DNA from: a virus
Lineage: Duplodnaviria > Caudoviricetes
IMG/VR virus record: IMGVR_UViG_3300021255_000136
Span: 17,434-81,433 of that record
DNA length: 64,000 nt
Direction: 5' to 3' (one strand)
The notes under the pieces: generated by a model
What the model was told of the DNA's origin: nothing
Database searches by the model: none
What the model saw: only the letters and a program-made list of their open reading frames with translations
Translations under genes and position numbers: made by a program
Shown: positions 1-64,000 of the stretch, in pieces
How positions within the stretch are numbered: position 1 is the stretch's first letter
Layout: the number at the start of each line of letters is the position of its first letter

Positions 1-1125
1 AAGTCAGACAGGATAGCGGCACTGGATGCAGATGCTGATATCTATGTTATTAACCGCGAGAATGTCCAGTGGCTTGTGGAATATACGAACGGGATCTGGC
101 CGTTTGATATGGTTATCATAGATGAGCTGTCCAGTTTCAAATCCCCCCAGGCTAAGAGATTCAAGATGCTGAAGCGAGTGATCAAGCAGTGTGATTATGT
201 TTGGGGTCTGACAGGTACACCGGCATCGAACGGATATATGGACCTATGGGCTCAGATTTATCTGATCGATAATGGCGAGCGACTGGGTAAGTTTATCGGT
301 TCGTATCGGCAGGAGTTCTTTTACGCCGGTGCTCACAATGGGTTCATCGTCTATGAGTACAAGCTGAGAACCGGAGCAAAGGAGAAGATAGACAGAAGAC
401 TTTCGGACATCTGCCTATCGATGAGTAAAGAAGATTGGCTGCAGATACCGCCGCTTATCTTTAATGAAGTCCGAGTTAAGATGACGAAGAAAGAACGGAA
501 AGTATATGAGCAGTTCGAAGTTGATAAAGTCCTGCCTCTTCTCGAGAGCAAGCTGGGATCAATTGATACCATGGACTCCGCAGTTGTTGGGGAGACAGCA
601 GCAACGCTCTCCGGGAAGTTATTGCAGATGGCAAACGGAGCAGTCTACGATGACAACGGAGGGGTCTTTCACCTCCACGATCAGAAGCTGGATGCGCTCG
701 ATGAAATCGTAGAGGCGTCACAGGGCCAGCCGATCCTAGTGTTCTACAGTTATAAGCATGACGTAGACAGGATAAAAGCGCGGCATCCGGAAGCAGTTGT
801 GCTGAAAGACAGCGCGGATATCCAGAGATGGAACAACGGAGAGATACCAATGTTACTCTGCCATCCTGCTTCTGCAGGTTACGGTATCAACCTGCAGGAA
901 GGATCACATATCATGGTGTGGTTTGGCCTCCCCTATTCATTGGAGAATTATCAGCAGTCTATCGCCCGTCTGCATCGGCAGGGGCAGGAGCATCCGGTTA
1001 TTGTCCATCACATTATCTGTGAGGGTACGCTAGATGAGAAGGTGCTGAAAGTACTACAGAGTAAGAACGCAACACAGAAATCATTATTAGATGCACTAAA
1101 GAGGTACATTAAACATGACGATTAA
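1..1125 (+). CDS. SNF2-family (SF2) phage helicase, 5'-truncated by the window edge
   Basis: Frame 1 is open from base 1 (KSDRIAALDADADIYVINRENVQWL). Motifs DMVIIDELSSFK (Walker B), GLTGTP, GYGINLQ and QSIARLHRQGQ. Confidence 0.9.
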   Translation, partial: KSDRIAALDADADIYVINRENVQWLVEYTNGIWPFDMVIIDELSSFKSPQAKRFKMLKRVIKQCDYVWGLTGTPASNGYMDLWAQIYLIDNGERLGKFIGSYRQEFFYAGAHNGFIVYEYKLRTGAKEKIDRRLSDICLSMSKEDWLQIPPLIFNEVRVKMTKKERKVYEQFEVDKVLPLLESKLGSIDTMDSAVVGETAATLSGKLLQMANGAVYDDNGGVFHLHDQKLDALDEIVEASQGQPILVFYSYKHDVDRIKARHPEAVVLKDSADIQRWNNGEIPMLLCHPASAGYGINLQEGSHIMVWFGLPYSLENYQQSIARLHRQGQEHPVIVHHIICEGTLDEKVLKVLQSKNATQKSLLDALKRYIKHDD

Positions 1126-1486
1126 AAACATTTATATCGCAGACGACGGCGAAGAGTTCGAGACCGAGGAAGAATGCCTCGAATATGAGGAACAGCTGAG
1201 ATGCATCGACGGTGTGGATATGTTCACCTACACATTCGAAAAATGTAACCAGGGTGGACTCGAAGCATTTGAACATGCGACGTATATGTTCATCAGTGAT
1301 CCGGATAGAGCGGAGAAGTACTTTGAATATGTACAGAGGGAAGGTGGCTATGATACACCAGGCTACTTTATTCCCGGGGACTGTCTCAGATATGATGAGC
1401 GTTCTGATAGCTGGGTCAACATGCGTGATGAGATCCAAGAGCTGCAGGACAATCTTCTCAAGCTGATGATGCAGGTGGACAAATGA
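1115..1486 (+). CDS. hypothetical phage protein
   Basis: 123-aa ORF overlapping the stop of the previous gene and the start of the next; typical phage N-terminus IYIADDGEEFETEEECLEYE. Confidence 0.75.
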   Translation: MTIKNIYIADDGEEFETEEECLEYEEQLRCIDGVDMFTYTFEKCNQGGLEAFEHATYMFISDPDRAEKYFEYVQREGGYDTPGYFIPGDCLRYDERSDSWVNMRDEIQELQDNLLKLMMQVDK

Positions 1487-1908
1487 AAGACCTGCGTCTA
1501 TATGAGAAGCACAACGGCAGTAATCCAGTCGAGTACGGTTTCGGCCGGGAGTGGGTAGCAATGGCAATGTACATGGACGACTACCCCAGGTTCTACAACG
1601 AGGACGACGCTGTCCTCTACTGGTTCCGGACAGTCAGGGAAGAGGATGTCCTCGACTGGTACCACAACGACTATAAGAAGTACATGGAGGAACAGTATGC
1701 AAACAATAAAGCAGCCGATGATCCAGATCAACTCGACGAACCCGGCAGTGATCCAGGGGATGAAGCTGATGGCTCAGGCGAAGAAGCAGAAGGAGAAGCG
1801 GGAGAAAGAAGCGGAGAAGCAGAAGACGAAGAGTCCGCAGACGTGGGCGATAGACTTCGACGGGACGATTACTACTGGCGGGGCTTGGCCGAATATTGGG
1901 AAGCCTAA
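1483..1908 (+). CDS. hypothetical protein with an acidic tail that overlaps the next gene
   Basis: ATGA coupling to the upstream gene; the last 212 nt overlap the HAD gene in another frame. Confidence 0.55.
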   Translation: MKDLRLYEKHNGSNPVEYGFGREWVAMAMYMDDYPRFYNEDDAVLYWFRTVREEDVLDWYHNDYKKYMEEQYANNKAADDPDQLDEPGSDPGDEADGSGEEAEGEAGERSGEAEDEESADVGDRLRRDDYYWRGLAEYWEA

Positions 1909-2188
1909 CGTCAACCTCATCGAGTTGCTGAAGTTGGCCCGGACTATGGGAGTCAAGCTGATCCTGTGGACGAGCCGAGAGGGACACTACCTTGACGAGG
2001 CAATTGAGTTCTGCAGGGACTACGGTCTGGAGTTCGACGCAATCAACGACAACCTTCCAGAGACGAAGGAGCATGTCGGCGGGAACCCACGGAAAGTGAT
2101 AGCGCATCTGTTCATCGATGATCGTGCGTTCCACTTCTGGGGTGAAGAAGGAGAGAGAAAGCTTTGGGAGTTAGTGCAGAAGCTGTAA
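1697..2188 (+). CDS. HAD-superfamily phosphatase (phage PseT/BT0820-like)
   Basis: GGAGG RBS upstream of ATG 1697; motifs AIDFDGTI (DxDGT), ILWTSR and FIDDRA. Confidence 0.8.
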   Translation: MQTIKQPMIQINSTNPAVIQGMKLMAQAKKQKEKREKEAEKQKTKSPQTWAIDFDGTITTGGAWPNIGKPNVNLIELLKLARTMGVKLILWTSREGHYLDEAIEFCRDYGLEFDAINDNLPETKEHVGGNPRKVIAHLFIDDRAFHFWGEEGERKLWELVQKL

Positions 2189-2631
2189 GATCTTTCCTCG
2201 AATCCGCCCTCCTGTTCTCTTCCCTATCCGAAGACCAGCGGAACAGATACCTCACAATGTATGAGGCAGCTACCAAAACCACCACGGCTATAACAGGGAT
2301 GCCGGGTGGTGGAGGATCTGATCGGAACATGACGCTGGCCAACCTCGGTGACGCCGAGAGTAGTCTGCATCGGTGGGAAGAGATCGTTGAGAAAAAACGA
2401 AATGTAATTCGGCAGTTTTTAAAAGATGCGGAAATCGATTCATATTATAAGGACATCCTCTGGCGAAGGTACATCATGGGAGCTAGCTGGGATATGATCC
2501 TTCTGATACTAAGGGATAAGCATGAATTATCCCAGCGAAAGTTATTCTATGACCACAACAAAGCCCTCGAAGCTGCAGCTGCCTGGGTGAATGAAACTGG
2601 TAAATATAAAGAAGAGGTACTTAACAAATGA
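2164..2631 (+). CDS. RinA/ArpU/DUF1492-like late transcription regulator (start uncertain)
   Basis: C-terminal sigma4-like HTH pattern ILWRRYIMGASWDMI...SQRKLFYDHNKALE, typical of this family. Confidence 0.6.
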   Translation: MGVSAEAVRSFLESALLFSSLSEDQRNRYLTMYEAATKTTTAITGMPGGGGSDRNMTLANLGDAESSLHRWEEIVEKKRNVIRQFLKDAEIDSYYKDILWRRYIMGASWDMILLILRDKHELSQRKLFYDHNKALEAAAAWVNETGKYKEEVLNK

Positions 2632-2939
2632 CAAGACAAGAGATACTAGAGAACGCGCTTCAGTGTGTGAACGGTGATCGCGAGCAAGACTATGGTACTC
2701 CGGAAACAAATTTTCTTTCCATTGCTGCTATGTGGAACATTTACATAGCCAGGATCGGGCATCGGCTTTTGGATGCTAAAGACGTTGCTGCCATGCTTTC
2801 CATGCTGAAGATCATCCGCATCGCATCTGGCCATGCTAAAGCTGACAACTGGATTGACCTCGCAGGATATGCAGCTTGCGGTGGAGAGATCGAGATCAGC
2901 GCACTGGAGAATATGGCAGAGGTTCCTGCCGATGAGTGA
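2628..2939 (+). CDS. DUF6378-like phage protein
   Basis: Pattern A..CVNGDREQDYG.PE.NF..IA.MW...LK.IR...DNWIDLAGYAA. Confidence 0.7.
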   Translation: MTRQEILENALQCVNGDREQDYGTPETNFLSIAAMWNIYIARIGHRLLDAKDVAAMLSMLKIIRIASGHAKADNWIDLAGYAACGGEIEISALENMAEVPADE

Positions 2940-3090
2940 GCCTCATTACATGAGCTACGGTAAGCTGGAACTTTTGCCAGAGCCTGGAGATAAGTTCCGC
3001 CTACTGATCGATGGCAAAGAGGTACGGCGCGGAATTCGTAGGAAGGATGTGCCGAAAGCAATAGCAGAGGAGTTGGAGAAGTATGAGTAA
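2932..3090 (+). CDS. small hypothetical protein
   Basis: Overlap-coupled start at 2932, in frame with the 2833..3090 ORF. Confidence 0.55.
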   Translation: MSEPHYMSYGKLELLPEPGDKFRLLIDGKEVRRGIRRKDVPKAIAEELEKYE

Positions 3091-3442
3091 GTTCAGCGGT
3101 AAGTGTGATCTGTATGATTGGTTTGGCATGATCGCCTGTGAACCTGGGGAGACTCCGTTCGAATGTTACAAGCGTTTAGGCTCAGAGATTTTTTATTCAT
3201 ATGGTGGGGATGATCGTCCTGTTCGAATTGAGAAGCCCTCCGATCTGGTTATGTTCTATCCGTTTATTGCTGGCGCACACATCTATTCAAAGGACGGGGA
3301 TGATATACACTGGATATCTAAGGGGAGTTATCTTGCAGACATTTGTATGTATGCTCCTGCTACAGCAGCCAGGTACTTACAGGATCTTCTGGATGAGTAC
3401 TGGAGGGTAAGAGATGCCGAAGACCCGAAGTACACAGGATGA
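3083..3442 (+). CDS. hypothetical phage protein
   Basis: GGAG RBS; translationally coupled 119-aa ORF (MSKFSGKCDLYD...). Confidence 0.7.
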   Translation: MSKFSGKCDLYDWFGMIACEPGETPFECYKRLGSEIFYSYGGDDRPVRIEKPSDLVMFYPFIAGAHIYSKDGDDIHWISKGSYLADICMYAPATAARYLQDLLDEYWRVRDAEDPKYTG

Positions 3443-3776
3443 GATAGAAGAGTTTCTGACCGTCGAGGAATACAAACCGATGGTCGAGAAACTGGAAGAG
3501 CAAGTAAGGAACAGAGAAGTAAAGATAGCTGCTCTCGAGTCAGAGCTGAAGGCCCAGCAGGACAAAGAAAAAGAGCACAGGCAAGCGGATCTCAACAACA
3601 CCTATGCGTGGATGAGCGAGGCCATGAGACTGAGGCGGCTGTCGGAAATGCTAGGTGAGGACTTAATGGAATATAAGAAACGAGCGGAGAAAGCGGAACG
3701 CGGATTGCGTAATATGCAGAAGTGGATCGAGATCTCCGGCGAGAAAGGAGCGCCCCGTGGACCAGAATATCTCTGA
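3414..3776 (+). CDS. coiled-coil hypothetical protein
   Basis: 120-aa E/K/R-rich heptad ORF filling the operon gap. Confidence 0.6.
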   Translation: MPKTRSTQDEIEEFLTVEEYKPMVEKLEEQVRNREVKIAALESELKAQQDKEKEHRQADLNNTYAWMSEAMRLRRLSEMLGEDLMEYKKRAEKAERGLRNMQKWIEISGEKGAPRGPEYL

Positions 3777-3951
3777 AGAAGTATGGATCGGCCCATACGA
3801 TGACGCTCCGGATTGCGTATATAACGATTGTGTTGGTTGTTATTACCATCATTGTGAGGATTGTGGATGGAACCCCTTCGTGTCCCTTGCCCGCGTCACA
3901 GTAAAATACGGTGAGAAAGCTGCGGACCATTTAACGATGAACGCAGGCTAG
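3757..3951 (+). CDS. small Cys-rich hypothetical protein
   Basis: GGAG RBS; C..C....C..CGWNP pattern. Confidence 0.55.
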   Translation: MDQNISEEVWIGPYDDAPDCVYNDCVGCYYHHCEDCGWNPFVSLARVTVKYGEKAADHLTMNAG

Positions 3952-3961
3952 GGAGGTATTC

Positions 3962-5920
3962 GTGAATATTACAATAACAGAATTCACGAGCAGGAGAAAT
4001 CCTAACGGTGTAGTAAAGAACACCACCTGGTCTGACCTGGTCAAGCGGCTGAAGACTCCGGTCTATACTGAGGAGTCAATCGATGAATACTGGGCGATGT
4101 CAAACGAGGATCGCACAGACGCAAAGGATGTAGGCGGATATGTAGCCGGTGAGTTTGAGGGCGGCAAGCGTGAGAAGAAACTGCTGAAGAGCAGATACAT
4201 TCTTACCATCGACGCGGACGATGCAACCGATCATGACGTTGAAGACTTCCAGTTCATGAACGAGCATGTGATGTTCTTCTGTCACTCCACCCATACCAGC
4301 ACCGAAAAGAATCCTAGACTCAGGTGGCTGTTCCCTCTGGCTCGTCCGGTAACAGCAGAAGAGTATAGAGATCTGGTAGGAATCGTGGCCTCCTGGGTTG
4401 GTTCGAGTACCATAGACGAAACGACAGACCAGCCTGAGCGTCTGATGTTCTGGCCATCCGTTTCATGGGATGCGCACTACGCATACTGGGAGGGCGGAGA
4501 TACTCCCATCGATCCGGACGAGATACTGGTCGAGGTAGATCCCGGAGAAATGCAGCCTGTCGAGTACTCCCCCACAACATCATCGGATACTACAATAGTT
4601 TTTGATGATGACGGGAAGATCCCCCAGGGTATGAGGAATAGAACAGTGTTCCGGTACGCATCCAAACTCCGCGAGGCCGGGCTTGATGCAGATATCATTC
4701 TTGAGTCGATCCGTCTGTTCAATGAGAAGTATTGCGATCCTCCCCTTCCAGACACCGAGCTGAAGACTATCACCGGCTCTACGAATAGATTCCCCAAAGG
4801 CGAGAAGATCACAGCGGATATGTACACCGCTGATGATGACTTCAATGATATGGGCGAGTCTAAGAAGAGGCAGCTCGCTCCTCCTCTGGAGAACGGCAAC
4901 CAACTTCTCAGCAGGTACATCCAGCCAGCAGTTTTCCTCGTGGAGGACATGGTGACTACGGGACTGGGAATGGTGGTAGCTCCTCCGAAGTTTGGCAAGT
5001 CGTGGTTCGCACTTGACCTGGCTATCTCTATAGCAACAGGCCGAGAGTTCTTCGGGAAGAAAACAGTTAAGTCCGGGGTTCTGTACTATGCCTTGGAAGA
5101 TAACGACCGTCGAATTCAGAATCGTCTGGACGAGGTATCCGGAAAGGATAAGGAGCTTGCGTGGTTCTATCATAAAGAAGAGGCCCCGACTATGGACGAA
5201 GGACTATTCGATGAGATCGATGCCTACCTCAAGATGTATCCGGAGATTAAGTTCATCGTGATCGATACCCTGCAGAAGGTCAGGCCACCTGCCAAAAGAT
5301 CTGAGGGCGCATACTCCAACGACTACAATGACGCAGGTAAGATTCAGAAGTACGCGCTGAAGAGAGACATCTCGATTCTGCTTGTCCATCACACGAGAAA
5401 GATCATAGATCCAAACGATCTGATCGGAAACATCAGCGGCACGAATGGTCTGTCCGGTGCTATCGACTATGCGTTTGGTATGTCCAAGAAGAAGTGGGAT
5501 GATGACGAGGCAAAGCTTGAACTCACAGGCCGAGACATCAATAAGCAGACGTACATGATGACCTTCAACCAGATTTCTTACCGCTGGGAGAACCTCGGAT
5601 CAGAGAAGCAGGTAAAAGAGTCCGAGGCCGATAGGATGTATAACGAAGATCCTGTTGTGAAAACTATCAAGTATTACCTTGATCTCGTTGAAGAAGAGAC
5701 AGATGAAGACCCGGTAGTCTGGAATGCTACAGCCAAGGAACTATATGACAACTGCTTACAGCTGTACCATACAGCCGGAGAAGGCACAGACTCGAAGCAG
5801 AAGCTTGGTATTAGAGTAAACGCTTTAGCCGAAACTCTCCAGCGTAGAGATGATATCGTTGTGTCGAAGGGGCATGACCGGAGCGGTAACTATTACATCT
5901 TTACCAGAGACCGTTTATAA
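3962..5920 (+). CDS. primase-helicase (VirE-type N-terminal primase domain, PriCT-1, AAA_25/RepA-like helicase)
   Basis: GGAGG RBS and GTG start; KDVGGYVAG...TIDADD and FWPS primase motifs; GMRN...FNEKYCDPPLP.EL (PriCT); Walker A APPKFGKS; Walker B IVIDTLQ; LLVHHTRK. Confidence 0.85.
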   Translation: MNITITEFTSRRNPNGVVKNTTWSDLVKRLKTPVYTEESIDEYWAMSNEDRTDAKDVGGYVAGEFEGGKREKKLLKSRYILTIDADDATDHDVEDFQFMNEHVMFFCHSTHTSTEKNPRLRWLFPLARPVTAEEYRDLVGIVASWVGSSTIDETTDQPERLMFWPSVSWDAHYAYWEGGDTPIDPDEILVEVDPGEMQPVEYSPTTSSDTTIVFDDDGKIPQGMRNRTVFRYASKLREAGLDADIILESIRLFNEKYCDPPLPDTELKTITGSTNRFPKGEKITADMYTADDDFNDMGESKKRQLAPPLENGNQLLSRYIQPAVFLVEDMVTTGLGMVVAPPKFGKSWFALDLAISIATGREFFGKKTVKSGVLYYALEDNDRRIQNRLDEVSGKDKELAWFYHKEEAPTMDEGLFDEIDAYLKMYPEIKFIVIDTLQKVRPPAKRSEGAYSNDYNDAGKIQKYALKRDISILLVHHTRKIIDPNDLIGNISGTNGLSGAIDYAFGMSKKKWDDDEAKLELTGRDINKQTYMMTFNQISYRWENLGSEKQVKESEADRMYNEDPVVKTIKYYLDLVEEETDEDPVVWNATAKELYDNCLQLYHTAGEGTDSKQKLGIRVNALAETLQRRDDIVVSKGHDRSGNYYIFTRDRL

Positions 5921-5938
5921 TTTTCAACTAAAAGTTTG

Positions 5939-5990
5939 TTGACTTTGTCCGTATGTGTAGGTTACAATGTGGAGGAAATCAATCCTCCAC
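5939..5990 (+). promoter_or_regulatory. sigmaA-like promoter and 5' UTR hairpin of the integrase gene
   Basis: TTGACT (5939)-18 nt-TACAAT (5963), followed by the inverted repeat GTGGAGG...CCTCCAC. Confidence 0.5.
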
Positions 5991-6021
5991 TAAGCCTGCA
6001 AGCTAACAGGAGGAAAAACAA

Positions 6022-7125
6022 ATGGCCAATAAAAAATTAGTTAAAGTATCTCTTCAGCTCCCGGACAAGAGCAGAAAGTACTTTTACGGAAAGACAAAGA
6101 AGGAGGCAGAGCAGAAAAGAGAAGAAGCAAAGCGGAAGCTTTTTATGGGATTCGATGTGGGCAACACCACCACATTCGAGGAACTGGCTGACCTCTGGCT
6201 CACAGAGTACAAGGCCCAGCGCAAACTCCATATACGGACAAAGGAATCCACTGAGGACATAGTCAAGCGGTACATCCTGCCAGAGCTTGGAAGCAAAAGG
6301 GTAAAGGATATCAAGCCAGCAAATATCGACCGCATGCTGCTGAACATCTCTCACCTGTCCAAGAGTACACAGGAGAAGGTTCTGACGTATACGAACAAGA
6401 TCTTCAACAAAGCTGTAGAGAACGATATCATTCCTCACTCCCCCGCGTTCAATAAGAAGCCTACAGCGGATAAGCCAGAGAAGGTAAGGCCGCTCACCGA
6501 CGCACAGTGCGAGGCTTTACTGAAAGCAACAAAGGGAACCAGGGTGTACCCGTTCATCGTTGTCTGTCTGTTCAGTGGTCTGCGCAAAGGCGAGGCAGCC
6601 GGACTGATGTGGAAGGATCTGGACTTCGAGAACCGGATGATCCATGTTGAGAGATCTATCGTATGGCCGAAGTCCAATCGCCAGGGCGAGATCAATACTC
6701 TAATGAAATCTGATGCAGCCCATAGAAAGATCCCGATGGCACCGGAGATCTACCAGGTTCTGAAGCCACTGAAGTCAGGAAGCAAATCCCTGTACGTGTT
6801 CCCCTGCAAGACCGGCGGCTTCATGACAGCGGAATCCATCCGTAGTATGTGGAGCTTCGTAACGAACCGGACAGTCGGTGGGCCGAGTACAGGATATCAT
6901 CTCAAGCCAACACTGGACTTCCATGTTACACCGCATGTCCTGCGCCACACCTGCTGCACGAGATGGATCGCCAATGGGATGCAGCCTAAAGAAGCACAGT
7001 ACCTCATGGGCCATGCCTCGCCGGATATCACGATGGCTATTTATGCAGAATATATGGCTGAACAGGAATTGCCTAAGACCGCAGAAAAAATTAATTCCGA
7101 GAATCTCCGGCTGGCTCTGGGATAA
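6022..7125 (+). CDS. int: tyrosine recombinase (phage integrase)
   Basis: N-terminal arm-binding-like segment; SGLRKGE (catalytic R), KS, HVLRHT, MGHASPDITMAIY (catalytic Y). Confidence 0.95.
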   Translation: MANKKLVKVSLQLPDKSRKYFYGKTKKEAEQKREEAKRKLFMGFDVGNTTTFEELADLWLTEYKAQRKLHIRTKESTEDIVKRYILPELGSKRVKDIKPANIDRMLLNISHLSKSTQEKVLTYTNKIFNKAVENDIIPHSPAFNKKPTADKPEKVRPLTDAQCEALLKATKGTRVYPFIVVCLFSGLRKGEAAGLMWKDLDFENRMIHVERSIVWPKSNRQGEINTLMKSDAAHRKIPMAPEIYQVLKPLKSGSKSLYVFPCKTGGFMTAESIRSMWSFVTNRTVGGPSTGYHLKPTLDFHVTPHVLRHTCCTRWIANGMQPKEAQYLMGHASPDITMAIYAEYMAEQELPKTAEKINSENLRLALG

Positions 7126-7310
7126 AAAATTTGTACCACATAAATGTGGTACTCCTGTGGTAGTACTACCACATAACCACCACACGGCAGCGAACTCTGG
7201 CTTTGTACCACGTAAGTACCACGCAAAAACGACAACAGTAGCTATACATTCGCAACATTTGTTTACTATATTTTATCATGTTTGCAACAAATGTGAAATT
7301 AATATAGTAA

Positions 7311-7357
7311 AAAAAGTTCCCAGATTCAAGCGATTTACTTAAATCTGAGAACTTTTT
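7311..7357 (-). terminator. intrinsic terminator downstream of the tRNA fragment (can act on both strands)
   Basis: Inverted repeat AAAAAGTTCCCAGATT...AATCTGAGAACTTTTT with T-runs on both strands. Confidence 0.7.
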
Positions 7358-7361
7358 GAAG

Positions 7362-7405
7362 TGGCAGCGGGAGAAGGATTCGAACCCTCACATACGGAGT
7401 CAGAG
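7362..7405 (-). tRNA. 3' half of tRNA-Gln(CUG), serving as att core; not a complete tRNA
   Basis: Minus strand reads CTCTGACTCCGTATGTGAGGGTTCGAATCCTTCTCCCGCTGCCA: anticodon loop CTG, T-loop GGTTCGAATCC and CCA end. No D-arm or 5' half. Confidence 0.85.
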
Positions 7406-7587
7406 GAAGCCTGTCCTAAACCTCCAACTGCCAAGTAATCACTGGTGGTTTAGGCATGTAACAATTTGTAATACCACATAAATACCACAGCAAAAGTTTA
7501 ACATAAAGATTTATTTATAAAACAGCAGATGCTTAGTTACGGATTGATTTCATTTTGTAGTATTTATATTCTAAGAAAGGAACGTTT

Positions 7588-7848
7588 TTGATGGAATTCA
7601 ATAAGAAATATACACTCGTAATGGAAGTTTATTCAAACGTAGAAGGGCTTCCGGGGGCTTATGCCACTGCGAAAATTGAATCAAACGACGGTTCGATAAG
7701 CAAAAGCAGAGCCTGGATCGACAAGGAATTTCCCACAAAAGAAACAATTGGAGATTTCTTTCACGAGCTTTTCGACGAATTCGTCCCCCGAAAAACGGCG
7801 GAAGAACCGGCGAAACCTGTAGTAAAGAGAGGTAAAAAGAATGGTTGA
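7588..7848 (+). CDS. hypothetical protein
   Basis: AAGGA RBS; 86 aa; coupled to the next ORF. Confidence 0.65.
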   Translation: MMEFNKKYTLVMEVYSNVEGLPGAYATAKIESNDGSISKSRAWIDKEFPTKETIGDFFHELFDEFVPRKTAEEPAKPVVKRGKKNG

Positions 7849-8086
7849 TCGTATTCCGAAACAGGAGATAGCTTTACATCATGAGGAGGATGTGTGGCCA
7901 CTTGTAAAGGTGCTGATTGATAACAACTATGTCGTGATGGTAAGCCAGGAGGAAGAGCTCTGGATTATCAATTATATATGGGCAACGTATTCAAGCCAAG
8001 CAAATAGGAACGATGTTGTATTCATGCCGATAGACGATTTCGAGATGAATTTCTACGAGCGGTGTGACGACGAGGATGAGGAGTAA
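7841..8086 (+). CDS. hypothetical protein
   Basis: GAGG RBS; 81 aa. Confidence 0.7.
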   Translation: MVDRIPKQEIALHHEEDVWPLVKVLIDNNYVVMVSQEEELWIINYIWATYSSQANRNDVVFMPIDDFEMNFYERCDDEDEE

Positions 8087-8103
8087 ATTTTTTTAATTTT
8101 CTA

Positions 8104-8132
8104 TTGACTCGAATTGAGTCATGTGATATGAT
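8104..8132 (+). promoter_or_regulatory. sigmaA promoter overlapped by a palindromic operator
   Basis: TTGACT-17 nt-TGnTATGAT; inverted repeat TGACTC-N5-GAGTCA at 8105-8121. Confidence 0.65.
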
Positions 8133-8166
8133 TCATTTAGAAACATACGAATGAGGAGCAAATGCA

Positions 8167-8565
8167 ATGCAGGAAGAATGGCGCGTTATAGAAGAGTATC
8201 CGATGTACTCTGTGAGCAATACATGGAAAGTCCGGAACAATAAAACCGGAAGGATACTGAAGACAAGTGGAAAAGGAACTGTGGTTCTGTACTCTGGCAG
8301 TAGAGACACGCGTGTCGATAAGAGTGTATATGGTCTGTACCTTAAAGCTTTTGAGGGCTATCCGAGTGAGACGCGTGGTCGAACCAAGATCCGGGTTATT
8401 GAAACGGACGAGATATACTACAGCTATAGAGAGACTTGCGAAGGACTTGGCCTCCCCAGCTGCTATGCCAACTCTATCTGTACCGCTGTGTACCATAAGC
8501 GAAAGGATGGAACGAAGCGAACGGTGAAGGGATATACCTTTGAACTTGTGGAGGATGTTGCGTAA
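8167..8565 (+). CDS. NUMOD4 plus NUMOD1-like DNA-binding protein with no HNH motif
   Basis: EEWRVIEEYPMYSVSN..KVRN (NUMOD4); IRVIETDEIYYS..E....LG...KGYTF (NUMOD1/IENR-like HTH); no H-N-H residues between them. Confidence 0.6.
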   Translation: MQEEWRVIEEYPMYSVSNTWKVRNNKTGRILKTSGKGTVVLYSGSRDTRVDKSVYGLYLKAFEGYPSETRGRTKIRVIETDEIYYSYRETCEGLGLPSCYANSICTAVYHKRKDGTKRTVKGYTFELVEDVA

Positions 8566-8985
8566 ATGTATAAGAGTCCGTTGATATTTGATAAGAGACC
8601 GGACCAGGGTGTAATCGATCTGTGCGAGAGGATGGCTCAGGAAGCTCTGGATATGGCAGTCGGTGAGCAGGTCAGCCAGTTGGTAGGCATACGCGTAGAT
8701 GCTGTAGAACTTCGTAAAGCTCTGAACTATGACCGGGATATGTATAACAAGGGCTATCAAGACGGTGTCGAGTATGCAAAACACAAACAAGTCGAAGCCG
8801 AGTGGGAGCCAGAAAAGAAAGAAGAGCCAAAGCCGGAGAAGCCGAAGCCTGAAGGATACGGGGAATGCTGGGCCTGTCGGTATGCGGCATGGGATGGTAA
8901 GGAGAAAGACTGGTTGTGTAATAGTGTAGTACTCTGCACTGGCGGTCAGTGTTGGAAGAGCAGGAAGGTTGAGGAAGATGGCTGA
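8566..8985 (+). CDS. hypothetical protein with C-terminal CxxC
   Basis: GGAGG RBS; 139 aa. Confidence 0.7.
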   Translation: MYKSPLIFDKRPDQGVIDLCERMAQEALDMAVGEQVSQLVGIRVDAVELRKALNYDRDMYNKGYQDGVEYAKHKQVEAEWEPEKKEEPKPEKPKPEGYGECWACRYAAWDGKEKDWLCNSVVLCTGGQCWKSRKVEEDG

Positions 8986-9268
8986 GTATTGGAAAAAAGA
9001 AGACGTGCTAAAAACGATAAGTGATCTGAGAATAGATACTGTCGATCCAAGAGTTCGATATGCTTTCTGCAGATTGCAGGAGATGGCCAGTAAGTATCTT
9101 TGGAATGTGATCCCAGCCGCTGATGTCGTCGAGCGGAGATCGTGTAATACGTGCAAATACTATGAAGGAGTACATAATGCCCAAGGCTGTGCGCCATGCT
9201 CATTTTTAAATATTGGCTGTATTATGTGGAATGATTTTTGCTCACGATGGGAGAAAGAAAATGGCTGA
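8978..9268 (+). CDS. hypothetical phage protein (MAEY...PAADV...CxxC family)
   Basis: GAGG RBS; IPAADVV motif and CNTCKY. Confidence 0.65.
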   Translation: MAEYWKKEDVLKTISDLRIDTVDPRVRYAFCRLQEMASKYLWNVIPAADVVERRSCNTCKYYEGVHNAQGCAPCSFLNIGCIMWNDFCSRWEKENG

Positions 9269-9554
9269 GTACATTGATCGAGATGCTTTGCTTGCCGAGG
9301 CGAAAAGAATATCTGGCCCAATGACAGGAGATGGTTGGGACAACTGGGGTGTGTATGCATTAATTAACAGACAACCTGCCGCTGATGTGCGGCCTGTGGT
9401 GCTGTGCCGTGATTGTAAACACAAAGGATGGGTACAAGAGCCGGAGCACGGGAAAAGCGTTGATTATTGCCGTTTGTTAGAACGATGCGTTGACAAACAA
9501 TTTTTTTGCGCTGCTGGTGAACGCAAAACCAACTGCGGGGCTGATATGAGCTGA
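9261..9554 (+). CDS. hypothetical phage protein (MAEYIDR...PAADV family), paralogous to the previous gene
   Basis: MAEYIDRDALL...QPAADVRPVVLCRDCKH...FFCAAGERK. Confidence 0.7.
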   Translation: MAEYIDRDALLAEAKRISGPMTGDGWDNWGVYALINRQPAADVRPVVLCRDCKHKGWVQEPEHGKSVDYCRLLERCVDKQFFCAAGERKTNCGADMS

Positions 9555-9569
9555 TATGAGAGGTGAAAC

Positions 9570-9740
9570 ATGAACATCCGTGATTGTTCCGGATGCATAT
9601 ACTTTGCAAAGCATTATGGGAATAAAAACAAGTTAGGAGAACTCACGGTAAGTAATTACTGGTGTGTTAAGAAGCAAGGTTTCATCCGTTCTTTCCCTAA
9701 GAAATGTAAATTTAAAGCAAAGAGGGAGGAAACATGCTGA
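9570..9740 (+). CDS. small Cys-rich protein (below the ORF-track cutoff)
   Basis: GAGGTG RBS; MNIRDCSGCIYF...KKCKFK, read by hand. Confidence 0.5.
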   Translation: MNIRDCSGCIYFAKHYGNKNKLGELTVSNYWCVKKQGFIRSFPKKCKFKAKREETC

Positions 9741-10030
9741 CTTTACCGATCAAGAAGAAATGGTTTGACATGATCCGATCCGGTGAGAAGAAAGAAGAAT
9801 ATAGGTGTATTAAAGATTACTACGGCACAAGATTCAGAAATGTTTTTGGTTATCCCGCATATTGGGGAGAACCTCATAAGATCAGACTCAGAAACGGGTA
9901 TTCTTCTAAGTCCCCTTCAATTATCGTAACCTGCACTCTGAGTAAAACCAAAGGGAAACCAGAGTGGGGAGCAGAACCCGGCAAGAGGTATTTCGTGCTT
10001 ACAATTTTAGAGGTGGAGGACGAAACATGA
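9734..10030 (+). CDS. ASCH-domain protein
   Basis: LPIKKKWFDMIRSGEKKEEYR signature. Confidence 0.75.
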   Translation: MLTLPIKKKWFDMIRSGEKKEEYRCIKDYYGTRFRNVFGYPAYWGEPHKIRLRNGYSSKSPSIIVTCTLSKTKGKPEWGAEPGKRYFVLTILEVEDET

Positions 10031-10227
10031 CTATTGAGAGATACAGACTTACTCTCGAACATGAATACATCGACGGTAATGGAGAAGTGCATAAGATCGA
10101 AGATCCGATTCGCACTGATTACAGTGTCGTAGTAGATAGGCTTGCTCCGCCAAAAGCCATAATAGTGAATGAGATGATAGAAAAACTAAAACACTTTATG
10201 CTCAACATCATATACCAGGAGGGCTAA
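10027..10227 (+). CDS. hypothetical protein
   Basis: GGAGG RBS and ATGA coupling. Confidence 0.6.
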   Translation: MTIERYRLTLEHEYIDGNGEVHKIEDPIRTDYSVVVDRLAPPKAIIVNEMIEKLKHFMLNIIYQEG

Positions 10228-10229
10228 AG

Positions 10230-10526
10230 ATGAGTGTCATAATAAAGAATGTGGAAGTACCGCAGTATTGTGGTGCTTGCCATGTAGGATTCTGCAAACA
10301 GATTGGATGTGAGCTGTACATTGGATTCGATGACTATGCTACAAGTAGACATCCAGATTGCCCTATCAGTAATATTCCTACACCGCACGGCAGATTGATT
10401 GATGCGGATGCTTTAGCAGATAATTGGTACTATGCTTCCGCTGCATTACAACAAGATGATGTAAGAAAAGTGGTTTGCTTGGATGATATTGATAGCGCAC
10501 CAACCATCATCGAAGCGGAGGAATGA
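10230..10526 (+). CDS. hypothetical phage protein (PTPHGRLIDADAL family)
   Basis: CPI....TPHGRLIDADAL...APTIIEAE pattern common in Clostridia phages. Confidence 0.7.
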   Translation: MSVIIKNVEVPQYCGACHVGFCKQIGCELYIGFDDYATSRHPDCPISNIPTPHGRLIDADALADNWYYASAALQQDDVRKVVCLDDIDSAPTIIEAEE

Positions 10527-10903
10527 GCATGACAAAGGAAGAACTGTTAGCCTACCCGGAACGCGAAATGGATGAAGTACTTCACAATGTCACTGGAGTA
10601 TGGGTGATTCCAGCACAGCAACAGCATGAAAGTGGTTGGGGATGCATGAGTTTTCTAGCTACATTCAAGGATAAAGGAAAAAAGCCTGTACGTTTTGGTG
10701 GTGGATGTGACGATGTGATGTTCGAAGGAGATAAATTCAGAATGGATTGTGATTACCCAAGTGGAATAATTCATATCTGGAGTAATAAGCCGTTCTCCAT
10801 AACTTCGGATGTTTCGTCTATCAGTTTCATCGACGAGGAAATATACAGGAGATCTACAGGAGGTATTAATGAAGACATTACAGCCCTGCCCTGGTTGTGG
10901 TAG
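10523..10903 (+). CDS. hypothetical protein
   Basis: GGAGG RBS; 126 aa. Confidence 0.65.
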   Translation: MSMTKEELLAYPEREMDEVLHNVTGVWVIPAQQQHESGWGCMSFLATFKDKGKKPVRFGGGCDDVMFEGDKFRMDCDYPSGIIHIWSNKPFSITSDVSSISFIDEEIYRRSTGGINEDITALPWLW

Positions 10904-11231
10904 TGAGCGCGTAAAGCTAAATAAGAAGAGAGATAAGTTTCGATACGAATGCGACGGTGATTGCTGGACAACAACCAACAAGTGGTATATGACCAGAGAA
11001 GAAGCCGCCGATGCTTGGAACAGCCTAGTAAACGAAAGGGAAAAGAAGGGTACGAACTTTATCAGCAACGGAGAAAAAATACGACAGATGAGTGATGAGG
11101 AACTCGTGAGTATACTTAGATGTCCGGGGAACATAGATGTGGAGTTTGGATTGGATGAATGTGCATTTAGCACCTGCGGTGAGTGTAAGCTTAAATGGCT
11201 GAAAGAGAAGAACAAGCATGGAAGCGATTGA
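10869..11231 (+). CDS. Lar (restriction-alleviation)-like zinc-finger protein
   Basis: GGAGG RBS; LQPCPGCGS...C...C...TREEAADAWN pattern. Confidence 0.55.
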   Translation: MKTLQPCPGCGSERVKLNKKRDKFRYECDGDCWTTTNKWYMTREEAADAWNSLVNEREKKGTNFISNGEKIRQMSDEELVSILRCPGNIDVEFGLDECAFSTCGECKLKWLKEKNKHGSD

Positions 11232-11529
11232 ATTTTTGAAAGAGTACAAACGGATGTGCACAGAATGCAAAAGCTGTCTCGAATGCCCATTGGCAGGAAC
11301 TACTTGTTCAATAGATTCTGAATTGTCTGAAAGACAAATGATCAACATTATAGACGCAACTGAACGGTGGAACAAAGAGCACCAAATAATAACAAATGCC
11401 CAGAAGTTCAAAGAAGTGTTTGGTTTCTTGCCAGACGGAGACGTTATATTTAGTAAAGACTATTTTATAAACGCTGTAAAAGGACCCGTTCTCAAATGGG
11501 ATGAACCATACGAAGGAGCAGAAATATGA
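11218..11529 (+). CDS. hypothetical phage protein
   Basis: MEAIEFLKEYKRMC...ITNAQKFKEVFG family-like pattern. Confidence 0.65.
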   Translation: MEAIEFLKEYKRMCTECKSCLECPLAGTTCSIDSELSERQMINIIDATERWNKEHQIITNAQKFKEVFGFLPDGDVIFSKDYFINAVKGPVLKWDEPYEGAEI

Positions 11530-11753
11530 AACCTATAATCTTAAGAGCAGACCAGGATGGAAATCTTATGATCACAGCGGATAAGATTCAGGAGATGGTA
11601 GAGGACGCATATAACGAAGGCGTTGCGGATGGGAAAGCAAGCGTTCAGAATAGGCCATCACTGACCCAAGGTGATCTGTGGCAGAATACAACGCCATCCA
11701 CAATTCCGGTTTACTATGGAACCGAAATAACGTGCGGACAAGATTCGAAGTGA
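11526..11753 (+). CDS. hypothetical protein
   Basis: GGAG RBS; ATGA coupled. Confidence 0.6.
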   Translation: MKPIILRADQDGNLMITADKIQEMVEDAYNEGVADGKASVQNRPSLTQGDLWQNTTPSTIPVYYGTEITCGQDSK

Positions 11754-11756
11754 GGA

Positions 11757-12443
11757 ATGAATATGAAAACACAAGACGAAGTAATTAACGACTATCTCGA
11801 ACGGCATACTCCTTTTGGCCCGGCGATCCGGTCCGAGCTGAGCGGTATCTGGAATAACGGATATTACCATGGTTATGAAACTGCTGAGAGAAAGGCCAAA
11901 GACAAGTACGAAGTGGATACTAACATGCAGTACAACCTTGGGTATCAGCATGGCTATGATAGCGGTAAGGACGTAGCCTACAAGGAACTCTCCGGCTTGA
12001 CTTCTGAGGAAGGCAAGGCAAAATTCGACGAGGCCTATCAGGAAGGCTATGACAAAGGCGCGGATGATGCACGTTCCGAACTGTGGTGGGCAATAAAGAA
12101 GCTGTATCTAGATACTTCGGAAGGCGGGCTTACAATTGCGGATATGGCTAAAATATTTGGAGAATTCGATCTAGTCAGTGATGTCCTACGGAAGTTTACT
12201 CCAGAGGAATTTATCGAGAAGATCAAGGCCTACGAAGAATCCAAGAAATCCGCGCCTACTAACCGGGATAAGTTTGAAGAACTTTTTCATGAGCAGTTTC
12301 CCAGACTATGGCATAGCTATCAAATTGCCAAGAACGGCTATACCTCAGATAACGGCTTCTTCATTCCGGACTCTTGGTTGGATACACCTTATAAAGCCAC
12401 TTGGTTGGACAAGCCATATGAGGAACCGGCAGATGGGAACTAA
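11757..12443 (+). CDS. hypothetical protein with repeated AYxxGYxxG motifs
   Basis: GAGG RBS; GYYHGYETA, GYQHGYDSG and AYQEGYDKG repeats. Confidence 0.7.
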   Translation: MNMKTQDEVINDYLERHTPFGPAIRSELSGIWNNGYYHGYETAERKAKDKYEVDTNMQYNLGYQHGYDSGKDVAYKELSGLTSEEGKAKFDEAYQEGYDKGADDARSELWWAIKKLYLDTSEGGLTIADMAKIFGEFDLVSDVLRKFTPEEFIEKIKAYEESKKSAPTNRDKFEELFHEQFPRLWHSYQIAKNGYTSDNGFFIPDSWLDTPYKATWLDKPYEEPADGN

Positions 12444-12789
12444 CTACTACGCAGTTCGTACCAGACCTACGGTTGGGGAGCCTGTTCATATCGGTAAGTC
12501 CTCATGGGGCTGGCTGTTTCTGTTCCAGGCGCAGGACAACCAATACCATGATCCGCCCATTGTATGGAACAGCTATGACGAAGTGAAGGATTGGTTACGG
12601 AAATACACAGTGGAACGCAACGATTATGTTATCATGGATGAGTACGACAACATAGTCCAGCTCGATGAGTTCATTGATATAGTGGACAGCAAACAGAACG
12701 ATCCGCACAATCTGGAAAACCCAGACAACTTCCGGGAAGGTGTAAGGAACGTGAACGGATATCGATTCGATGATCGGTGGTTTTGTTAG
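12433..12789 (+). CDS. hypothetical phage protein (MGTNYY...HIGKSSWGW family)
   Basis: GAGG RBS; conserved-looking HIGKSS.GW.FLFQ motif. Confidence 0.7.
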   Translation: MGTNYYAVRTRPTVGEPVHIGKSSWGWLFLFQAQDNQYHDPPIVWNSYDEVKDWLRKYTVERNDYVIMDEYDNIVQLDEFIDIVDSKQNDPHNLENPDNFREGVRNVNGYRFDDRWFC

Positions 12790-12973
12790 GAGCAGTTATG
12801 ATTAACATTAAATCAATTTTGCTTGCTATATCGCCTGCAATGATTATGCTGTTGGCACATTTGCTATCAGATTAACTGGAGCAATTCATCCGAAAGGAAA
12901 CAACAAATGTCAATATGGACAGGTGATAACTCAAGCGAATGGAGTTGGATCGATAATGAAGAGGAGAACGAAA

Positions 12974-13159
12974 ATGAACAATAACAATTCAAACACTGGG
13001 GGTAGCGTTGGCTTCGCTGGACTACTAACCCTCTTATTTATTGCATTAAAACTTATGAACGTAATCACTTGGTCATGGGTCTGGGTACTCTCCCCTGTCT
13101 GGATCACGCTCCTGCTTATGATCCTGGTTAGCGTCGCAATCTATTTTGGCACGAGGTAG
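12974..13159 (+). CDS. small two-helix membrane protein
   Basis: GAGGAG RBS; GFAGLLTLLFIALKL..VITWSWVWVLSPVW signature. Confidence 0.75.
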   Translation: MNNNNSNTGGSVGFAGLLTLLFIALKLMNVITWSWVWVLSPVWITLLLMILVSVAIYFGTR

Positions 13160-13161
13160 TA

Positions 13162-13464
13162 ATGGAGAATTTATATGAGAAGTTTTTAGAAATCCTGGAA
13201 GACCATCCGGAAATAGACGAGATGTTCTACCCGTGGAGTGAATGCCAAGTTGGTATATATGAGATTCCACGGGGAGAAACAGAAATAACAAGATCCCCCG
13301 TAGATCTTTCGCCGAAGATACCACCGGAGAAAGCTCTGGAACTCGCCGAAGCCAATGCCCGTATCCTAGGCTATGTACTCCCTTTATGGCTTGTCGATCC
13401 ACCGGGTACTGAAAGGTTCTTCCCTAGGCATCCTAATTCTATGATAGAGGTAAAAGAAAAATGA
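13162..13464 (+). CDS. hypothetical protein
   Basis: GAGG RBS; 100 aa. Confidence 0.6.
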   Translation: MENLYEKFLEILEDHPEIDEMFYPWSECQVGIYEIPRGETEITRSPVDLSPKIPPEKALELAEANARILGYVLPLWLVDPPGTERFFPRHPNSMIEVKEK

Positions 13465-14090
13465 TAATAGTTGATAACATAATAACACCGAGCCAGTATC
13501 AATGGGCGACAGTTGTTGCTGGCTGCAGAAACCCGTTCAACAGCTGGCATAAGTCCGACAGCAAATGGGGAGAAAGCGAATACTACATTGGCGAACAAGA
13601 TTACACACTGATGAAACGCCTAGCACATGCGGGCGATGATCATGGCAAGTTCATGCGTATGTTACCGGTTATCATGGATATAACCGCGCCTCTCTACTGG
13701 TGGAAACAAATGAGTCAGTACAAGGTAGGCACGGTTACCAACTCCACTTCGACCATGCACCGACTCCTTGCCGACCCGTTTACTGTGGATGATTTCTCTT
13801 TCGACCACACCCCTATGTATGTGCAGGACAATATACTGGCACATCTGAACACATTAAGGGGTCAGTACTTAGCAGAGAAAGACCCAGATAAGAAGGCTGA
13901 GATCTTTGCCGAAGCTAATGAATTCCTCCCCCAGTCCTTTATGCAGCTTCGTACATGGAGCGGAAACTACCAGGTACTACGGCATATCTACCACGCAAGG
14001 AAGGACCACAAGCTGGATTGTTGGCATAAGTTCTGTGCAAAATTAGAGACACTTCCCTACTCTGAATTGATAACAGGTGAAAAGATATGA
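13461..14090 (+). CDS. ThyX-like (flavin-dependent thymidylate synthase-related) protein
   Basis: RNPFNSW.KSDS, HGKFMR, DITAPLYWWKQ...YKVGTV.NSTSTMH, LPQSFMQLRT...NYQVL pattern of the phage ThyX-like group. Confidence 0.6.
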   Translation: MIIVDNIITPSQYQWATVVAGCRNPFNSWHKSDSKWGESEYYIGEQDYTLMKRLAHAGDDHGKFMRMLPVIMDITAPLYWWKQMSQYKVGTVTNSTSTMHRLLADPFTVDDFSFDHTPMYVQDNILAHLNTLRGQYLAEKDPDKKAEIFAEANEFLPQSFMQLRTWSGNYQVLRHIYHARKDHKLDCWHKFCAKLETLPYSELITGEKI

Positions 14091-14257
14091 CAACTCTTGA
14101 TATACTAACTTTGTTTAGAACCTTGGAAAAAGCTGAAAAGAAATTAGATGCGCTTCGAAATAAGTTAACCGATTACGATGAGAAAGATGAGCTGGAATGC
14201 CTTGTCGAAGACATACGTTCTGCACAGCGAAACTTCCTCCGAGCGGAGTGGCATTAA
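14087..14257 (+). CDS. small hypothetical protein
   Basis: ATGA-coupled 56-aa ORF read by hand. Confidence 0.5.
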   Translation: MTTLDILTLFRTLEKAEKKLDALRNKLTDYDEKDELECLVEDIRSAQRNFLRAEWH

Positions 14258-14271
14258 GGCGCGATTATCCT

Positions 14272-14315
14272 AAAAAAAGATACCCCCTACTACATTTCTG
14301 TAGTAGGGGGTTTTG
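14272..14315. terminator. bidirectional intrinsic terminator between the convergent arms
   Basis: CCCCCTACTAC-ATTTCT-GTAGTAGGGGG with an A-run before and a T-run after. Confidence 0.85.
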
Positions 14316-14319
14316 TCGT

Positions 14320-17300
14320 TTATTTGCGACGGTTGTTCGTGATCTTTTCGTAGTCCGACCAGTGCATGTTGTAGTCGAGTTTTCTTCCGTTAGAGGAGGT
14401 GGCTCTTGAAGAACTGCTCTGGGCGGGTGTCGTGGTGGAACTCGCCTGGGTATTGGGCGGGATCACAAACGGAGTGGTCTGGGTGCCGGATGTTCCGAGA
14501 TCTCTGGTGAAGTCCAGAGGCTGGCTCATCCAGCGGTTGAAGCCCCAGTTCGGATCTGCCTTATTGGCGCGATCCTGTTCGTCAGAAACCTTCCTGACGA
14601 TGCCGAAGTCACGAGCCGTCTGGTTACCGGATGTGGACATACCGGACTTGTGCAGGCTTCCTTCGAATGCGGATGCGATCCTGTCGATCATAGCCACTTC
14701 CTGATCATCAGTAAGATACTTGGAAGTGAACGCATCGAAGTTCTGCTCCATGTAGTCCATGTATGCTTCAACACGGTGTGCGCGTTCAACATAGCTGAGA
14801 GTGTTGTTCTTTACACTTGTACCGACTTTGCTGGTGTAGCGCTGTTGCAGGAGATCGAACTGCTCCTCTCTCGTCAGCTTGTCGTTGAACAGCATGGAGA
14901 AGAACACATCGTTGCGGCTTGCTGTAACGTCGCGCTTATCTTCATAAGGTATGCTGTTATCGATAAGCCACCTTGCGTACTTCCCTTCCTCAAGCTTGGC
15001 TACAGCATTGTCTAGATCACGGAGAGCACCGGCCTGTTCGTTGAAGGACAGAGCCTTGAATTCGGCGCTGTTCATCATCTGGATAGCTACATCGATGAAT
15101 CGCTCCTGTTCATGTCTTGCTTCTGTGTTCTTCTGGTCTGTACTGAGTACCATCTTGTGCCCGATCTGATCCGGGTTGTCAATGCTGGACGCGCCAGTCA
15201 TCTTCCCGGCCATCCACCTGACCTGCTCTTCAACAGTAGAGAAGTTGTCCAGCGCGATCTGGTATGCCTCGGTCCACTTGTATCCGGCCTTTACATCCGC
15301 CAGCGCTTCGACTGCGTACTCATCAGCGTCGTCTTCGATGAAGAAGTCTCCATCCTCTCCGGCCTGATCAGCGGTCATAGTGAACTGCGTCTTCACCTGC
15401 CCGGTTGCAGACAGATTTCGTGCGAAGGCTTCTTCGACCTTAGATGCTGTCGCATTGAATCGGGCTGCTACTATGGCTTCCCTATCTTCCTCGGTCTCTG
15501 CCAGACGGTAGGCGCTGGAGTTCAGGGTTTCCGCATACTCCTTATCCCATGCAGCAGCGAATTCCTTATCGAGGTCTCGCTTCTGTGCATCGGTGAGGTT
15601 AATGACGAAGCCCTTCTTGTCCGGGTTGTCGATCTTGCTCGGTACAGCATAACTGTCAGCGAGGTAAGCAGCCTGCTCTGCAACAGTTCCGTCCATGTTG
15701 ATCGCGACATTGAACTTCTCCTTACCAGCCTGGGATGCTCTGCCAACTTCCATAGCCCTGCTGGAGTTGTCCAGTATCTCGCTGTACCTCTCCTTCGTAG
15801 TCTCACGAGCTCTGTTGTAGGCGTCGTTGATAAGATATCCGCGCTCACGATCATCGGCCTCAGCATAGTCCTGGCTGTTCTCCAGCTTACGCATCTCTGC
15901 TCTGATCTCTTCGTTGAAGATGTCCCGCATCGCCGCCTTGTCCTCATCGGTTATCTCATAGACATACCCGACGTTGCCAACACTGGAGAGCTCTCTCGGA
16001 GGAGCGAACTCTGCTGACACCATGTCAGCTATCTGCTCGGTAGTAAGGCTCGGAGTTACGGCCAACAGCTGGAACAGATCGTCATTGGAGTAGGCATTGG
16101 GCAGGTTGTACTTCGTGGTGATGTAGTCTGCCGCACCAACCTTCAGTGCTGTCTGCTTGGTCATATCCAGTGCGTAGTGATCAGATACCGTGTGCCGTCC
16201 GAAGTCTTTAGCGATATCGAACGCCTGCTGCATCATAGCCAGCTTCCCTGCGTCGTCTGCCTGGATGTACACCGGATCGGTCATAACCTCGAAGCAGATC
16301 TGGTACGCAGCGCTACCGGCTACTTTCATCAGCTGTTCGAATTCTTCAGCCGTGAGATCCTTCAGCCCCTCATCCGTTTTGAAGCTCTTGGACAGTTGTT
16401 TCGGGATTATGCTGTTATCTCCGGTGGCCTCGTACAGTCTCATGAGCTCTGCGTCTACCGGAGTCTCGTTGATCACGTTGGCATAACCAGGCGACAGGAA
16501 GTTCTCCAGTGCTCTGAGGAACCAGCTGTCATTAGTATCCGTACGGCCCCACGCATCGACATATGCCATCTTCTGACTTGCCCAGCCGGGTACCTTGCTC
16601 TGGATCGAGTTCTGAACGAACCGCTGCAGAGCTCCGGGCATCGGGCTGTTCTTATCCGTATAGGTCGCCCTTCTATCCGGGTCTGCCGTTCTGGCGATCT
16701 GGCCGAAGAATGTAGGCATACCCTGGGCGAAGTAGCTCGTGGTCATTGCCGCCAGCAAAGCGGAGATACCGTTGACATCAGAGCTGTAGGCCAGTGAGGA
16801 CAGCGTGTTCTCGAAACCATCCAGCATGGACATTGCCAGCATAGGATCCGCAATACCCATCAGTGCTGTCCACAGATTGGACGGGGTACTGAGATCAACC
16901 TGGCCGCTGACGAGATTATAGATAGTCGCGCCTACGAACAGCGGCATCGACATCGGTGCCATCCAGTCCATAGTGTAGCTAACTTTCTTCCCGTCTACTG
17001 TAAACTCCACTGCCCAGTTCTGATGGCCTTGGAGTTTTTTCATCTTATCCTTATCATCGTCTCCGGTCCCGCCACCACGGAGTAATCCTGCGGAGGCAAG
17101 TAATGCACCGAGGATCATGACGCCGGTACCGGTAAGTCCAGCTGCCATGTTGTCAAGGATCTGCATGGTGTTGCCGTCGCCATTCTTCAGTGCCGCCTTC
17201 AGGTCAACCAGGGACTTGATGAATCCGGGGAGTGAATACTTAGCTGCGCCCAGTACGAGGATGTTGGCCGGGGTGCTGACGAACGGTAACAGTCCTTCCA

Positions 17301-20300
17301 TCAGTACGTTGCCAATAGGTCCGGATGTACTCTTGAACCGGTTCAGTGCCATAGCGAAGGTGTTCAGCTCATGGTAGGTATCACGCTGGGCCTGCATCGT
17401 CGCGTACTGTCTGGCCTTGTTTAGCATCTCTCTGCCTTCTCTGGTGTTGAAGATCGTCGGTTCTTCAGAGTTCTCTTCGCCTACTTCCATAGCCTTCAGG
17501 AGATCTTCTTCAGATACGCCCTGAGCCTGTAGTGCTTCTGCCAGTGCTCTGACATAGTAGCGCTTCTGGAATGCGAAGTCAGATTTCTCCAGGAACTCGC
17601 CATTCTTCTTCGACAGTTTGTCAAGTGGAGCCCAGCCGAAGATGTCGCGCTTGTTCAGGATATCACTGATGTCGTTGAACTTGTTGCCAGTACGCTTGCC
17701 TGCTACGACGTCTTGCATAGTTGCGTAGTCGCGCTGTGCAAACCGGACATAGGTGTTGTCGGACTCTTTGCCAAACAAGCCTACCCAACCGGTAAGTTCA
17801 GCACCGGGTACGTGCATCTTGTACTCGGGGTCAATAATGCCGGGGATCTGTTCAAGACGTCGCAGGATAAGATCTTTCATGAACACTGCGGGCATGAAAG
17901 CTGCATTACCAACGAAGTTCCTTATGTGGGTTCTCGGATTGCCTAGCATCGCCAGATATCTCCAAGCGTTCCACTTATCCATGATCGTTGCGGGGATCTG
18001 GTCAGCAATATCTTTCTTGATCAGTTCCATGATATCGCTGATCTCCTGACGGCTTGTTGCGGCCATCAGTCTCTCTGCCAGTTCCTGGTTCAGAGTGATA
18101 CGCTGCATCTTGTTCTTCGGGTTTTCTATCCTCTTTGCATACGTTGCATTCAGGTGGTTGATAACACCGTTGATGTAGTAGAGCTGGCCTTGCGGTGTCG
18201 CCTTCTTAATAATCGACATCGCCTGTACAGCCTGACCTAAGTTGGTACCCAGGATAGACAGATCGGCTGCTACCTTGACTGCCTTATCATAGGTGTTAGG
18301 ATCAGAGCTGAATTCCTGGATGAGGAGTTCTGCCAGTGCGATCCACTCAGCTCTCGGCAGTTCACCACTCTCGACCATTGCGCTGAATGTGTTCATTGCC
18401 TGATCGAAGTTGCCGTTGAAGCGATTTGAAAGAATGCTACGCGCCAGTCGGATAGACCTTGCGTTGGACTGAGGGGTATATCCCAGCAGCTCATTTGTCA
18501 TACCTTCATACAGCATGCGCTCGGTGAGGTGTTCGTTCTCGACGTTTGCCGCTACGGTCTGCATGTGCTTCCGCACAGCGGTGTTGTCAGCGGACTTCTT
18601 CGGGAGATGTACATCATCCTTCTTGTCGCCTCTACCTTTCGGGAGCTTGCCGTACTTCTTTATAGCGGAGTCGATTGCTTTGTGGAGTTGTTCCTTCTTC
18701 TCCTCGGTCAGGTCGTCGGCGTAGTCAACTACACCCTTCAACCGTTCAAAGCTGTCGGCCAGAGCCTGTGGTCCGTTCCGGTTGACATACTCGTTAACGA
18801 TGTCCTCCAGCTTGAACGGGTCGTTCTGGTTGGCGTTGAGCAGGTAGTTGTACTCGAAGGAGTTGATCGGGAACGTGTCCAGTGTGGTGATCTGCTGGCC
18901 GCTAGCGTTGCGGAAAGTGAAGGTCTGGTCTCCTGTTGCGTTCTCCCTCATCGGGTTCTCGAAGCCAACGGAGAATTGTTTGCTTACACCTTCCTGCGCT
19001 TCACTCTGCGGTTGACTCTGTTCATACAGTTCTCCATTGTCTCCTGTGCGTCGAGATGTTCCTTCTTGATCCTGCGCAGGAACTTCTTCCGTTCCTCGTC
19101 GTAAGCCAGCATCCTGTTCACGGAGACGATATCCAGTATCGACATCCCGATTTGCAGGAGGTATTGTATAAGGTTGCGTTGTGGTTCGGTCAGTACTGTT
19201 GGCATTGTTCATCGCCTCCAAATAATTGATGTATTGTGCTTCGGGGGAATCTCCTCCTACGTTCTCCATGACCACCGTCTCACCAGAGTCGAGCTGGTAG
19301 TATGCGGTATCGTCGGAGTAGTACAGGTTCGGAGAAAGTTCGGACTGAGTAAGGTCTGTTGGGTTGGTGTTGGAGATTTCAACTTCATCGCCGAATGCGT
19401 CGTAGGCAGCATTGGGGTCGATGGAGAGGGAATAGCTACCAGCAACCCCCCAGGAATTTACGGTATTGAAAATTGCGTCTCTGGAGTACTTCGGCGCATT
19501 TCTCCGCCTACGTTCGGCTCCCCATTCCAATCTGCTTTGAACATCTCTGGCCTCGATTTCTCCGGCTGTATTCCTATAGAGATCGTAGTCGGAGTCATTT
19601 TTGTGAGACCGGTTCCTGCTCTGGGAAAGATCGTAGTTACTCAAGAAGTCTGCTACTTCGCCGAGACCATACTCGCCTATCGCCCACAGGAGCTCTTTCT
19701 GATAGTCCTCGCGCTTTTTCTCATAGTATAGCTGGCCATTCTTCTGGAAATCCTGCAGCGTCAGATGAAGCATTTCGTTGCGGGTTTCTGCCATAGCATA
19801 GAGCCGATTCAAGCCATCTGCTGGGATGTACAGTTTCATGGCTTCTAAGGCTTTCTTTGCACGGTCCTTCGGTGTGTACGGCACTCGTTTCCCGTTTACG
19901 TCGATCTGGTCGTCCCAGGCTTCGAGATTTGAACCGCTCGCAAATCCTTCCATATACTGGATAGCGTGCTGTATTTCATGCATCAATGTACTGCGTACGT
20001 CTCTCTCGGCCTCTGATAAATACCCGACGAGGTCATCAAGAGCAATTGTGATCGTGAAGCTGGAGGGATCAAATTCGCCGCGTACATTACTCGGCATTTC
20101 TGTGAAAACAACGGTATAGTTTTTAAGGTCAGGATAGTTAGCAAATAACATCCCGGCGTTTCTTAAAACTTCTGGGAGCTTATACTCGGACCTGTAGTTT
20201 TCTGCGTTACCAAGAGAACTTTGTATAGCCGCGTTCCATTCCTGATCAAGTACAGCAGGACGTATGGTAAAGTCCTTATCATAGATCTCCCACTTCCATT

Positions 20301-23300
20301 TGCCGTCAACGCCACGGAACCATCCAGTATCTTTCCAGATTTCATCCCGGCTGTATCCAGCTATTTCCCTCTGCTCAGCTGATTCGAGTTTACCGAGATC
20401 AGCGCCTTTTGCAGCTGGGCCAGCGAGGCTAAATCTTTTCTCAATTCTGTCTACTTCATCGCGGACAGCTTGAGCGCTCTTCCGTTCTTTCTTTGCCGCA
20501 TCTCTTTCAGCTTTAGTCTGATAAGAGTACGGGAACGGTTCAAGACCTGCCTCTTCACGAGCGGCGTTTACTTCAGAAAGATATTTTCTGTAGTTAGCTT
20601 CAGATAGCCCTGTACCAGTAAGGTCAATTGGAACGCCAACTTCCTGAAGAGCAGAGAGCAAACCGGAAGGTACAACATTGAAAGGCACACCAAGACCGGG
20701 TGCTTCCCTGTCGAGGATCTCCTTGTACTGCTGGGCAACTTCGATGTTGGACAGCTTACGTACCGGCATGAGCCACCGAGAAAGATACACATGTCTTTGT
20801 GTGTTTTCTAACTGGCTTGCTAGGGAGCCGCTCTTCCAGTCGTGCATACCAACAGCATCTTTTGCAGTAACAATATCTCCGTCAGAACGAGTTGCCTTTT
20901 CAGGATCTGTTACACCGAAGTGATAGCCGCTGGTCAGCTCACTCTTTGGAATGGCGCACATATACGTTACCAGGTTGGGACGTTTGTACGCAATGGAGAA
21001 CTGGTCATTGAGAACTACATCGCTAGAGTGCTGGTACGGGTTATACGCAGCCGGTACCACGGAACCATCTACGTCGCTCTTCTCAAGTCCATAAGTCCAG
21101 GATACTTCACCGGTCTTGTCATTGACTTTCTTACCGAGGCTCTTGGAGTTTGGATTGCCTACTGACTCTTCCCACACCCCGGGACGGAGAGCATGCGATT
21201 GGCTCTTCTTGCCTGTCTCGTCTTTCTGCACACCGGCCATAGGAGCAATAAGATATGGATCTCCGTTCTCGTCTTCGTACTCAAGGAATGATTTGTATGT
21301 GTAAACCACATCACCGTTCTCGAGCTGATCGTTAAGGAAGTTCAGCGTATCTGGATCGGAAACAGCGATGGAATACATCGGGTCCATGTCACGCTGTTCA
21401 GAAGTTTTATATCGGTCTATCCTTCTATTATCTTCATCAACAGCTTCGTTCTTAGCTGCTATCTGCTCGTCGTCGAGGAACTGGTTCGGTATATACTTCA
21501 AGAAATGCCCGTCCTGAGGATTGACATTTTTAAAGATATCTGCTATACTATATGTAGCTGATACCAGGGCCGATGCAGGAGTCTTAGATTCCTCCGTCCT
21601 CCCCGTGACGTCAGCTTTTATTTTTGCCAACGCGACGGTCATATACAATTTGCCTCCATCATTGGAGGTATTTTTTATTTCAAATTGTACTGGGACGAGG
21701 CTGTTCTCATCTTTGAAAACACTAAGTAAAACCTTTGTGTCTATTAGATTTCGGCTTTCTCGTTTCGTACCGGCGTATTTATCCGTATGCGCTTCAATTA
21801 GAACTGCCGAATTTAATAAGTCATCGATGTTGATTAGCGCTTTTGCAAAGTCTAAGTAAGTCCCGCCTGTTCTGAGTTGCTTGTGAAGACTCTCCCTTAA
21901 ACCACCGTTTTTAGAAAACAGAAATTCGATTTCTACTTCAGGAGAGGATAAGGCCCGATTTAGTATTCCAAGCTTTTCTGCTAACGGATAAATGACTTTC
22001 TCCGCTCTGCTCTTGGCTATACTCTCTGCTTCCAGCTCGCTAAGTTCTTCTGCATAGTCCTGAGATTTTGTATCGACAACAGCAGTAATAGTACGGTCTT
22101 TAAGTTCCTCGTAGCGCTCATCTTCGGTCATCCCGGCAGATATAGAATACTGCTTATTGACACCCTCACCGTCTTGTGGTATACTATTATTCGACGCTAT
22201 GGGGTGCCGGGCGAACCAATCTTGGTTTTCGCCATTGAAGTCGATGTTCGGATTATTTCTGGATGTCGGCTGGAACGCGACTCCCACGGCGTTATTTTTT
22301 TGCATCATTGCATGGTACAAAATACTACGACCGTCATCAGCTTGCGCTATGCTCAGGATTACAGGATATATATTCTGCCTGTCCATGACGTAAGCTTTTC
22401 TATATTCAAATCCGTTCCTATCCATCCACTGGTGGTTCTCTCTCGGGTCGGTGTCCTGCTCGGAATAGCCCTCGAACTTGGAGATCTGCACTACTTCCGG
22501 AGCGTTGAGGTAGACCATACGAGTCGTGCGGTTCCTGCCTCTACCATACGTTAGCTCTGTCAGAGGATGGTGCGCGTTGCCATGCTTTGATACGTCCTTA
22601 TCTTTGGCATCTGCAAATACAATAGTCTCCGGTACGCCGTAGTCGGATACTGTTCCGATCTCCATACCAGCGAAGTTATTCATAACGAAGTTATTAAACT
22701 CAGCGTTTCTGAAGTACCTGCTCTTGAGGTCAGTATCCATGTAGACAACTTCGTCATAGGTCTGGCCGTTAACGTCTACAACATTCTTTGCGACGGAGAA
22801 CCGCATATCTCGATTACTATCATCAAATCTCTGAGACAGAGGAATAATATTGCCGTCGTCGTCATATGTGACTGCGTCGGCTCTTTTTATATTCTCTGCG
22901 TTCAGCATGATGTAGGACTCGTTACCGGCGTCTTCCATCTCATTGATGTACCGGATGCTGTCGTAACCCAGACCGAGTAAATACTTCTGTGCGGACAGGT
23001 TGGCGATTCTTCCGAGGTCATCGAGATCGTCGTCCGTCACTGCCGCGCCTTCAAATTCGCCCTCGTTGTACAGAGCATCCTGCCAGCGTTGCGCATCCGC
23101 TTCGTACTGGTCATACGCCTCGTTCCTTACCAGAGCCTCTTTGAGTTTCTTCGAGTTGGCCTTGGTCCACTTGGTATTAACAGCGCGTCTCGGAATGTAC
23201 CCGTCCTCGATCCAGTCATCGACGTCGTCCATCATGTTCTTCAGGGCCATAGGATCGCCCCACACATCCGGTGTACGGAGTGTGTTCTCCATCTTGAGAT

Positions 23301-26300
23301 ACACATCGTAGATGCCAGGGTTGTCACCGAGGTTGTTGTACAGGTTGTTGTAGAATGCCTCAGCTGCAGCTCGCGTACCGAAGTGAACACCAAGTTCGTT
23401 CGCAGATATCATACGGAATTCATTGAATCCGAATGACTGCGTACCGTGGAATGCTTCCTTCTTGTACCCGGCTTTCTTCGCTGCCTTCTCTACCATAGCC
23501 TGCGCTGTTTCCATGTCGTCGCTCTTTACAGCGTCCATGTACTGCTGGTCGGATTTGCTCAGGCTGTACTGCATACCGGGGTGCTGCTCCTTATACTGGG
23601 CAACGAACTTGTCTACGATACCGTGGGCGACCGGGAATACGTTCGGGTTCTCGTCGTAGCTGTTGAGCATACGATTGACCTGATCCATATTGAAGATAGG
23701 ACGTACCGGCAGCTGGGGTGAACCGTTACCGTTGTTGTCGTACATCTTGAAGTCGATCAGGAGTTTCCAATACCCATCCGTGCTTCCGTCTTCCTTCAGG
23801 GAGTAAGATCCATCCTTATTATCAGTAAGGAACTTGTAGAACTTAGGCCTCTTACCATCCCTTGCACACATCCCGAGATACTTCTCCGCGTTCTCTTTCC
23901 CGGACTTACTGAAGTCCCAGTACTCGTTCGGCATGTAGTTCGTGCATTTGGTTGGGACGTCTCTACCCTGCCATTTGTGCGTGTGCTCTTTGGGATTAAG
24001 CCACTTCTCGTTCTGCTGGTATGTGTAGTCCTTTGTAGTAGCCGGAAGGCCCATAGCTTTGTACTGGGCTTTCTTCCACTGGCTGCGATGGAATGGAATA
24101 ATAAAGTCGATCCGATCATCGGCCAGAGCAGCAAGCAGCTGGGCGTCATCATAGACGCAGCAGATCGTACCGACGTTCCTCGGGTATGCGTTCCTCAACT
24201 CCATAGCTGTGTCGAAGTTCATACCTTCTTTATTATTAAAGACTAATTTACCGTTCTCATCCACAGACCATGCGTCAATACTCAGGTTGATCTTCAGCCC
24301 TGTATCGCCAAGCGCCCATGCGAAGTCAGGTACTTTCGTGTAGGCCTGACCCTGCAGTCCTACTCTACTCATATCCGTTATCACTTGCATAGCATCTATG
24401 AGATGTACGATTTCAAAGTCTGAGAAACTTTGCATGCGGATACCGCCGTTCCGGTTCTTCTCCCGGATCATATCAGCGTCTTCGAAATGCTGACGGATCT
24501 CGCCCTTGTACGCGCTTCTCATCTGGTACAGCTTCGGCTTCTGCTGACTTGCGAACAGGTTCTTGTCGCCCTTCCGTAACGTACCATAGTGGTTCCAGAA
24601 GTACTCGTACTCTTCATATACTTCCGGGTGGTTCTGCCGTACCCACTCAATACCGTCCGGTGTATTCATCTGGGCCATGTTCGGTACCCACTCACCCGGA
24701 TGATATTTCTCGTACAGCTTGAGGAACTCCTTGGTGAAGATGCCCATCGTAGCGCGTGAACCTTCGACGTAGCATTTACCGCAGCTTACTTCGAGCCCGG
24801 CGTCGTCCATCATTGCCCTGATACTCAGAACATCGAACGGAGTCAGTACGGTATTCGGTAATGCGTTCTGGATAGCGCTGAACGTACCGGTGAGCAGTCT
24901 GCGTTTTTTGCACAGTGTGGTGAAGTCAAAGCTTCCGCCATACTCTGCATTGCTTACGAACGGAGACTTGCCGGTGTCTTTATAGTCCAGACGGCCTTTG
25001 TCTTCAGCGATCATCTTGGCCACGCTGTTAACGTCATCAACCCACTTCTCAGCCTGTTCGTAAGTGACACCGAGCTGTTCGACAAGCGCGGTGATGGCCT
25101 TCTCCCTGTCGGTTACGTAGTCGCTTGCGTTCCATGTAGATAGTGAATAAAGTTTATTGGCGCTGTCACCGTTCGTCTCTATCTCGGATGCACCGGAGCT
25201 GAGTGAGAAGAACATCGAAAGATTGGACACATAGTTCTTCTTCGGGGATGCCGCCTTCTCTTTAATATCCATAACGATGGACTCGGGGCTGGTGCTGAAG
25301 TCATAGAATGTGGTTCCGTATCCGCCGTTTATCTCAACCGTGAGCTTCGGATCTTTGGCCCATTGTGAAGAACCCGGCCAGTCCTTGTGCGAGAATACCC
25401 ACTTAATATAATCGAGTAGCTTTTCACACTGCACATCGGTTAGCTCCGCGCCAGCAGACGCCTCGATTGCCGGACCTTCTGCCGCGATACGGACATTGCC
25501 TCTCTCGATGAAGTCCGAGCGATAGTTATTGTTATCGGGTAGCAGCTTAACTCCTGATTGTTTATAAGCCTTTTCGACTGTACTGTGCGTAGCACCACCG
25601 GTCCGCATCCCGTTAGGGTTGTTCTTCATCCAAGTGCGCATTTCCTCCACTTCTTCTGCCGGTTCGCCCATTGCGAGCAAGCTGTCCATCTGCTGGTCAA
25701 TACCGGAGAAGTCCAGCATATCGCCGTATGGTGTGATGTACCCGCCATAGCAAAAGTATGGTGTGGTTCCGAAGATCTCAGTGGCCGCGTCTACTACCTT
25801 GACTGTACTGGATCTGGTAGAATCTTTCCAATCGTCAACGGAAAGGCTGAAGAACATCGCAAACGGTGAGACGTACTTCCGTTTGAAAGAACCGTGCTCA
25901 TAGTAGTAAGCGATCTCGTCTGTTATGTCATCCGCGCTCTGGCCCAGCTTGAATGTCTTGGACTCAGCATTGTTTCCGTTGTCGTCCATGATATCCACCA
26001 TGAATGTATCGGAGCCATGTACGCGTCTGTTCTGCTGTGCCCACTCGATGTATTTCTCGATTGTGGCAAGCTGTTCAGTTGTCGGCGCTGTTGTTTTGAA
26101 GAGGTGAACACCCGGTGCTTCAGGCTGCATACGGATGTTGCCCTGCCTCATGAACTCCACCATGCCTTTATCCTGCATGTTGGTGCCGACGTCGATACCA
26201 ACAGACTTATAGACATTAGCGATTTCACGATGGTCAACAGTACGGTTTTCCTGGAACTTTTCATACGTCTGACGGTCCTGAGGTCTGAGCTCATGGGAGC

Positions 26301-29300
26301 CGGAGAAGTTAAGCATCTGGCCCTGCGGAATAATGTATCCGCCGTGACGATAGTTAGAGGTGATACCGAACGTTCTGATCGATGCCATCTCTACCTTGCG
26401 CTCGTCTTCTGTAGCGTTCTCGTACCAGTCCTGAGCAGAGGAGATGCTGAACCGGAAGTCAGGATCATTGGTCGGGTTTTTGTTGTCCGGGTCCTTGAAC
26501 TGGTTGGACTCGAAGCCGACAACAATCGTGGCGAGCGTTCCGTCCAGAGTACCATCGTCTTTGCCACCTACATCTTCAATGTTTCGGAAGATAACGCCGT
26601 CATAGCCATGAGCATGTGCCCAGTTTACAACGCCGTTAGTGGTCATAGTTCCCGGTATGTCTTCTCTAAACAGGAAATTCTCCTGCTGCTTCGGGTTTCC
26701 TATTCTCTCCAGATATGCCCGGATGCCGTCCTTATCGGAGAGTCTACTCCATATTCCGCCTTCAGCGTCATAGATATACGGATTCTTCAGATTCGCGTAT
26801 AACGGTCTGTTGCCTCTGGTTGTGAAGTCCTCTACCGTCGGCGGTGCAAATTGTTGTGCCAGTTCGATTGCGTCTTCTCTGGACACCATCTCGCCATCGA
26901 ATTCGAATACGGACTCGTTATTCTCATAGGCGTCATACAGTTCGTCGTAGAGGTATTCAAAGTTATCGAGTTCTTCCTCGAGCTGGTTCATGATCTTGTC
27001 TATGAACCTCTTCAGCGATGGCGCGATTTCTGCAATCTCCGGAAGATGATCCCGTGCAATCTTAGCCTGCTCGATAACACCTTCGAAATAGTTATCGGCA
27101 TCACCAGCCGCCGCCTCCATAAGATTCCGTATCCTTTGCGCTGCGTTTAGGAAATCCTTAGAATACGGGGCCAAAGCCATTAGTGTATCGAGACTGTGTG
27201 CGAGAGTATACAGGTTCTCTACATTGTCATACAGTTCGTTCTCGACAAATACTCGACCATAGCCGTCACTGTACCCGGTCTCTTCCTCTGCCCTCTTAGC
27301 AAGGAAGTCGCCCAGCTCGTTGTCGTCCATTTCCTCTATACCCGGTACCTCAGTCATCTCACGCATGGGGTTAACCTCACGCATGGTACCTGAGTAAGAT
27401 CCGGCTATACGAGGATCGTCCACCGCAAAGAAGCTCAGATGGTCTGCCGCCCACTGCGGGTCGAAGATGTTCTGGGTGGCGTGTGTAATAGATCCGTGCC
27501 ACAGCTTCAGCAACCGGCCCAGATTATCTCTGACTCTGGAGCCTTTGAAGTACTCCAGCTGACCTCTGGACAAGCTGGCACCTTGGTTGTCCTCAGCTAC
27601 ATTATCGCCGTCCATAGTTACCGGCTGGCTAAGACTGTACTGCTTGCCCTTCACGAAATCACTGTAGTCCTGCGTCTGGGCTGCTTCGGATGTAGCGTAT
27701 TCTACCAGCTTGTTGTCCAGCTCGAACTTCTGGGCTAGGCGCTGGTATGTCGGCATATCGGACTGAATAAGCGAGACACCATGCATCCACGACATTCTAT
27801 CTATGCCATTTACTAGATCGGCGTACATCTCGTTGAGGACGGCCTGCTCGAATTCCTCTGGGGATTTATTGGCATAGGCGTCTTTGTAAAGGCCGCTATA
27901 ATAGTCGTAGAGCCGGTCGAACAGGGATTTCTTTCCTTTGAAGATTGCTCCTATCGCCTTCTTCAAATACTTAGACCGTTCAGCGTCGTTGAGCTTCTTG
28001 AGCATCTCGTGGGATATCTCGTGGTGCGCATTCTTAATATCCCTGTTGACGTTAATGATCATGGTATCCATGCCGTGATTATTAAAGACCACGCCATCAA
28101 ACGGAGTTCTATTTATTACCTTTCCGTTCTCGTCACGGATCAAGCTGTATAGACCATCCGCGTCAACAAAAAAGACCCGTTCTACGCCAGCGCTTTGTGC
28201 GCGGCGTACAGCAGATCTCTCCTCATTAGTAAGTACGGACTCGTCATCCGAGAAGGAATCGTAGACAACGAAGCCGTGGTTATATTCTATTGTATCTCTC
28301 TTCTTCTCGCCTGACAGGTCGAGAAGAGTTGCGTTTACTCGTCGTCCCCGAAGATCTCGTCCATCAGAGCTTTCTTCCGCCCCTGATATTCCTTCTCCTC
28401 CTCCGCTGTTCTGGGCTTCGGATTCAGCGGATCCCACTTGCCCTGCTGATACAGTTCCAGCTGCTCCTGAGTCATCGGGATTGACGCTCCGTTCGGCAGG
28501 CGTACTATCATTCGGTCGAATATCATTATCTGTTCCTCCATGTCTGGATTGTAGTGTTGCAAGGTCTTCCTGTGCTGCAGCTAACTTACGCTCCACTTCC
28601 TGCAGACGTTCAGCGTTGCCTTTGGGATCATTATATATCCTGTCACGCTCTGATGTCAAGCTAGCTATTTCACGCTGTGTGGACTCGACAGTAGCGCCGA
28701 CATTAGGCACACGGAACGGTTGAGGTGCTGTCTGGGTCTTAGGCGCGGATTTCTTCGACGTGGATTTCTTGGGCTCGCTTTTTGTGCTCTTCGCCTTCTC
28801 TGCAGTCTTGTTCGACGCGGTACGGTCTGGTTTGGTAACGGTGATTCCGTACTCCACTTCCATTGTGCCAAATGTATCGTTGGCTGCACGGTCCATCATC
28901 ATATCGAACTGGAGATGCGCCTCTTCTGCGGATTTGCCCTTCGACACCTCGCTCTCGACAAACTCACGACGTGTCTTCCACGGGAATGACGGATTGAGAC
29001 GTACCTTATCCTCCCAGCTTCTGGGATGGACTTCTCTGGCCCCGAGCTTCTTCTCCAGCTCCTCATCGAGGTTCTTTACCTTCTGCTCTTTGGGGTTCTT
29101 CGGCTTCTCTGTGGTATCCGCCTTGTCGCCCTTCTTCACGACTGCAGCGCCAGTGTCAGTACCCTCAGTCTTGGCCACCCAGTTTATAGCTGCGTTCTGT
29201 CCTGCGCCGTCGAGGATAAGTTTAAATTCTTTCGCCGCTACGTCCAGAGTAACATTAGAGTTCTGAGCGTGGCGCATATTATAATAAGAGTAGACATTGT

Positions 29301-32300
29301 AAGTCCTGCGCCCGATCTTTATCTGACGACCGGCCACATCCTTTGCACTCTGCGGTATAGACGCCTGATAGGAAGCTATCCTGGTCTGCGGGTCCAGACG
29401 AGGTGCTGGCTGTGCCGCCTTGGACTCAGTCTTCGTCGTGGTCTTGGAGGACTGTACACGCGGTGCTCTATTCTCTGTAGCCGCACCTGGCATTGAAGTA
29501 TTAGCCGGAGGGATAACGTCCATACGGAATGCTTCGATATTCGGGTTGTTCGTACCACCAAGCTGAGCCTGTTGTCTTGCCTGCATCAGCTGCGCAAGAT
29601 TGTCATTTGCATGAACGGGTGTAGGAGTAGGACCATAGGAGCCTTGTGTATACCCCATGGACCTGTTCATCTGTTGCTGGCCACGATACTCGCGTTCGTT
29701 GTTCTGGCTAATACCCGCGCTTCTGGCTTCCCGCTGTTCAATGTTGGCATTAGCAAGACGGAAGAATTTCCATGTGTTGTTCAGTACGTCGTTGATATCC
29801 CCGGTCTGGATAACCTTCAGGAGATCCTCAGACTGCTGGCCTACCGTATTAAGAATGTAGTTGTAGATCGCATTCCTCGTATTGTAGTCCTTCATGAAGT
29901 CTTGCGCTGCGAACTCCTGTATGCTCTTATAAGTAATACGAGCAGAACCTTTGAGTATTCCTTCTAGGAAAGACTGTACATCCGCTGCTGTACCTGCATC
30001 CAGACCATATTTGTCATGGAGCGTGGTACCGATATCCGAAAGAACAATACTATTCGGATTTTGAGTCTTGGCATAGAGGTACGCCATAGACTCCGTATTC
30101 TGTCTGGCCTCGTGGTCAAACTCGTTAACAGCGTTGAAGAACCAGTTCGGCATGGTTTTGAACATACCCTCGCCGTTCTCGAGGACAATAGCGTTGAACA
30201 TACCCGGATCGAACTCACGAACCATAAGAGCCAGCTTACCGATATCTCTTGCAATATCTCCGGTCTTGGCCGTGTTGTTGGCCTGTTGTTGCTCCAGATA
30301 CTTCAGTCGTGATGCGTCGTTCGGTCGGCTCTGGTTGTTCTTCATCCGCTCATAGATCTCTGCGATCTCGGCTTGGATTCTAGTACCGTTCTCAGCCACC
30401 GCCTGCATTCTACTGTTCCAGCGGTTACGGATGTCCTGAGCAAGTGATGTAATCTCTCTTGCCTGCTCGCCTTTGTCGAAACCTCTGTAGTCCGTCTCGC
30501 CGTTCCCTTCAGTCGGGCCCGGAGTAGGAGTACCTTCTGTGTGAGTTCGTGCAGTGGTTCCTTCTGTAGCGGTTTCTGTATCGGTGGTCGTGTCCTGCGG
30601 GTTCTGTACTCTAAGCGGCTCACCTTTCTGGGTATCGGCACTCGGTTCGCCATTCCGGGAAAGCTCGGTGCCGTCTACCGTAGACTGTTCCTGCTTGGTA
30701 TCTTTGCCCACAGAGTATTGCTTGCCATTGCTGCTATCGGCCATCGCTGCCCTGTAGTCTTTTAGATACTGGCGGGCATCGTTTCTCTCAGTTTCTGCCT
30801 GCTGGCGCATAGTTTCAAAGTTGCCCATCGCTTCATCTACAAAGCTCTTGGTCTCCGAGTGTTTATTGAGCTCGTGGAGTACAAAGTCTATGCCGTACCA
30901 TAGTGTGGCATAGTCGGTTTTTTCGCTTACTCCTTTTTTCCGGTTGCCCGCGTCACCGAGGTCAATAGTCGTCCCATCGCTGAAATTAATCCAAGCTTCG
31001 ACGGCTACATCTGTAGGCGCCTTCGTGGCCTTATCAAGTCCGCCATTAAAATATTTCTTACGCTGCTTGTCTATTTCTTCTCGCGAGAACCCAGATTCTG
31101 CGAGAGCACGAAGATCGTATGGGGAATCAACATGAATTACCGTGCCGTCGGCAAGAGTCCATTCGTAACCGAAGTTGTTCGAGTTAGTCCAGTGATCGAC
31201 GTCTTTGGCTTGGTCCATCATACTGAACAGTGCGAAAGCATCTTTAGCGTCATTAAGCCGCGTAAATTTATCGGATGCATTATACACATTATTCTGTGCT
31301 TCTTCTAGTCCCGCAATCCGTTCTGCTTTTGTCTTTCCGGTAAGATCAATTGGCTTCTTATCTTTACCGGGAGCAGACGCGTCTTCTTTGCCGCTATTCT
31401 GCTGATCGTCAAATTGTTCCTTCGTGGGGATTACAGGTGTAGCAGGCGCCTCGTTTTGTTGCTCCGCTTCGGCAACTTCCGGTGCCTGCTCTGTAATCGG
31501 ACTAGCAGGGGTCTGGTCTACTGATGCTGGCTCAACTGGGGCCGTGGCTTCTTCAGTCGTCGTTCCGGTTGTTTCACTTGTCGCGCCGGAGGTTACTGAC
31601 GGGGCATCACTAGTATGCGCGAGAAGGTACTGCATCGCGTCATTGTATTTGCCGCGTACGTCGTTAAGTTTATTCTGTAGTTTTTCAACCGCTGAATCAT
31701 ACCAGCCATTTAGAATATCGGCGACATCTTTATTTGCATTTCCTATCTTCTCAATGGTCTGATCTATTCCGTCTTCTTGTTTATAATTATAACTTGCGAC
31801 GTACTCTGCCTGAGATTTAAATGTCTGTGTCTTTCCCTTTGCCCCCGCATTGAAACCGGTGATTGTTCCGTCTCCGTTGTATATAAACGCTCTCGGGAAG
31901 AGATGATGTTTATCCCCGTCTGCGAATTCAATGTGGATGTTCTTTCCGTTTGCAAGCTGTTTTTCATAGGCCACGCCATTACCAAAGATTGTAGGTACCT
32001 TCTTACCCGTTCTTGCAATGGTAGAGAATATTGTCGCAGCTCTGCCATTCTGCTGCAGCTTCTCAAGCCTATCTTCAAGCCCTGTCTGTTCCTGATTCAG
32101 CTTGACAAGGTTGTCGTAGTTCTCGTTATATTTCTGCTGCTCTGGCGTTAGCTCTTCTTTTGTGACTTCGGGAGCGTTCTCCGATACTCCTTCTGCTTCA
32201 GAGCTTCCGTTCTTCACTTCAGCAGCAAGTCCAGCCTTAGCTGAACGGATCTGGTCAGCCATGTTCTTGATCGTACCAGTGAGCTCTATGCCGGTGATAG

Positions 32301-35300
32301 CTTTAAATGCATCACGCAGGCCTTGGTCTCTTGCGATCTCTCTGGCTTCCTTAATAGTAACAGAGTCCTGCTTCCTGTTGAGGATGGCCTTTACACGACT
32401 CTCTTCTTCAGTGTCGTCAGGAGATGACGGGAACTTACCGTTCTCATCAGCCTTTGCACGAGGTATAGCCAGAGGTTGCTGCTGTTCTGCTCTCTCTTCC
32501 CCGTGGCGATTCGGTGCTGGCCCTGTAGGTGTTGTGTTTGCGGGAGGAATAATTGCCGGTGCCTGATTCTCCTCGGGAGTACTACCTTCCTGTGCAACCG
32601 GTGCTGCAGGAGCAGCGGGTGTTGCATTCGCAGGAGGAATAACTGCCGGTGTCTCAGGTGCTGCAGGAGCCGCGTTTTCAACTGTAGTCGTCTCCGTATC
32701 ACCAGTGGTTTCTGACGGAGTATACCCAGCCTCTGCTGCGCGTTGTACAGCAGCAGCCACAGGTGTTACGGGAGACTCGGCAGCGTACTGCATCATCACC
32801 GGGTCTTTGGAATGGTCTAGAACAGAGTTGGTAAAATCTATACCAAGACCGCTTTTCAGCATATCGTTACCGATCTGCCTGTACGTTTGGTTGGTCTTGC
32901 CTTCTCTTACGGCATTACCGAAGCCCATCAGTGCACCACTGGCAAAACTGTCTGTTACAATGTCAGCGAGTTTTTTCTTTTCTTCCTGCTTCAGGATATA
33001 CTCGGCTTCTTCTGGAGTAATGTCAGATTCTTGAAGCAGTTCATTCTTTCTGGTGTGATACTCACTTCTCTCGCCTTCAATCCACTCCGCGATAGCATTT
33101 GTGAGTTTTTCTGTATTGAATTCTTCACTGGCCTCAACGAAGCCGGACGTAGACGTTTTTAATACGCCGTTAACTATATCGTTAAAGAGCCCGTTACTGG
33201 AGAGTTCAATATCCGGGATCTTATCGAATATGATATCAAGGGATACAGCTTCACTAAAGCCATCTGCAAAAGCACTGGCAAGAGCGTATTGGTTGGCTTT
33301 ATTTACATCTCCGGTACGTGCAAACGATTCTTGGAATGCATTTGCATAAGAAGCGCCGCCATAAGCCAGTGTCGTATACCCCCAGGAAATAGCTTTTGCT
33401 GCGGCTTCTGTAGCCAGCGCGGGAGCTGCAACCCCGGCAACTGATGCAAGAGCGCCAGCCATGCCAACAACGTATGTCGATTGCATAGCACTCTGTAAAG
33501 CTTTAGGCAATGTAGCCGCTGAAAGTGTAGTCTCACCGAAGAACGGGATATTAATATTTTTCTGCCAATGTTCTCCCAGTTCGCCATAAAGCCCGGCATT
33601 AACAGCGTCCATAAGTTCCATAACAGTTGGATTAGCATAAATCGGAACTTCGCCGGTACGTTTGGCCTCATTATAAAATCCGATTGAATCAGTTATGCCA
33701 AAGCCTAGAGCTGTTGGTATACCGGTGACAAATATTGAGCCCAGCAGATATGCCGCTCCAGCCGCATCGCCCCAGTTGCGCTTCCCGTCGAACAGATTAC
33801 CGGCCATTGCTGCGGAGAAGTCCTGTACCGCTTTGACTCTGGCCTCATGCGTTTCACCGTCATGGAGTCTGTTCTGGTCCTTTGCATACTCGAGAGCCGT
33901 CTGCAGCTCACCGTTGCCGATGTAGTAGGCATAGGTCTGTAACTCAGTATAAGACCACGTATCATTCGGGAGTACGTTGCCTACACCGAAACGCGCTATG
34001 TACTGTTCCGCTTCTTTCTTCTGAGTATCGGTCAGTCCAGGGATGACATCCAACAAGCCAGTTACGCCCTTTAGTTGCTGCTGGTATGCCTGCTGCGCGT
34101 TTGGATTGATAGTATCTTGATCGATCCTCTTAGATCCGCGAATAGCCATAGCCAAGTCAGCGAATCGTTCACCGGCTTTTACTTTATCCTGATAATTCTT
34201 ATCACGCTGGATATCTACGCCATAAACCCCGTGGCCTTGTTCGTCCACGCCGACCTGTACCTGAATACCACGGAAAGATTTCTGATAGCCAAGCTCTTCG
34301 TTCTTCTGGTCGATGGCCTTCTGATACTCTGGATGTGCTGCGTCAAAATTTGTCCAGAGCGTATTGAGAGTGGACTCGTTACCGGATTCCCACCAACTCG
34401 AGTTAGGCTTATTTCCGTTGCCAAGAAGATAGTTAGCGTACTCTGTTATAGACTGGTTCAGTCTGGCGTCGTATTGTCCGGACGCCGCAGTATCAAGCAG
34501 ATAGTTTGCAAAAGCCTGTTCTCTTTCACCAACCAGCCCGCGATTACCGGAAGCGTATTCCGGATAGGCTTTAAAGAAGTCCATGTCCAGCTGTTCCTGG
34601 AACCGACTATTAAGCCCCTTAGCATTTCCAAGTCCGTGCTCCTCTTTCCATTGCTCAGAGAAGTCGGTGTAATCCGCGTTCCAGTCATCCATGCTGTAGC
34701 CGAGTTCTGCTTTTGTCTGGGCAATTATATTCTCCAGACCACGGCCAGAGTTGTCGCTGATAAGGCCTATTGCCGAGTTGTAATAGTCACGGGCCTTCTG
34801 AGTTTGTAATTCATTCTGGAAGAACTTAGCTCTCTTGGTCTGCTCGTCTGTCAGCTTAGTATCGTCTTGAGAAGAACTATATTTCTTTTTCTCTTCCAGA
34901 ACTGCTTTCTGCTGAGCAATCAGATCGTTATAGAGCTTTACGTTCTCGTCATTCGGATCTAGGACATCATCTATCTGACTATCCAACGCAACGATCTGCT
35001 CGTCAAGTTCGTTATACTGTCGCGTCCAGTATGACTCATACAGGGTGTCGCTGATTTCGTTCTGAAGCTTATCTCTCGCAATGCGGGACTCGGTGAGCGT
35101 GTCGTATTTACCGAAATACTCTCCGGTTTCACGATAATGTTTGGCTGCTTCTGAACGGGACAAGTACTGCCATTCGCCGTTCTCGTCTTTAACCATAGCC
35201 GGGACGTTGACATATTGCCCGTCGTCATAGACCATGTACGCATCGAAAGCATCTTCCAGCTCGATATCGTCGTCTTCCTTGTCCGGTCCGAAACCGACAA

Positions 35301-37611
35301 AGCGTTCATGAAGATTTATGTTGCCATCGCCGTAGACGACGCCCATTCCGTTCTCCATGGCATTGTAATCCGCTACCTGCCGCTGGAGATAATCCGCATA
35401 TTCCTGCGCAGCTGTCTCCGGATTAGCCGCATAGAGATCGGCCTTCACCTTATTGAGTTCTGCATCCCACAGCTGTGTGTTTGCATAGTCCAGTGCTTTC
35501 TGTAGGAATGCCGGATCGGATTCATCACCGAAGGCTTTTCCGTAACGACGGGTTGCATCCTGCAGTTGATCGCTTGCATCATTCCTCGCCGTTCTTGCTT
35601 CGCCTAATGCCTTCTGTGCTTCGTTCGACGCTGTTATGGAAGCTTCATACTGCTCCCACAGTACATTATAATCATCAACCATCTGCTTGGTGATCTGCCA
35701 CTGCTGGAGACTGTTGAACTTCTCATTCTCTGCTATTATCTTTTCTTCGAGCTCCTTATAGGCAGTGTACTTGGCGTCGGCATCTGCTTCTAAGGTATCG
35801 TATGCCGTAGCCGCAGTATCGTATCTTACCTGGGCTTCATCAAGAAGTTTCTCTGCAGCGGTATCGTGGTAGTAGTGTGCCTGGTCCTGCTCGATCTGGA
35901 ATGCATACATTTCTGCGGAAGACTCGCTATCAAACTTGCCAAGCTGTTCGCCTGTAGCCTTGTAGTGGTCCTCTGCTTCCTTTTGGGATACATGCTTCCA
36001 CTCCCCATCTACTTCGATCACAGTGGGGATAAGCACGTACTGATCGCCATCCTGGATAACTACAGAGTCTACAGTAGAGTACGTGCCGTCGACATTCGTC
36101 AGTACAGGGCGGGCGTTAAGATCTATGTTACCGCCAGCCGTACCGTAGTCAGCTTCTGTTGATGCAGGAGTGAAGTACCCAAGAGCAGACTGCAAAGACT
36201 CTACAGTAGCCTGCCAATCTTCTACCGTTTCGTTACCAAGGAATGCAGCCTTGATCTTTCTGTCATTATTCAGATTCGTTGCAGTATTCAGGTCGTTGGT
36301 GTACTGCTCCTCAATACGTTTCCGCTCTGCAACAGCCTCATCAAGATCAGCCTTTGCTTCTTTCTCAGCGTCCAGTACGCCGAAGTCATACTCCGCGCCG
36401 CTGTTCCTATAATTATCTGCGTCGAGATGCGCCTTGTCATATGCGGCCTGTGCCTTATCTACAGCATCGTTAGCGGTCTTTATGTCCGCCTGATACTGAG
36501 TAGTAAGCGGAGTCGTATCGATCATGTCGTACTGCCGCATTTCATTGTCGTATGCAACGAGAGCATTGAACAGGCCTTGAATACTAGGCCAGTTTTTGTC
36601 AGGATCGCCTTGGGCCAGCTTCTGGATATCCTCAAGAGTATACCCGGCTTCTTCAGCGCCCTTCATTTCGTCCGTGCCCCACTTGGACCCGAATTCATTT
36701 GCATCCGCTAGAACATTAGCCGCCCACTTAATAACTTCTTCGCGCTTCTCAGGAGTGTTGTATTTGTCGCCCTCATTGACAATGAAGTCAATAACAGCAT
36801 TAACCTGAGGCGTCATAGCGTCCTGCCATTTTTCGATACCAGTTTTCCCGCCTGGGTCGTTGGTATAGTTCCGGACATCGCCTTCAAGAACTTCGTCCTC
36901 TCCGGTAGGCATTATCCAGTAGTTAGGATCACTCTCTGGGGGGAAAGACCTGCCGCCATTCTGGAAGTACTTCTCATATCTGGCCTGCTCTGCGGCATTA
37001 GCCTGAGCAATCTGGTCGGCTTCTTTCTTCTTTTCTTCGGAGAAAGTATCACCGTCCATATTCGCCACGACGTTCTTGAGCCAGTCGGGCCAGGTATCCA
37101 TACCTTCCATGATCTTCTCGCCGTTCGACTCCGTGGCTTTCTCGGTCTGAGATTCAGTGGCCTTCTCCCCTGCGTGGCTGGCAGCTTCAGTATTCTTGGT
37201 CTCTTCTGGCTGCGTTACAGTATTATCCTCAGTCTCTTCCTGGATTGGAGTTTCTGGAGCAGACGTCTCGGTATTGGAAACCTCTGATCCGTCCCCATCG
37301 TAAGAGTCATCGATAGGATTAGTATTAGAAGGGGTATCTGTTTCCCATGAATAATTATCGCTATCATTCGAACCGTTATCACTTGGGAAAAGAGTCTCCG
37401 GCGCATTAGATGGGTCATAAGAATTCGTAATCGGATTAATCTTATCCGTACTGTTATAATCCGCAGTTGGGGTATACGAGTCCGCCCGGTCCATTGCGTC
37501 GTAGTCTATATCATACGACTTCGTCTCAGGAGTTGGAGTTACGGAAGGTACTGATATATTATGGTTACCAAAATCTTTTTCTTTACCTAGTTCATCTTTT
37601 ACTAGCGCCAT
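14320..37611 (-). CDS. giant (7763 aa) polyvalent virion/ejection protein: two ART-PolyVal-like, two HExxH metallopeptidase, LPD23-like, RelE/PBECR-like and Gp88-like modules and a helical C-terminal region
   Basis: Uninterrupted 23.3-kb ORF with AGGAG RBS. Motifs LWHGS...LYANLKNP...GYDGVIF and AFHGT...VYLKMEN...GYDSI; HEISH (28009-28023); HEIQH (19966-19980); TGWFRGVDGKWKWEI; WRYLAMLGNPRTHIRN. It is the last gene of the virion operon. Confidence 0.9.
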   Translation of the reverse strand: MALVKDELGKEKDFGNHNISVPSVTPTPETKSYDIDYDAMDRADSYTPTADYNSTDKINPITNSYDPSNAPETLFPSDNGSNDSDNYSWETDTPSNTNPIDDSYDGDGSEVSNTETSAPETPIQEETEDNTVTQPEETKNTEAASHAGEKATESQTEKATESNGEKIMEGMDTWPDWLKNVVANMDGDTFSEEKKKEADQIAQANAAEQARYEKYFQNGGRSFPPESDPNYWIMPTGEDEVLEGDVRNYTNDPGGKTGIEKWQDAMTPQVNAVIDFIVNEGDKYNTPEKREEVIKWAANVLADANEFGSKWGTDEMKGAEEAGYTLEDIQKLAQGDPDKNWPSIQGLFNALVAYDNEMRQYDMIDTTPLTTQYQADIKTANDAVDKAQAAYDKAHLDADNYRNSGAEYDFGVLDAEKEAKADLDEAVAERKRIEEQYTNDLNTATNLNNDRKIKAAFLGNETVEDWQATVESLQSALGYFTPASTEADYGTAGGNIDLNARPVLTNVDGTYSTVDSVVIQDGDQYVLIPTVIEVDGEWKHVSQKEAEDHYKATGEQLGKFDSESSAEMYAFQIEQDQAHYYHDTAAEKLLDEAQVRYDTAATAYDTLEADADAKYTAYKELEEKIIAENEKFNSLQQWQITKQMVDDYNVLWEQYEASITASNEAQKALGEARTARNDASDQLQDATRRYGKAFGDESDPAFLQKALDYANTQLWDAELNKVKADLYAANPETAAQEYADYLQRQVADYNAMENGMGVVYGDGNINLHERFVGFGPDKEDDDIELEDAFDAYMVYDDGQYVNVPAMVKDENGEWQYLSRSEAAKHYRETGEYFGKYDTLTESRIARDKLQNEISDTLYESYWTRQYNELDEQIVALDSQIDDVLDPNDENVKLYNDLIAQQKAVLEEKKKYSSSQDDTKLTDEQTKRAKFFQNELQTQKARDYYNSAIGLISDNSGRGLENIIAQTKAELGYSMDDWNADYTDFSEQWKEEHGLGNAKGLNSRFQEQLDMDFFKAYPEYASGNRGLVGEREQAFANYLLDTAASGQYDARLNQSITEYANYLLGNGNKPNSSWWESGNESTLNTLWTNFDAAHPEYQKAIDQKNEELGYQKSFRGIQVQVGVDEQGHGVYGVDIQRDKNYQDKVKAGERFADLAMAIRGSKRIDQDTINPNAQQAYQQQLKGVTGLLDVIPGLTDTQKKEAEQYIARFGVGNVLPNDTWSYTELQTYAYYIGNGELQTALEYAKDQNRLHDGETHEARVKAVQDFSAAMAGNLFDGKRNWGDAAGAAYLLGSIFVTGIPTALGFGITDSIGFYNEAKRTGEVPIYANPTVMELMDAVNAGLYGELGEHWQKNINIPFFGETTLSAATLPKALQSAMQSTYVVGMAGALASVAGVAAPALATEAAAKAISWGYTTLAYGGASYANAFQESFARTGDVNKANQYALASAFADGFSEAVSLDIIFDKIPDIELSSNGLFNDIVNGVLKTSTSGFVEASEEFNTEKLTNAIAEWIEGERSEYHTRKNELLQESDITPEEAEYILKQEEKKKLADIVTDSFASGALMGFGNAVREGKTNQTYRQIGNDMLKSGLGIDFTNSVLDHSKDPVMMQYAAESPVTPVAAAVQRAAEAGYTPSETTGDTETTTVENAAPAAPETPAVIPPANATPAAPAAPVAQEGSTPEENQAPAIIPPANTTPTGPAPNRHGEERAEQQQPLAIPRAKADENGKFPSSPDDTEEESRVKAILNRKQDSVTIKEAREIARDQGLRDAFKAITGIELTGTIKNMADQIRSAKAGLAAEVKNGSSEAEGVSENAPEVTKEELTPEQQKYNENYDNLVKLNQEQTGLEDRLEKLQQNGRAATIFSTIARTGKKVPTIFGNGVAYEKQLANGKNIHIEFADGDKHHLFPRAFIYNGDGTITGFNAGAKGKTQTFKSQAEYVASYNYKQEDGIDQTIEKIGNANKDVADILNGWYDSAVEKLQNKLNDVRGKYNDAMQYLLAHTSDAPSVTSGATSETTGTTTEEATAPVEPASVDQTPASPITEQAPEVAEAEQQNEAPATPVIPTKEQFDDQQNSGKEDASAPGKDKKPIDLTGKTKAERIAGLEEAQNNVYNASDKFTRLNDAKDAFALFSMMDQAKDVDHWTNSNNFGYEWTLADGTVIHVDSPYDLRALAESGFSREEIDKQRKKYFNGGLDKATKAPTDVAVEAWINFSDGTTIDLGDAGNRKKGVSEKTDYATLWYGIDFVLHELNKHSETKSFVDEAMGNFETMRQQAETERNDARQYLKDYRAAMADSSNGKQYSVGKDTKQEQSTVDGTELSRNGEPSADTQKGEPLRVQNPQDTTTDTETATEGTTARTHTEGTPTPGPTEGNGETDYRGFDKGEQAREITSLAQDIRNRWNSRMQAVAENGTRIQAEIAEIYERMKNNQSRPNDASRLKYLEQQQANNTAKTGDIARDIGKLALMVREFDPGMFNAIVLENGEGMFKTMPNWFFNAVNEFDHEARQNTESMAYLYAKTQNPNSIVLSDIGTTLHDKYGLDAGTAADVQSFLEGILKGSARITYKSIQEFAAQDFMKDYNTRNAIYNYILNTVGQQSEDLLKVIQTGDINDVLNNTWKFFRLANANIEQREARSAGISQNNEREYRGQQQMNRSMGYTQGSYGPTPTPVHANDNLAQLMQARQQAQLGGTNNPNIEAFRMDVIPPANTSMPGAATENRAPRVQSSKTTTKTESKAAQPAPRLDPQTRIASYQASIPQSAKDVAGRQIKIGRRTYNVYSYYNMRHAQNSNVTLDVAAKEFKLILDGAGQNAAINWVAKTEGTDTGAAVVKKGDKADTTEKPKNPKEQKVKNLDEELEKKLGAREVHPRSWEDKVRLNPSFPWKTRREFVESEVSKGKSAEEAHLQFDMMMDRAANDTFGTMEVEYGITVTKPDRTASNKTAEKAKSTKSEPKKSTSKKSAPKTQTAPQPFRVPNVGATVESTQREIASLTSERDRIYNDPKGNAERLQEVERKLAAAQEDLATLQSRHGGTDNDIRPNDSTPAERSVNPDDSGAAGTVSAGQVGSAESEAQNSGGGEGISGAEESSDGRDLRGRRVNATLLDLSGEKKRDTIEYNHGFVVYDSFSDDESVLTNEERSAVRRAQSAGVERVFFVDADGLYSLIRDENGKVINRTPFDGVVFNNHGMDTMIINVNRDIKNAHHEISHEMLKKLNDAERSKYLKKAIGAIFKGKKSLFDRLYDYYSGLYKDAYANKSPEEFEQAVLNEMYADLVNGIDRMSWMHGVSLIQSDMPTYQRLAQKFELDNKLVEYATSEAAQTQDYSDFVKGKQYSLSQPVTMDGDNVAEDNQGASLSRGQLEYFKGSRVRDNLGRLLKLWHGSITHATQNIFDPQWAADHLSFFAVDDPRIAGSYSGTMREVNPMREMTEVPGIEEMDDNELGDFLAKRAEEETGYSDGYGRVFVENELYDNVENLYTLAHSLDTLMALAPYSKDFLNAAQRIRNLMEAAAGDADNYFEGVIEQAKIARDHLPEIAEIAPSLKRFIDKIMNQLEEELDNFEYLYDELYDAYENNESVFEFDGEMVSREDAIELAQQFAPPTVEDFTTRGNRPLYANLKNPYIYDAEGGIWSRLSDKDGIRAYLERIGNPKQQENFLFREDIPGTMTTNGVVNWAHAHGYDGVIFRNIEDVGGKDDGTLDGTLATIVVGFESNQFKDPDNKNPTNDPDFRFSISSAQDWYENATEDERKVEMASIRTFGITSNYRHGGYIIPQGQMLNFSGSHELRPQDRQTYEKFQENRTVDHREIANVYKSVGIDVGTNMQDKGMVEFMRQGNIRMQPEAPGVHLFKTTAPTTEQLATIEKYIEWAQQNRRVHGSDTFMVDIMDDNGNNAESKTFKLGQSADDITDEIAYYYEHGSFKRKYVSPFAMFFSLSVDDWKDSTRSSTVKVVDAATEIFGTTPYFCYGGYITPYGDMLDFSGIDQQMDSLLAMGEPAEEVEEMRTWMKNNPNGMRTGGATHSTVEKAYKQSGVKLLPDNNNYRSDFIERGNVRIAAEGPAIEASAGAELTDVQCEKLLDYIKWVFSHKDWPGSSQWAKDPKLTVEINGGYGTTFYDFSTSPESIVMDIKEKAASPKKNYVSNLSMFFSLSSGASEIETNGDSANKLYSLSTWNASDYVTDREKAITALVEQLGVTYEQAEKWVDDVNSVAKMIAEDKGRLDYKDTGKSPFVSNAEYGGSFDFTTLCKKRRLLTGTFSAIQNALPNTVLTPFDVLSIRAMMDDAGLEVSCGKCYVEGSRATMGIFTKEFLKLYEKYHPGEWVPNMAQMNTPDGIEWVRQNHPEVYEEYEYFWNHYGTLRKGDKNLFASQQKPKLYQMRSAYKGEIRQHFEDADMIREKNRNGGIRMQSFSDFEIVHLIDAMQVITDMSRVGLQGQAYTKVPDFAWALGDTGLKINLSIDAWSVDENGKLVFNNKEGMNFDTAMELRNAYPRNVGTICCVYDDAQLLAALADDRIDFIIPFHRSQWKKAQYKAMGLPATTKDYTYQQNEKWLNPKEHTHKWQGRDVPTKCTNYMPNEYWDFSKSGKENAEKYLGMCARDGKRPKFYKFLTDNKDGSYSLKEDGSTDGYWKLLIDFKMYDNNGNGSPQLPVRPIFNMDQVNRMLNSYDENPNVFPVAHGIVDKFVAQYKEQHPGMQYSLSKSDQQYMDAVKSDDMETAQAMVEKAAKKAGYKKEAFHGTQSFGFNEFRMISANELGVHFGTRAAAEAFYNNLYNNLGDNPGIYDVYLKMENTLRTPDVWGDPMALKNMMDDVDDWIEDGYIPRRAVNTKWTKANSKKLKEALVRNEAYDQYEADAQRWQDALYNEGEFEGAAVTDDDLDDLGRIANLSAQKYLLGLGYDSIRYINEMEDAGNESYIMLNAENIKRADAVTYDDDGNIIPLSQRFDDSNRDMRFSVAKNVVDVNGQTYDEVVYMDTDLKSRYFRNAEFNNFVMNNFAGMEIGTVSDYGVPETIVFADAKDKDVSKHGNAHHPLTELTYGRGRNRTTRMVYLNAPEVVQISKFEGYSEQDTDPRENHQWMDRNGFEYRKAYVMDRQNIYPVILSIAQADDGRSILYHAMMQKNNAVGVAFQPTSRNNPNIDFNGENQDWFARHPIASNNSIPQDGEGVNKQYSISAGMTEDERYEELKDRTITAVVDTKSQDYAEELSELEAESIAKSRAEKVIYPLAEKLGILNRALSSPEVEIEFLFSKNGGLRESLHKQLRTGGTYLDFAKALINIDDLLNSAVLIEAHTDKYAGTKRESRNLIDTKVLLSVFKDENSLVPVQFEIKNTSNDGGKLYMTVALAKIKADVTGRTEESKTPASALVSATYSIADIFKNVNPQDGHFLKYIPNQFLDDEQIAAKNEAVDEDNRRIDRYKTSEQRDMDPMYSIAVSDPDTLNFLNDQLENGDVVYTYKSFLEYEDENGDPYLIAPMAGVQKDETGKKSQSHALRPGVWEESVGNPNSKSLGKKVNDKTGEVSWTYGLEKSDVDGSVVPAAYNPYQHSSDVVLNDQFSIAYKRPNLVTYMCAIPKSELTSGYHFGVTDPEKATRSDGDIVTAKDAVGMHDWKSGSLASQLENTQRHVYLSRWLMPVRKLSNIEVAQQYKEILDREAPGLGVPFNVVPSGLLSALQEVGVPIDLTGTGLSEANYRKYLSEVNAAREEAGLEPFPYSYQTKAERDAAKKERKSAQAVRDEVDRIEKRFSLAGPAAKGADLGKLESAEQREIAGYSRDEIWKDTGWFRGVDGKWKWEIYDKDFTIRPAVLDQEWNAAIQSSLGNAENYRSEYKLPEVLRNAGMLFANYPDLKNYTVVFTEMPSNVRGEFDPSSFTITIALDDLVGYLSEAERDVRSTLMHEIQHAIQYMEGFASGSNLEAWDDQIDVNGKRVPYTPKDRAKKALEAMKLYIPADGLNRLYAMAETRNEMLHLTLQDFQKNGQLYYEKKREDYQKELLWAIGEYGLGEVADFLSNYDLSQSRNRSHKNDSDYDLYRNTAGEIEARDVQSRLEWGAERRRRNAPKYSRDAIFNTVNSWGVAGSYSLSIDPNAAYDAFGDEVEISNTNPTDLTQSELSPNLYYSDDTAYYQLDSGETVVMENVGGDSPEAQYINYLEAMNNANSTDRTTTQPYTIPPANRDVDTGYRLREQDAGLRRGTEEVPAQDQEGTSRRTGDNGELYEQSQPQSEAQEGVSKQFSVGFENPMRENATGDQTFTFRNASGQQITTLDTFPINSFEYNYLLNANQNDPFKLEDIVNEYVNRNGPQALADSFERLKGVVDYADDLTEEKKEQLHKAIDSAIKKYGKLPKGRGDKKDDVHLPKKSADNTAVRKHMQTVAANVENEHLTERMLYEGMTNELLGYTPQSNARSIRLARSILSNRFNGNFDQAMNTFSAMVESGELPRAEWIALAELLIQEFSSDPNTYDKAVKVAADLSILGTNLGQAVQAMSIIKKATPQGQLYYINGVINHLNATYAKRIENPKNKMQRITLNQELAERLMAATSRQEISDIMELIKKDIADQIPATIMDKWNAWRYLAMLGNPRTHIRNFVGNAAFMPAVFMKDLILRRLEQIPGIIDPEYKMHVPGAELTGWVGLFGKESDNTYVRFAQRDYATMQDVVAGKRTGNKFNDISDILNKRDIFGWAPLDKLSKKNGEFLEKSDFAFQKRYYVRALAEALQAQGVSEEDLLKAMEVGEENSEEPTIFNTREGREMLNKARQYATMQAQRDTYHELNTFAMALNRFKSTSGPIGNVLMEGLLPFVSTPANILVLGAAKYSLPGFIKSLVDLKAALKNGDGNTMQILDNMAAGLTGTGVMILGALLASAGLLRGGGTGDDDKDKMKKLQGHQNWAVEFTVDGKKVSYTMDWMAPMSMPLFVGATIYNLVSGQVDLSTPSNLWTALMGIADPMLAMSMLDGFENTLSSLAYSSDVNGISALLAAMTTSYFAQGMPTFFGQIARTADPDRRATYTDKNSPMPGALQRFVQNSIQSKVPGWASQKMAYVDAWGRTDTNDSWFLRALENFLSPGYANVINETPVDAELMRLYEATGDNSIIPKQLSKSFKTDEGLKDLTAEEFEQLMKVAGSAAYQICFEVMTDPVYIQADDAGKLAMMQQAFDIAKDFGRHTVSDHYALDMTKQTALKVGAADYITTKYNLPNAYSNDDLFQLLAVTPSLTTEQIADMVSAEFAPPRELSSVGNVGYVYEITDEDKAAMRDIFNEEIRAEMRKLENSQDYAEADDRERGYLINDAYNRARETTKERYSEILDNSSRAMEVGRASQAGKEKFNVAINMDGTVAEQAAYLADSYAVPSKIDNPDKKGFVINLTDAQKRDLDKEFAAAWDKEYAETLNSSAYRLAETEEDREAIVAARFNATASKVEEAFARNLSATGQVKTQFTMTADQAGEDGDFFIEDDADEYAVEALADVKAGYKWTEAYQIALDNFSTVEEQVRWMAGKMTGASSIDNPDQIGHKMVLSTDQKNTEARHEQERFIDVAIQMMNSAEFKALSFNEQAGALRDLDNAVAKLEEGKYARWLIDNSIPYEDKRDVTASRNDVFFSMLFNDKLTREEQFDLLQQRYTSKVGTSVKNNTLSYVERAHRVEAYMDYMEQNFDAFTSKYLTDDQEVAMIDRIASAFEGSLHKSGMSTSGNQTARDFGIVRKVSDEQDRANKADPNWGFNRWMSQPLDFTRDLGTSGTQTTPFVIPPNTQASSTTTPAQSSSSRATSSNGRKLDYNMHWSDYEKITNNRRK
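18984..19205 (-). CDS. 73-aa gene nested in the +1 frame of the giant gene
   Basis: GGAGG 9 nt before ATG; amphipathic protein-like sequence; the host frame here is a low-complexity linker. Confidence 0.55.
   Translation of the reverse strand: MPTVLTEPQRNLIQYLLQIGMSILDIVSVNRMLAYDEERKKFLRRIKKEHLDAQETMENCMNRVNRRVKRRKV
28335..28526 (-). CDS. 63-aa gene nested in the +1 frame of the giant gene
   Basis: GGAGG 8 nt before ATG 28526 (MIFDRMIVRLPNG...); the host frame here is a G/S/D/R-rich linker. Confidence 0.55.
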   Translation of the reverse strand: MIFDRMIVRLPNGASIPMTQEQLELYQQGKWDPLNPKPRTAEEEKEYQGRKKALMDEIFGDDE

Positions 37612-37630
37612 TACGCATTATCTCCTTTTA

Positions 37631-39718
37631 TCAATAGAGACTTATTTGCCTTCCAGACGGAAGGGTATAGAGCTGGCTTGAACCGGATGCATTATCCCAC
37701 GCCGTGTTCAGATTCGCGCGATCCATATCAGCGGTTGTAGCTGTAGTAGGTACGCTCCAGTTGGTAGGTAATACATTTCTGTCGGCGGCTAAAGCATTAT
37801 TAAGGTTCGCAAGGTCAGTAGAGGTATCCGCACTAGCCGTAGCTCCGCTCGCCGTTGGCGTCGTAGTCAAACCGGTTAAGCCACCCAGAGCCCCGCCATA
37901 GCCAAGAGCAAACGGGTCAACAACGGACGATGTCGTCTGATTGTTGCTCGGCAGATTAAGCGACGGGTAATAGCTCATTTGCGTTCCGCCGCCAAGTCCG
38001 AACGCACCAGAAAGCGCACCGCCAGCAGCAGACCTGTCGTAACTTGCTGTTGGCATAGACGCAATCGCTGCGGCCTGTTCAGCCAGCATGCCCATAGCCG
38101 AGAGCTGTTCAGCCGTTGGGATGATGCCCTTCTCCAGCAGTGCCTGACCAGATGCCGCAAGGATCTGACGGGCATTCTGCTGTGCCTGATATGTCGGCGT
38201 ACCATCCGCAAAGGAACCCGTTGCCTCAGCCGCTTTAAGTTGTGCCTCAAGTGCGGCATTCCGTGCGTTGATGCCATAGTTACCGGCATTGATCTGGTTG
38301 TTGAGATAGTCATTCGCTGCATTCCTTCTCGCATCGAACATCGCCTGCTCCTGGTTGTATGCAGCATTGAACAGATCAGTAGCCTGATTCCAACGGGCGT
38401 TGTACAAACTGTTCTCCTGCTGATATGCATTCTGCCAGAGCTGCTGTGCCTGATTCCATCTTGCATTGTACAGGCTGTTCTCCTGCTGATACGCATTATT
38501 GAACTGGTTCTGGTTCTGCTCCATCATGACCTTGGCCAGATTAAGATTCGATGCCTGAGCCTCAAGTTGAGCATCCACCAGACTTAGCTTGTAATTCTCT
38601 TCCCACTGAGCAACCTGGAGATTGAACTCGTCAATGCCAACGTTCGCCTCTTTAGCCCATGTGGACAAATCCATCAGCTTGGACAGATACTGCTGCGAAA
38701 TATTAAGCAGCTGATTTGCTTTCTCGAATTCGCCCTGAGCACGGAGATCGGCCACCTGTCTTGCCGTGTCTGTTGCCAATTGCGTCTGCTCGGTCTGTAC
38801 CGTCAGTCGATTAGTAGCCGCTGTATTCTGGATCGTATCATACTGAGCCTGACCAATACCGCCACGGTCACCTCTTGCTTCAGTATACAGTGCCTGGTTG
38901 TCCTTTGCTCTGGCCTCATCAATATCGATCTGCCTCTGCTGAGTCTGGAACTGGCGCTGTGCCTCCTGCATCTGTCTCTGCAGTTGTGCCGTACCTTGCG
39001 CAACATTATAGTCCGCACTGTTAATAGCCTGCTGCCTCTGAGCCTCAGTCAACTGGCCAAGCAGTGCCTCTTCTCTTACGGTGTCTATGTTGTTTACTCT
39101 GCCGACATCGACCCCCGCTTCCTGCATCGCCTGCTGGAAGTTGATCTGATCCGGTAACGCAACCTTATCCGGAAGAGCGATCTCATTCGGAAGATTTACA
39201 TTGTTCGGCAGAGCTACCTCATTAGGCAGCGCAATATTATTCGGCAGAGCTACTTCATTCGGAAGAGCTACCTGCCCAGGTACATTCAATTGAGTCTGCT
39301 GTGGAAAATTAAGCCCCGCATTTTCCAGAAGAGCTTTATTAGCGTTGGCGTTTGCAGGGTTATTATACAGGTTGTCTCTTACTGCAGAAGTATCTACTGG
39401 TTCTGCAGGCTCTGTTTCTGCTGGTGTAGTCATACCCATAAGCATATCCGTGTAGCCTTGCAATCCGCCGATATCTCGTATGCCCGCGCCAGAGTAACTG
39501 CGTCTTGAACTGGATGAACCTGTCCGTGCTCTCTCTGCTGCGAGGTCTGCTGCACTTGGTCTAGGGGTATCGTCTACATAGTAATGATGGCTTCCGGCAT
39601 AACTGTAGCTCGGTTTCCAAGAACTGTCACCGCCCGGAGCGCCGTATGGGTTTTTTACGCCTGAAGGATTGGATTCTGTCGCGGGCACAGTGCCACTACC
39701 AGTACTAGAGACTGCCAT
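37631..39718 (-). CDS. putative DNA ejection/pilot protein (Q/N/A-rich coiled coil)
   Basis: GGAGG RBS; position just before the giant gene; long Q/A-rich helical segments, ALPN hexad repeats and a duplicated NAYQQENSLYNARWNQA. Confidence 0.6.
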   Translation of the reverse strand: MAVSSTGSGTVPATESNPSGVKNPYGAPGGDSSWKPSYSYAGSHHYYVDDTPRPSAADLAAERARTGSSSSRRSYSGAGIRDIGGLQGYTDMLMGMTTPAETEPAEPVDTSAVRDNLYNNPANANANKALLENAGLNFPQQTQLNVPGQVALPNEVALPNNIALPNEVALPNNVNLPNEIALPDKVALPDQINFQQAMQEAGVDVGRVNNIDTVREEALLGQLTEAQRQQAINSADYNVAQGTAQLQRQMQEAQRQFQTQQRQIDIDEARAKDNQALYTEARGDRGGIGQAQYDTIQNTAATNRLTVQTEQTQLATDTARQVADLRAQGEFEKANQLLNISQQYLSKLMDLSTWAKEANVGIDEFNLQVAQWEENYKLSLVDAQLEAQASNLNLAKVMMEQNQNQFNNAYQQENSLYNARWNQAQQLWQNAYQQENSLYNARWNQATDLFNAAYNQEQAMFDARRNAANDYLNNQINAGNYGINARNAALEAQLKAAEATGSFADGTPTYQAQQNARQILAASGQALLEKGIIPTAEQLSAMGMLAEQAAAIASMPTASYDRSAAGGALSGAFGLGGGTQMSYYPSLNLPSNNQTTSSVVDPFALGYGGALGGLTGLTTTPTASGATASADTSTDLANLNNALAADRNVLPTNWSVPTTATTADMDRANLNTAWDNASGSSQLYTLPSGRQISLY

Positions 39719-39742
39719 TTACCCCACCTCCTTATATACGAA

Positions 39743-39779
39743 TAAAGGGGATGACTTATTAATTAAAGTCAATCCCCTA
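39743..39779 (-). terminator. hairpin/terminator between the holin and ejection genes
   Basis: AGGGGATGACTT...AAGTCAATCCCCT inverted repeat, followed by TTT on the minus strand. Confidence 0.55.
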
Positions 39780-39788
39780 TCAAGTCTA

Positions 39789-40070
39789 TTACTGTATAAT
39801 CTCATCGCTGTAATCCCCATACTGTACCTCCCCATTACCGTAATAGTAATTGTATTCTTTCGGGGAGCCGTCTGCGAAACCTTCACCGATGATATATGCG
39901 ATGATCATACCGCCAGCCATAATCATAGCGGTAATTCGCTCAGTTGTGCCGGAGCTTCCACCTGCAAGTACAAGGATGTTCGCGATAAAACCGGCAACAG
40001 CCATCCAGAATTTACGGGAGGTAAATTTTCTTGCAAGGTTCTTTTTCATTTCTTCATTCATAGTTACCAT
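39789..40070 (-). CDS. holin
   Basis: SRKFWMAVAG...IIAYIIGEGFADG: two TM helices, SRKFW-type holin signature, next to the endolysin. Confidence 0.75.
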   Translation of the reverse strand: MVTMNEEMKKNLARKFTSRKFWMAVAGFIANILVLAGGSSGTTERITAMIMAGGMIIAYIIGEGFADGSPKEYNYYYGNGEVQYGDYSDEIIQ

Positions 40071-40164
40071 CCTCCTTACGGTTTCCTGTGATGGTCCTCA
40101 TTACTCACAATACATGCGTAAGTAACGAAGAGAACAAAAACAATAAAAGCCAATGTGTTTTCCA

Positions 40165-40596
40165 TCATGCCGCATGCACCAGAAATCCACCGGTTGTTTT
40201 CATTTCGTGATACGTCTTCTCTATGTATTCCATAGCTACTTCCCCACGGCTGTTTTTAAAATCCGGGTGGTTTATAACGAACCGCTTATAATAACTGACG
40301 TCGTCAAGAATGTCCTCGAAGTGACTCTCCGAGCACGGCATCTCTCCTCGTGACATCGCCCGACATAGTTCGTCATAAAATCTCAATATCCTGACTCGTA
40401 CCTGTTTTGCATTGTCGAATTCATTTTCCTTGATGTGTTTGTCCAACTTCTTGTCGAGACCATCCACCTTATCACCCAGTGCGGCTAGACTCGCTTCTGT
40501 CTTCTTCCTATTAGCGATGATAGTAGGAATGACGCCAACAAGAGCAACAAGAATCGGAGCCAACACCTGGATGAGGGCAATTAAATTTGCCATCAT
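40165..40596 (-). CDS. lysis-cassette membrane-anchored protein
   Basis: N-terminal TM helix plus coiled coil and RVRILRFYDE motif, often seen beside Firmicutes phage holins. Confidence 0.65.
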   Translation of the reverse strand: MMANLIALIQVLAPILVALVGVIPTIIANRKKTEASLAALGDKVDGLDKKLDKHIKENEFDNAKQVRVRILRFYDELCRAMSRGEMPCSESHFEDILDDVSYYKRFVINHPDFKNSRGEVAMEYIEKTYHEMKTTGGFLVHAA

Positions 40597-40599
40597 CGA

Positions 40600-40773
40600 T
40601 CACCCTTTCTGAGTAAAATCTATATCACAGCTGTCAACCCCGCAGGTGTGATCCTTTTTATTGAGCCCCAGCTTCGGCTCATGTTCACAGCACCAGCAGA
40701 GATCTTTCCCTGCCGGTACCGTCTGTCCGCATTTTCTGCACTTCGGCAGATCATTCTCCATCTTCTCTGTCAT
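40600..40773 (-). CDS. small Cys-rich protein (start uncertain)
   Basis: CRKCG...CWCCEH in the 3' part of the 40600..40872 ORF. Confidence 0.45.
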   Translation of the reverse strand: MTEKMENDLPKCRKCGQTVPAGKDLCWCCEHEPKLGLNKKDHTCGVDSCDIDFTQKG

Positions 40774-40924
40774 GTAGCTGCCCCCAGATAGCATCCGCCT
40801 CGCGCTGGGTAGCTTCCCAGTGGGAGTCAACGATTTCCTCAAGATCGACCACTTTCTTAAAAAGCATCGCATCCGTAAAAATTAAAAGTGCAATTGCAAG
40901 AGCCAATAATATAATAGAGATCAT
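40751..40924 (-). CDS. small membrane protein
   Basis: AAGGAG RBS; MISIILLALAIALLIFTDAML..., 57 aa read by hand. Confidence 0.55.
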   Translation of the reverse strand: MISIILLALAIALLIFTDAMLFKKVVDLEEIVDSHWEATQREADAIWGQLHDREDGE

Positions 40925-40926
40925 TT

Positions 40927-42051
40927 TTATTCTCCTTTAATCTGGTCGGGCTTTACCCAACCGTATACATCAGATTCATTCGGGGCCAGGTGATACGGGA
41001 ACTTAGCTCCGAGTTTTATGGAAGTGATTTTCGCTTTGCCCGGTTCATAGCTCTTGCCCATATCTACATTTGAGGATATCCGCGCCTTGCCACCCGTGAA
41101 GGTAACAATCTGGCCGAGCTTCAGTTCCTTGTTCCCTACCTCTTTATACCGCTCGTTCAGCTTGCCCATAGTGTCCGGACCAACTTCGCCATCCATGAGA
41201 AGCCTGTTCCTTTCCTGGAACTTCATCACTGCGGATAGTGTCTGATCACCAAACTTACCGTCAGCTTCACCGGTATAGTAGCCAAGTGCTTTCAGTTTCT
41301 TCTGGACATCCAGCACCTCTTTGCCCCAGTCACCATACCGCATAATATACGGATAGTCGTCGTGGTTGATATGCGTGGGATCTTCATAAGGAAGAAGGTC
41401 AGGATTAACAACCGGATTAATACCATCAGTTGTCTGCGTGTTGTGCGGATACCGGAGAACTACTCGCCACGGGAAATTGTAATATTGCATGACGCGGATC
41501 TCTCTCCCTGTCTGATCACCAGGTTCAGGATGTCCATCAGTACCACCAGCCTGAACGATCCGGCCATTTCCGACGTATATAGCCGTATGATCCCCTGCAT
41601 GCTGCGGAGTCTTATCCTCAAGAAGAATATCTCCTCGGACCATTCCAGCGCAGTTGGCAAGGTTAACCTGATTAGTTACATCCTTAAATCCACAAGCCAA
41701 GAAAGCATCACGCATATTCCCGGTGTACGAAGCACCCTTTTCCATCACAGGAATACCTGCTCGTTGCACCACGTTGCTAACCAGACTGGAACAATCATAG
41801 TCAGGATCGCCGTTGCGCCGTGCCTGAGAATATCCATGAGAATTGTCATTAGCTACGTTCTCGGCGTCTCTAACATAATTCTCTACCTTATCGAATCTAT
41901 CATTGCCACCGGTTATAGGAGCTGTATCGCCTTTCATCCTGCGCTCACACTCTTTACAAAATCCGGGATCTTTTTTACCACGGGAGAGGTAGTCTCTCCC
42001 GCAGTACTTACATGTTAAAGTTTCGGCTGGGCCGTTTATAATAATACTCAT
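40927..42051 (-). CDS. endolysin: N-terminal Zn ribbon, NlpC/P60-type peptidase, PG-binding domain and C-terminal SH3-like domain
   Basis: YSQ...DYDCSSLV, GDILL, HTAIYVGNG; GKEVLDVQKKLKALGY...DGKFG..T..AVMKFQ...DGEVGPDT. Confidence 0.85.
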   Translation of the reverse strand: MSIIINGPAETLTCKYCGRDYLSRGKKDPGFCKECERRMKGDTAPITGGNDRFDKVENYVRDAENVANDNSHGYSQARRNGDPDYDCSSLVSNVVQRAGIPVMEKGASYTGNMRDAFLACGFKDVTNQVNLANCAGMVRGDILLEDKTPQHAGDHTAIYVGNGRIVQAGGTDGHPEPGDQTGREIRVMQYYNFPWRVVLRYPHNTQTTDGINPVVNPDLLPYEDPTHINHDDYPYIMRYGDWGKEVLDVQKKLKALGYYTGEADGKFGDQTLSAVMKFQERNRLLMDGEVGPDTMGKLNERYKEVGNKELKLGQIVTFTGGKARISSNVDMGKSYEPGKAKITSIKLGAKFPYHLAPNESDVYGWVKPDQIKGE

Positions 42052-42066
42052 ATTATGTAATCCTCA

Positions 42067-42690
42067 TTATGTAAGGTAGACTTGATATACTTTTATTCCG
42101 TTACCGCCATTTAATGCGCCTACACCGACTAACTTACTCCCGGTAACAGACGAAATATCCAAGGTAACCGCTGTTTTCGATGAAGCTGCGTTGAGGGCCA
42201 AGCTTTTTTCCAGCGTATATGGGCTCGGCGTTGTACCTGCTTTCCAATAGCCTAAGTGGCCGAGGGTACCAGGGCCGGTAGCGGTATACTGTAAATGCAA
42301 AGTGGAATAACCAGACAGGTCAATAGCCGTCGTAGCATAGCCTACTTCGCGTATAGTCAAGCAATCAGAACCCGCTGAACTGCTGGCATCGTATGTCCAC
42401 GCCACATCCTGTGTGCCATCGTGATACAGATACTTCGTCAGCGTAATCGTCAGATTCACTGTCTGCCCGACTGACGTGACGGATGCGTTCGCGCTCTTCG
42501 TTATAGAACCGGACTTTGCTGTACACACCCATGTACCTATCTTCGGTACGACAAAGCTGGCCACACCGGAACTGTTCGCCGTTGCTGAGAAGGAGTACGG
42601 AGATAATACACAGGTTACCGTAGCACCGGCAGTGGTAGTGACTTTCACCGTGGCCACATGCGGACGACCGGTTACAAGATTAAGTATCAT
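42067..42690 (-). CDS. putative fibre-tip/receptor-binding accessory protein
   Basis: T/S/V/G-rich beta protein directly after the fibre genes. Confidence 0.55.
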   Translation of the reverse strand: MILNLVTGRPHVATVKVTTTAGATVTCVLSPYSFSATANSSGVASFVVPKIGTWVCTAKSGSITKSANASVTSVGQTVNLTITLTKYLYHDGTQDVAWTYDASSSAGSDCLTIREVGYATTAIDLSGYSTLHLQYTATGPGTLGHLGYWKAGTTPSPYTLEKSLALNAASSKTAVTLDISSVTGSKLVGVGALNGGNGIKVYQVYLT

Positions 42691-42751
42691 AGGAACTCAC
42701 TTCCATTTGTTATCAATCTGCGCTGTGATGATCTGCTCAAGCTCATCCCTG

Positions 42752-43051
42752 TCAAGCATTCTCTTCGCCCTCCGGTTCAGGTTCAGGAGTAGGCTCGGGT
42801 TCAGGTTCCGGCTCAGGTTCGGGCTCAGGGATTCTGTCATCGATAGCTACATCAAACGTCATACCTGTCAGGTCGAGGATATGGCAGGCAACATAGTCGG
42901 TGTCTGCGTTGCTACCGTAACCATAGGCACCGAGGTATGCATGGAATGACTGACGCGCTCCATTCAGCGTGTCCTTTACCACTACGCCTTTGTCCCAGGT
43001 GTCAGTGCTTGCAATGTGCTTAATTTCTACGAGAAAATATTTTTCGTTCAT
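42752..43051 (-). CDS. hypothetical protein with a PE-repeat tail (possible fibre chaperone)
   Basis: GGAGG RBS; (PE)n C-terminus. Confidence 0.6.
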   Translation of the reverse strand: MNEKYFLVEIKHIASTDTWDKGVVVKDTLNGARQSFHAYLGAYGYGSNADTDYVACHILDLTGMTFDVAIDDRIPEPEPEPEPEPEPTPEPEPEGEENA

Positions 43052-43066
43052 TTTATTAATCCTCCA

Positions 43067-45382
43067 TTAATTAAGAATAACTATGTTTACAGTTATTGCC
43101 GCAGTTGTATTTGTATCCGCCGTAAAAGTGAGTTTGCCAGCTGCCTGAGCTGAACAACGTACTCTATGGTCTACCCATTGAACCCAGGATGCGGGCGCGG
43201 GTGCAATCAGTACGGTGTTAGACGCCGTAACATTACTATTACTCCAAGTCCATGATTTAGCATTCGTTGCAAGAGTCGCTGTAGTTGCTATCTTTGCTGA
43301 CTGCGCTCCTATATTCGCCGGAGTCAAGTTTACGTTTCCAGTACGATAGCTGGACTCTGAATTACCTTTAACCCCAGTAACTGTATTCACCTGAGCACCA
43401 GAAGCGATGCCGTCCAGCTTCTTCTTATCCGCCGAAGACATCAGGCCGTTAGCGGATTGGGTGGCTGCTGAGTACGTTGTGTTTGTCCAAGGTACATTTA
43501 CGTACATCTTCTCGCTGGATAATTGAACAGCGTAGTTTTTATTCGTGGCGTCAGTCGTAAAACCGACCTTGACACCACCTCTAGTTCCGCTTGCTGCCAA
43601 CGGGAGCGAATACGCATTAGCACCGGCCGCTATCCCATCAAGCTTTGTCTTATCCGCTGCTGTCATTAAGCCATGAGCGGACTGAGTCGCATCGCCATAC
43701 GTGGTGTTCGCCGAAGCAATTGTTATCTTATCATTCGTAGCATCAGGAGTAAGAGTAACATTGTTGCCTGCTACAAGAGTGATGGCATCCGTTTTGGAGT
43801 CGGCATCTATGTTTATTGAACCAACCGTGAAGCGAGAGAACGCATTCTGATTAACCTCCGCCCCGGAAGAAATTCCGGAAAGTTTAGTTTTCTCATCAGA
43901 CGTATAGTCCTCTGTCGATAGTCCTTTCCCATCAACCTTGTCCACCTTTGTATCATCACTCGGATGTACATGGTCCTCTCTTGCATAAAGAATGGACGAA
44001 CCTACAGCAGCAGTTCCGTCCATAAGCGGTGTACTGGCCCCCGGGTTCGCATCCTGCCCGTTATAGACATCAAATGTTCCAGCCGTAGTTCCGTCAGACT
44101 TGTTCACAGTATAGGTGTCAACTGTCCCCGGAGCACCAGTACCGGATGTCTTACTCACGGTAGTTATGCTTACACCTTGGATACCCTGTTCGCCTTGGAT
44201 ACCCTGTTCGCCTTGGATACCTTGTGGACCTCTCAGACCCTCCAGTTGAGTCGGGGTGAAATCGCTATACTCGAACGCATCACCTTTCGGACCTTGAGGA
44301 CCGGTCTCGCCTTGAATACCTTGTGGGCCTCTCAACGCTTCCAATTGCGCAGGTGTAAAGTCGCTATACTCGAACGCATCGCCTTTCGGTCCTGTCTCAC
44401 CTTGAATACCTTGTGGACCCCGAAGTGCTTCCAGTTGAGCCGGGGTGAAATCGCTGTACTCAAACGGATCGCCTTTCGGACCCTGTGGGCCTGTTGCGCC
44501 TTGTATACCTTGAGGACCTCTCAGTCCTTCCAGTTGTTCCGGAGTAAAATCGCTGTACTCAAACGGATCACCCTTTTCGCCTTGAGGGCCAACTTCTCCT
44601 TGAATACCCTGTGGACCTTGAATACCCTGCGGGCCTCGTTCACCCTGGATGCCCTGAAGACCGCGTTCGCCCTGATATCCTCTCGGGCCTTGTTCACCCT
44701 GCGGACCTGTTGGCCCGGTAAGAGCTTCCAGTTGTTCCGGTGTAAAGTCCTCATAAGTAAAAGGATCGCCCTTCTCACCTTGAGGCCCAACATCGCCGGT
44801 ATCCCCCTTCGGTCCCTGCTCTCCGGTATCGCCCTTGTAACCTTTCAAACCATGGAAAGCCAGAGATAGTATTCTGTCCCCAGCTTCTCCTTCAATAGCG
44901 TATTCCACTGTTGGCGTACCATGCGTATCATCAACTGTTACTTCCGCATGCGTTATCCGATCCCGTAAAGCCGCTGTAGCTTTGGCATCGATCTGTTCAG
45001 CAACGGAAGGACCTAAATCCGGAAGATACCCATCGTCCGCTGTATTGGATGGGTCGATCACAATACTCTGTACACTAGTGACCAATCTCTGGGACATCTC
45101 CATATCATCGAGAACTTCTCCATGCAGATACACATCCCATACACCGGAAGGAAGATTAAGCCCGGACTCGGCAGGTATACAGTCGTCTATCAGATTAAAG
45201 ACGTACTCTTCATCCTGGTTGTAGTCTGGGTTATAAAAATGCGCCCACTTAGAAGCGCCGTCCCATTCCGGAGATCGGAACGTGAACTCGGCTGTACAGA
45301 CATTCAGGTTATCTGTCACACCTCTTGTTGGCGTTAGTAAATCTAGTTTTTCTTTAAATACCGCAAATTTAAACTTCGCCAT
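43067..45382 (-). CDS. tail fibre with a collagen-like (Gly-X-Y) shaft
   Basis: BppU-like N-terminus; GPQGIQGE triplets with [12 protein letters not shown] repeats; DKTKLDGIA shaft repeats. Confidence 0.85.
44190..44860 (-). repeat. collagen-repeat tandem array
   Basis: About 5 copies of GD(A/P)F(E/T)Y(S/E)DFTP.QLE.L.GP.G among Gly-X-Y runs, visible at DNA level. Confidence 0.8.
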
Positions 45383-45395
45383 AGAGCTCCTCCAA

Positions 45396-46883
45396 TCAGA
45401 GATCCATGATGATCAGTTCTACAGATACATTAGAACCAGGTGCTGTGTCTGCGGCAAACGTCAGCTTACCTGCGGTCTGACCAGTGCATCTTATTCTGTT
45501 ATCCACCCATAGAGCATAAGATGTAGCAGCCGGAGCGCATATCACAGTATTCGATGCTGTTACAGCAGAAACACTTACCGTCCAGGAAGTGCTCCCGGAG
45601 GATAACGTAGTGGTCGTTGCCGTGTGTTTCTTCTGTACACCGCTTGTCTTTGCATACGTTACTGCTGCGTCTGCGATCTTCGATGTGCCAACAGCCCCGT
45701 CTTTAATCTTGCCGTTCGACACAGCACTGGCCGCTATCTTTCCTTCAGTCACGTTCAGGTCAGTGATCTTTGCTGTAGTTACAGAGTTCGATGCCAGCTT
45801 TGCGTTCGTAACATTCGCATCGACGATCTTTGCAGTAGTAACCGCGCCGTCCTTAATCTTTGCAGTCGTTACAGCACTAGCACCGATCTTTCCCTCGGTT
45901 ACGGCTCCAGCTGCGATCTTCCCTTCTGTTACGTTCAGATCTTTTATCTTTGCTGTCTCTACCGCTGCTGCACCGATCTTGCCTGCAGTTACCGCACCAG
46001 CCGCTATCTTAGCCTCTGTCACATTAAGATCGGCAATCTTATCCGTAGTGACATTAGCATCCTTGATCTTACCGGTGGTTACCGCATTCGCCGCAATCTT
46101 ACCTTCCGTTACGTTCAAGTCCGCGATCTTTGCTGTTGTAACATTCGCATCCTTGATCTTGCCAGTGGTTACCGCATTCGCCGCGATCTTGCCCTCGGTC
46201 ACGTTCAGATCTGTAATCTTCACTGTCGTAACGGCATTAGTAGCAAGCTTCGCCGCAGTTACACTGCCATCCGCCAGCTTTGCATCCGTAACAGCCAGAT
46301 CATTGATCTTTGCCGTTGTTACAGCAAGATCCTTAATCCTCTGTGTAATAACCGCGTTGTTCGCAAGCTTCGCATCAGTTACACAGTTCGCGATCAACTG
46401 GTTCGTTCCAACGGACGTTAGAGCTAACTTCGCTTCGGTAATAGCGCCGTCAACCAGAGCATCGCCGCCCAAAGTGCCAAGTGCCAACTTATCACCGGTA
46501 ACCGCATGATCAGCGATCTTATCGGTTGTGATCGCACCGTCTCTTACAGTAGCGGTTGTTACTGCCTCAGCTCCGGGCTCGGTAGAAAGTTTGTTCGTCG
46601 TAACAGAACCGTCAGCCACAGAGCCCTGCGTCACGTCCTTTACTTCCTGGTGGACCGCTTCAATAGCGTCCTGTACATTGTTCGCCTCTACCGCGCCGGT
46701 AGTTGGTGTGAAGGAAACATTCTCTGCCGTCAGCTCATTCGCCAGAAAGTTATTGAACTGGTTCTTTATACTGTCGAACAGATACTGCATGTCAGCACGG
46801 ACCTGAGCTTCATGCACTTCATACGTAGGGAAGTCAGTCGCACTCGTCCATACTTTATCGAATTTCATCTGGGTTAGACTCAT
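45396..46883 (-). CDS. tail fibre with 10-aa VTxxKIxxxx repeats
   Basis: More than 20 copies of VT(T/E)(A/G)KI(A/K)(D/A)xx; C-terminus paralogous to that of 43067..45382. Confidence 0.8.
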
Positions 46884-49190
46884 TTATCTGTGCCTCCCTT
46901 GGAAGATGTAGTAGATCTGAGCTGATACAATCGCCATGTCCATGTCTTTCATATTGTTCTCCAGCCTCATCGTGAAGTACTGGACTCTTCGACACATCGG
47001 CCTGCGTCTGTACACTTTGCCAAACCCAGATCCCGCTAGATTACGGAAGGACAGATCTCTTGGCACCAGAGCCCAGGATGTAGCCTTGAGCGGTGTAAGA
47101 TCTTTTCTCTCCTCATAATCCGTCATATAAGTAACATCGACCACTGAGTTAGTGGTCGGTCTCATGTTTATTATTACTGAATTAACATTCTTCTTGTTGT
47201 CATAAGTACCGAAGTACTGTGTGGCGAATCTATACACCTTGTCGATAGCCTCGCCGTAATCCGTATACACATCCGTGAACCGGGTCATCCTGCCTAAGCT
47301 GTCGAAGTGCCAGATCGTAGCACCGTCCTGTATGAAGCCCCTGCCGTAAACATTATTAAAGTAGAACCACGCCGGGTTCTTATAGTTGCTTACGTAGTAG
47401 TCCCAGATCCAGACCTCTCCGTCAACCTCCAGCCAGTACCTGTTCCCGTCATCGTGGGATGTGATCTTCTCCGGGTCCTTGGTTCTTACATCGTCCAGTA
47501 AACCGGTAGTCCATCTGCTGTTGGATGACTCTACCTTATGGCTCAGACATACGACGTTGTTCTCGTATGCGGACGATGTATTGGCCAGGAAATGAACACC
47601 CTGTACCGTGTTGCACCATGTCAGGTTGTTCTCGATCAGCTGTACAGTCCACGGCAGATCGCAGCCTATCTTCGCGTTGATAGGTGTGTAAGGAAGATCC
47701 AGTGTAGTTCTCCCCTCCACTGTCTGCGTATCTAAAGATGTCCTGCCGATAGAATTCTTCTTGAACACGATAAGAAACCCCTGCTGTTTGCCGAAGCAGG
47801 TTATCGGGTCAACCATGTCACCGGCAAGCTGGTACTGCGTCATCGGGAAGTACGACGGATCCATCGCCACTGAGTTCTGACCGTTCCAGAAGTACGCATT
47901 CGGCTGAGTCAACGACCCTGCCATTACGATAGCCAGAGCGCCGGTACCGCCATAGACCGCAACCACGTTACAGTCCATAATGTTATTAAACGCCACCGAA
48001 TTCTCCAGCTCATACGTCACATGGATCGTGTTGGTTATCTCCGGGTAGTACACAGTCGGTGCCACGAAGAACACCACCTTGTTACCATCCAGATAGTAAT
48101 CGCCTTTATCGTACACGACTCTGACGGTATCGCCTGTAGCAAAGTTCCTCGTAGCAGATACGCTGATCCCGTAAGCCCCTAAGTCAACTATCGTTCCATC
48201 AAGCTTCCACCCGGCTGACGGTAAAGCGTCATAGTCATACACGAACGACAGATCCGCATCCGTGGTAACTGCCCTACGCCATGTGGGATAGTCCACACTC
48301 GCCTGGATCACAGCGGATGAAGTCGAAACCGAGAACACTTCCTCCTCCTGTACAACGCCCTCCACCGTGATCTCTGTCAGCAGACTGCCGTTGATAGGCA
48401 GCTGGAACTCTTTCACAAAGTTATACTGTACCTTGACCGTACTGCCGTTACTCGGAGATCCGCCAATCGTTATGCCGTAGTCCAGAGGATTAACCGCAAC
48501 CCCGTTGTACTGCCAGCTCGATCCGTTGTACGTGAACACATACTCACCGGGAGTACTGGCGAACATACGGAAATATGCATCCTCTACGACCGCAGAAAGC
48601 CCTGTAGAGGCCACGGCATTAAGAGTATACGCAGCGTCATACCATAACGTCTTCTTCGCACTCAGCCTATTCTCCGGCTGATACACCGTGCCGGAGCCGT
48701 TCATGTAGGAGCAGTTGATGTACGTAACAGGTATGTACGCAGACACATCCGCGCCTTCGAACCCCTCTCCGTCATACTCGATCTCTACAAAGTATCCTCT
48801 GGTCTTGTAATACAGCTTCTCATTGTATGGAAAGAAGGTTCCGTGTACGTCAGACTCCAGCCCTTCATACACAGCCTCTGCTACTCCGTCTATCCCAACG
48901 GCATAAATCTTATCTCCGGCATGGATAAAAGCCTTACCGTTCCAGAGAGTGTCATAGGACGATCTGTACTCCCCCAGCTCGACATCACTCACCCATGCCT
49001 GGCCATTCCTGCAGCATAGGATACCGTCACGCCAGAGGAGGTTCTTCATCTCAGGCGTCTCATCGTTTTGAATGCGGTAGTCGAGTTCCTGCAGATTCAA
49101 TCCACCGTTCAGCTGTGGAAAATCTACAACGTACTCGCGCTTCGCACTCGGCATGCTTCCAAGACTTACATACCCGGCCATTACCACCAC
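46884..49190 (-). CDS. tail nozzle/hub (P22 gp10, T7 gp12-like)
   Basis: LNGGLNLQELDYRI..DETPEMKNL N-terminus, beta-propeller-like composition, position after the adaptor. Confidence 0.75.
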   Translation of the reverse strand: MVVMAGYVSLGSMPSAKREYVVDFPQLNGGLNLQELDYRIQNDETPEMKNLLWRDGILCCRNGQAWVSDVELGEYRSSYDTLWNGKAFIHAGDKIYAVGIDGVAEAVYEGLESDVHGTFFPYNEKLYYKTRGYFVEIEYDGEGFEGADVSAYIPVTYINCSYMNGSGTVYQPENRLSAKKTLWYDAAYTLNAVASTGLSAVVEDAYFRMFASTPGEYVFTYNGSSWQYNGVAVNPLDYGITIGGSPSNGSTVKVQYNFVKEFQLPINGSLLTEITVEGVVQEEEVFSVSTSSAVIQASVDYPTWRRAVTTDADLSFVYDYDALPSAGWKLDGTIVDLGAYGISVSATRNFATGDTVRVVYDKGDYYLDGNKVVFFVAPTVYYPEITNTIHVTYELENSVAFNNIMDCNVVAVYGGTGALAIVMAGSLTQPNAYFWNGQNSVAMDPSYFPMTQYQLAGDMVDPITCFGKQQGFLIVFKKNSIGRTSLDTQTVEGRTTLDLPYTPINAKIGCDLPWTVQLIENNLTWCNTVQGVHFLANTSSAYENNVVCLSHKVESSNSRWTTGLLDDVRTKDPEKITSHDDGNRYWLEVDGEVWIWDYYVSNYKNPAWFYFNNVYGRGFIQDGATIWHFDSLGRMTRFTDVYTDYGEAIDKVYRFATQYFGTYDNKKNVNSVIINMRPTTNSVVDVTYMTDYEERKDLTPLKATSWALVPRDLSFRNLAGSGFGKVYRRRPMCRRVQYFTMRLENNMKDMDMAIVSAQIYYIFQGRHR

Positions 49191-49819
49191 ACCCCAGTAT
49201 TGAAGCCGCCATAGACGTCATCTATCTCGTTCACCTCTGTATACTCAGGTGTCGGAGCCAGCCTCTGAAGCCTCGTTTCAAACTCGTTGTATAGTGCGGA
49301 ATATCTGAAGGGGTCGTCGTACATCACAAGAAACGCCGCTACGTAGAACGGCATGATGTCATTGATCTCATCCGGATTCCTCAGCACATACGTGTCAGGC
49401 GGATTCTCCGGAAGCGGTGTGACCCTCTTTCTGTATTCTAATATAGTAGAATCAGGGAGACCTTTCGGACACAGCAGCTTATTCCCGCCATACAGTCTGT
49501 ATCCGCTGTACCTGTGCATCACCCTCTGCCATGACTTACCACGAGGGATTATCAGGCCGGGTTTCATCTGCATACAGTCATCCGGTAAGTGATAAAGCAT
49601 GTTGTTATCATCCAGCTCTTCACAATCCAGGTCCTTCAGTAGGATGCTGTCCTCGATCTTCCGTATCTGATATATGTAAGATTGAACGCTATCCAGCAGC
49701 GGCGGTATCATCGTTACATAGTCTTCCTGATTGTTATACGTCAATTCGATGTTGTCCCCAGCTATTGAATAGGAGAAGATCAGCTGGAGTACTCTTTTCT
49801 TAAATTGTCCATATGTCAT
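49181..49819 (-). CDS. head-tail adaptor (P22 gp4/T7 gp11-like)
   Basis: Position between capsid and nozzle; YHLPDDC..MK and IMPFYVAA patterns. Confidence 0.65.
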   Translation of the reverse strand: MTYGQFKKRVLQLIFSYSIAGDNIELTYNNQEDYVTMIPPLLDSVQSYIYQIRKIEDSILLKDLDCEELDDNNMLYHLPDDCMQMKPGLIIPRGKSWQRVMHRYSGYRLYGGNKLLCPKGLPDSTILEYRKRVTPLPENPPDTYVLRNPDEINDIMPFYVAAFLVMYDDPFRYSALYNEFETRLQRLAPTPEYTEVNEIDDVYGGFNTGVWW

Positions 49820-49844
49820 TCGGTTCTTCTCCTTACTAAAAGAT

Positions 49845-49876
49845 TAGCGGGAATGCCGCTAAAGACATTCCCGCTA
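49845..49876 (-). terminator. terminator after the major capsid gene
   Basis: TAGCGGGAATG/CATTCCCGCTA 11-bp stem, followed by ATCTTTT on the minus strand. Confidence 0.65.
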
Positions 49877-49888
49877 TAAGTTTGGCTA

Positions 49889-52302
49889 TCAGCCGATGTT
49901 CAGGATGACATCAGCAAATGCGACCGGCTTGTCGGCAGAATCGACTTCGACGATACGTGCCACAGTGTGACCAGCGGTCGGAGTGATCTCCACGTAGTTG
50001 ATCGGATTGTTGGAAGCATCCTTCATCTCGGTCCAGTTTGCAGTGGTGATTGCAGTACCATAGGTAATTGCAGTCAGACCAGATGCAGCAGCAGCGGTCA
50101 TGTAGTACCACTTATTGCCGGTAGCGTTGAGCTGGCCATTAACAATAATGGTGGTCTTACCAACGGCAGTTGCAGCAGTCATAGCGTCCATAGTCTTGAA
50201 CACAGACTGACCACCGTGGTAGTAAATTGCATGCCGCTTTTCGTTAAGAACGAAAACATCATAAATGGTTCTTCCTTCGCATTTAATTTTTTGTTACCGT
50301 AGAGGCTTTTTATCCTCTACTTCTCATGGTTTCCCATGAGGTCAGCGTACATTTTCACCCTCGATATACGGTCGGGTGTTGAGGTCTCTTGGGGGAATTA
50401 TATTTGTTCATCCCCTACGCGTTACGGTGTCTTCCAGCCTTTCGCAATCTGGGAGATTACCTCGGTATTAGCTTGCCACTATGGTTTAGCTTTCACCGAT
50501 TTACCTCAATTCGTTAGGTAGATTACGCTACCCTCTGGCCGAAGGTGTTGACCAGCCAACCGGAGATTCCGGGAGGATCGTCATGAATGCGATACAATTG
50601 TGTTATCCTACAGGCTTTTTATCCTGTAGTTCTTATGGTTTCCCATAAGTTCAGCGTACATCATCTTCCTCTATAATAGTAGGAAGCCGGATACTCTTGC
50701 CAGGATTATCCATCTACTTTTGTAGTTCCACCTGGTACGCGTTACGGTGTCATAGGTGATTTAATTCCTATGCTTACCTCGGTATTAGCTTGCTGCTTTT
50801 TCTTCAACGTATTGCCAATGATAGCCATACATGGTTGGGCGTTTGCCTCGACACACATTCCCTATATTGGAAGGAAAGCCGCCGCAAGCATCTGCCGCAG
50901 CTTTCAATGTCGGGAAGATCTCTCCAGTCTCAACACAGAGAACGCTTCTCGCCGATCCATGATTCGCCCCGCTATTCGCCGCGCTTATCTTCTTTTTAGA
51001 CTCCTCTGTATGATGGTGGCCATAAAAAGTAGCATTCTCTCCCGTATGTGTATGATTAGCAGGATCGGAATAAAATTCTTTCCAGTGCTCACTCATCTTT
51101 TTCCGGGCTTCCTCACTCTGGTGTTTCCCATACATCGGATGGTCTTTCCCGGAATAGTGCTTACCACCTGTACAACCCTCTCCGCCATCGGTCATGTTGT
51201 ATCCATACTTCTTTCCATAGCGAACAACGTTAGTCTTGTATTGGGCGATCAATTCCATCTCTTTCTGGCTTGCTTCTTCGAGTGTAAGGCCTTCATAGAG
51301 GATCTCATGTTCAAAAGAATCCCAACCGTATTTTATAATAGCATTTGCAAAAGCCGGATGATTAAAAACGCCGTAGGTCTTTTTTAAATAACGGCATCCG
51401 TTATGACCCCAGCGTCTCTCAGGCTTTTTATCTGTTATTCCAAAATACTTCTTCCCATTAATTTTGTTAGTATGGCAATATACTGTGTACAATTATCTTT
51501 CTCCTGTTAATTATAAAGCAGTTTAGCCTTCACCGATTTTACCCGGTTTATTTATCGCGGATCACGCCGCGAGAGGACAATCGTGTCTATCCTCGAGCTG
51601 TTTCGGGCCGACAGCAGCATCGGAGTGTGCAATAAGGAATGCAGCACCAGCCGGGAGTCTGCTGGACGGAACCTTAACAATCTTGCATCCATCGATCTCA
51701 CCGAGGATGCCTTTGATTACCATATCCTGGGACTTGTCAGAATATTTGACAAATGCCGGATCCTGCATCATGAAATTCGCGAATTTGTAGGTGCAGAAAG
51801 CCACACGACCTGCTTCAGGTACGTTGTGTTCGCCAAGATACTCCTGACCTGTGAGGAATGCCTCGTAGGCATTTGCCTTAGTAATCGCGGTAGTTGCAAA
51901 GCCACCAGCTGCCTGTGCAGCTTCTGCAAGAACTTTGAATGCATAAGTATCAAATTCAGGAACAACAACTTCCTTCAGCTGACGGGCCAATGCCTGACCT
52001 GCGTCACTAACCATTTCACTTTGCAGTTTGTCACCCTTATCGATGATGAACGTGAAGGAACGGTCCTTCGTCACCGTAAGAGTTTGTACATTTCTTGTCA
52101 AATCATCCGGAGTGCCATAGCGGGCCATGCCACCACGGACGTAGTCATGCATAACAGCAATAGGAATGCTGTAGACTTTGACGGTTTTTTCACCAGTAAA
52201 ATCATATTTTGCGCCAAGCGCGAGCTGGGCTTGGCTGTCGAATGTCCATCTTTCATCTACGATAGGACTATATTTGGTTGCTAAATTAATACCACCGGGC
52301 AT
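49889..52302 (-). CDS. major capsid protein, spliced from three exons (51589-52302, 50551-50594, 49889-50279), 382 aa
   Basis: Joining gives a continuous frame ...GPKQLED|YRIHDDPPGISGWLV|EGRTIYDVFVLNEKRHAIYYHG..., the usual C-terminal HK97-fold capsid pattern; 714+44+391=1149 nt. Confidence 0.9.
50280..50550 (-). ncRNA. group I intron 2 (271 nt, no ORF)
   Basis: P1 CUGGU/GCCAG with U.G at the splice site; P10 CCUUCG pairs perfectly with the 3' exon CGAAGG; P3 UUGAGGU/ACCUCAA; P7 GCGUA/UACGC; terminal G. Confidence 0.9.
50595..51588 (-). mobile_element. group I intron 1 (994 nt) carrying a homing endonuclease
   Basis: The 5' exon ends in U and the intron ends in G. P1 GAGGAU/GUCCUC with a U.G wobble at the splice site; P4 UCGGU/ACCGA; P7 GCGUA/UACGC; terminal P9 hairpins. 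Confidence 0.9.
50785..51492 (-). CDS. intron-encoded GIY-YIG homing endonuclease with NUMOD3/NUMOD1 DNA-binding tail
   Basis: AGGAG RBS and TTG start; TVY.HTNKINGKKYFGIT (GIY-YIG); YGYNMTDGGEG; H.EE.KKKIS repeats; C-terminal HTH VLCVETGEIFPTL..AA...YGYHW. Confidence 0.9.
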   Translation of the reverse strand: MYTVYCHTNKINGKKYFGITDKKPERRWGHNGCRYLKKTYGVFNHPAFANAIIKYGWDSFEHEILYEGLTLEEASQKEMELIAQYKTNVVRYGKKYGYNMTDGGEGCTGGKHYSGKDHPMYGKHQSEEARKKMSEHWKEFYSDPANHTHTGENATFYGHHHTEESKKKISAANSGANHGSARSVLCVETGEIFPTLKAAADACGGFPSNIGNVCRGKRPTMYGYHWQYVEEKAAS

Positions 52303-52360
52303 AATTAATTTCTCCTTTATTAATGTCCTGCGGTAGCGACAGTCACGCGACTGTCAGGGA

Positions 52361-53317
52361 TTAATTGTTGTAGGCGTTAAAACCTTTCATAAACGGATCT
52401 TCCGCGCCTACATTCGTAGCGCCGCCCTTAGCGACGCCTCTGACAGGTGCGCGTCGAGCCGCCTCCGCGTTTTGTTTTAATGTCTTATTCTCTTTGTTGA
52501 GACGGTCGTTGTCGGCTTTAGTCTGCCTCTGAATGTACTTCGTATAAGCTGCGACAAGGGTCTGACCACTCAGAGTTGCATCCACTACTTCCTTAGGAAG
52601 CGTCTGTCCTCGTAACTCGGGATAAGTTTCCAGGAGAACAGCTACCTCAGGTGCGAAGTCACGTTGACCTGCTTTCGTAGTCGTTTCAGTCTCTTCGGGC
52701 TCTTCCTGTTTCGGCTTCCGGTTCTTCAGTACACTGTCTTCCACTTCCTTGATCTTCCGAGTGACGGTATCCTTCGCAATGGTCGGATGCACTTTCTCGT
52801 TGGTCAGTCTCTGGATCTCAGTGTCTTCGTAACTCTTTCTCGCCGCGTCGAGCATAGATTTCACACTGTCGTAACCAAGGATCTTGGCTACTACTTCAGC
52901 CTGTTCCAGTTCGGCATTCTTAGCATTTAGCTTTGTACGGAACTTGTCCGCTGCATATGCCTTCTGGTACAGATCAGGCAGTTCTGATTGATCGATCTCC
53001 ACGCTTTTAACCTTGTGGTTAATGTTTGCGTCGAATCTGATCTTGGTTGGCTGCTCTTCCGGTTGTTCCTGCGTGGTAGGCGGTTCTTCCGTGGTAGCCT
53101 CAGATTCTACGTCCTCTTCAGCTTCTGTACCCGTGGTGGGGGCCTCTTCTGATTCTTCCGTTCCATTTTCCTCAAATGCCTGCTCTAAGGTCGGAGACTC
53201 GTCAGTCTCTTGTCCAGAAGCCCAGGCAAAGAAGTCTGTCGTACCATCCCAGCCGTCCGGAAGGATGACATCGTCCTGAGTAGTAGTGGATTGAACCTGT
53301 TCGTTTTCGTTTTCCAT
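52361..53317 (-). CDS. capsid scaffolding protein (likely start ATG 53317)
   Basis: Acidic N-terminus, long helical body, directly upstream of the capsid gene. Confidence 0.75.
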   Translation of the reverse strand: MENENEQVQSTTTQDDVILPDGWDGTTDFFAWASGQETDESPTLEQAFEENGTEESEEAPTTGTEAEEDVESEATTEEPPTTQEQPEEQPTKIRFDANINHKVKSVEIDQSELPDLYQKAYAADKFRTKLNAKNAELEQAEVVAKILGYDSVKSMLDAARKSYEDTEIQRLTNEKVHPTIAKDTVTRKIKEVEDSVLKNRKPKQEEPEETETTTKAGQRDFAPEVAVLLETYPELRGQTLPKEVVDATLSGQTLVAAYTKYIQRQTKADNDRLNKENKTLKQNAEAARRAPVRGVAKGGATNVGAEDPFMKGFNAYNN

Positions 53318-53339
53318 AAACAAAAATTCCTTTGTATAC

Positions 53340-53600
53340 CTCCCATGGTGAGGGAGAAAATTTATATTCACCGGCATGGTGAGCCGGGATATAGCAAGTA
53401 AAGGCGGTTGTAAACGATTGATTGCAGGAGTTACCCCGTGTCCAAAACAACTGAGCCGCATCAGTTTCTAAGTTGCGGGTGCTAGCTCTGCCCTAGCGCG
53501 CTCCGGTTTATGGGACCGGCGAGATTGACTGACTCCTCTAACCCGCAATAAGTAAGGCAGTGAGCTGGTTGCCACTCACTGCCTTTGTGATTTATCGAAA
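53340..53600 (-). promoter_or_regulatory. structured 5' leader of the scaffold gene with twin UCACCAU-loop hairpins
   Basis: CCGGC-UCACCAU-GCCGG (53371-53387) and CUCCC-UCACCAU-GGGAG (53340-53356), plus further stems at 53477-53545 and 53557-53584. Confidence 0.55.
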
Positions 53601-53623
53601 GAGGGACTTCCCCTTAATCGATC

Positions 53624-53785
53624 TCAATTGTCTTTTACGAAGATCATGTACTTGCCGTGAGGACCGACGGTCTCCACCCAGCGGCCTTTCTCGACTTCGA
53701 CTTCTTCAGCCGGGATCTCTTCAGCAATTACTTCTTCCTGAATAATTTCTTCAACCGGCTCTTCGACTTTCTTTTTTCTAGCCAT
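53624..53785 (-). CDS. small acidic protein (53 aa)
   Basis: GGAGG RBS; MARKKKVEEPVEE..., read by hand. Confidence 0.6.
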   Translation of the reverse strand: MARKKKVEEPVEEIIQEEVIAEEIPAEEVEVEKGRWVETVGPHGKYMIFVKDN

Positions 53786-53797
53786 TTATGTATCCTC

Positions 53798-55906
53798 CTA
53801 CATAGACCCCTTCTGGACCAGCGCCTTCTGAGCTGATCTGGGGAGGTCATTATATTTAGCCTGGATAGCTGTGGGCAGATTACTGATAGCTTTCTCAGCG
53901 GAGATGCTGCCACCCATAGCCGGAGATCCAGCGTTCTGGAATGCTACCGGCGGGGTCTTGGATACCTGCGGCCCCTGCTGCCCGGGCATCATCTGACCCT
54001 GAGCTGCAAGATCCGTCTGCTGCATAGCGGCTGTCTGCTGTGCCACCTCAGCTGTACGCTGCTTGATGGAGTCGATCAGCTCCTGCTTGCGCGTGATAAG
54101 CTTATCAGGTATACGCTCCAGATAGTCAATAATCTCCAGCGTACCATCACGACGGAGGTTATCCAGCGTCTGTACCATAGCAATCTCGGAGTAATAGGTA
54201 GTAGCACCAACCTGAGCATCAACGTTAAGGAACAGATGTTTGAGCTGGTTGAAGTCAAACTCCTCAACCACTCTGCGCTTAACCTTCTGCGTCATCATCT
54301 GGCCGGTGGTCGGATCGATCATAGGTGTGTCCCCATTGCCCATGGAAATATCATCGAAGGAACGCTCCCTGACAAGAGGACGCTTACCGTAGTAAGTACC
54401 CATCATATCCAGCAAAATCGCGCCTATGTCTTCGACCCACTCATGCAGGCCAGCTCTTGTGTTCTCCAACGGCACTTCCGCTGACGATTGCAGAACCATC
54501 AACGCTGACGTATTATCCGGACGGACGTTACCCATCTGAGCGTCCGTAGCACCGAGGCAATCCCTCGTATACTGCATAACCCGGTCAATACACATCACGA
54601 TCTGGTTCGACATGTCAGCAGGCTGCAGGGAGGTAGCAACGTCACGCAAGGACGTACCAGGCTGCAGGTTATGAACACCGATAGCCGCGCCGACTTCGTT
54701 ATTCCAGTTCCCTATCAGATCCGCGTTGTAGATCGTCTTTGGGAATGACTGGAGCTGGAGATGCCGGAAGATCATGGCCATCATACTATTAATGAAAATC
54801 TGGTTCGGAACAATGCCCGTTACCAGAGCTCTGCCATGATACTGGTTCTTCTGCTTCTCCCAGTTACCCCATGCTATTGGGTAACGACTGAGACCTGTAT
54901 CGACATCCTCATAGATGATCCTCGTCTTGGTGGCTTTCGTTACATGCACAGAAGTAACCAAGCGAGTAGCACCCTTCTTCTTGTAAACAGGGTTACCGTT
55001 AGAATCGATTACAGGCGTACCATCCTCCGCAGTCTCCTGGATAGGTTCGCCATTATCATCGAGTACATCGACTTGTTCCTGGAGTCCGGTCTCCTCATTG
55101 ATGACCGGCTTCTCCTCCGTAACTTTGGTGTAGAGAATTCCATACAAAGCCTTCCCAGTCTTATCATCAGTACGAGATATCTCAGTTTTGCCGCCCACGC
55201 CGATCTGCCACTGCCACTCGGAGTCGGAGAGCATACTGTCAATAACAATATCGTCTTCCGCCTTACCGCCGCGCTTCTCGTCGGACTTGGCGAACTGTTT
55301 GGCCTCCCATTTCAGATTCTCAACAGTGTCCCTTCCGAGGATCAGGATATAGGGCTGAGACTCAACATCCGGTGTATTCGGGTTACCAAACATGACGTTG
55401 ATCCCATCCACCAGTTCCATTTCTATCTCGCCCTTATGAAGACCAAACGCACCTCCATACGGAATCGCATCAGGATTCCAATAGAAGTGCGCACAGTAGT
55501 CACCGGACACAGCGCCGTCGAACAATGCCTCGCGGATGCGGTACTCCATCTTGAACTTCTCAAAAAGATTCCGGACCTCCGCTGTAGCAATCACTGCCGC
55601 ATTGGACTCCGGATCTTTCATGTTGTCGCCGTCATAATAGGACAGCGGTTCGAAGTTGATCGTTGTATTCGAACTTGTTAATGATGCTACGAACAGACTC
55701 GTTACACGCTTGATAATGTTAAACGTTGGTCGGGCCAGTCTTTGCATCGCCGGAGTTTCATTTATATGAAGCCACTGGTTACCGGCAAAGAACTCGGTAT
55801 TGGTGTTGACTAGGTTGTACTGATTCGGAACAAGCTGGTTGTTATAGGCACGGCCTGATTCGTAATACGTCCACAAGTCGGTCTTGTTGTTCTTTTCGTC
55901 CCTCAA
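53798..55906 (-). CDS. portal protein (P22-like)
   Basis: 702 aa between terL and scaffold; FFAGNQW, RPTFNIIKR and YHGRALVTG..PNQIFIN motifs; C-terminal Q-rich barrel. Confidence 0.85.
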   Translation of the reverse strand: MRDEKNNKTDLWTYYESGRAYNNQLVPNQYNLVNTNTEFFAGNQWLHINETPAMQRLARPTFNIIKRVTSLFVASLTSSNTTINFEPLSYYDGDNMKDPESNAAVIATAEVRNLFEKFKMEYRIREALFDGAVSGDYCAHFYWNPDAIPYGGAFGLHKGEIEMELVDGINVMFGNPNTPDVESQPYILILGRDTVENLKWEAKQFAKSDEKRGGKAEDDIVIDSMLSDSEWQWQIGVGGKTEISRTDDKTGKALYGILYTKVTEEKPVINEETGLQEQVDVLDDNGEPIQETAEDGTPVIDSNGNPVYKKKGATRLVTSVHVTKATKTRIIYEDVDTGLSRYPIAWGNWEKQKNQYHGRALVTGIVPNQIFINSMMAMIFRHLQLQSFPKTIYNADLIGNWNNEVGAAIGVHNLQPGTSLRDVATSLQPADMSNQIVMCIDRVMQYTRDCLGATDAQMGNVRPDNTSALMVLQSSAEVPLENTRAGLHEWVEDIGAILLDMMGTYYGKRPLVRERSFDDISMGNGDTPMIDPTTGQMMTQKVKRRVVEEFDFNQLKHLFLNVDAQVGATTYYSEIAMVQTLDNLRRDGTLEIIDYLERIPDKLITRKQELIDSIKQRTAEVAQQTAAMQQTDLAAQGQMMPGQQGPQVSKTPPVAFQNAGSPAMGGSISAEKAISNLPTAIQAKYNDLPRSAQKALVQKGSM

Positions 55907-55917
55907 CTAGTCATCAC

Positions 55918-56163
55918 CTACTCCTTATTCTGCGCCAGCCCGTATGCCATATCGGGGTTATAGGCCATCAGTTCACGGAAAGCTTTCTGATCCGCAATAA
56001 GTTTTTCGCGCTCCTCACGGATCTGAGCTATCTCCTCTTCCGTAGCCTCGGAGGCATCGATATCCGGCTTCTTAGCTTCAAACGTGATCTTGCCAAACCA
56101 GAAGCCAAATAAGAAAAGCCCGATACCTACTAAAGCACCGAGCATACCCATTATAGCTTCCAT
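55918..56163 (-). CDS. small membrane-anchored protein
   Basis: N-terminal TM helix; 81 aa. Confidence 0.65.
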   Translation of the reverse strand: MEAIMGMLGALVGIGLFLFGFWFGKITFEAKKPDIDASEATEEEIAQIREEREKLIADQKAFRELMAYNPDMAYGLAQNKE

Positions 56164-56164
56164 A

Positions 56165-56755
56165 TTATACCGGCTTCTTCTTTCTCAGCTGATCGAGCAT
56201 CGGTTCCTCCTCGACATCCGGGAGTTCCGTAGTCTCATCTTCTGTACCAGTGCCTTCTGCCGGTTCATTGCCAGTTTTGTCCACGCCCAGAGGCCCATTA
56301 AGAGGAAAGGGTATATCCTCATCCGGTTCCTCCACTTCGGGCTCTGCAGCACCGCCAACGTCTGCTCTGGCCTCATCCAGTGCTGCGATCACTTCCTCAT
56401 CGGAAGCGCCTTCACCGGGATTGAACTCCTCGTCCAGTCTGAAGGCCTCTGCCTTTGCATCAGCCTCGGCAGTATCGCCCTCATACGTGGTACCGATCTG
56501 AAGTTCCATAGGATCGTCGCCCGTCTTCATCAGAGTCTGTGCATACTGCTCAAGCTCTGTACGGCCATGACGTTCCAGGATCTCATCGCCCACAGACTCA
56601 ACCGGTGTAAGAATAACGGCCTTGTCGCCAGCATCGTTAGCAAACGTCATAAAGAAATCACTCTCAGGAAGAGGACGCACTTCAACAGACAGATCGCCCT
56701 CGTCGCCTAAGCCTCTATTCGCTGGGATAGCAAATCCCTGATTCTCTTCATCCAT
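56165..56755 (-). CDS. acidic hypothetical protein
   Basis: AGGAG RBS; 196 aa, D/E-rich. Confidence 0.7.
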   Translation of the reverse strand: MDEENQGFAIPANRGLGDEGDLSVEVRPLPESDFFMTFANDAGDKAVILTPVESVGDEILERHGRTELEQYAQTLMKTGDDPMELQIGTTYEGDTAEADAKAEAFRLDEEFNPGEGASDEEVIAALDEARADVGGAAEPEVEEPDEDIPFPLNGPLGVDKTGNEPAEGTGTEDETTELPDVEEEPMLDQLRKKKPV

Positions 56756-56769
56756 AATATATCGTCTCC

Positions 56770-58284
56770 TTAACTGAAGAATTGATCCGTATCACCGTAC
56801 GGATTGAATAGTACATCCGGGTTATTGAAGTCGTCCTCTTCCTTCTTGACGGCTATCTCCATCTCTGTAGGTTTGTACTCCTCATACTCGCCCCGGAAAT
56901 AGATCATTCTATGTAAAGCCTGAGACGCAGCATCGACCATATCGTCATGCGCCCCATTCGGGAAAGATGTAAACTGGTCCACGAACTCGTTCACCCACAC
57001 AGCTTTCTCAGGTGTAGGTAAGAATACATGCCCAGACTCTATGGCCGCACTCACTGCGTTAACTCGTGCGACTTTACCACCGGCTGGATTGACCGGGATC
57101 ACGAACATGTCCGGCTCATGCTGCAGGGTACTAACAATAGCAGGACCATTCGCCTTGTCTTCCATCAGGATCGTTCTCGCGTTCGGATACATTGCCTTGA
57201 CCGTTCGCAGCATCTGTATCGTCTGCGGGAAGTCCAGATGTTTATTAAAACTCGCTCTCAGGTAGTAATCGCCTTTACGCTTACCCCACACCTGTATAGC
57301 GACGTAGTCATTTGTATCAGCGCCTTTGAATGTAGCGTCAACGGAGATCAGCTCTGAGCCAAACATAAGCTCCTTGTCGTCCGGATCGTAGAACCGCCAC
57401 CAGTCTCTCTGGACCAGGTTACCGGCTTCCACTCGCGGGGAGCATTGGTACAGAGCAGTCCACGAACGCATACCACCCTGGGCATCATGTATGTACGACT
57501 CCTTGAAGTCGCGCAGCCAAGCCTTATCCTTCCCCAGCTCCGGGCAAAGAGCGTCACCCACTGACCTACCAAGCAAGTCATCTTCTTCCGCTTCGACCGG
57601 TAGTCTGATAAGCCTGCTATTAGGTTCGTTGGTCAGTACTCTGGCAGCCAAATCGTCATAGTGCCATGGCGTCATAATTATAACAATCTTCGCCTTAGCC
57701 GCGAGACGGGTCTTCAGGGATGCCTGCCACTCTTCCCATACATTCGATCTGTACGTAGGAGAATCGGCCTCCTGCATGTTCTTTACCGGGTCGTCGATAA
57801 TGATCAGGTTGGCCGGGTTACCAGTGATACCGGACATGATACCACGGGAGATCAGTCTGCCCTTCGCATTGTCCAGCTCAAACTCGTCAGCCCTGTCTAT
57901 AGCGCCGATGGATATATTAAAAAGATCCGAGCCTAATGCACGGATCTTCTCTTTATTTCTCCTGCAGAACTTCTCAGCGAAGTCCTTATTATAGCTGGCC
58001 AGGATCACATTGTTCGTCGGATACTTACCTAGATACCAGGAAGGAAACGACTCTGTAATCGTAGTTGACTTCCCGTGCTGAGGCGGACACTCCACAACCA
58101 GTATGTCATAGGCATTGTCAGTCGGTGTCTCAACAAATCGCTGGACCTCATTCGCGAGATACTCACTCAGTCTGGTGCGTTTCCACGTAGGCCCCTGAGC
58201 CATAGCCAGATACTCCGCAAAGGATCTCTTGGCCAGTTCACGTATCGCCAGCTCAGCGTATAGATTTCTTAATTCATCATTCAT
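56770..58284 (-). CDS. terL: terminase large subunit
   Basis: Walker A PPQHGKS; IIIDDPVKN; IMTPWHYDDL; RuvC-like ISVDATFK and HDDMVDA. Confidence 0.95.
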   Translation of the reverse strand: MNDELRNLYAELAIRELAKRSFAEYLAMAQGPTWKRTRLSEYLANEVQRFVETPTDNAYDILVVECPPQHGKSTTITESFPSWYLGKYPTNNVILASYNKDFAEKFCRRNKEKIRALGSDLFNISIGAIDRADEFELDNAKGRLISRGIMSGITGNPANLIIIDDPVKNMQEADSPTYRSNVWEEWQASLKTRLAAKAKIVIIMTPWHYDDLAARVLTNEPNSRLIRLPVEAEEDDLLGRSVGDALCPELGKDKAWLRDFKESYIHDAQGGMRSWTALYQCSPRVEAGNLVQRDWWRFYDPDDKELMFGSELISVDATFKGADTNDYVAIQVWGKRKGDYYLRASFNKHLDFPQTIQMLRTVKAMYPNARTILMEDKANGPAIVSTLQHEPDMFVIPVNPAGGKVARVNAVSAAIESGHVFLPTPEKAVWVNEFVDQFTSFPNGAHDDMVDAASQALHRMIYFRGEYEEYKPTEMEIAVKKEEDDFNNPDVLFNPYGDTDQFFS

Positions 58285-58351
58285 ATAAAAATCAGGATAA
58301 TCGCGCCTCTTAAGTGAGCTGCATTAAAAGTAGATATTAGGTTAGAATCTC

Positions 58352-58888
58352 TCAATCCCCGCTATCGTCACAAACGGGATACCCATCCGGCGAGTCTGTT
58401 ACATATACAAAGGAATCGTCGCTTACACTCACGCAATATTCGCCGTTTGATTGAATACTTACATATGAAAGAGGCACAATATTCCCCGGCGTCCACGTTT
58501 CCCCCGATATAGACTCGGGAGAATAATCGTAACTCCCGCAACAAAGAACATACTTACCAGCAACAATCGCATCTCTAATCTCTCGCCAGGTTTTGTTCAG
58601 TGTGTCCGTATTATCATCCTCTGAAAATTCGGAAACAACAACTATCACATCGCCACCACCAGAGCCGGAACTACTGGAAGCGCCATCGCCCTCTATCTCT
58701 CGACCGAGGTGGCTCATCTTGTCCTTCGCCGTAACCTGTACAGCCGGGACTTCTCCAATACCTTCCGGGCCGATTGTCTGCGCTTTCTCTATGGGTCTGG
58801 AAGGAAGAGTGGGTTCTGTATCAGAGGATCCACCGTCGTCGATAATATAATAATAGTCCATCCCAAACATACGATTAAAGCCAAGCAT
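58352..58888 (-). CDS. hypothetical protein between terS and terL
   Basis: AAGGAG RBS; SG linker followed by a TLNKTW.EI..A...G domain. Confidence 0.6.
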   Translation of the reverse strand: MLGFNRMFGMDYYYIIDDGGSSDTEPTLPSRPIEKAQTIGPEGIGEVPAVQVTAKDKMSHLGREIEGDGASSSSGSGGGDVIVVVSEFSEDDNTDTLNKTWREIRDAIVAGKYVLCCGSYDYSPESISGETWTPGNIVPLSYVSIQSNGEYCVSVSDDSFVYVTDSPDGYPVCDDSGD

Positions 58889-58912
58889 ACAGCATCATTC
58901 TCCTTTCAAAAG

Positions 58913-58945
58913 TAAAAGCCCACTGCTTTATCCAAGCAATGGGCT
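58913..58945 (-). terminator. intrinsic terminator directly after terS
   Basis: AGCCCATTGCTT-GGATA-AAGCAGTGGGCT followed by TTTACTTTTG on the minus strand. Confidence 0.65.
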
Positions 58946-58949
58946 CGTA

Positions 58950-59432
58950 TTATTCTTCCGTAGCTTCTATAGGCTTCCTGGCTGCAACCATAGCCTGTAG
59001 CTCTTCCGTCGATAGCTTCGACAGATCAATCGTCTCAAAGGGTTTATCATCGGCATTACCGATATTCAGATTCTCAGTGGGTTTGTAGCCTGCTGTGTCT
59101 CTTACATACTTGGCCGCTTCCGTATCAAGATTGTAAATCGCTTTTTTCATCTGCCCCCAGAACACAGCCGTCTGATAGTCACCTGATTCGAAACCATGGG
59201 ATCTGAGTTCTTCCAAAGCTTCGTCCTCGGTCGGTATCTCGGCTTCCATCATGTACCTGGCCAGTTTGTTGAAGTTCTTGTTCGCCCGGACCGTGGCCTT
59301 CTGCTTCTCAATGGACTCAGGTGTTCTTCGGCGCTCTACCGCTTTGGCTTGATTGACCGGATCAGTTATACGCGCTGTACGTTCCGCATCCAACGCCTTC
59401 TTCTCTTCTGGTGATAAGCCCACCGGACTCAC
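58950..59432 (-). CDS. terS: terminase small subunit (likely GTG start)
   Basis: KKA...DTEAAKYVRDTAGYKP...DLSKLSTEEL pattern; position upstream of terL. Confidence 0.65.
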   Translation of the reverse strand: MSPVGLSPEEKKALDAERTARITDPVNQAKAVERRRTPESIEKQKATVRANKNFNKLARYMMEAEIPTEDEALEELRSHGFESGDYQTAVFWGQMKKAIYNLDTEAAKYVRDTAGYKPTENLNIGNADDKPFETIDLSKLSTEELQAMVAARKPIEATEE

Positions 59433-59467
59433 TTCCTTCCTGGTATGCCCAGTAATTTCTAACATAC

Positions 59468-59496
59468 ATTATATCGTATTTTCAACTGCAAGTCAA
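59468..59496 (-). promoter_or_regulatory. consensus sigmaA promoter upstream of terS
   Basis: TTGACT-17 nt-TATAAT on the minus strand. Confidence 0.75.
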
Positions 59497-59593
59497 GTCA
59501 TGAGCACAAGATATTGTGGTAAACTTGATAACAACGGCAACAGTTTGTTCATAATTTGAATTTTGGAAAAGTGGAGCAGCGAGGCCAGAAAAC

Positions 59594-59636
59594 AAAAAAA
59601 AGACCCCCTATACCCTGTTAGAGGCATAGGGGGTCT
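59594..59636 (-). terminator. hairpin with T-run insulating the terS promoter
   Basis: AGACCCCCTAT/ATAGGGGGTCT 11-bp stem, followed by T8 on the minus strand. Confidence 0.6.
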
Positions 59637-59638
59637 AA

Positions 59639-59785
59639 GAATGTCAGTTGCCTGATGTGGAATGTCTGTTGCAATAGGTGGAATGACAGTTGCCCTAGGT
59701 GAAATGTCAGTTGCCTGGAGAGGAATGTCAGTTGCCTGGAGAGGAATGTCTGTTGCCTGGTGTGAGATGTCTGTTGCCTGGCGAA
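59639..59785. repeat. 7 x 21-bp tandem direct repeats
   Basis: Consensus GAATGTC(A/T)GTTGCCTGG(A/T)G(A/T)G, contiguous, no spacers. Confidence 0.9.
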
Positions 59786-60447
59786 ATAGTTAGTCTGTTC
59801 TAACTTGGTTTTTCGAGGGCAAGTAACATGCGATTTATTTTTTATATATATATAATATATATACTCCCCTCCCCCTCCGGGGGGCATAGGGGGTCAGTAA
59901 CGAGCCGAAGGCTCGTTAATTTTTCGTCGCGGCGGAGTCCCTACCTTTTGAAAAAATTTTTTTCCGCAACACAACACGATATGCCTACCTTCTGTAAAAA
60001 TTCAAAAAAAATTTTTTTGTTTCCCCTTTATAGTGGGGACGCCAGTCTCACAACACACTGACTTCCCCTCCGTAGGTATACGTTCGCCGGAAAGCTAGAC
60101 GACAATAGGCTTGTGCTATCCCTATCTGATACAGGTACCACAGGAATACCACATTCACTTTGTATAACTATGATACAATATACTTTGATGCTATGGTTAG
60201 ATCGGCAGATCAGAATTAGTCTAGGCATACTGATTGCATACATGGATACTTGTATCCGCTAATACTTGGATGCATGTATGCATTGCCGTTCTGAATCCAT
60301 GTGCCCTTTGATATTTGTTTTTTTGGATAGTTGACTTTTGTCAATCGTGCTTATGTTTTCTGAGTCTCTACTTATTTAATAGGAAATCGAGATGGGCAAG
60401 GGGAAAACTTTGTGAAAAAACTAATTAAAATTTTTTGAAAAAAAGTA

Positions 60448-60476
60448 TTGACAAGGCGCATTGTTTCTGCTATAGT
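60448..60476 (+). promoter_or_regulatory. strong early sigmaA promoter
   Basis: TTGACA-17 nt-TGnTATAGT with an A-rich UP element; 14-bp direct repeat GACAAGGCGCATTG at 60450 and 60491. Confidence 0.8.
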
Positions 60477-60482
60477 ACGCAT

Positions 60483-61090
60483 TGTCAAGAGACAAGGCGC
60501 ATTGACAAGTCCACAAGCGATTCCCCAGTTCCGCAATTTCTCTTTTCTAGCGGGCGCGGGAATCAATGATTCCCCTAGCAAATCCGTGAGCGATTCCCCG
60601 TGAGCATCATGGACGTGAGCAGAAACCTAGGCACACTGCTCATGGTGTTGTAGCGAAAAGCAGACGTACCAATGGTACGGGCTGCAGCAGGAAACGAGTA
60701 GCGCATGCATTGCGATCAAAGGACTTTGTCCACCGTCACCCGTGTGACGGCACGTAGCAGCAGATGCATGAAGTGCGAAAGAGGTAGCCAAGAGAGGCGG
60801 GATTTATATCCTCCTGCTGCAGGGCGTAGTCCGGCGATCGTTAACTAAATAGAGAGGCAGGCTTCCGCTTCCACCCTGCAAAACCTAGCAACAAAGGAAA
60901 GCGGTGAGTGCTTCCGTAACACGGGATACGAAAACGAAACACAAAACAAGCTGAAGAAAACAGAGTAGAAAAAGAAAAGAAATTTTCTTACTACTCTGAA
61001 AGCTGATTCAGAAAGCAATCAGTTTTCAAAGTAGTAAGAAACTACTTCAGAAAATCCGGTTAACGTGTTCGAGACGTTAACCGGAAACAC
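60483..61090 (+). ncRNA. candidate large structured ncRNA or leader (~600 nt)
   Basis: No credible ORF; nested helices including CTGCAGCAGGA(60682)/TCCTGCTGCAG(60812) and CCGGTTAACGT/ACGTTAACCGG (~61056-61084). Confidence 0.5.
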
Positions 61091-61135
61091 CACACTAACA
61101 AACCTATGAAAATCTGAAAGGATGGTACATCTATT

Positions 61136-61978
61136 ATGACAAAAGCAAAGAAGAATGTCAAGAGACTTACGAAAAAAGATATCTATGCAAAGCACGGAAT
61201 CGAATTCGACAACAAGACCGGAAAAATCAAGGCTCCCCTTTACGGATGGATTAGTCCCCTGCTGATTAACGGAAACGCCAAAATCGGGAAAGGCGTCTGG
61301 CAATATTCCTCCCTTCCCACAAATGAAACTTTCCGCATTGACATTAACGGCACGACAGTCGAATGCAAAGGAACTTGCGCATGCCATTGTGACGGATGCT
61401 ATGCCACAAAAGGATGCTACAATTTCCATAGCACAAAGGTATCCCTCTTGCGGAAAACCTTCTTACAGAGATTGTACAGCAATTTTGTAAAGCGGGCAAT
61501 CATAGCTCAGATTGAAGCTGACAAGATTAAGCTTTGCAGAATCCATGTCGCCGGAGATTTCGATCCTAGCAATCCGAACTACATTCCAATGTGGCATGAG
61601 ATTGTAGAAACCTGCACCAAGACATTGTTCTGGACATATACCAAGGTAGCTGAAGCAGAACATGCATTTAATGATCTTCCTAACATTAACGTAGTGCATT
61701 CCATCATAGAGGGATACGGCTTCAACTTTGGGCATTGTGATTACATCATACGCTTGTATCACACCCTTGTGGCAATGGGCAAGACAGTACACATCTGCAG
61801 ATGCGGAATTGACGACAATCAGCACTGTGTCAATTGCAAAGGATGTGCGACAAATGCATACGTCCTTTTCCTTGAACACAGCACAAACTACGTAGCAAAA
61901 GACGATCCCCTCTTTCCGGAAGTCGTCAAGCTGATCGAGTCGCAGGAATCTATGACGAAGGATTTACTGGCAGCATGA
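61136..61978 (+). CDS. Gp88-like protein with a CxxxCxxC motif
   Basis: CACHCDGCYA, RIHVAGDF and FWTYTK motifs typical of the mycobacteriophage gene-product-88 family. Confidence 0.65.
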   Translation: MTKAKKNVKRLTKKDIYAKHGIEFDNKTGKIKAPLYGWISPLLINGNAKIGKGVWQYSSLPTNETFRIDINGTTVECKGTCACHCDGCYATKGCYNFHSTKVSLLRKTFLQRLYSNFVKRAIIAQIEADKIKLCRIHVAGDFDPSNPNYIPMWHEIVETCTKTLFWTYTKVAEAEHAFNDLPNINVVHSIIEGYGFNFGHCDYIIRLYHTLVAMGKTVHICRCGIDDNQHCVNCKGCATNAYVLFLEHSTNYVAKDDPLFPEVVKLIESQESMTKDLLAA

Positions 61979-62121
61979 GCATAGGAATATTAGCACTGAC
62001 AATAGGCATCGTAATGTGCAGCATGTCCATACTCGGATATGCTGCACCGGAAGAAAAGCCACAACAGAAGCAGACAAATTACACGGCATGCATGCCGAAG
62101 GAATTTTGATCGGAGGATATT

Positions 62122-62328
62122 ATGGCAAGACAAAAGAAACTCAAGTCGTACATCATATGCTGTGCATGCGAATACGACGACAGACCGGATGATGTTTATA
62201 CATGGACCAATTTCGAACTTGGCTATGACAAAGACGACGCAAAGCAGAGACTCTTCAAGAGACTAGAGGCCGAGGGCGAAAGCACCGACTTTGCGGTAGT
62301 CCACATTACAGAAGGGAGCATATGGTGA
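62122..62328 (+). CDS. small early protein
   Basis: GGAGG RBS; 68 aa. Confidence 0.65.
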   Translation: MARQKKLKSYIICCACEYDDRPDDVYTWTNFELGYDKDDAKQRLFKRLEAEGESTDFAVVHITEGSIW

Positions 62329-62495
62329 TGCACGATCACATCAAAGCGATTGCCGAAGCTGTCAAGGCGAAGGATAAAAAGACAGCAGAATATCACCTGC
62401 ACCTGCTCGAAATGGTAGGCATGGATAGATACACCGCATGTGTACTGGTGAAAGAATACATCCGAAATCCTAAAGAATTTGAAACGGAGGAATGA
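62328..62495 (+). CDS. small early protein
   Basis: 55-aa ORF MHDHIKAIAEAVK..., coupled to its neighbours, read by hand. Confidence 0.55.
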   Translation: MHDHIKAIAEAVKAKDKKTAEYHLHLLEMVGMDRYTACVLVKEYIRNPKEFETEE

Positions 62496-62498
62496 ACA

Positions 62499-62822
62499 AT
62501 GAAGTACAGCGAATGCAACACACGTCAGAAGAAGGCCTTCAAGAACATCCTTTATGCTAGCAGATGGTTACTCGGCGGGCTCGAGAATACAATGCTCGAC
62601 AATCCGGAAGGCTCGGAAGAATACGAAAGAGCAAAAGCAACACTCGCCAATCATGATGGCCTTGTGGCAGAGCTCTATAGCATGGCAACTACAGACGTAT
62701 ATGACGACGGCAGCTGCTGCTTCAACCAAGCCGCCAAGAGCTACCTCAAAGACGTCCGCTTCTGCGGAAAGGAATGGCTGATAGAAAGATGCGAAGCCCG
62801 CATCAGAAAGGAAGGGTATTAA
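62499..62822 (+). CDS. early hypothetical protein
   Basis: GGAGG RBS; 107 aa. Confidence 0.7.
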   Translation: MKYSECNTRQKKAFKNILYASRWLLGGLENTMLDNPEGSEEYERAKATLANHDGLVAELYSMATTDVYDDGSCCFNQAAKSYLKDVRFCGKEWLIERCEARIRKEGY

Positions 62823-63193
62823 TGAAAGCAATCTTTGTTGAACAACCCTATGCCAACTACATAACCCACAATCTGAAGAAGTGGGAAACACGTAGCAAGG
62901 ACGTGCTCGGTAGCTTAGTCGGTGAACGTGTTGGTATCATCACCAAAAGCAAGCCGAGCGGAAAGTATGATACGCTTGTAGGTTATGCAACGATCAAGGC
63001 ATCCGCAAAGGTAGATGCCGAAACACTGGATATGTTCCGTGATTGGACCTGCATCCCAAGAGGTAGCAAGTACGATACCGGAAAAGCAAGACACGTATAC
63101 ATCATGCAGGATGCTTCATGCATCATGCCTAGGTTTGTAAACATCACGAAGCACCACGGCAGATCATGGTGCGAATATGAAACGGAGGATTGA
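62822..63193 (+). CDS. ASCH-domain protein
   Basis: MKAIFVEQPYA..I....KKWETRS...GERVGI...LVGYATI signature. Confidence 0.7.
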   Translation: MKAIFVEQPYANYITHNLKKWETRSKDVLGSLVGERVGIITKSKPSGKYDTLVGYATIKASAKVDAETLDMFRDWTCIPRGSKYDTGKARHVYIMQDASCIMPRFVNITKHHGRSWCEYETED

Positions 63194-63196
63194 ACA

Positions 63197-63538
63197 ATGG
63201 CAAAAGCATACGATGAAAAGAAGAAGGCCTTAAGAATCCTAGCATGGTATGAGGACTTCGATGGAGGACTCGACAGATGGAAGGAAAGTTTCTACACCCT
63301 ATGGAGATGCCAACTGACTTGGGACTTTGCCTACTCGATCACGCTCAGAGAAACAAGAAGCAAAGGTGTGTACGTCAGTCTCTTAATCAAACCTGCATAC
63401 AAGGACAGCTTACTTGACAACATGGAAGACTTCGGATACAGAAATGTCGAAGTACAGGAAGAACCTATAGGACTCATATACGGGTTCGACCGTTATGAAG
63501 AACTGAAAGATATAGAGGAGGTATTCATCGACTACTAA
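63197..63538 (+). CDS. early hypothetical protein
   Basis: GGAGG RBS; 113 aa. Confidence 0.7.
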   Translation: MAKAYDEKKKALRILAWYEDFDGGLDRWKESFYTLWRCQLTWDFAYSITLRETRSKGVYVSLLIKPAYKDSLLDNMEDFGYRNVEVQEEPIGLIYGFDRYEELKDIEEVFIDY

Positions 63539-63644
63539 ACCACACTCGACCATGCGAGTATAAACAGGAGTCAGGCATGGTGCGTGGGCAGGACTCGACA
63601 TCCTGTCCGGTCTCAAAAGAAATTAATTAATGGAGGATATAGAA

Positions 63645-64000
63645 ATGAGAACAATGGAAACCCTGCAGAAGGTACAGGATATCGGTGCGGATATCTACCG
63701 TGAGTACAGAAAGAAATGCCGTGATGCTTGCGCCCTGCTCGACAAGCTTCATACAGATGCCGTCTATGATAATGATACACCGGAGTCCGTCGTGGATTCC
63801 TTTGCAGAAATGTGCGGCGAAAGCTTTGCGGAAATCATCATCGCTTCCCTTGTAAACCAGAGTGCATGGGATGGACGCATCTCCCCCAAGTCGGCCGAGT
63901 GGGCGAAAGGAATAAAGGACTCATGGGATGCGGAATCAAGTAGACGCTGGGGCATCACAACCACAATGCACATGTGCCACCTCGACCAGACCGCAAGATC
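63645..64000 (+). CDS. early hypothetical protein, 3'-truncated (weak DUF3849-like WDGRIS..WA motif)
   Basis: GGAGG RBS; frame open to the window end (MRTMETLQKVQ...SAWDGRISPKSAEWA...HLDQTAR). Confidence 0.6.
   Translation, partial: MRTMETLQKVQDIGADIYREYRKKCRDACALLDKLHTDAVYDNDTPESVVDSFAEMCGESFAEIIIASLVNQSAWDGRISPKSAEWAKGIKDSWDAESSRRWGITTTMHMCHLDQTAR

Follow-up and report, generated by a model that had tools for sequence, protein, structure and literature searches.

A pair of group I introns from a single phage intron family, separated by a 44-nt exon, is predicted to interrupt the major capsid gene of an 81-kb phage

The virus record IMGVR_UViG_3300021255_000136 comprises 81,433 bp, has direct terminal repeats and is rated complete. 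The window analysed here is a stretch of 64,000 nucleotides of this record (positions 17,434 to 81,433), and all coordinates given below are those of the window. The capsid gene lies on the minus strand, from 52302 to 49889, with genes for the terminase large subunit and the portal protein and a scaffold-like gene upstream of it, and tail fibre genes, an endolysin-like gene and an ORF of 7763 aa downstream. The latter, a single ORF spanning positions 14320-37611 of the minus strand, follows the tail and lysis genes. An integrase-family protein is encoded on the plus strand at positions 6022-7125 (phrog_1, E 2e-65), and the phage, whose genome carries direct terminal repeats, may be temperate. 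The early region contains, towards the right end of the window, an Rfam match to the self-cleaving Pistol ribozyme (positions 63544-63615, plus strand); it covers the full model length, with a score of 51.5 bits (gathering score 34.5).

Gene calling reports two ORFs with capsid similarity at this locus, one corresponding to the N-terminal part of the protein (246 aa) and the other to the C-terminal part (104-130 aa). Cutting out two inserts, 51588..50595 (994 nt) and 50550..50280 (271 nt), places three exons of 714, 44 and 391 nt in one frame, and the joined sequence of 1149 nt encodes an uninterrupted product of 382 aa. The restoration is exact: the original prediction had proposed the same excisions and the same 382-aa frame, and its coordinates and arithmetic were reproduced without deviation on recomputation. 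Exon 1 (52302..51589, minus strand) encodes aa 1-238 and matches the phrog_422 major head protein (E 3.9e-47). Exon 2, a micro-exon (50594..50551, minus strand), encodes YRIHDDPPGISGWL and contributes the GU of a valine codon; it is unbroken with its neighbours in intron-less alleles and in 102 homologues. Exon 3 (50279..49889, minus strand, including the stop codon) encodes aa 254-382 and matches the C-terminal third of full-length homologues. Skipping the 44 nt of exon 2 shifts the frame and leads to a stop after 6 codons, while a frame that runs into either retained insert stops 8-9 codons later (RHDCPLAA* and NTFGQRVA*), so the early termination that had been foreseen for each of these cases is present in the sequence, within 6-9 codons.

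A search with exon 1 yielded 2434 relatives, the best matches being mostly uninterrupted proteins of 373-386 aa, and several homologues bear the name 'N4-gp56 family major capsid protein'. The exon 1 product shares 83% identity with P0003 and P0004, two uninterrupted capsid proteins of the N4-gp56 family, and the joined 382-aa product aligns without gaps with uninterrupted capsid proteins of this family (374-376 aa). The peptide spanning the junctions, KQLED|YRIHDDPPGISGWLV|EGRTIYD, is the same and contiguous in the uninterrupted proteins P0003, P0004 and P0005, which also share the junction peptide KQLEDYRIHDDPPGISGWLVEGRTIYD. Alignment with intron-less capsid homologues, which the original prediction had named as a check of the splice model, agrees with it: the junction segment is contiguous in 102 of 102 aligned full-length homologues, 79 of which contain the motif PPGI[SN]GWL[VC]EGR. 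Full-length homology and the position in the head gene block identify the predicted gene product as a major capsid protein of the HK97 fold and the N4-gp56 family. About 90 residues at its C-terminus (49889-50170, minus strand) resemble the S-layer SbsC C-terminal domain (PF18316), with a score of 24.9 bits that stays below the cut-off of 26.6; the resemblance suggests that the capsid protein carries a fused Ig-like surface domain.

Both inserts are preceded by U (T in DNA) and end in G. Insert 1, the putative group I intron 1 (51588..50595, minus strand), is located after codon 238 (GAU|UAU) and carries an endonuclease ORF; insert 2, the putative intron 2 (50550..50280, minus strand), lies inside codon 253 (GU|C) and has no ORF. 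Shifting both borders of insert 2 by one base gives an identical joined sequence, and the borders given here were chosen by the U/G rule. In each intron, bases 6-16 constitute an internal guide. The guide of intron 1 (51573..51583, minus strand), as read from the sequence, pairs as GUCCUC with GAGGAU of the upstream exon (P1, with a U.G pair at the splice site) and as CGAU with AUCG of exon 2 (P10). That of intron 2 (50535..50545, minus strand), read in the same way, pairs as GCCAG with exon CUGGU (P1, again with U.G) and as CCUUCG with CGAAGG of exon 3 (P10). The splice-site U is thus opposite G in P1 of both introns, and in both, the nucleotides directly 5' of the guide's P1 strand are able to form pairs with the beginning of the downstream exon. 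Across four insertion sites, relatives included, the guide tracks the exon and the U.G pair is retained throughout; the exon/guide pairs are AGCU/GGCU at aa 94, GAGGAU/GUCCUC at aa 238, CGGU/GCCG at aa 248 and CUGGU/GCCAG at aa 253.

Both introns contain a group I core from P3 to P9, with the P3/P7 pseudoknot and a P7.1 hairpin. In intron 2, P7 (GCGUA 50420..50416 with UACGC 50349..50345, minus strand) encloses P7.1, P3' and P8 and makes up the pseudoknot together with P3 (50508..50503 with 50385..50380, minus strand); the minimum free energy of this intron has a z-score of -3.7. If the ORF of intron 1 is disregarded, the whole cores of the two introns align with 68.5% identity, and the differences between them in P2, P3, P6, P7.1, P8, P9 and P9.1 are compensatory. 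Covariation was assessed with intron 2 and ten ORF-less relatives (11 sequences), for a topology of 51 pairs in nine helices that included P3, P4, P6, P7 as a pseudoknot, P7.1, P8, P9 and P9.1. In this alignment, 97.5% of cells are paired, compared with 35-43% when the partners are slid, and 30 of the 51 pairs show compensatory changes; none of 500 shuffles attained these values. The covarying helices are P3, P6, P7.1, P8, P9 and P9.1; P7.1 (columns 161-165/194-198) has compensatory changes in all five of its pairs, and some relatives possess a second hairpin within its loop. P4 and P7 are invariant among the 11 sequences, and this set therefore speaks neither for nor against them; P7 does covary in the comparison with the terL intron of Lactobacillus delbrueckii phage JCL1032, where GCGUA/UACGC is replaced by GCAUA/UAUGC. 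Of the structural elements listed in the original prediction, the U and G borders, P1 with its wobble pair and P10 can be read in the sequence. Covariation backs P3 and P9 within the 11 relatives and P7 against JCL1032, whereas P4, although present in the core, is invariant in that set and gives no such signal. The presence of a P7.1 hairpin between P7 and P3' points to subgroup IA (IA1/IA2-like), and the features of the family point to an IA-like intron with the P7.1 hairpin and a P9.1 extension. More than half of the viral group I introns in one survey were of subtype IA2 (PMC11835236).

A search against Rfam 15 found no group I match in the whole window at the gathering threshold, in a 2.6-kb segment at E<=10 or in the 286-nt intron alone at E<=10. 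The published, homologous JCL1032 intron, used as a positive control, was missed by the same search as well, so the negative outcome says little about the introns of the capsid gene; it reflects the models, which have low power for this intron family, and not the sequence.

The ORF of intron 1 encodes a protein of 235 aa (51492..50785, minus strand) and lies in the P5 loop, with a TTG start after AGGAGA; its final codons and stop overlap P5' and P4'. Domain searches revealed a GIY-YIG catalytic domain at the N-terminus (PF01541, 24.0 bits, cut-off 22.6) and NUMOD3 in three stretches (PF07460, 48 bits). The protein is related to the phrog_314 homing endonuclease (E 9e-44), and its C-terminus matches the DNA-binding domain of I-TevI (1I3J, E 0.0058). 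By domain layout it is an I-TevI-like GIY-YIG/NUMOD3 endonuclease with predicted activity.

Most of the 71 related capsid loci found in viral contigs are uninterrupted. Orthologues of intron 1 occupy the same site in L003, L020 and L026 (96.5-97.4% identity over the compared 3' half), and the site is empty in L017 and L044. An orthologue of intron 2 is present at the same site in L017 and L097 (92% identity over the compared 3' half), and this site is empty in L003, L041-L043 and L044. L044, whose capsid protein is 93% identical, has neither intron. L041-L043 (94-95% identity over exon 1) contain intron 1 alone, a layout also found in the contig of P0002, and L097 and L017 (90-98% identity) contain intron 2 without intron 1, plus another member of the family at codon 94. 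In L091, the intron 2 site is occupied by an HNH-bearing intron of the same family. The empty alleles are evident at nucleotide level, the intron 1 site of L017 reading GAGGAC|TACCGC and the intron 2 site of L003 reading GGCTCGTG|GAAGG, and both differ from the occupied alleles at exactly the positions paired in P1. The family's introns at codon 94 (L097 3566-4500 and 4999-5264, L096 4783-5048) include ORF-bearing and ORF-less forms, and L097 represents a different double-intron allele, with codons 94 and 253 occupied. L106, a relative with 57-67% identity, contains an insertion of 856 nt at capsid codon 116 (3645-4500) that did not match the HMM of this intron family and may be another kind of intron or insertion.

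Among the best 120 of the 2434 protein homologues, 17 are truncated within this region of 20 codons, at four or more distinct positions. No other part of the protein is as conserved as the intron region: the ten top-scoring 18-aa windows all begin at aa 239-250. Insertion in the most conserved stretch, together with truncations at several sites, is the pattern expected of homing elements, and the existence of relatives with intron 1 only, intron 2 only or neither indicates that the introns move independently. The overall picture is that of independent mobile elements apparently aimed at conserved sequence. No second instance of the pair at codons 238 and 253 was found in viral or metagenome contigs by an exact-pattern search from the P9.1 loop of intron 1 to the guide of intron 2, which diverged copies could escape.

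The 3' halves of introns 1 and 2 (230-nt segments including some flanking exon) are 66.5% identical, and in this comparison each intron is nearer to introns at other loci (69.5% and 77%), which indicates that they arrived separately. A recent local duplication was considered and rejected on these 3'-half values and on the 68.5% identity of the cores. A 16-nt motif from the core, used as a query, led to 39 viral contigs in which the element is present, either ORF-bearing or ORF-less; the 81-kb genome itself has two copies of the intron family and no others. The core blocks that the original prediction had noticed in both introns are indeed shared, but they do not vary anywhere in the family, even in introns that lie in unrelated genes of contigs of jumbo-phage size. 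Given this invariance and the nearer relatives elsewhere, the description of the two introns as paralogous holds in the sense of membership in the same family, as the core identity indicates, but does not extend to local duplication or to their being nearest relatives, which the 3' halves contradict. ORF-less members with identical core blocks occur in contigs of 203-236 kb (L006, L027, L031 and L037), and the family is widespread, being found in phages of Streptococcus, Staphylococcus and Clostridium and in crAss-like phages.

A close known counterpart is found in phage JCL1032, for which two reports (PMC6669764, PMC2504315), citing Riipinen and Alatossava 2004, mention group I introns in terL and one other late gene; in PMC6669764, these introns are described as proven self-splicing. 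The JCL1032 terL gene is annotated as a joined CDS, and the core of its intron is 68% identical to that of the capsid gene introns across P3-P9.1 (E 6e-10). By sequence, this is the same RNA family, with compensatory changes in P3 and P7, and in both cases a late structural or packaging gene is interrupted in a phage of Gram-positive bacteria; in JCL1032, however, the host gene encodes terminase rather than capsid protein, and the match is to a single intron in terL, which has no ORF of >=60 aa. The capsid genes of crAss-like phages of the Delta and Zeta groups occur in up to five pieces (Yutin et al. 2021, PMC7886860). As in the phage studied here, group I introns, some with endonuclease genes, split the major capsid gene and gene callers report fragments, but the crAss-like phages have up to four interruptions and belong to another lineage with another capsid family, while here two introns lie 44 nt apart in a genome using the standard genetic code. 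Tape-measure genes of Bacillus cereus-group prophages contain the introns TMP-IVS1 and TMP-IVS2 (Tourasse and Kolsto 2008, PMC2504315), likewise a case of one structural gene interrupted by two related introns of type IA, whose cores are conserved while their P1 guides have diverged in accordance with the different sites. Those introns share 80% identity overall, and 90-92% within the core, unlike the capsid gene introns, which are 68.5% identical in their cores and are not each other's nearest relatives, and the host gene is tape measure instead of capsid.

Capsid-gene introns are also present in mycobacteriophage LittleE, where splicing was demonstrated by RT-PCR, and lactococcal phage Tuc2009 (PMC3706429). 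The interrupted major capsid gene and the U/G borders are common to these phages and the one described here, and the LittleE intron has an endonuclease ORF too; one intron per gene is described for them, and the LittleE endonuclease belongs to another class. In jumbo gut phages, a mean of 18.5 group I introns per genome was reported, with metatranscriptome reads backing splicing in 37 of 76 tested (PMC12880540). Intron 1 resembles the td intron of phage T4 with its endonuclease I-TevI, since both combine an IA-type intron with a GIY-YIG endonuclease having a linker and a C-terminal DNA-binding domain, and both have an in-frame stop soon after the 5' splice site. The td gene is metabolic, while the gene studied here is structural, and the ORF of the T4 intron sits in the P6 loop, whereas that of intron 1 is in P5. 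Multi-intron structural genes, capsid genes included, are thus already published (PMC7886860, PMC2504315, PMC3706429), and the points that distinguish the present case are small: the 44-nt internal exon in this phage lineage and the pairing of an endonuclease-bearing intron with an endonuclease-free one.

We infer with high confidence that two mobile group I introns of one phage family interrupt this capsid gene and that each would be self-splicing, with endonuclease activity and homing predicted in the same way. The central proposal of the original prediction, two related group I introns flanking a 44-nt exon and both to be removed for capsid synthesis, is upheld by the frame, which excision restores exactly, by alleles with empty sites and by the covarying core. 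After transcription, each intron would fold by itself, its guide pairing with the last bases of the upstream exon in P1 with the U.G wobble. An external guanosine would then attack after the splice-site U, and the freed exon end would attack after the terminal G of the intron while the guide holds the downstream exon through P10. Both reactions would be needed to produce the 382-aa capsid frame. The in-frame stop, which in each intron comes after 8-9 codons and lies in the P2 loop, probably halts ribosomes short of the ribozyme core. In mixed infections, the GIY-YIG enzyme of intron 1 presumably cuts intron-less capsid alleles, and repair of the break would copy the intron in. Intron 2 may be a relic of an endonuclease-bearing intron, or it may be carried with flanking DNA during break repair. 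It is conceivable, but rather unlikely, that intron 2 spreads by riding on intron 1, break repair converting across the 44 nt so that both home as one cassette; if so, this would be a 'collaborative homing' in cis between two introns of one family. Intron 2 also stands alone in relatives.

The splicing of intron 2 might instead depend on intron 1 or on a host factor, or the pair might sometimes splice as one unit and skip the micro-exon. Intron 2 has no ORF, and there is a precedent for skipping: exon skipping between adjacent group I introns is said to have been described by Landthaler and Shub in 1999 for orf142 of phage Twort. The core of intron 2, however, is complete and comes with a guide, a P10 and a terminal G of its own, and the 92% identical orthologue at the same site in L017 and L097 occurs without intron 1, while skipping would result in a frameshift and a truncated product; we consider such dependence or skipping improbable. 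Occasional joining of exon 1 to exon 3, by analogy with Twort, is a possibility, and it would yield a truncated capsid fragment.

The notion that double splicing works as a throttle or timer by which the phage regulates its capsid output, kept by selection for the benefit of the phage, draws on the obligatory nature of both splicing events and on the large amounts in which capsid protein is needed; nothing else speaks for it. It appears very improbable in view of the phages with 93-98% identical capsids that have only intron 1, only intron 2 or neither, since such relatives show that the pair is dispensable and not conserved and argue against a required role for the introns; moreover, exact-pattern scans of other viral and metagenome records did not find the pair, and the homing endonuclease gene in one of the introns marks a selfish element. 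Hardly credible, finally, is a decaying pseudogene or an assembly chimera with the capsid protein made from another gene, even though gene callers report only fragments of 246 and 104 aa. The exons are in perfect frame, 83-95% identical to intact homologues and free of internal damage, the inserts combine group I borders with a fold that covaries, and independent contigs contain these introns at identical sites. The gene is also in the expected place, between scaffold-like and tail genes and downstream of the terminase and portal genes. Two mobile, self-splicing introns remain the preferred reading.

The capsid intron pair opens no new mechanism, and the practical point concerns the annotation of intron-split capsid genes: owing to introns that escape the Rfam models, the capsid is reported as a truncated protein of 246-262 aa, here and in about one in seven of the closest relatives. 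The relatives document clearly how introns have been gained and lost in nature, with empty, singly occupied and doubly occupied alleles at several sites inside the 20 most conserved capsid codons. This allele series could serve studies of intron homing and of the adaptation of guides to new sites.
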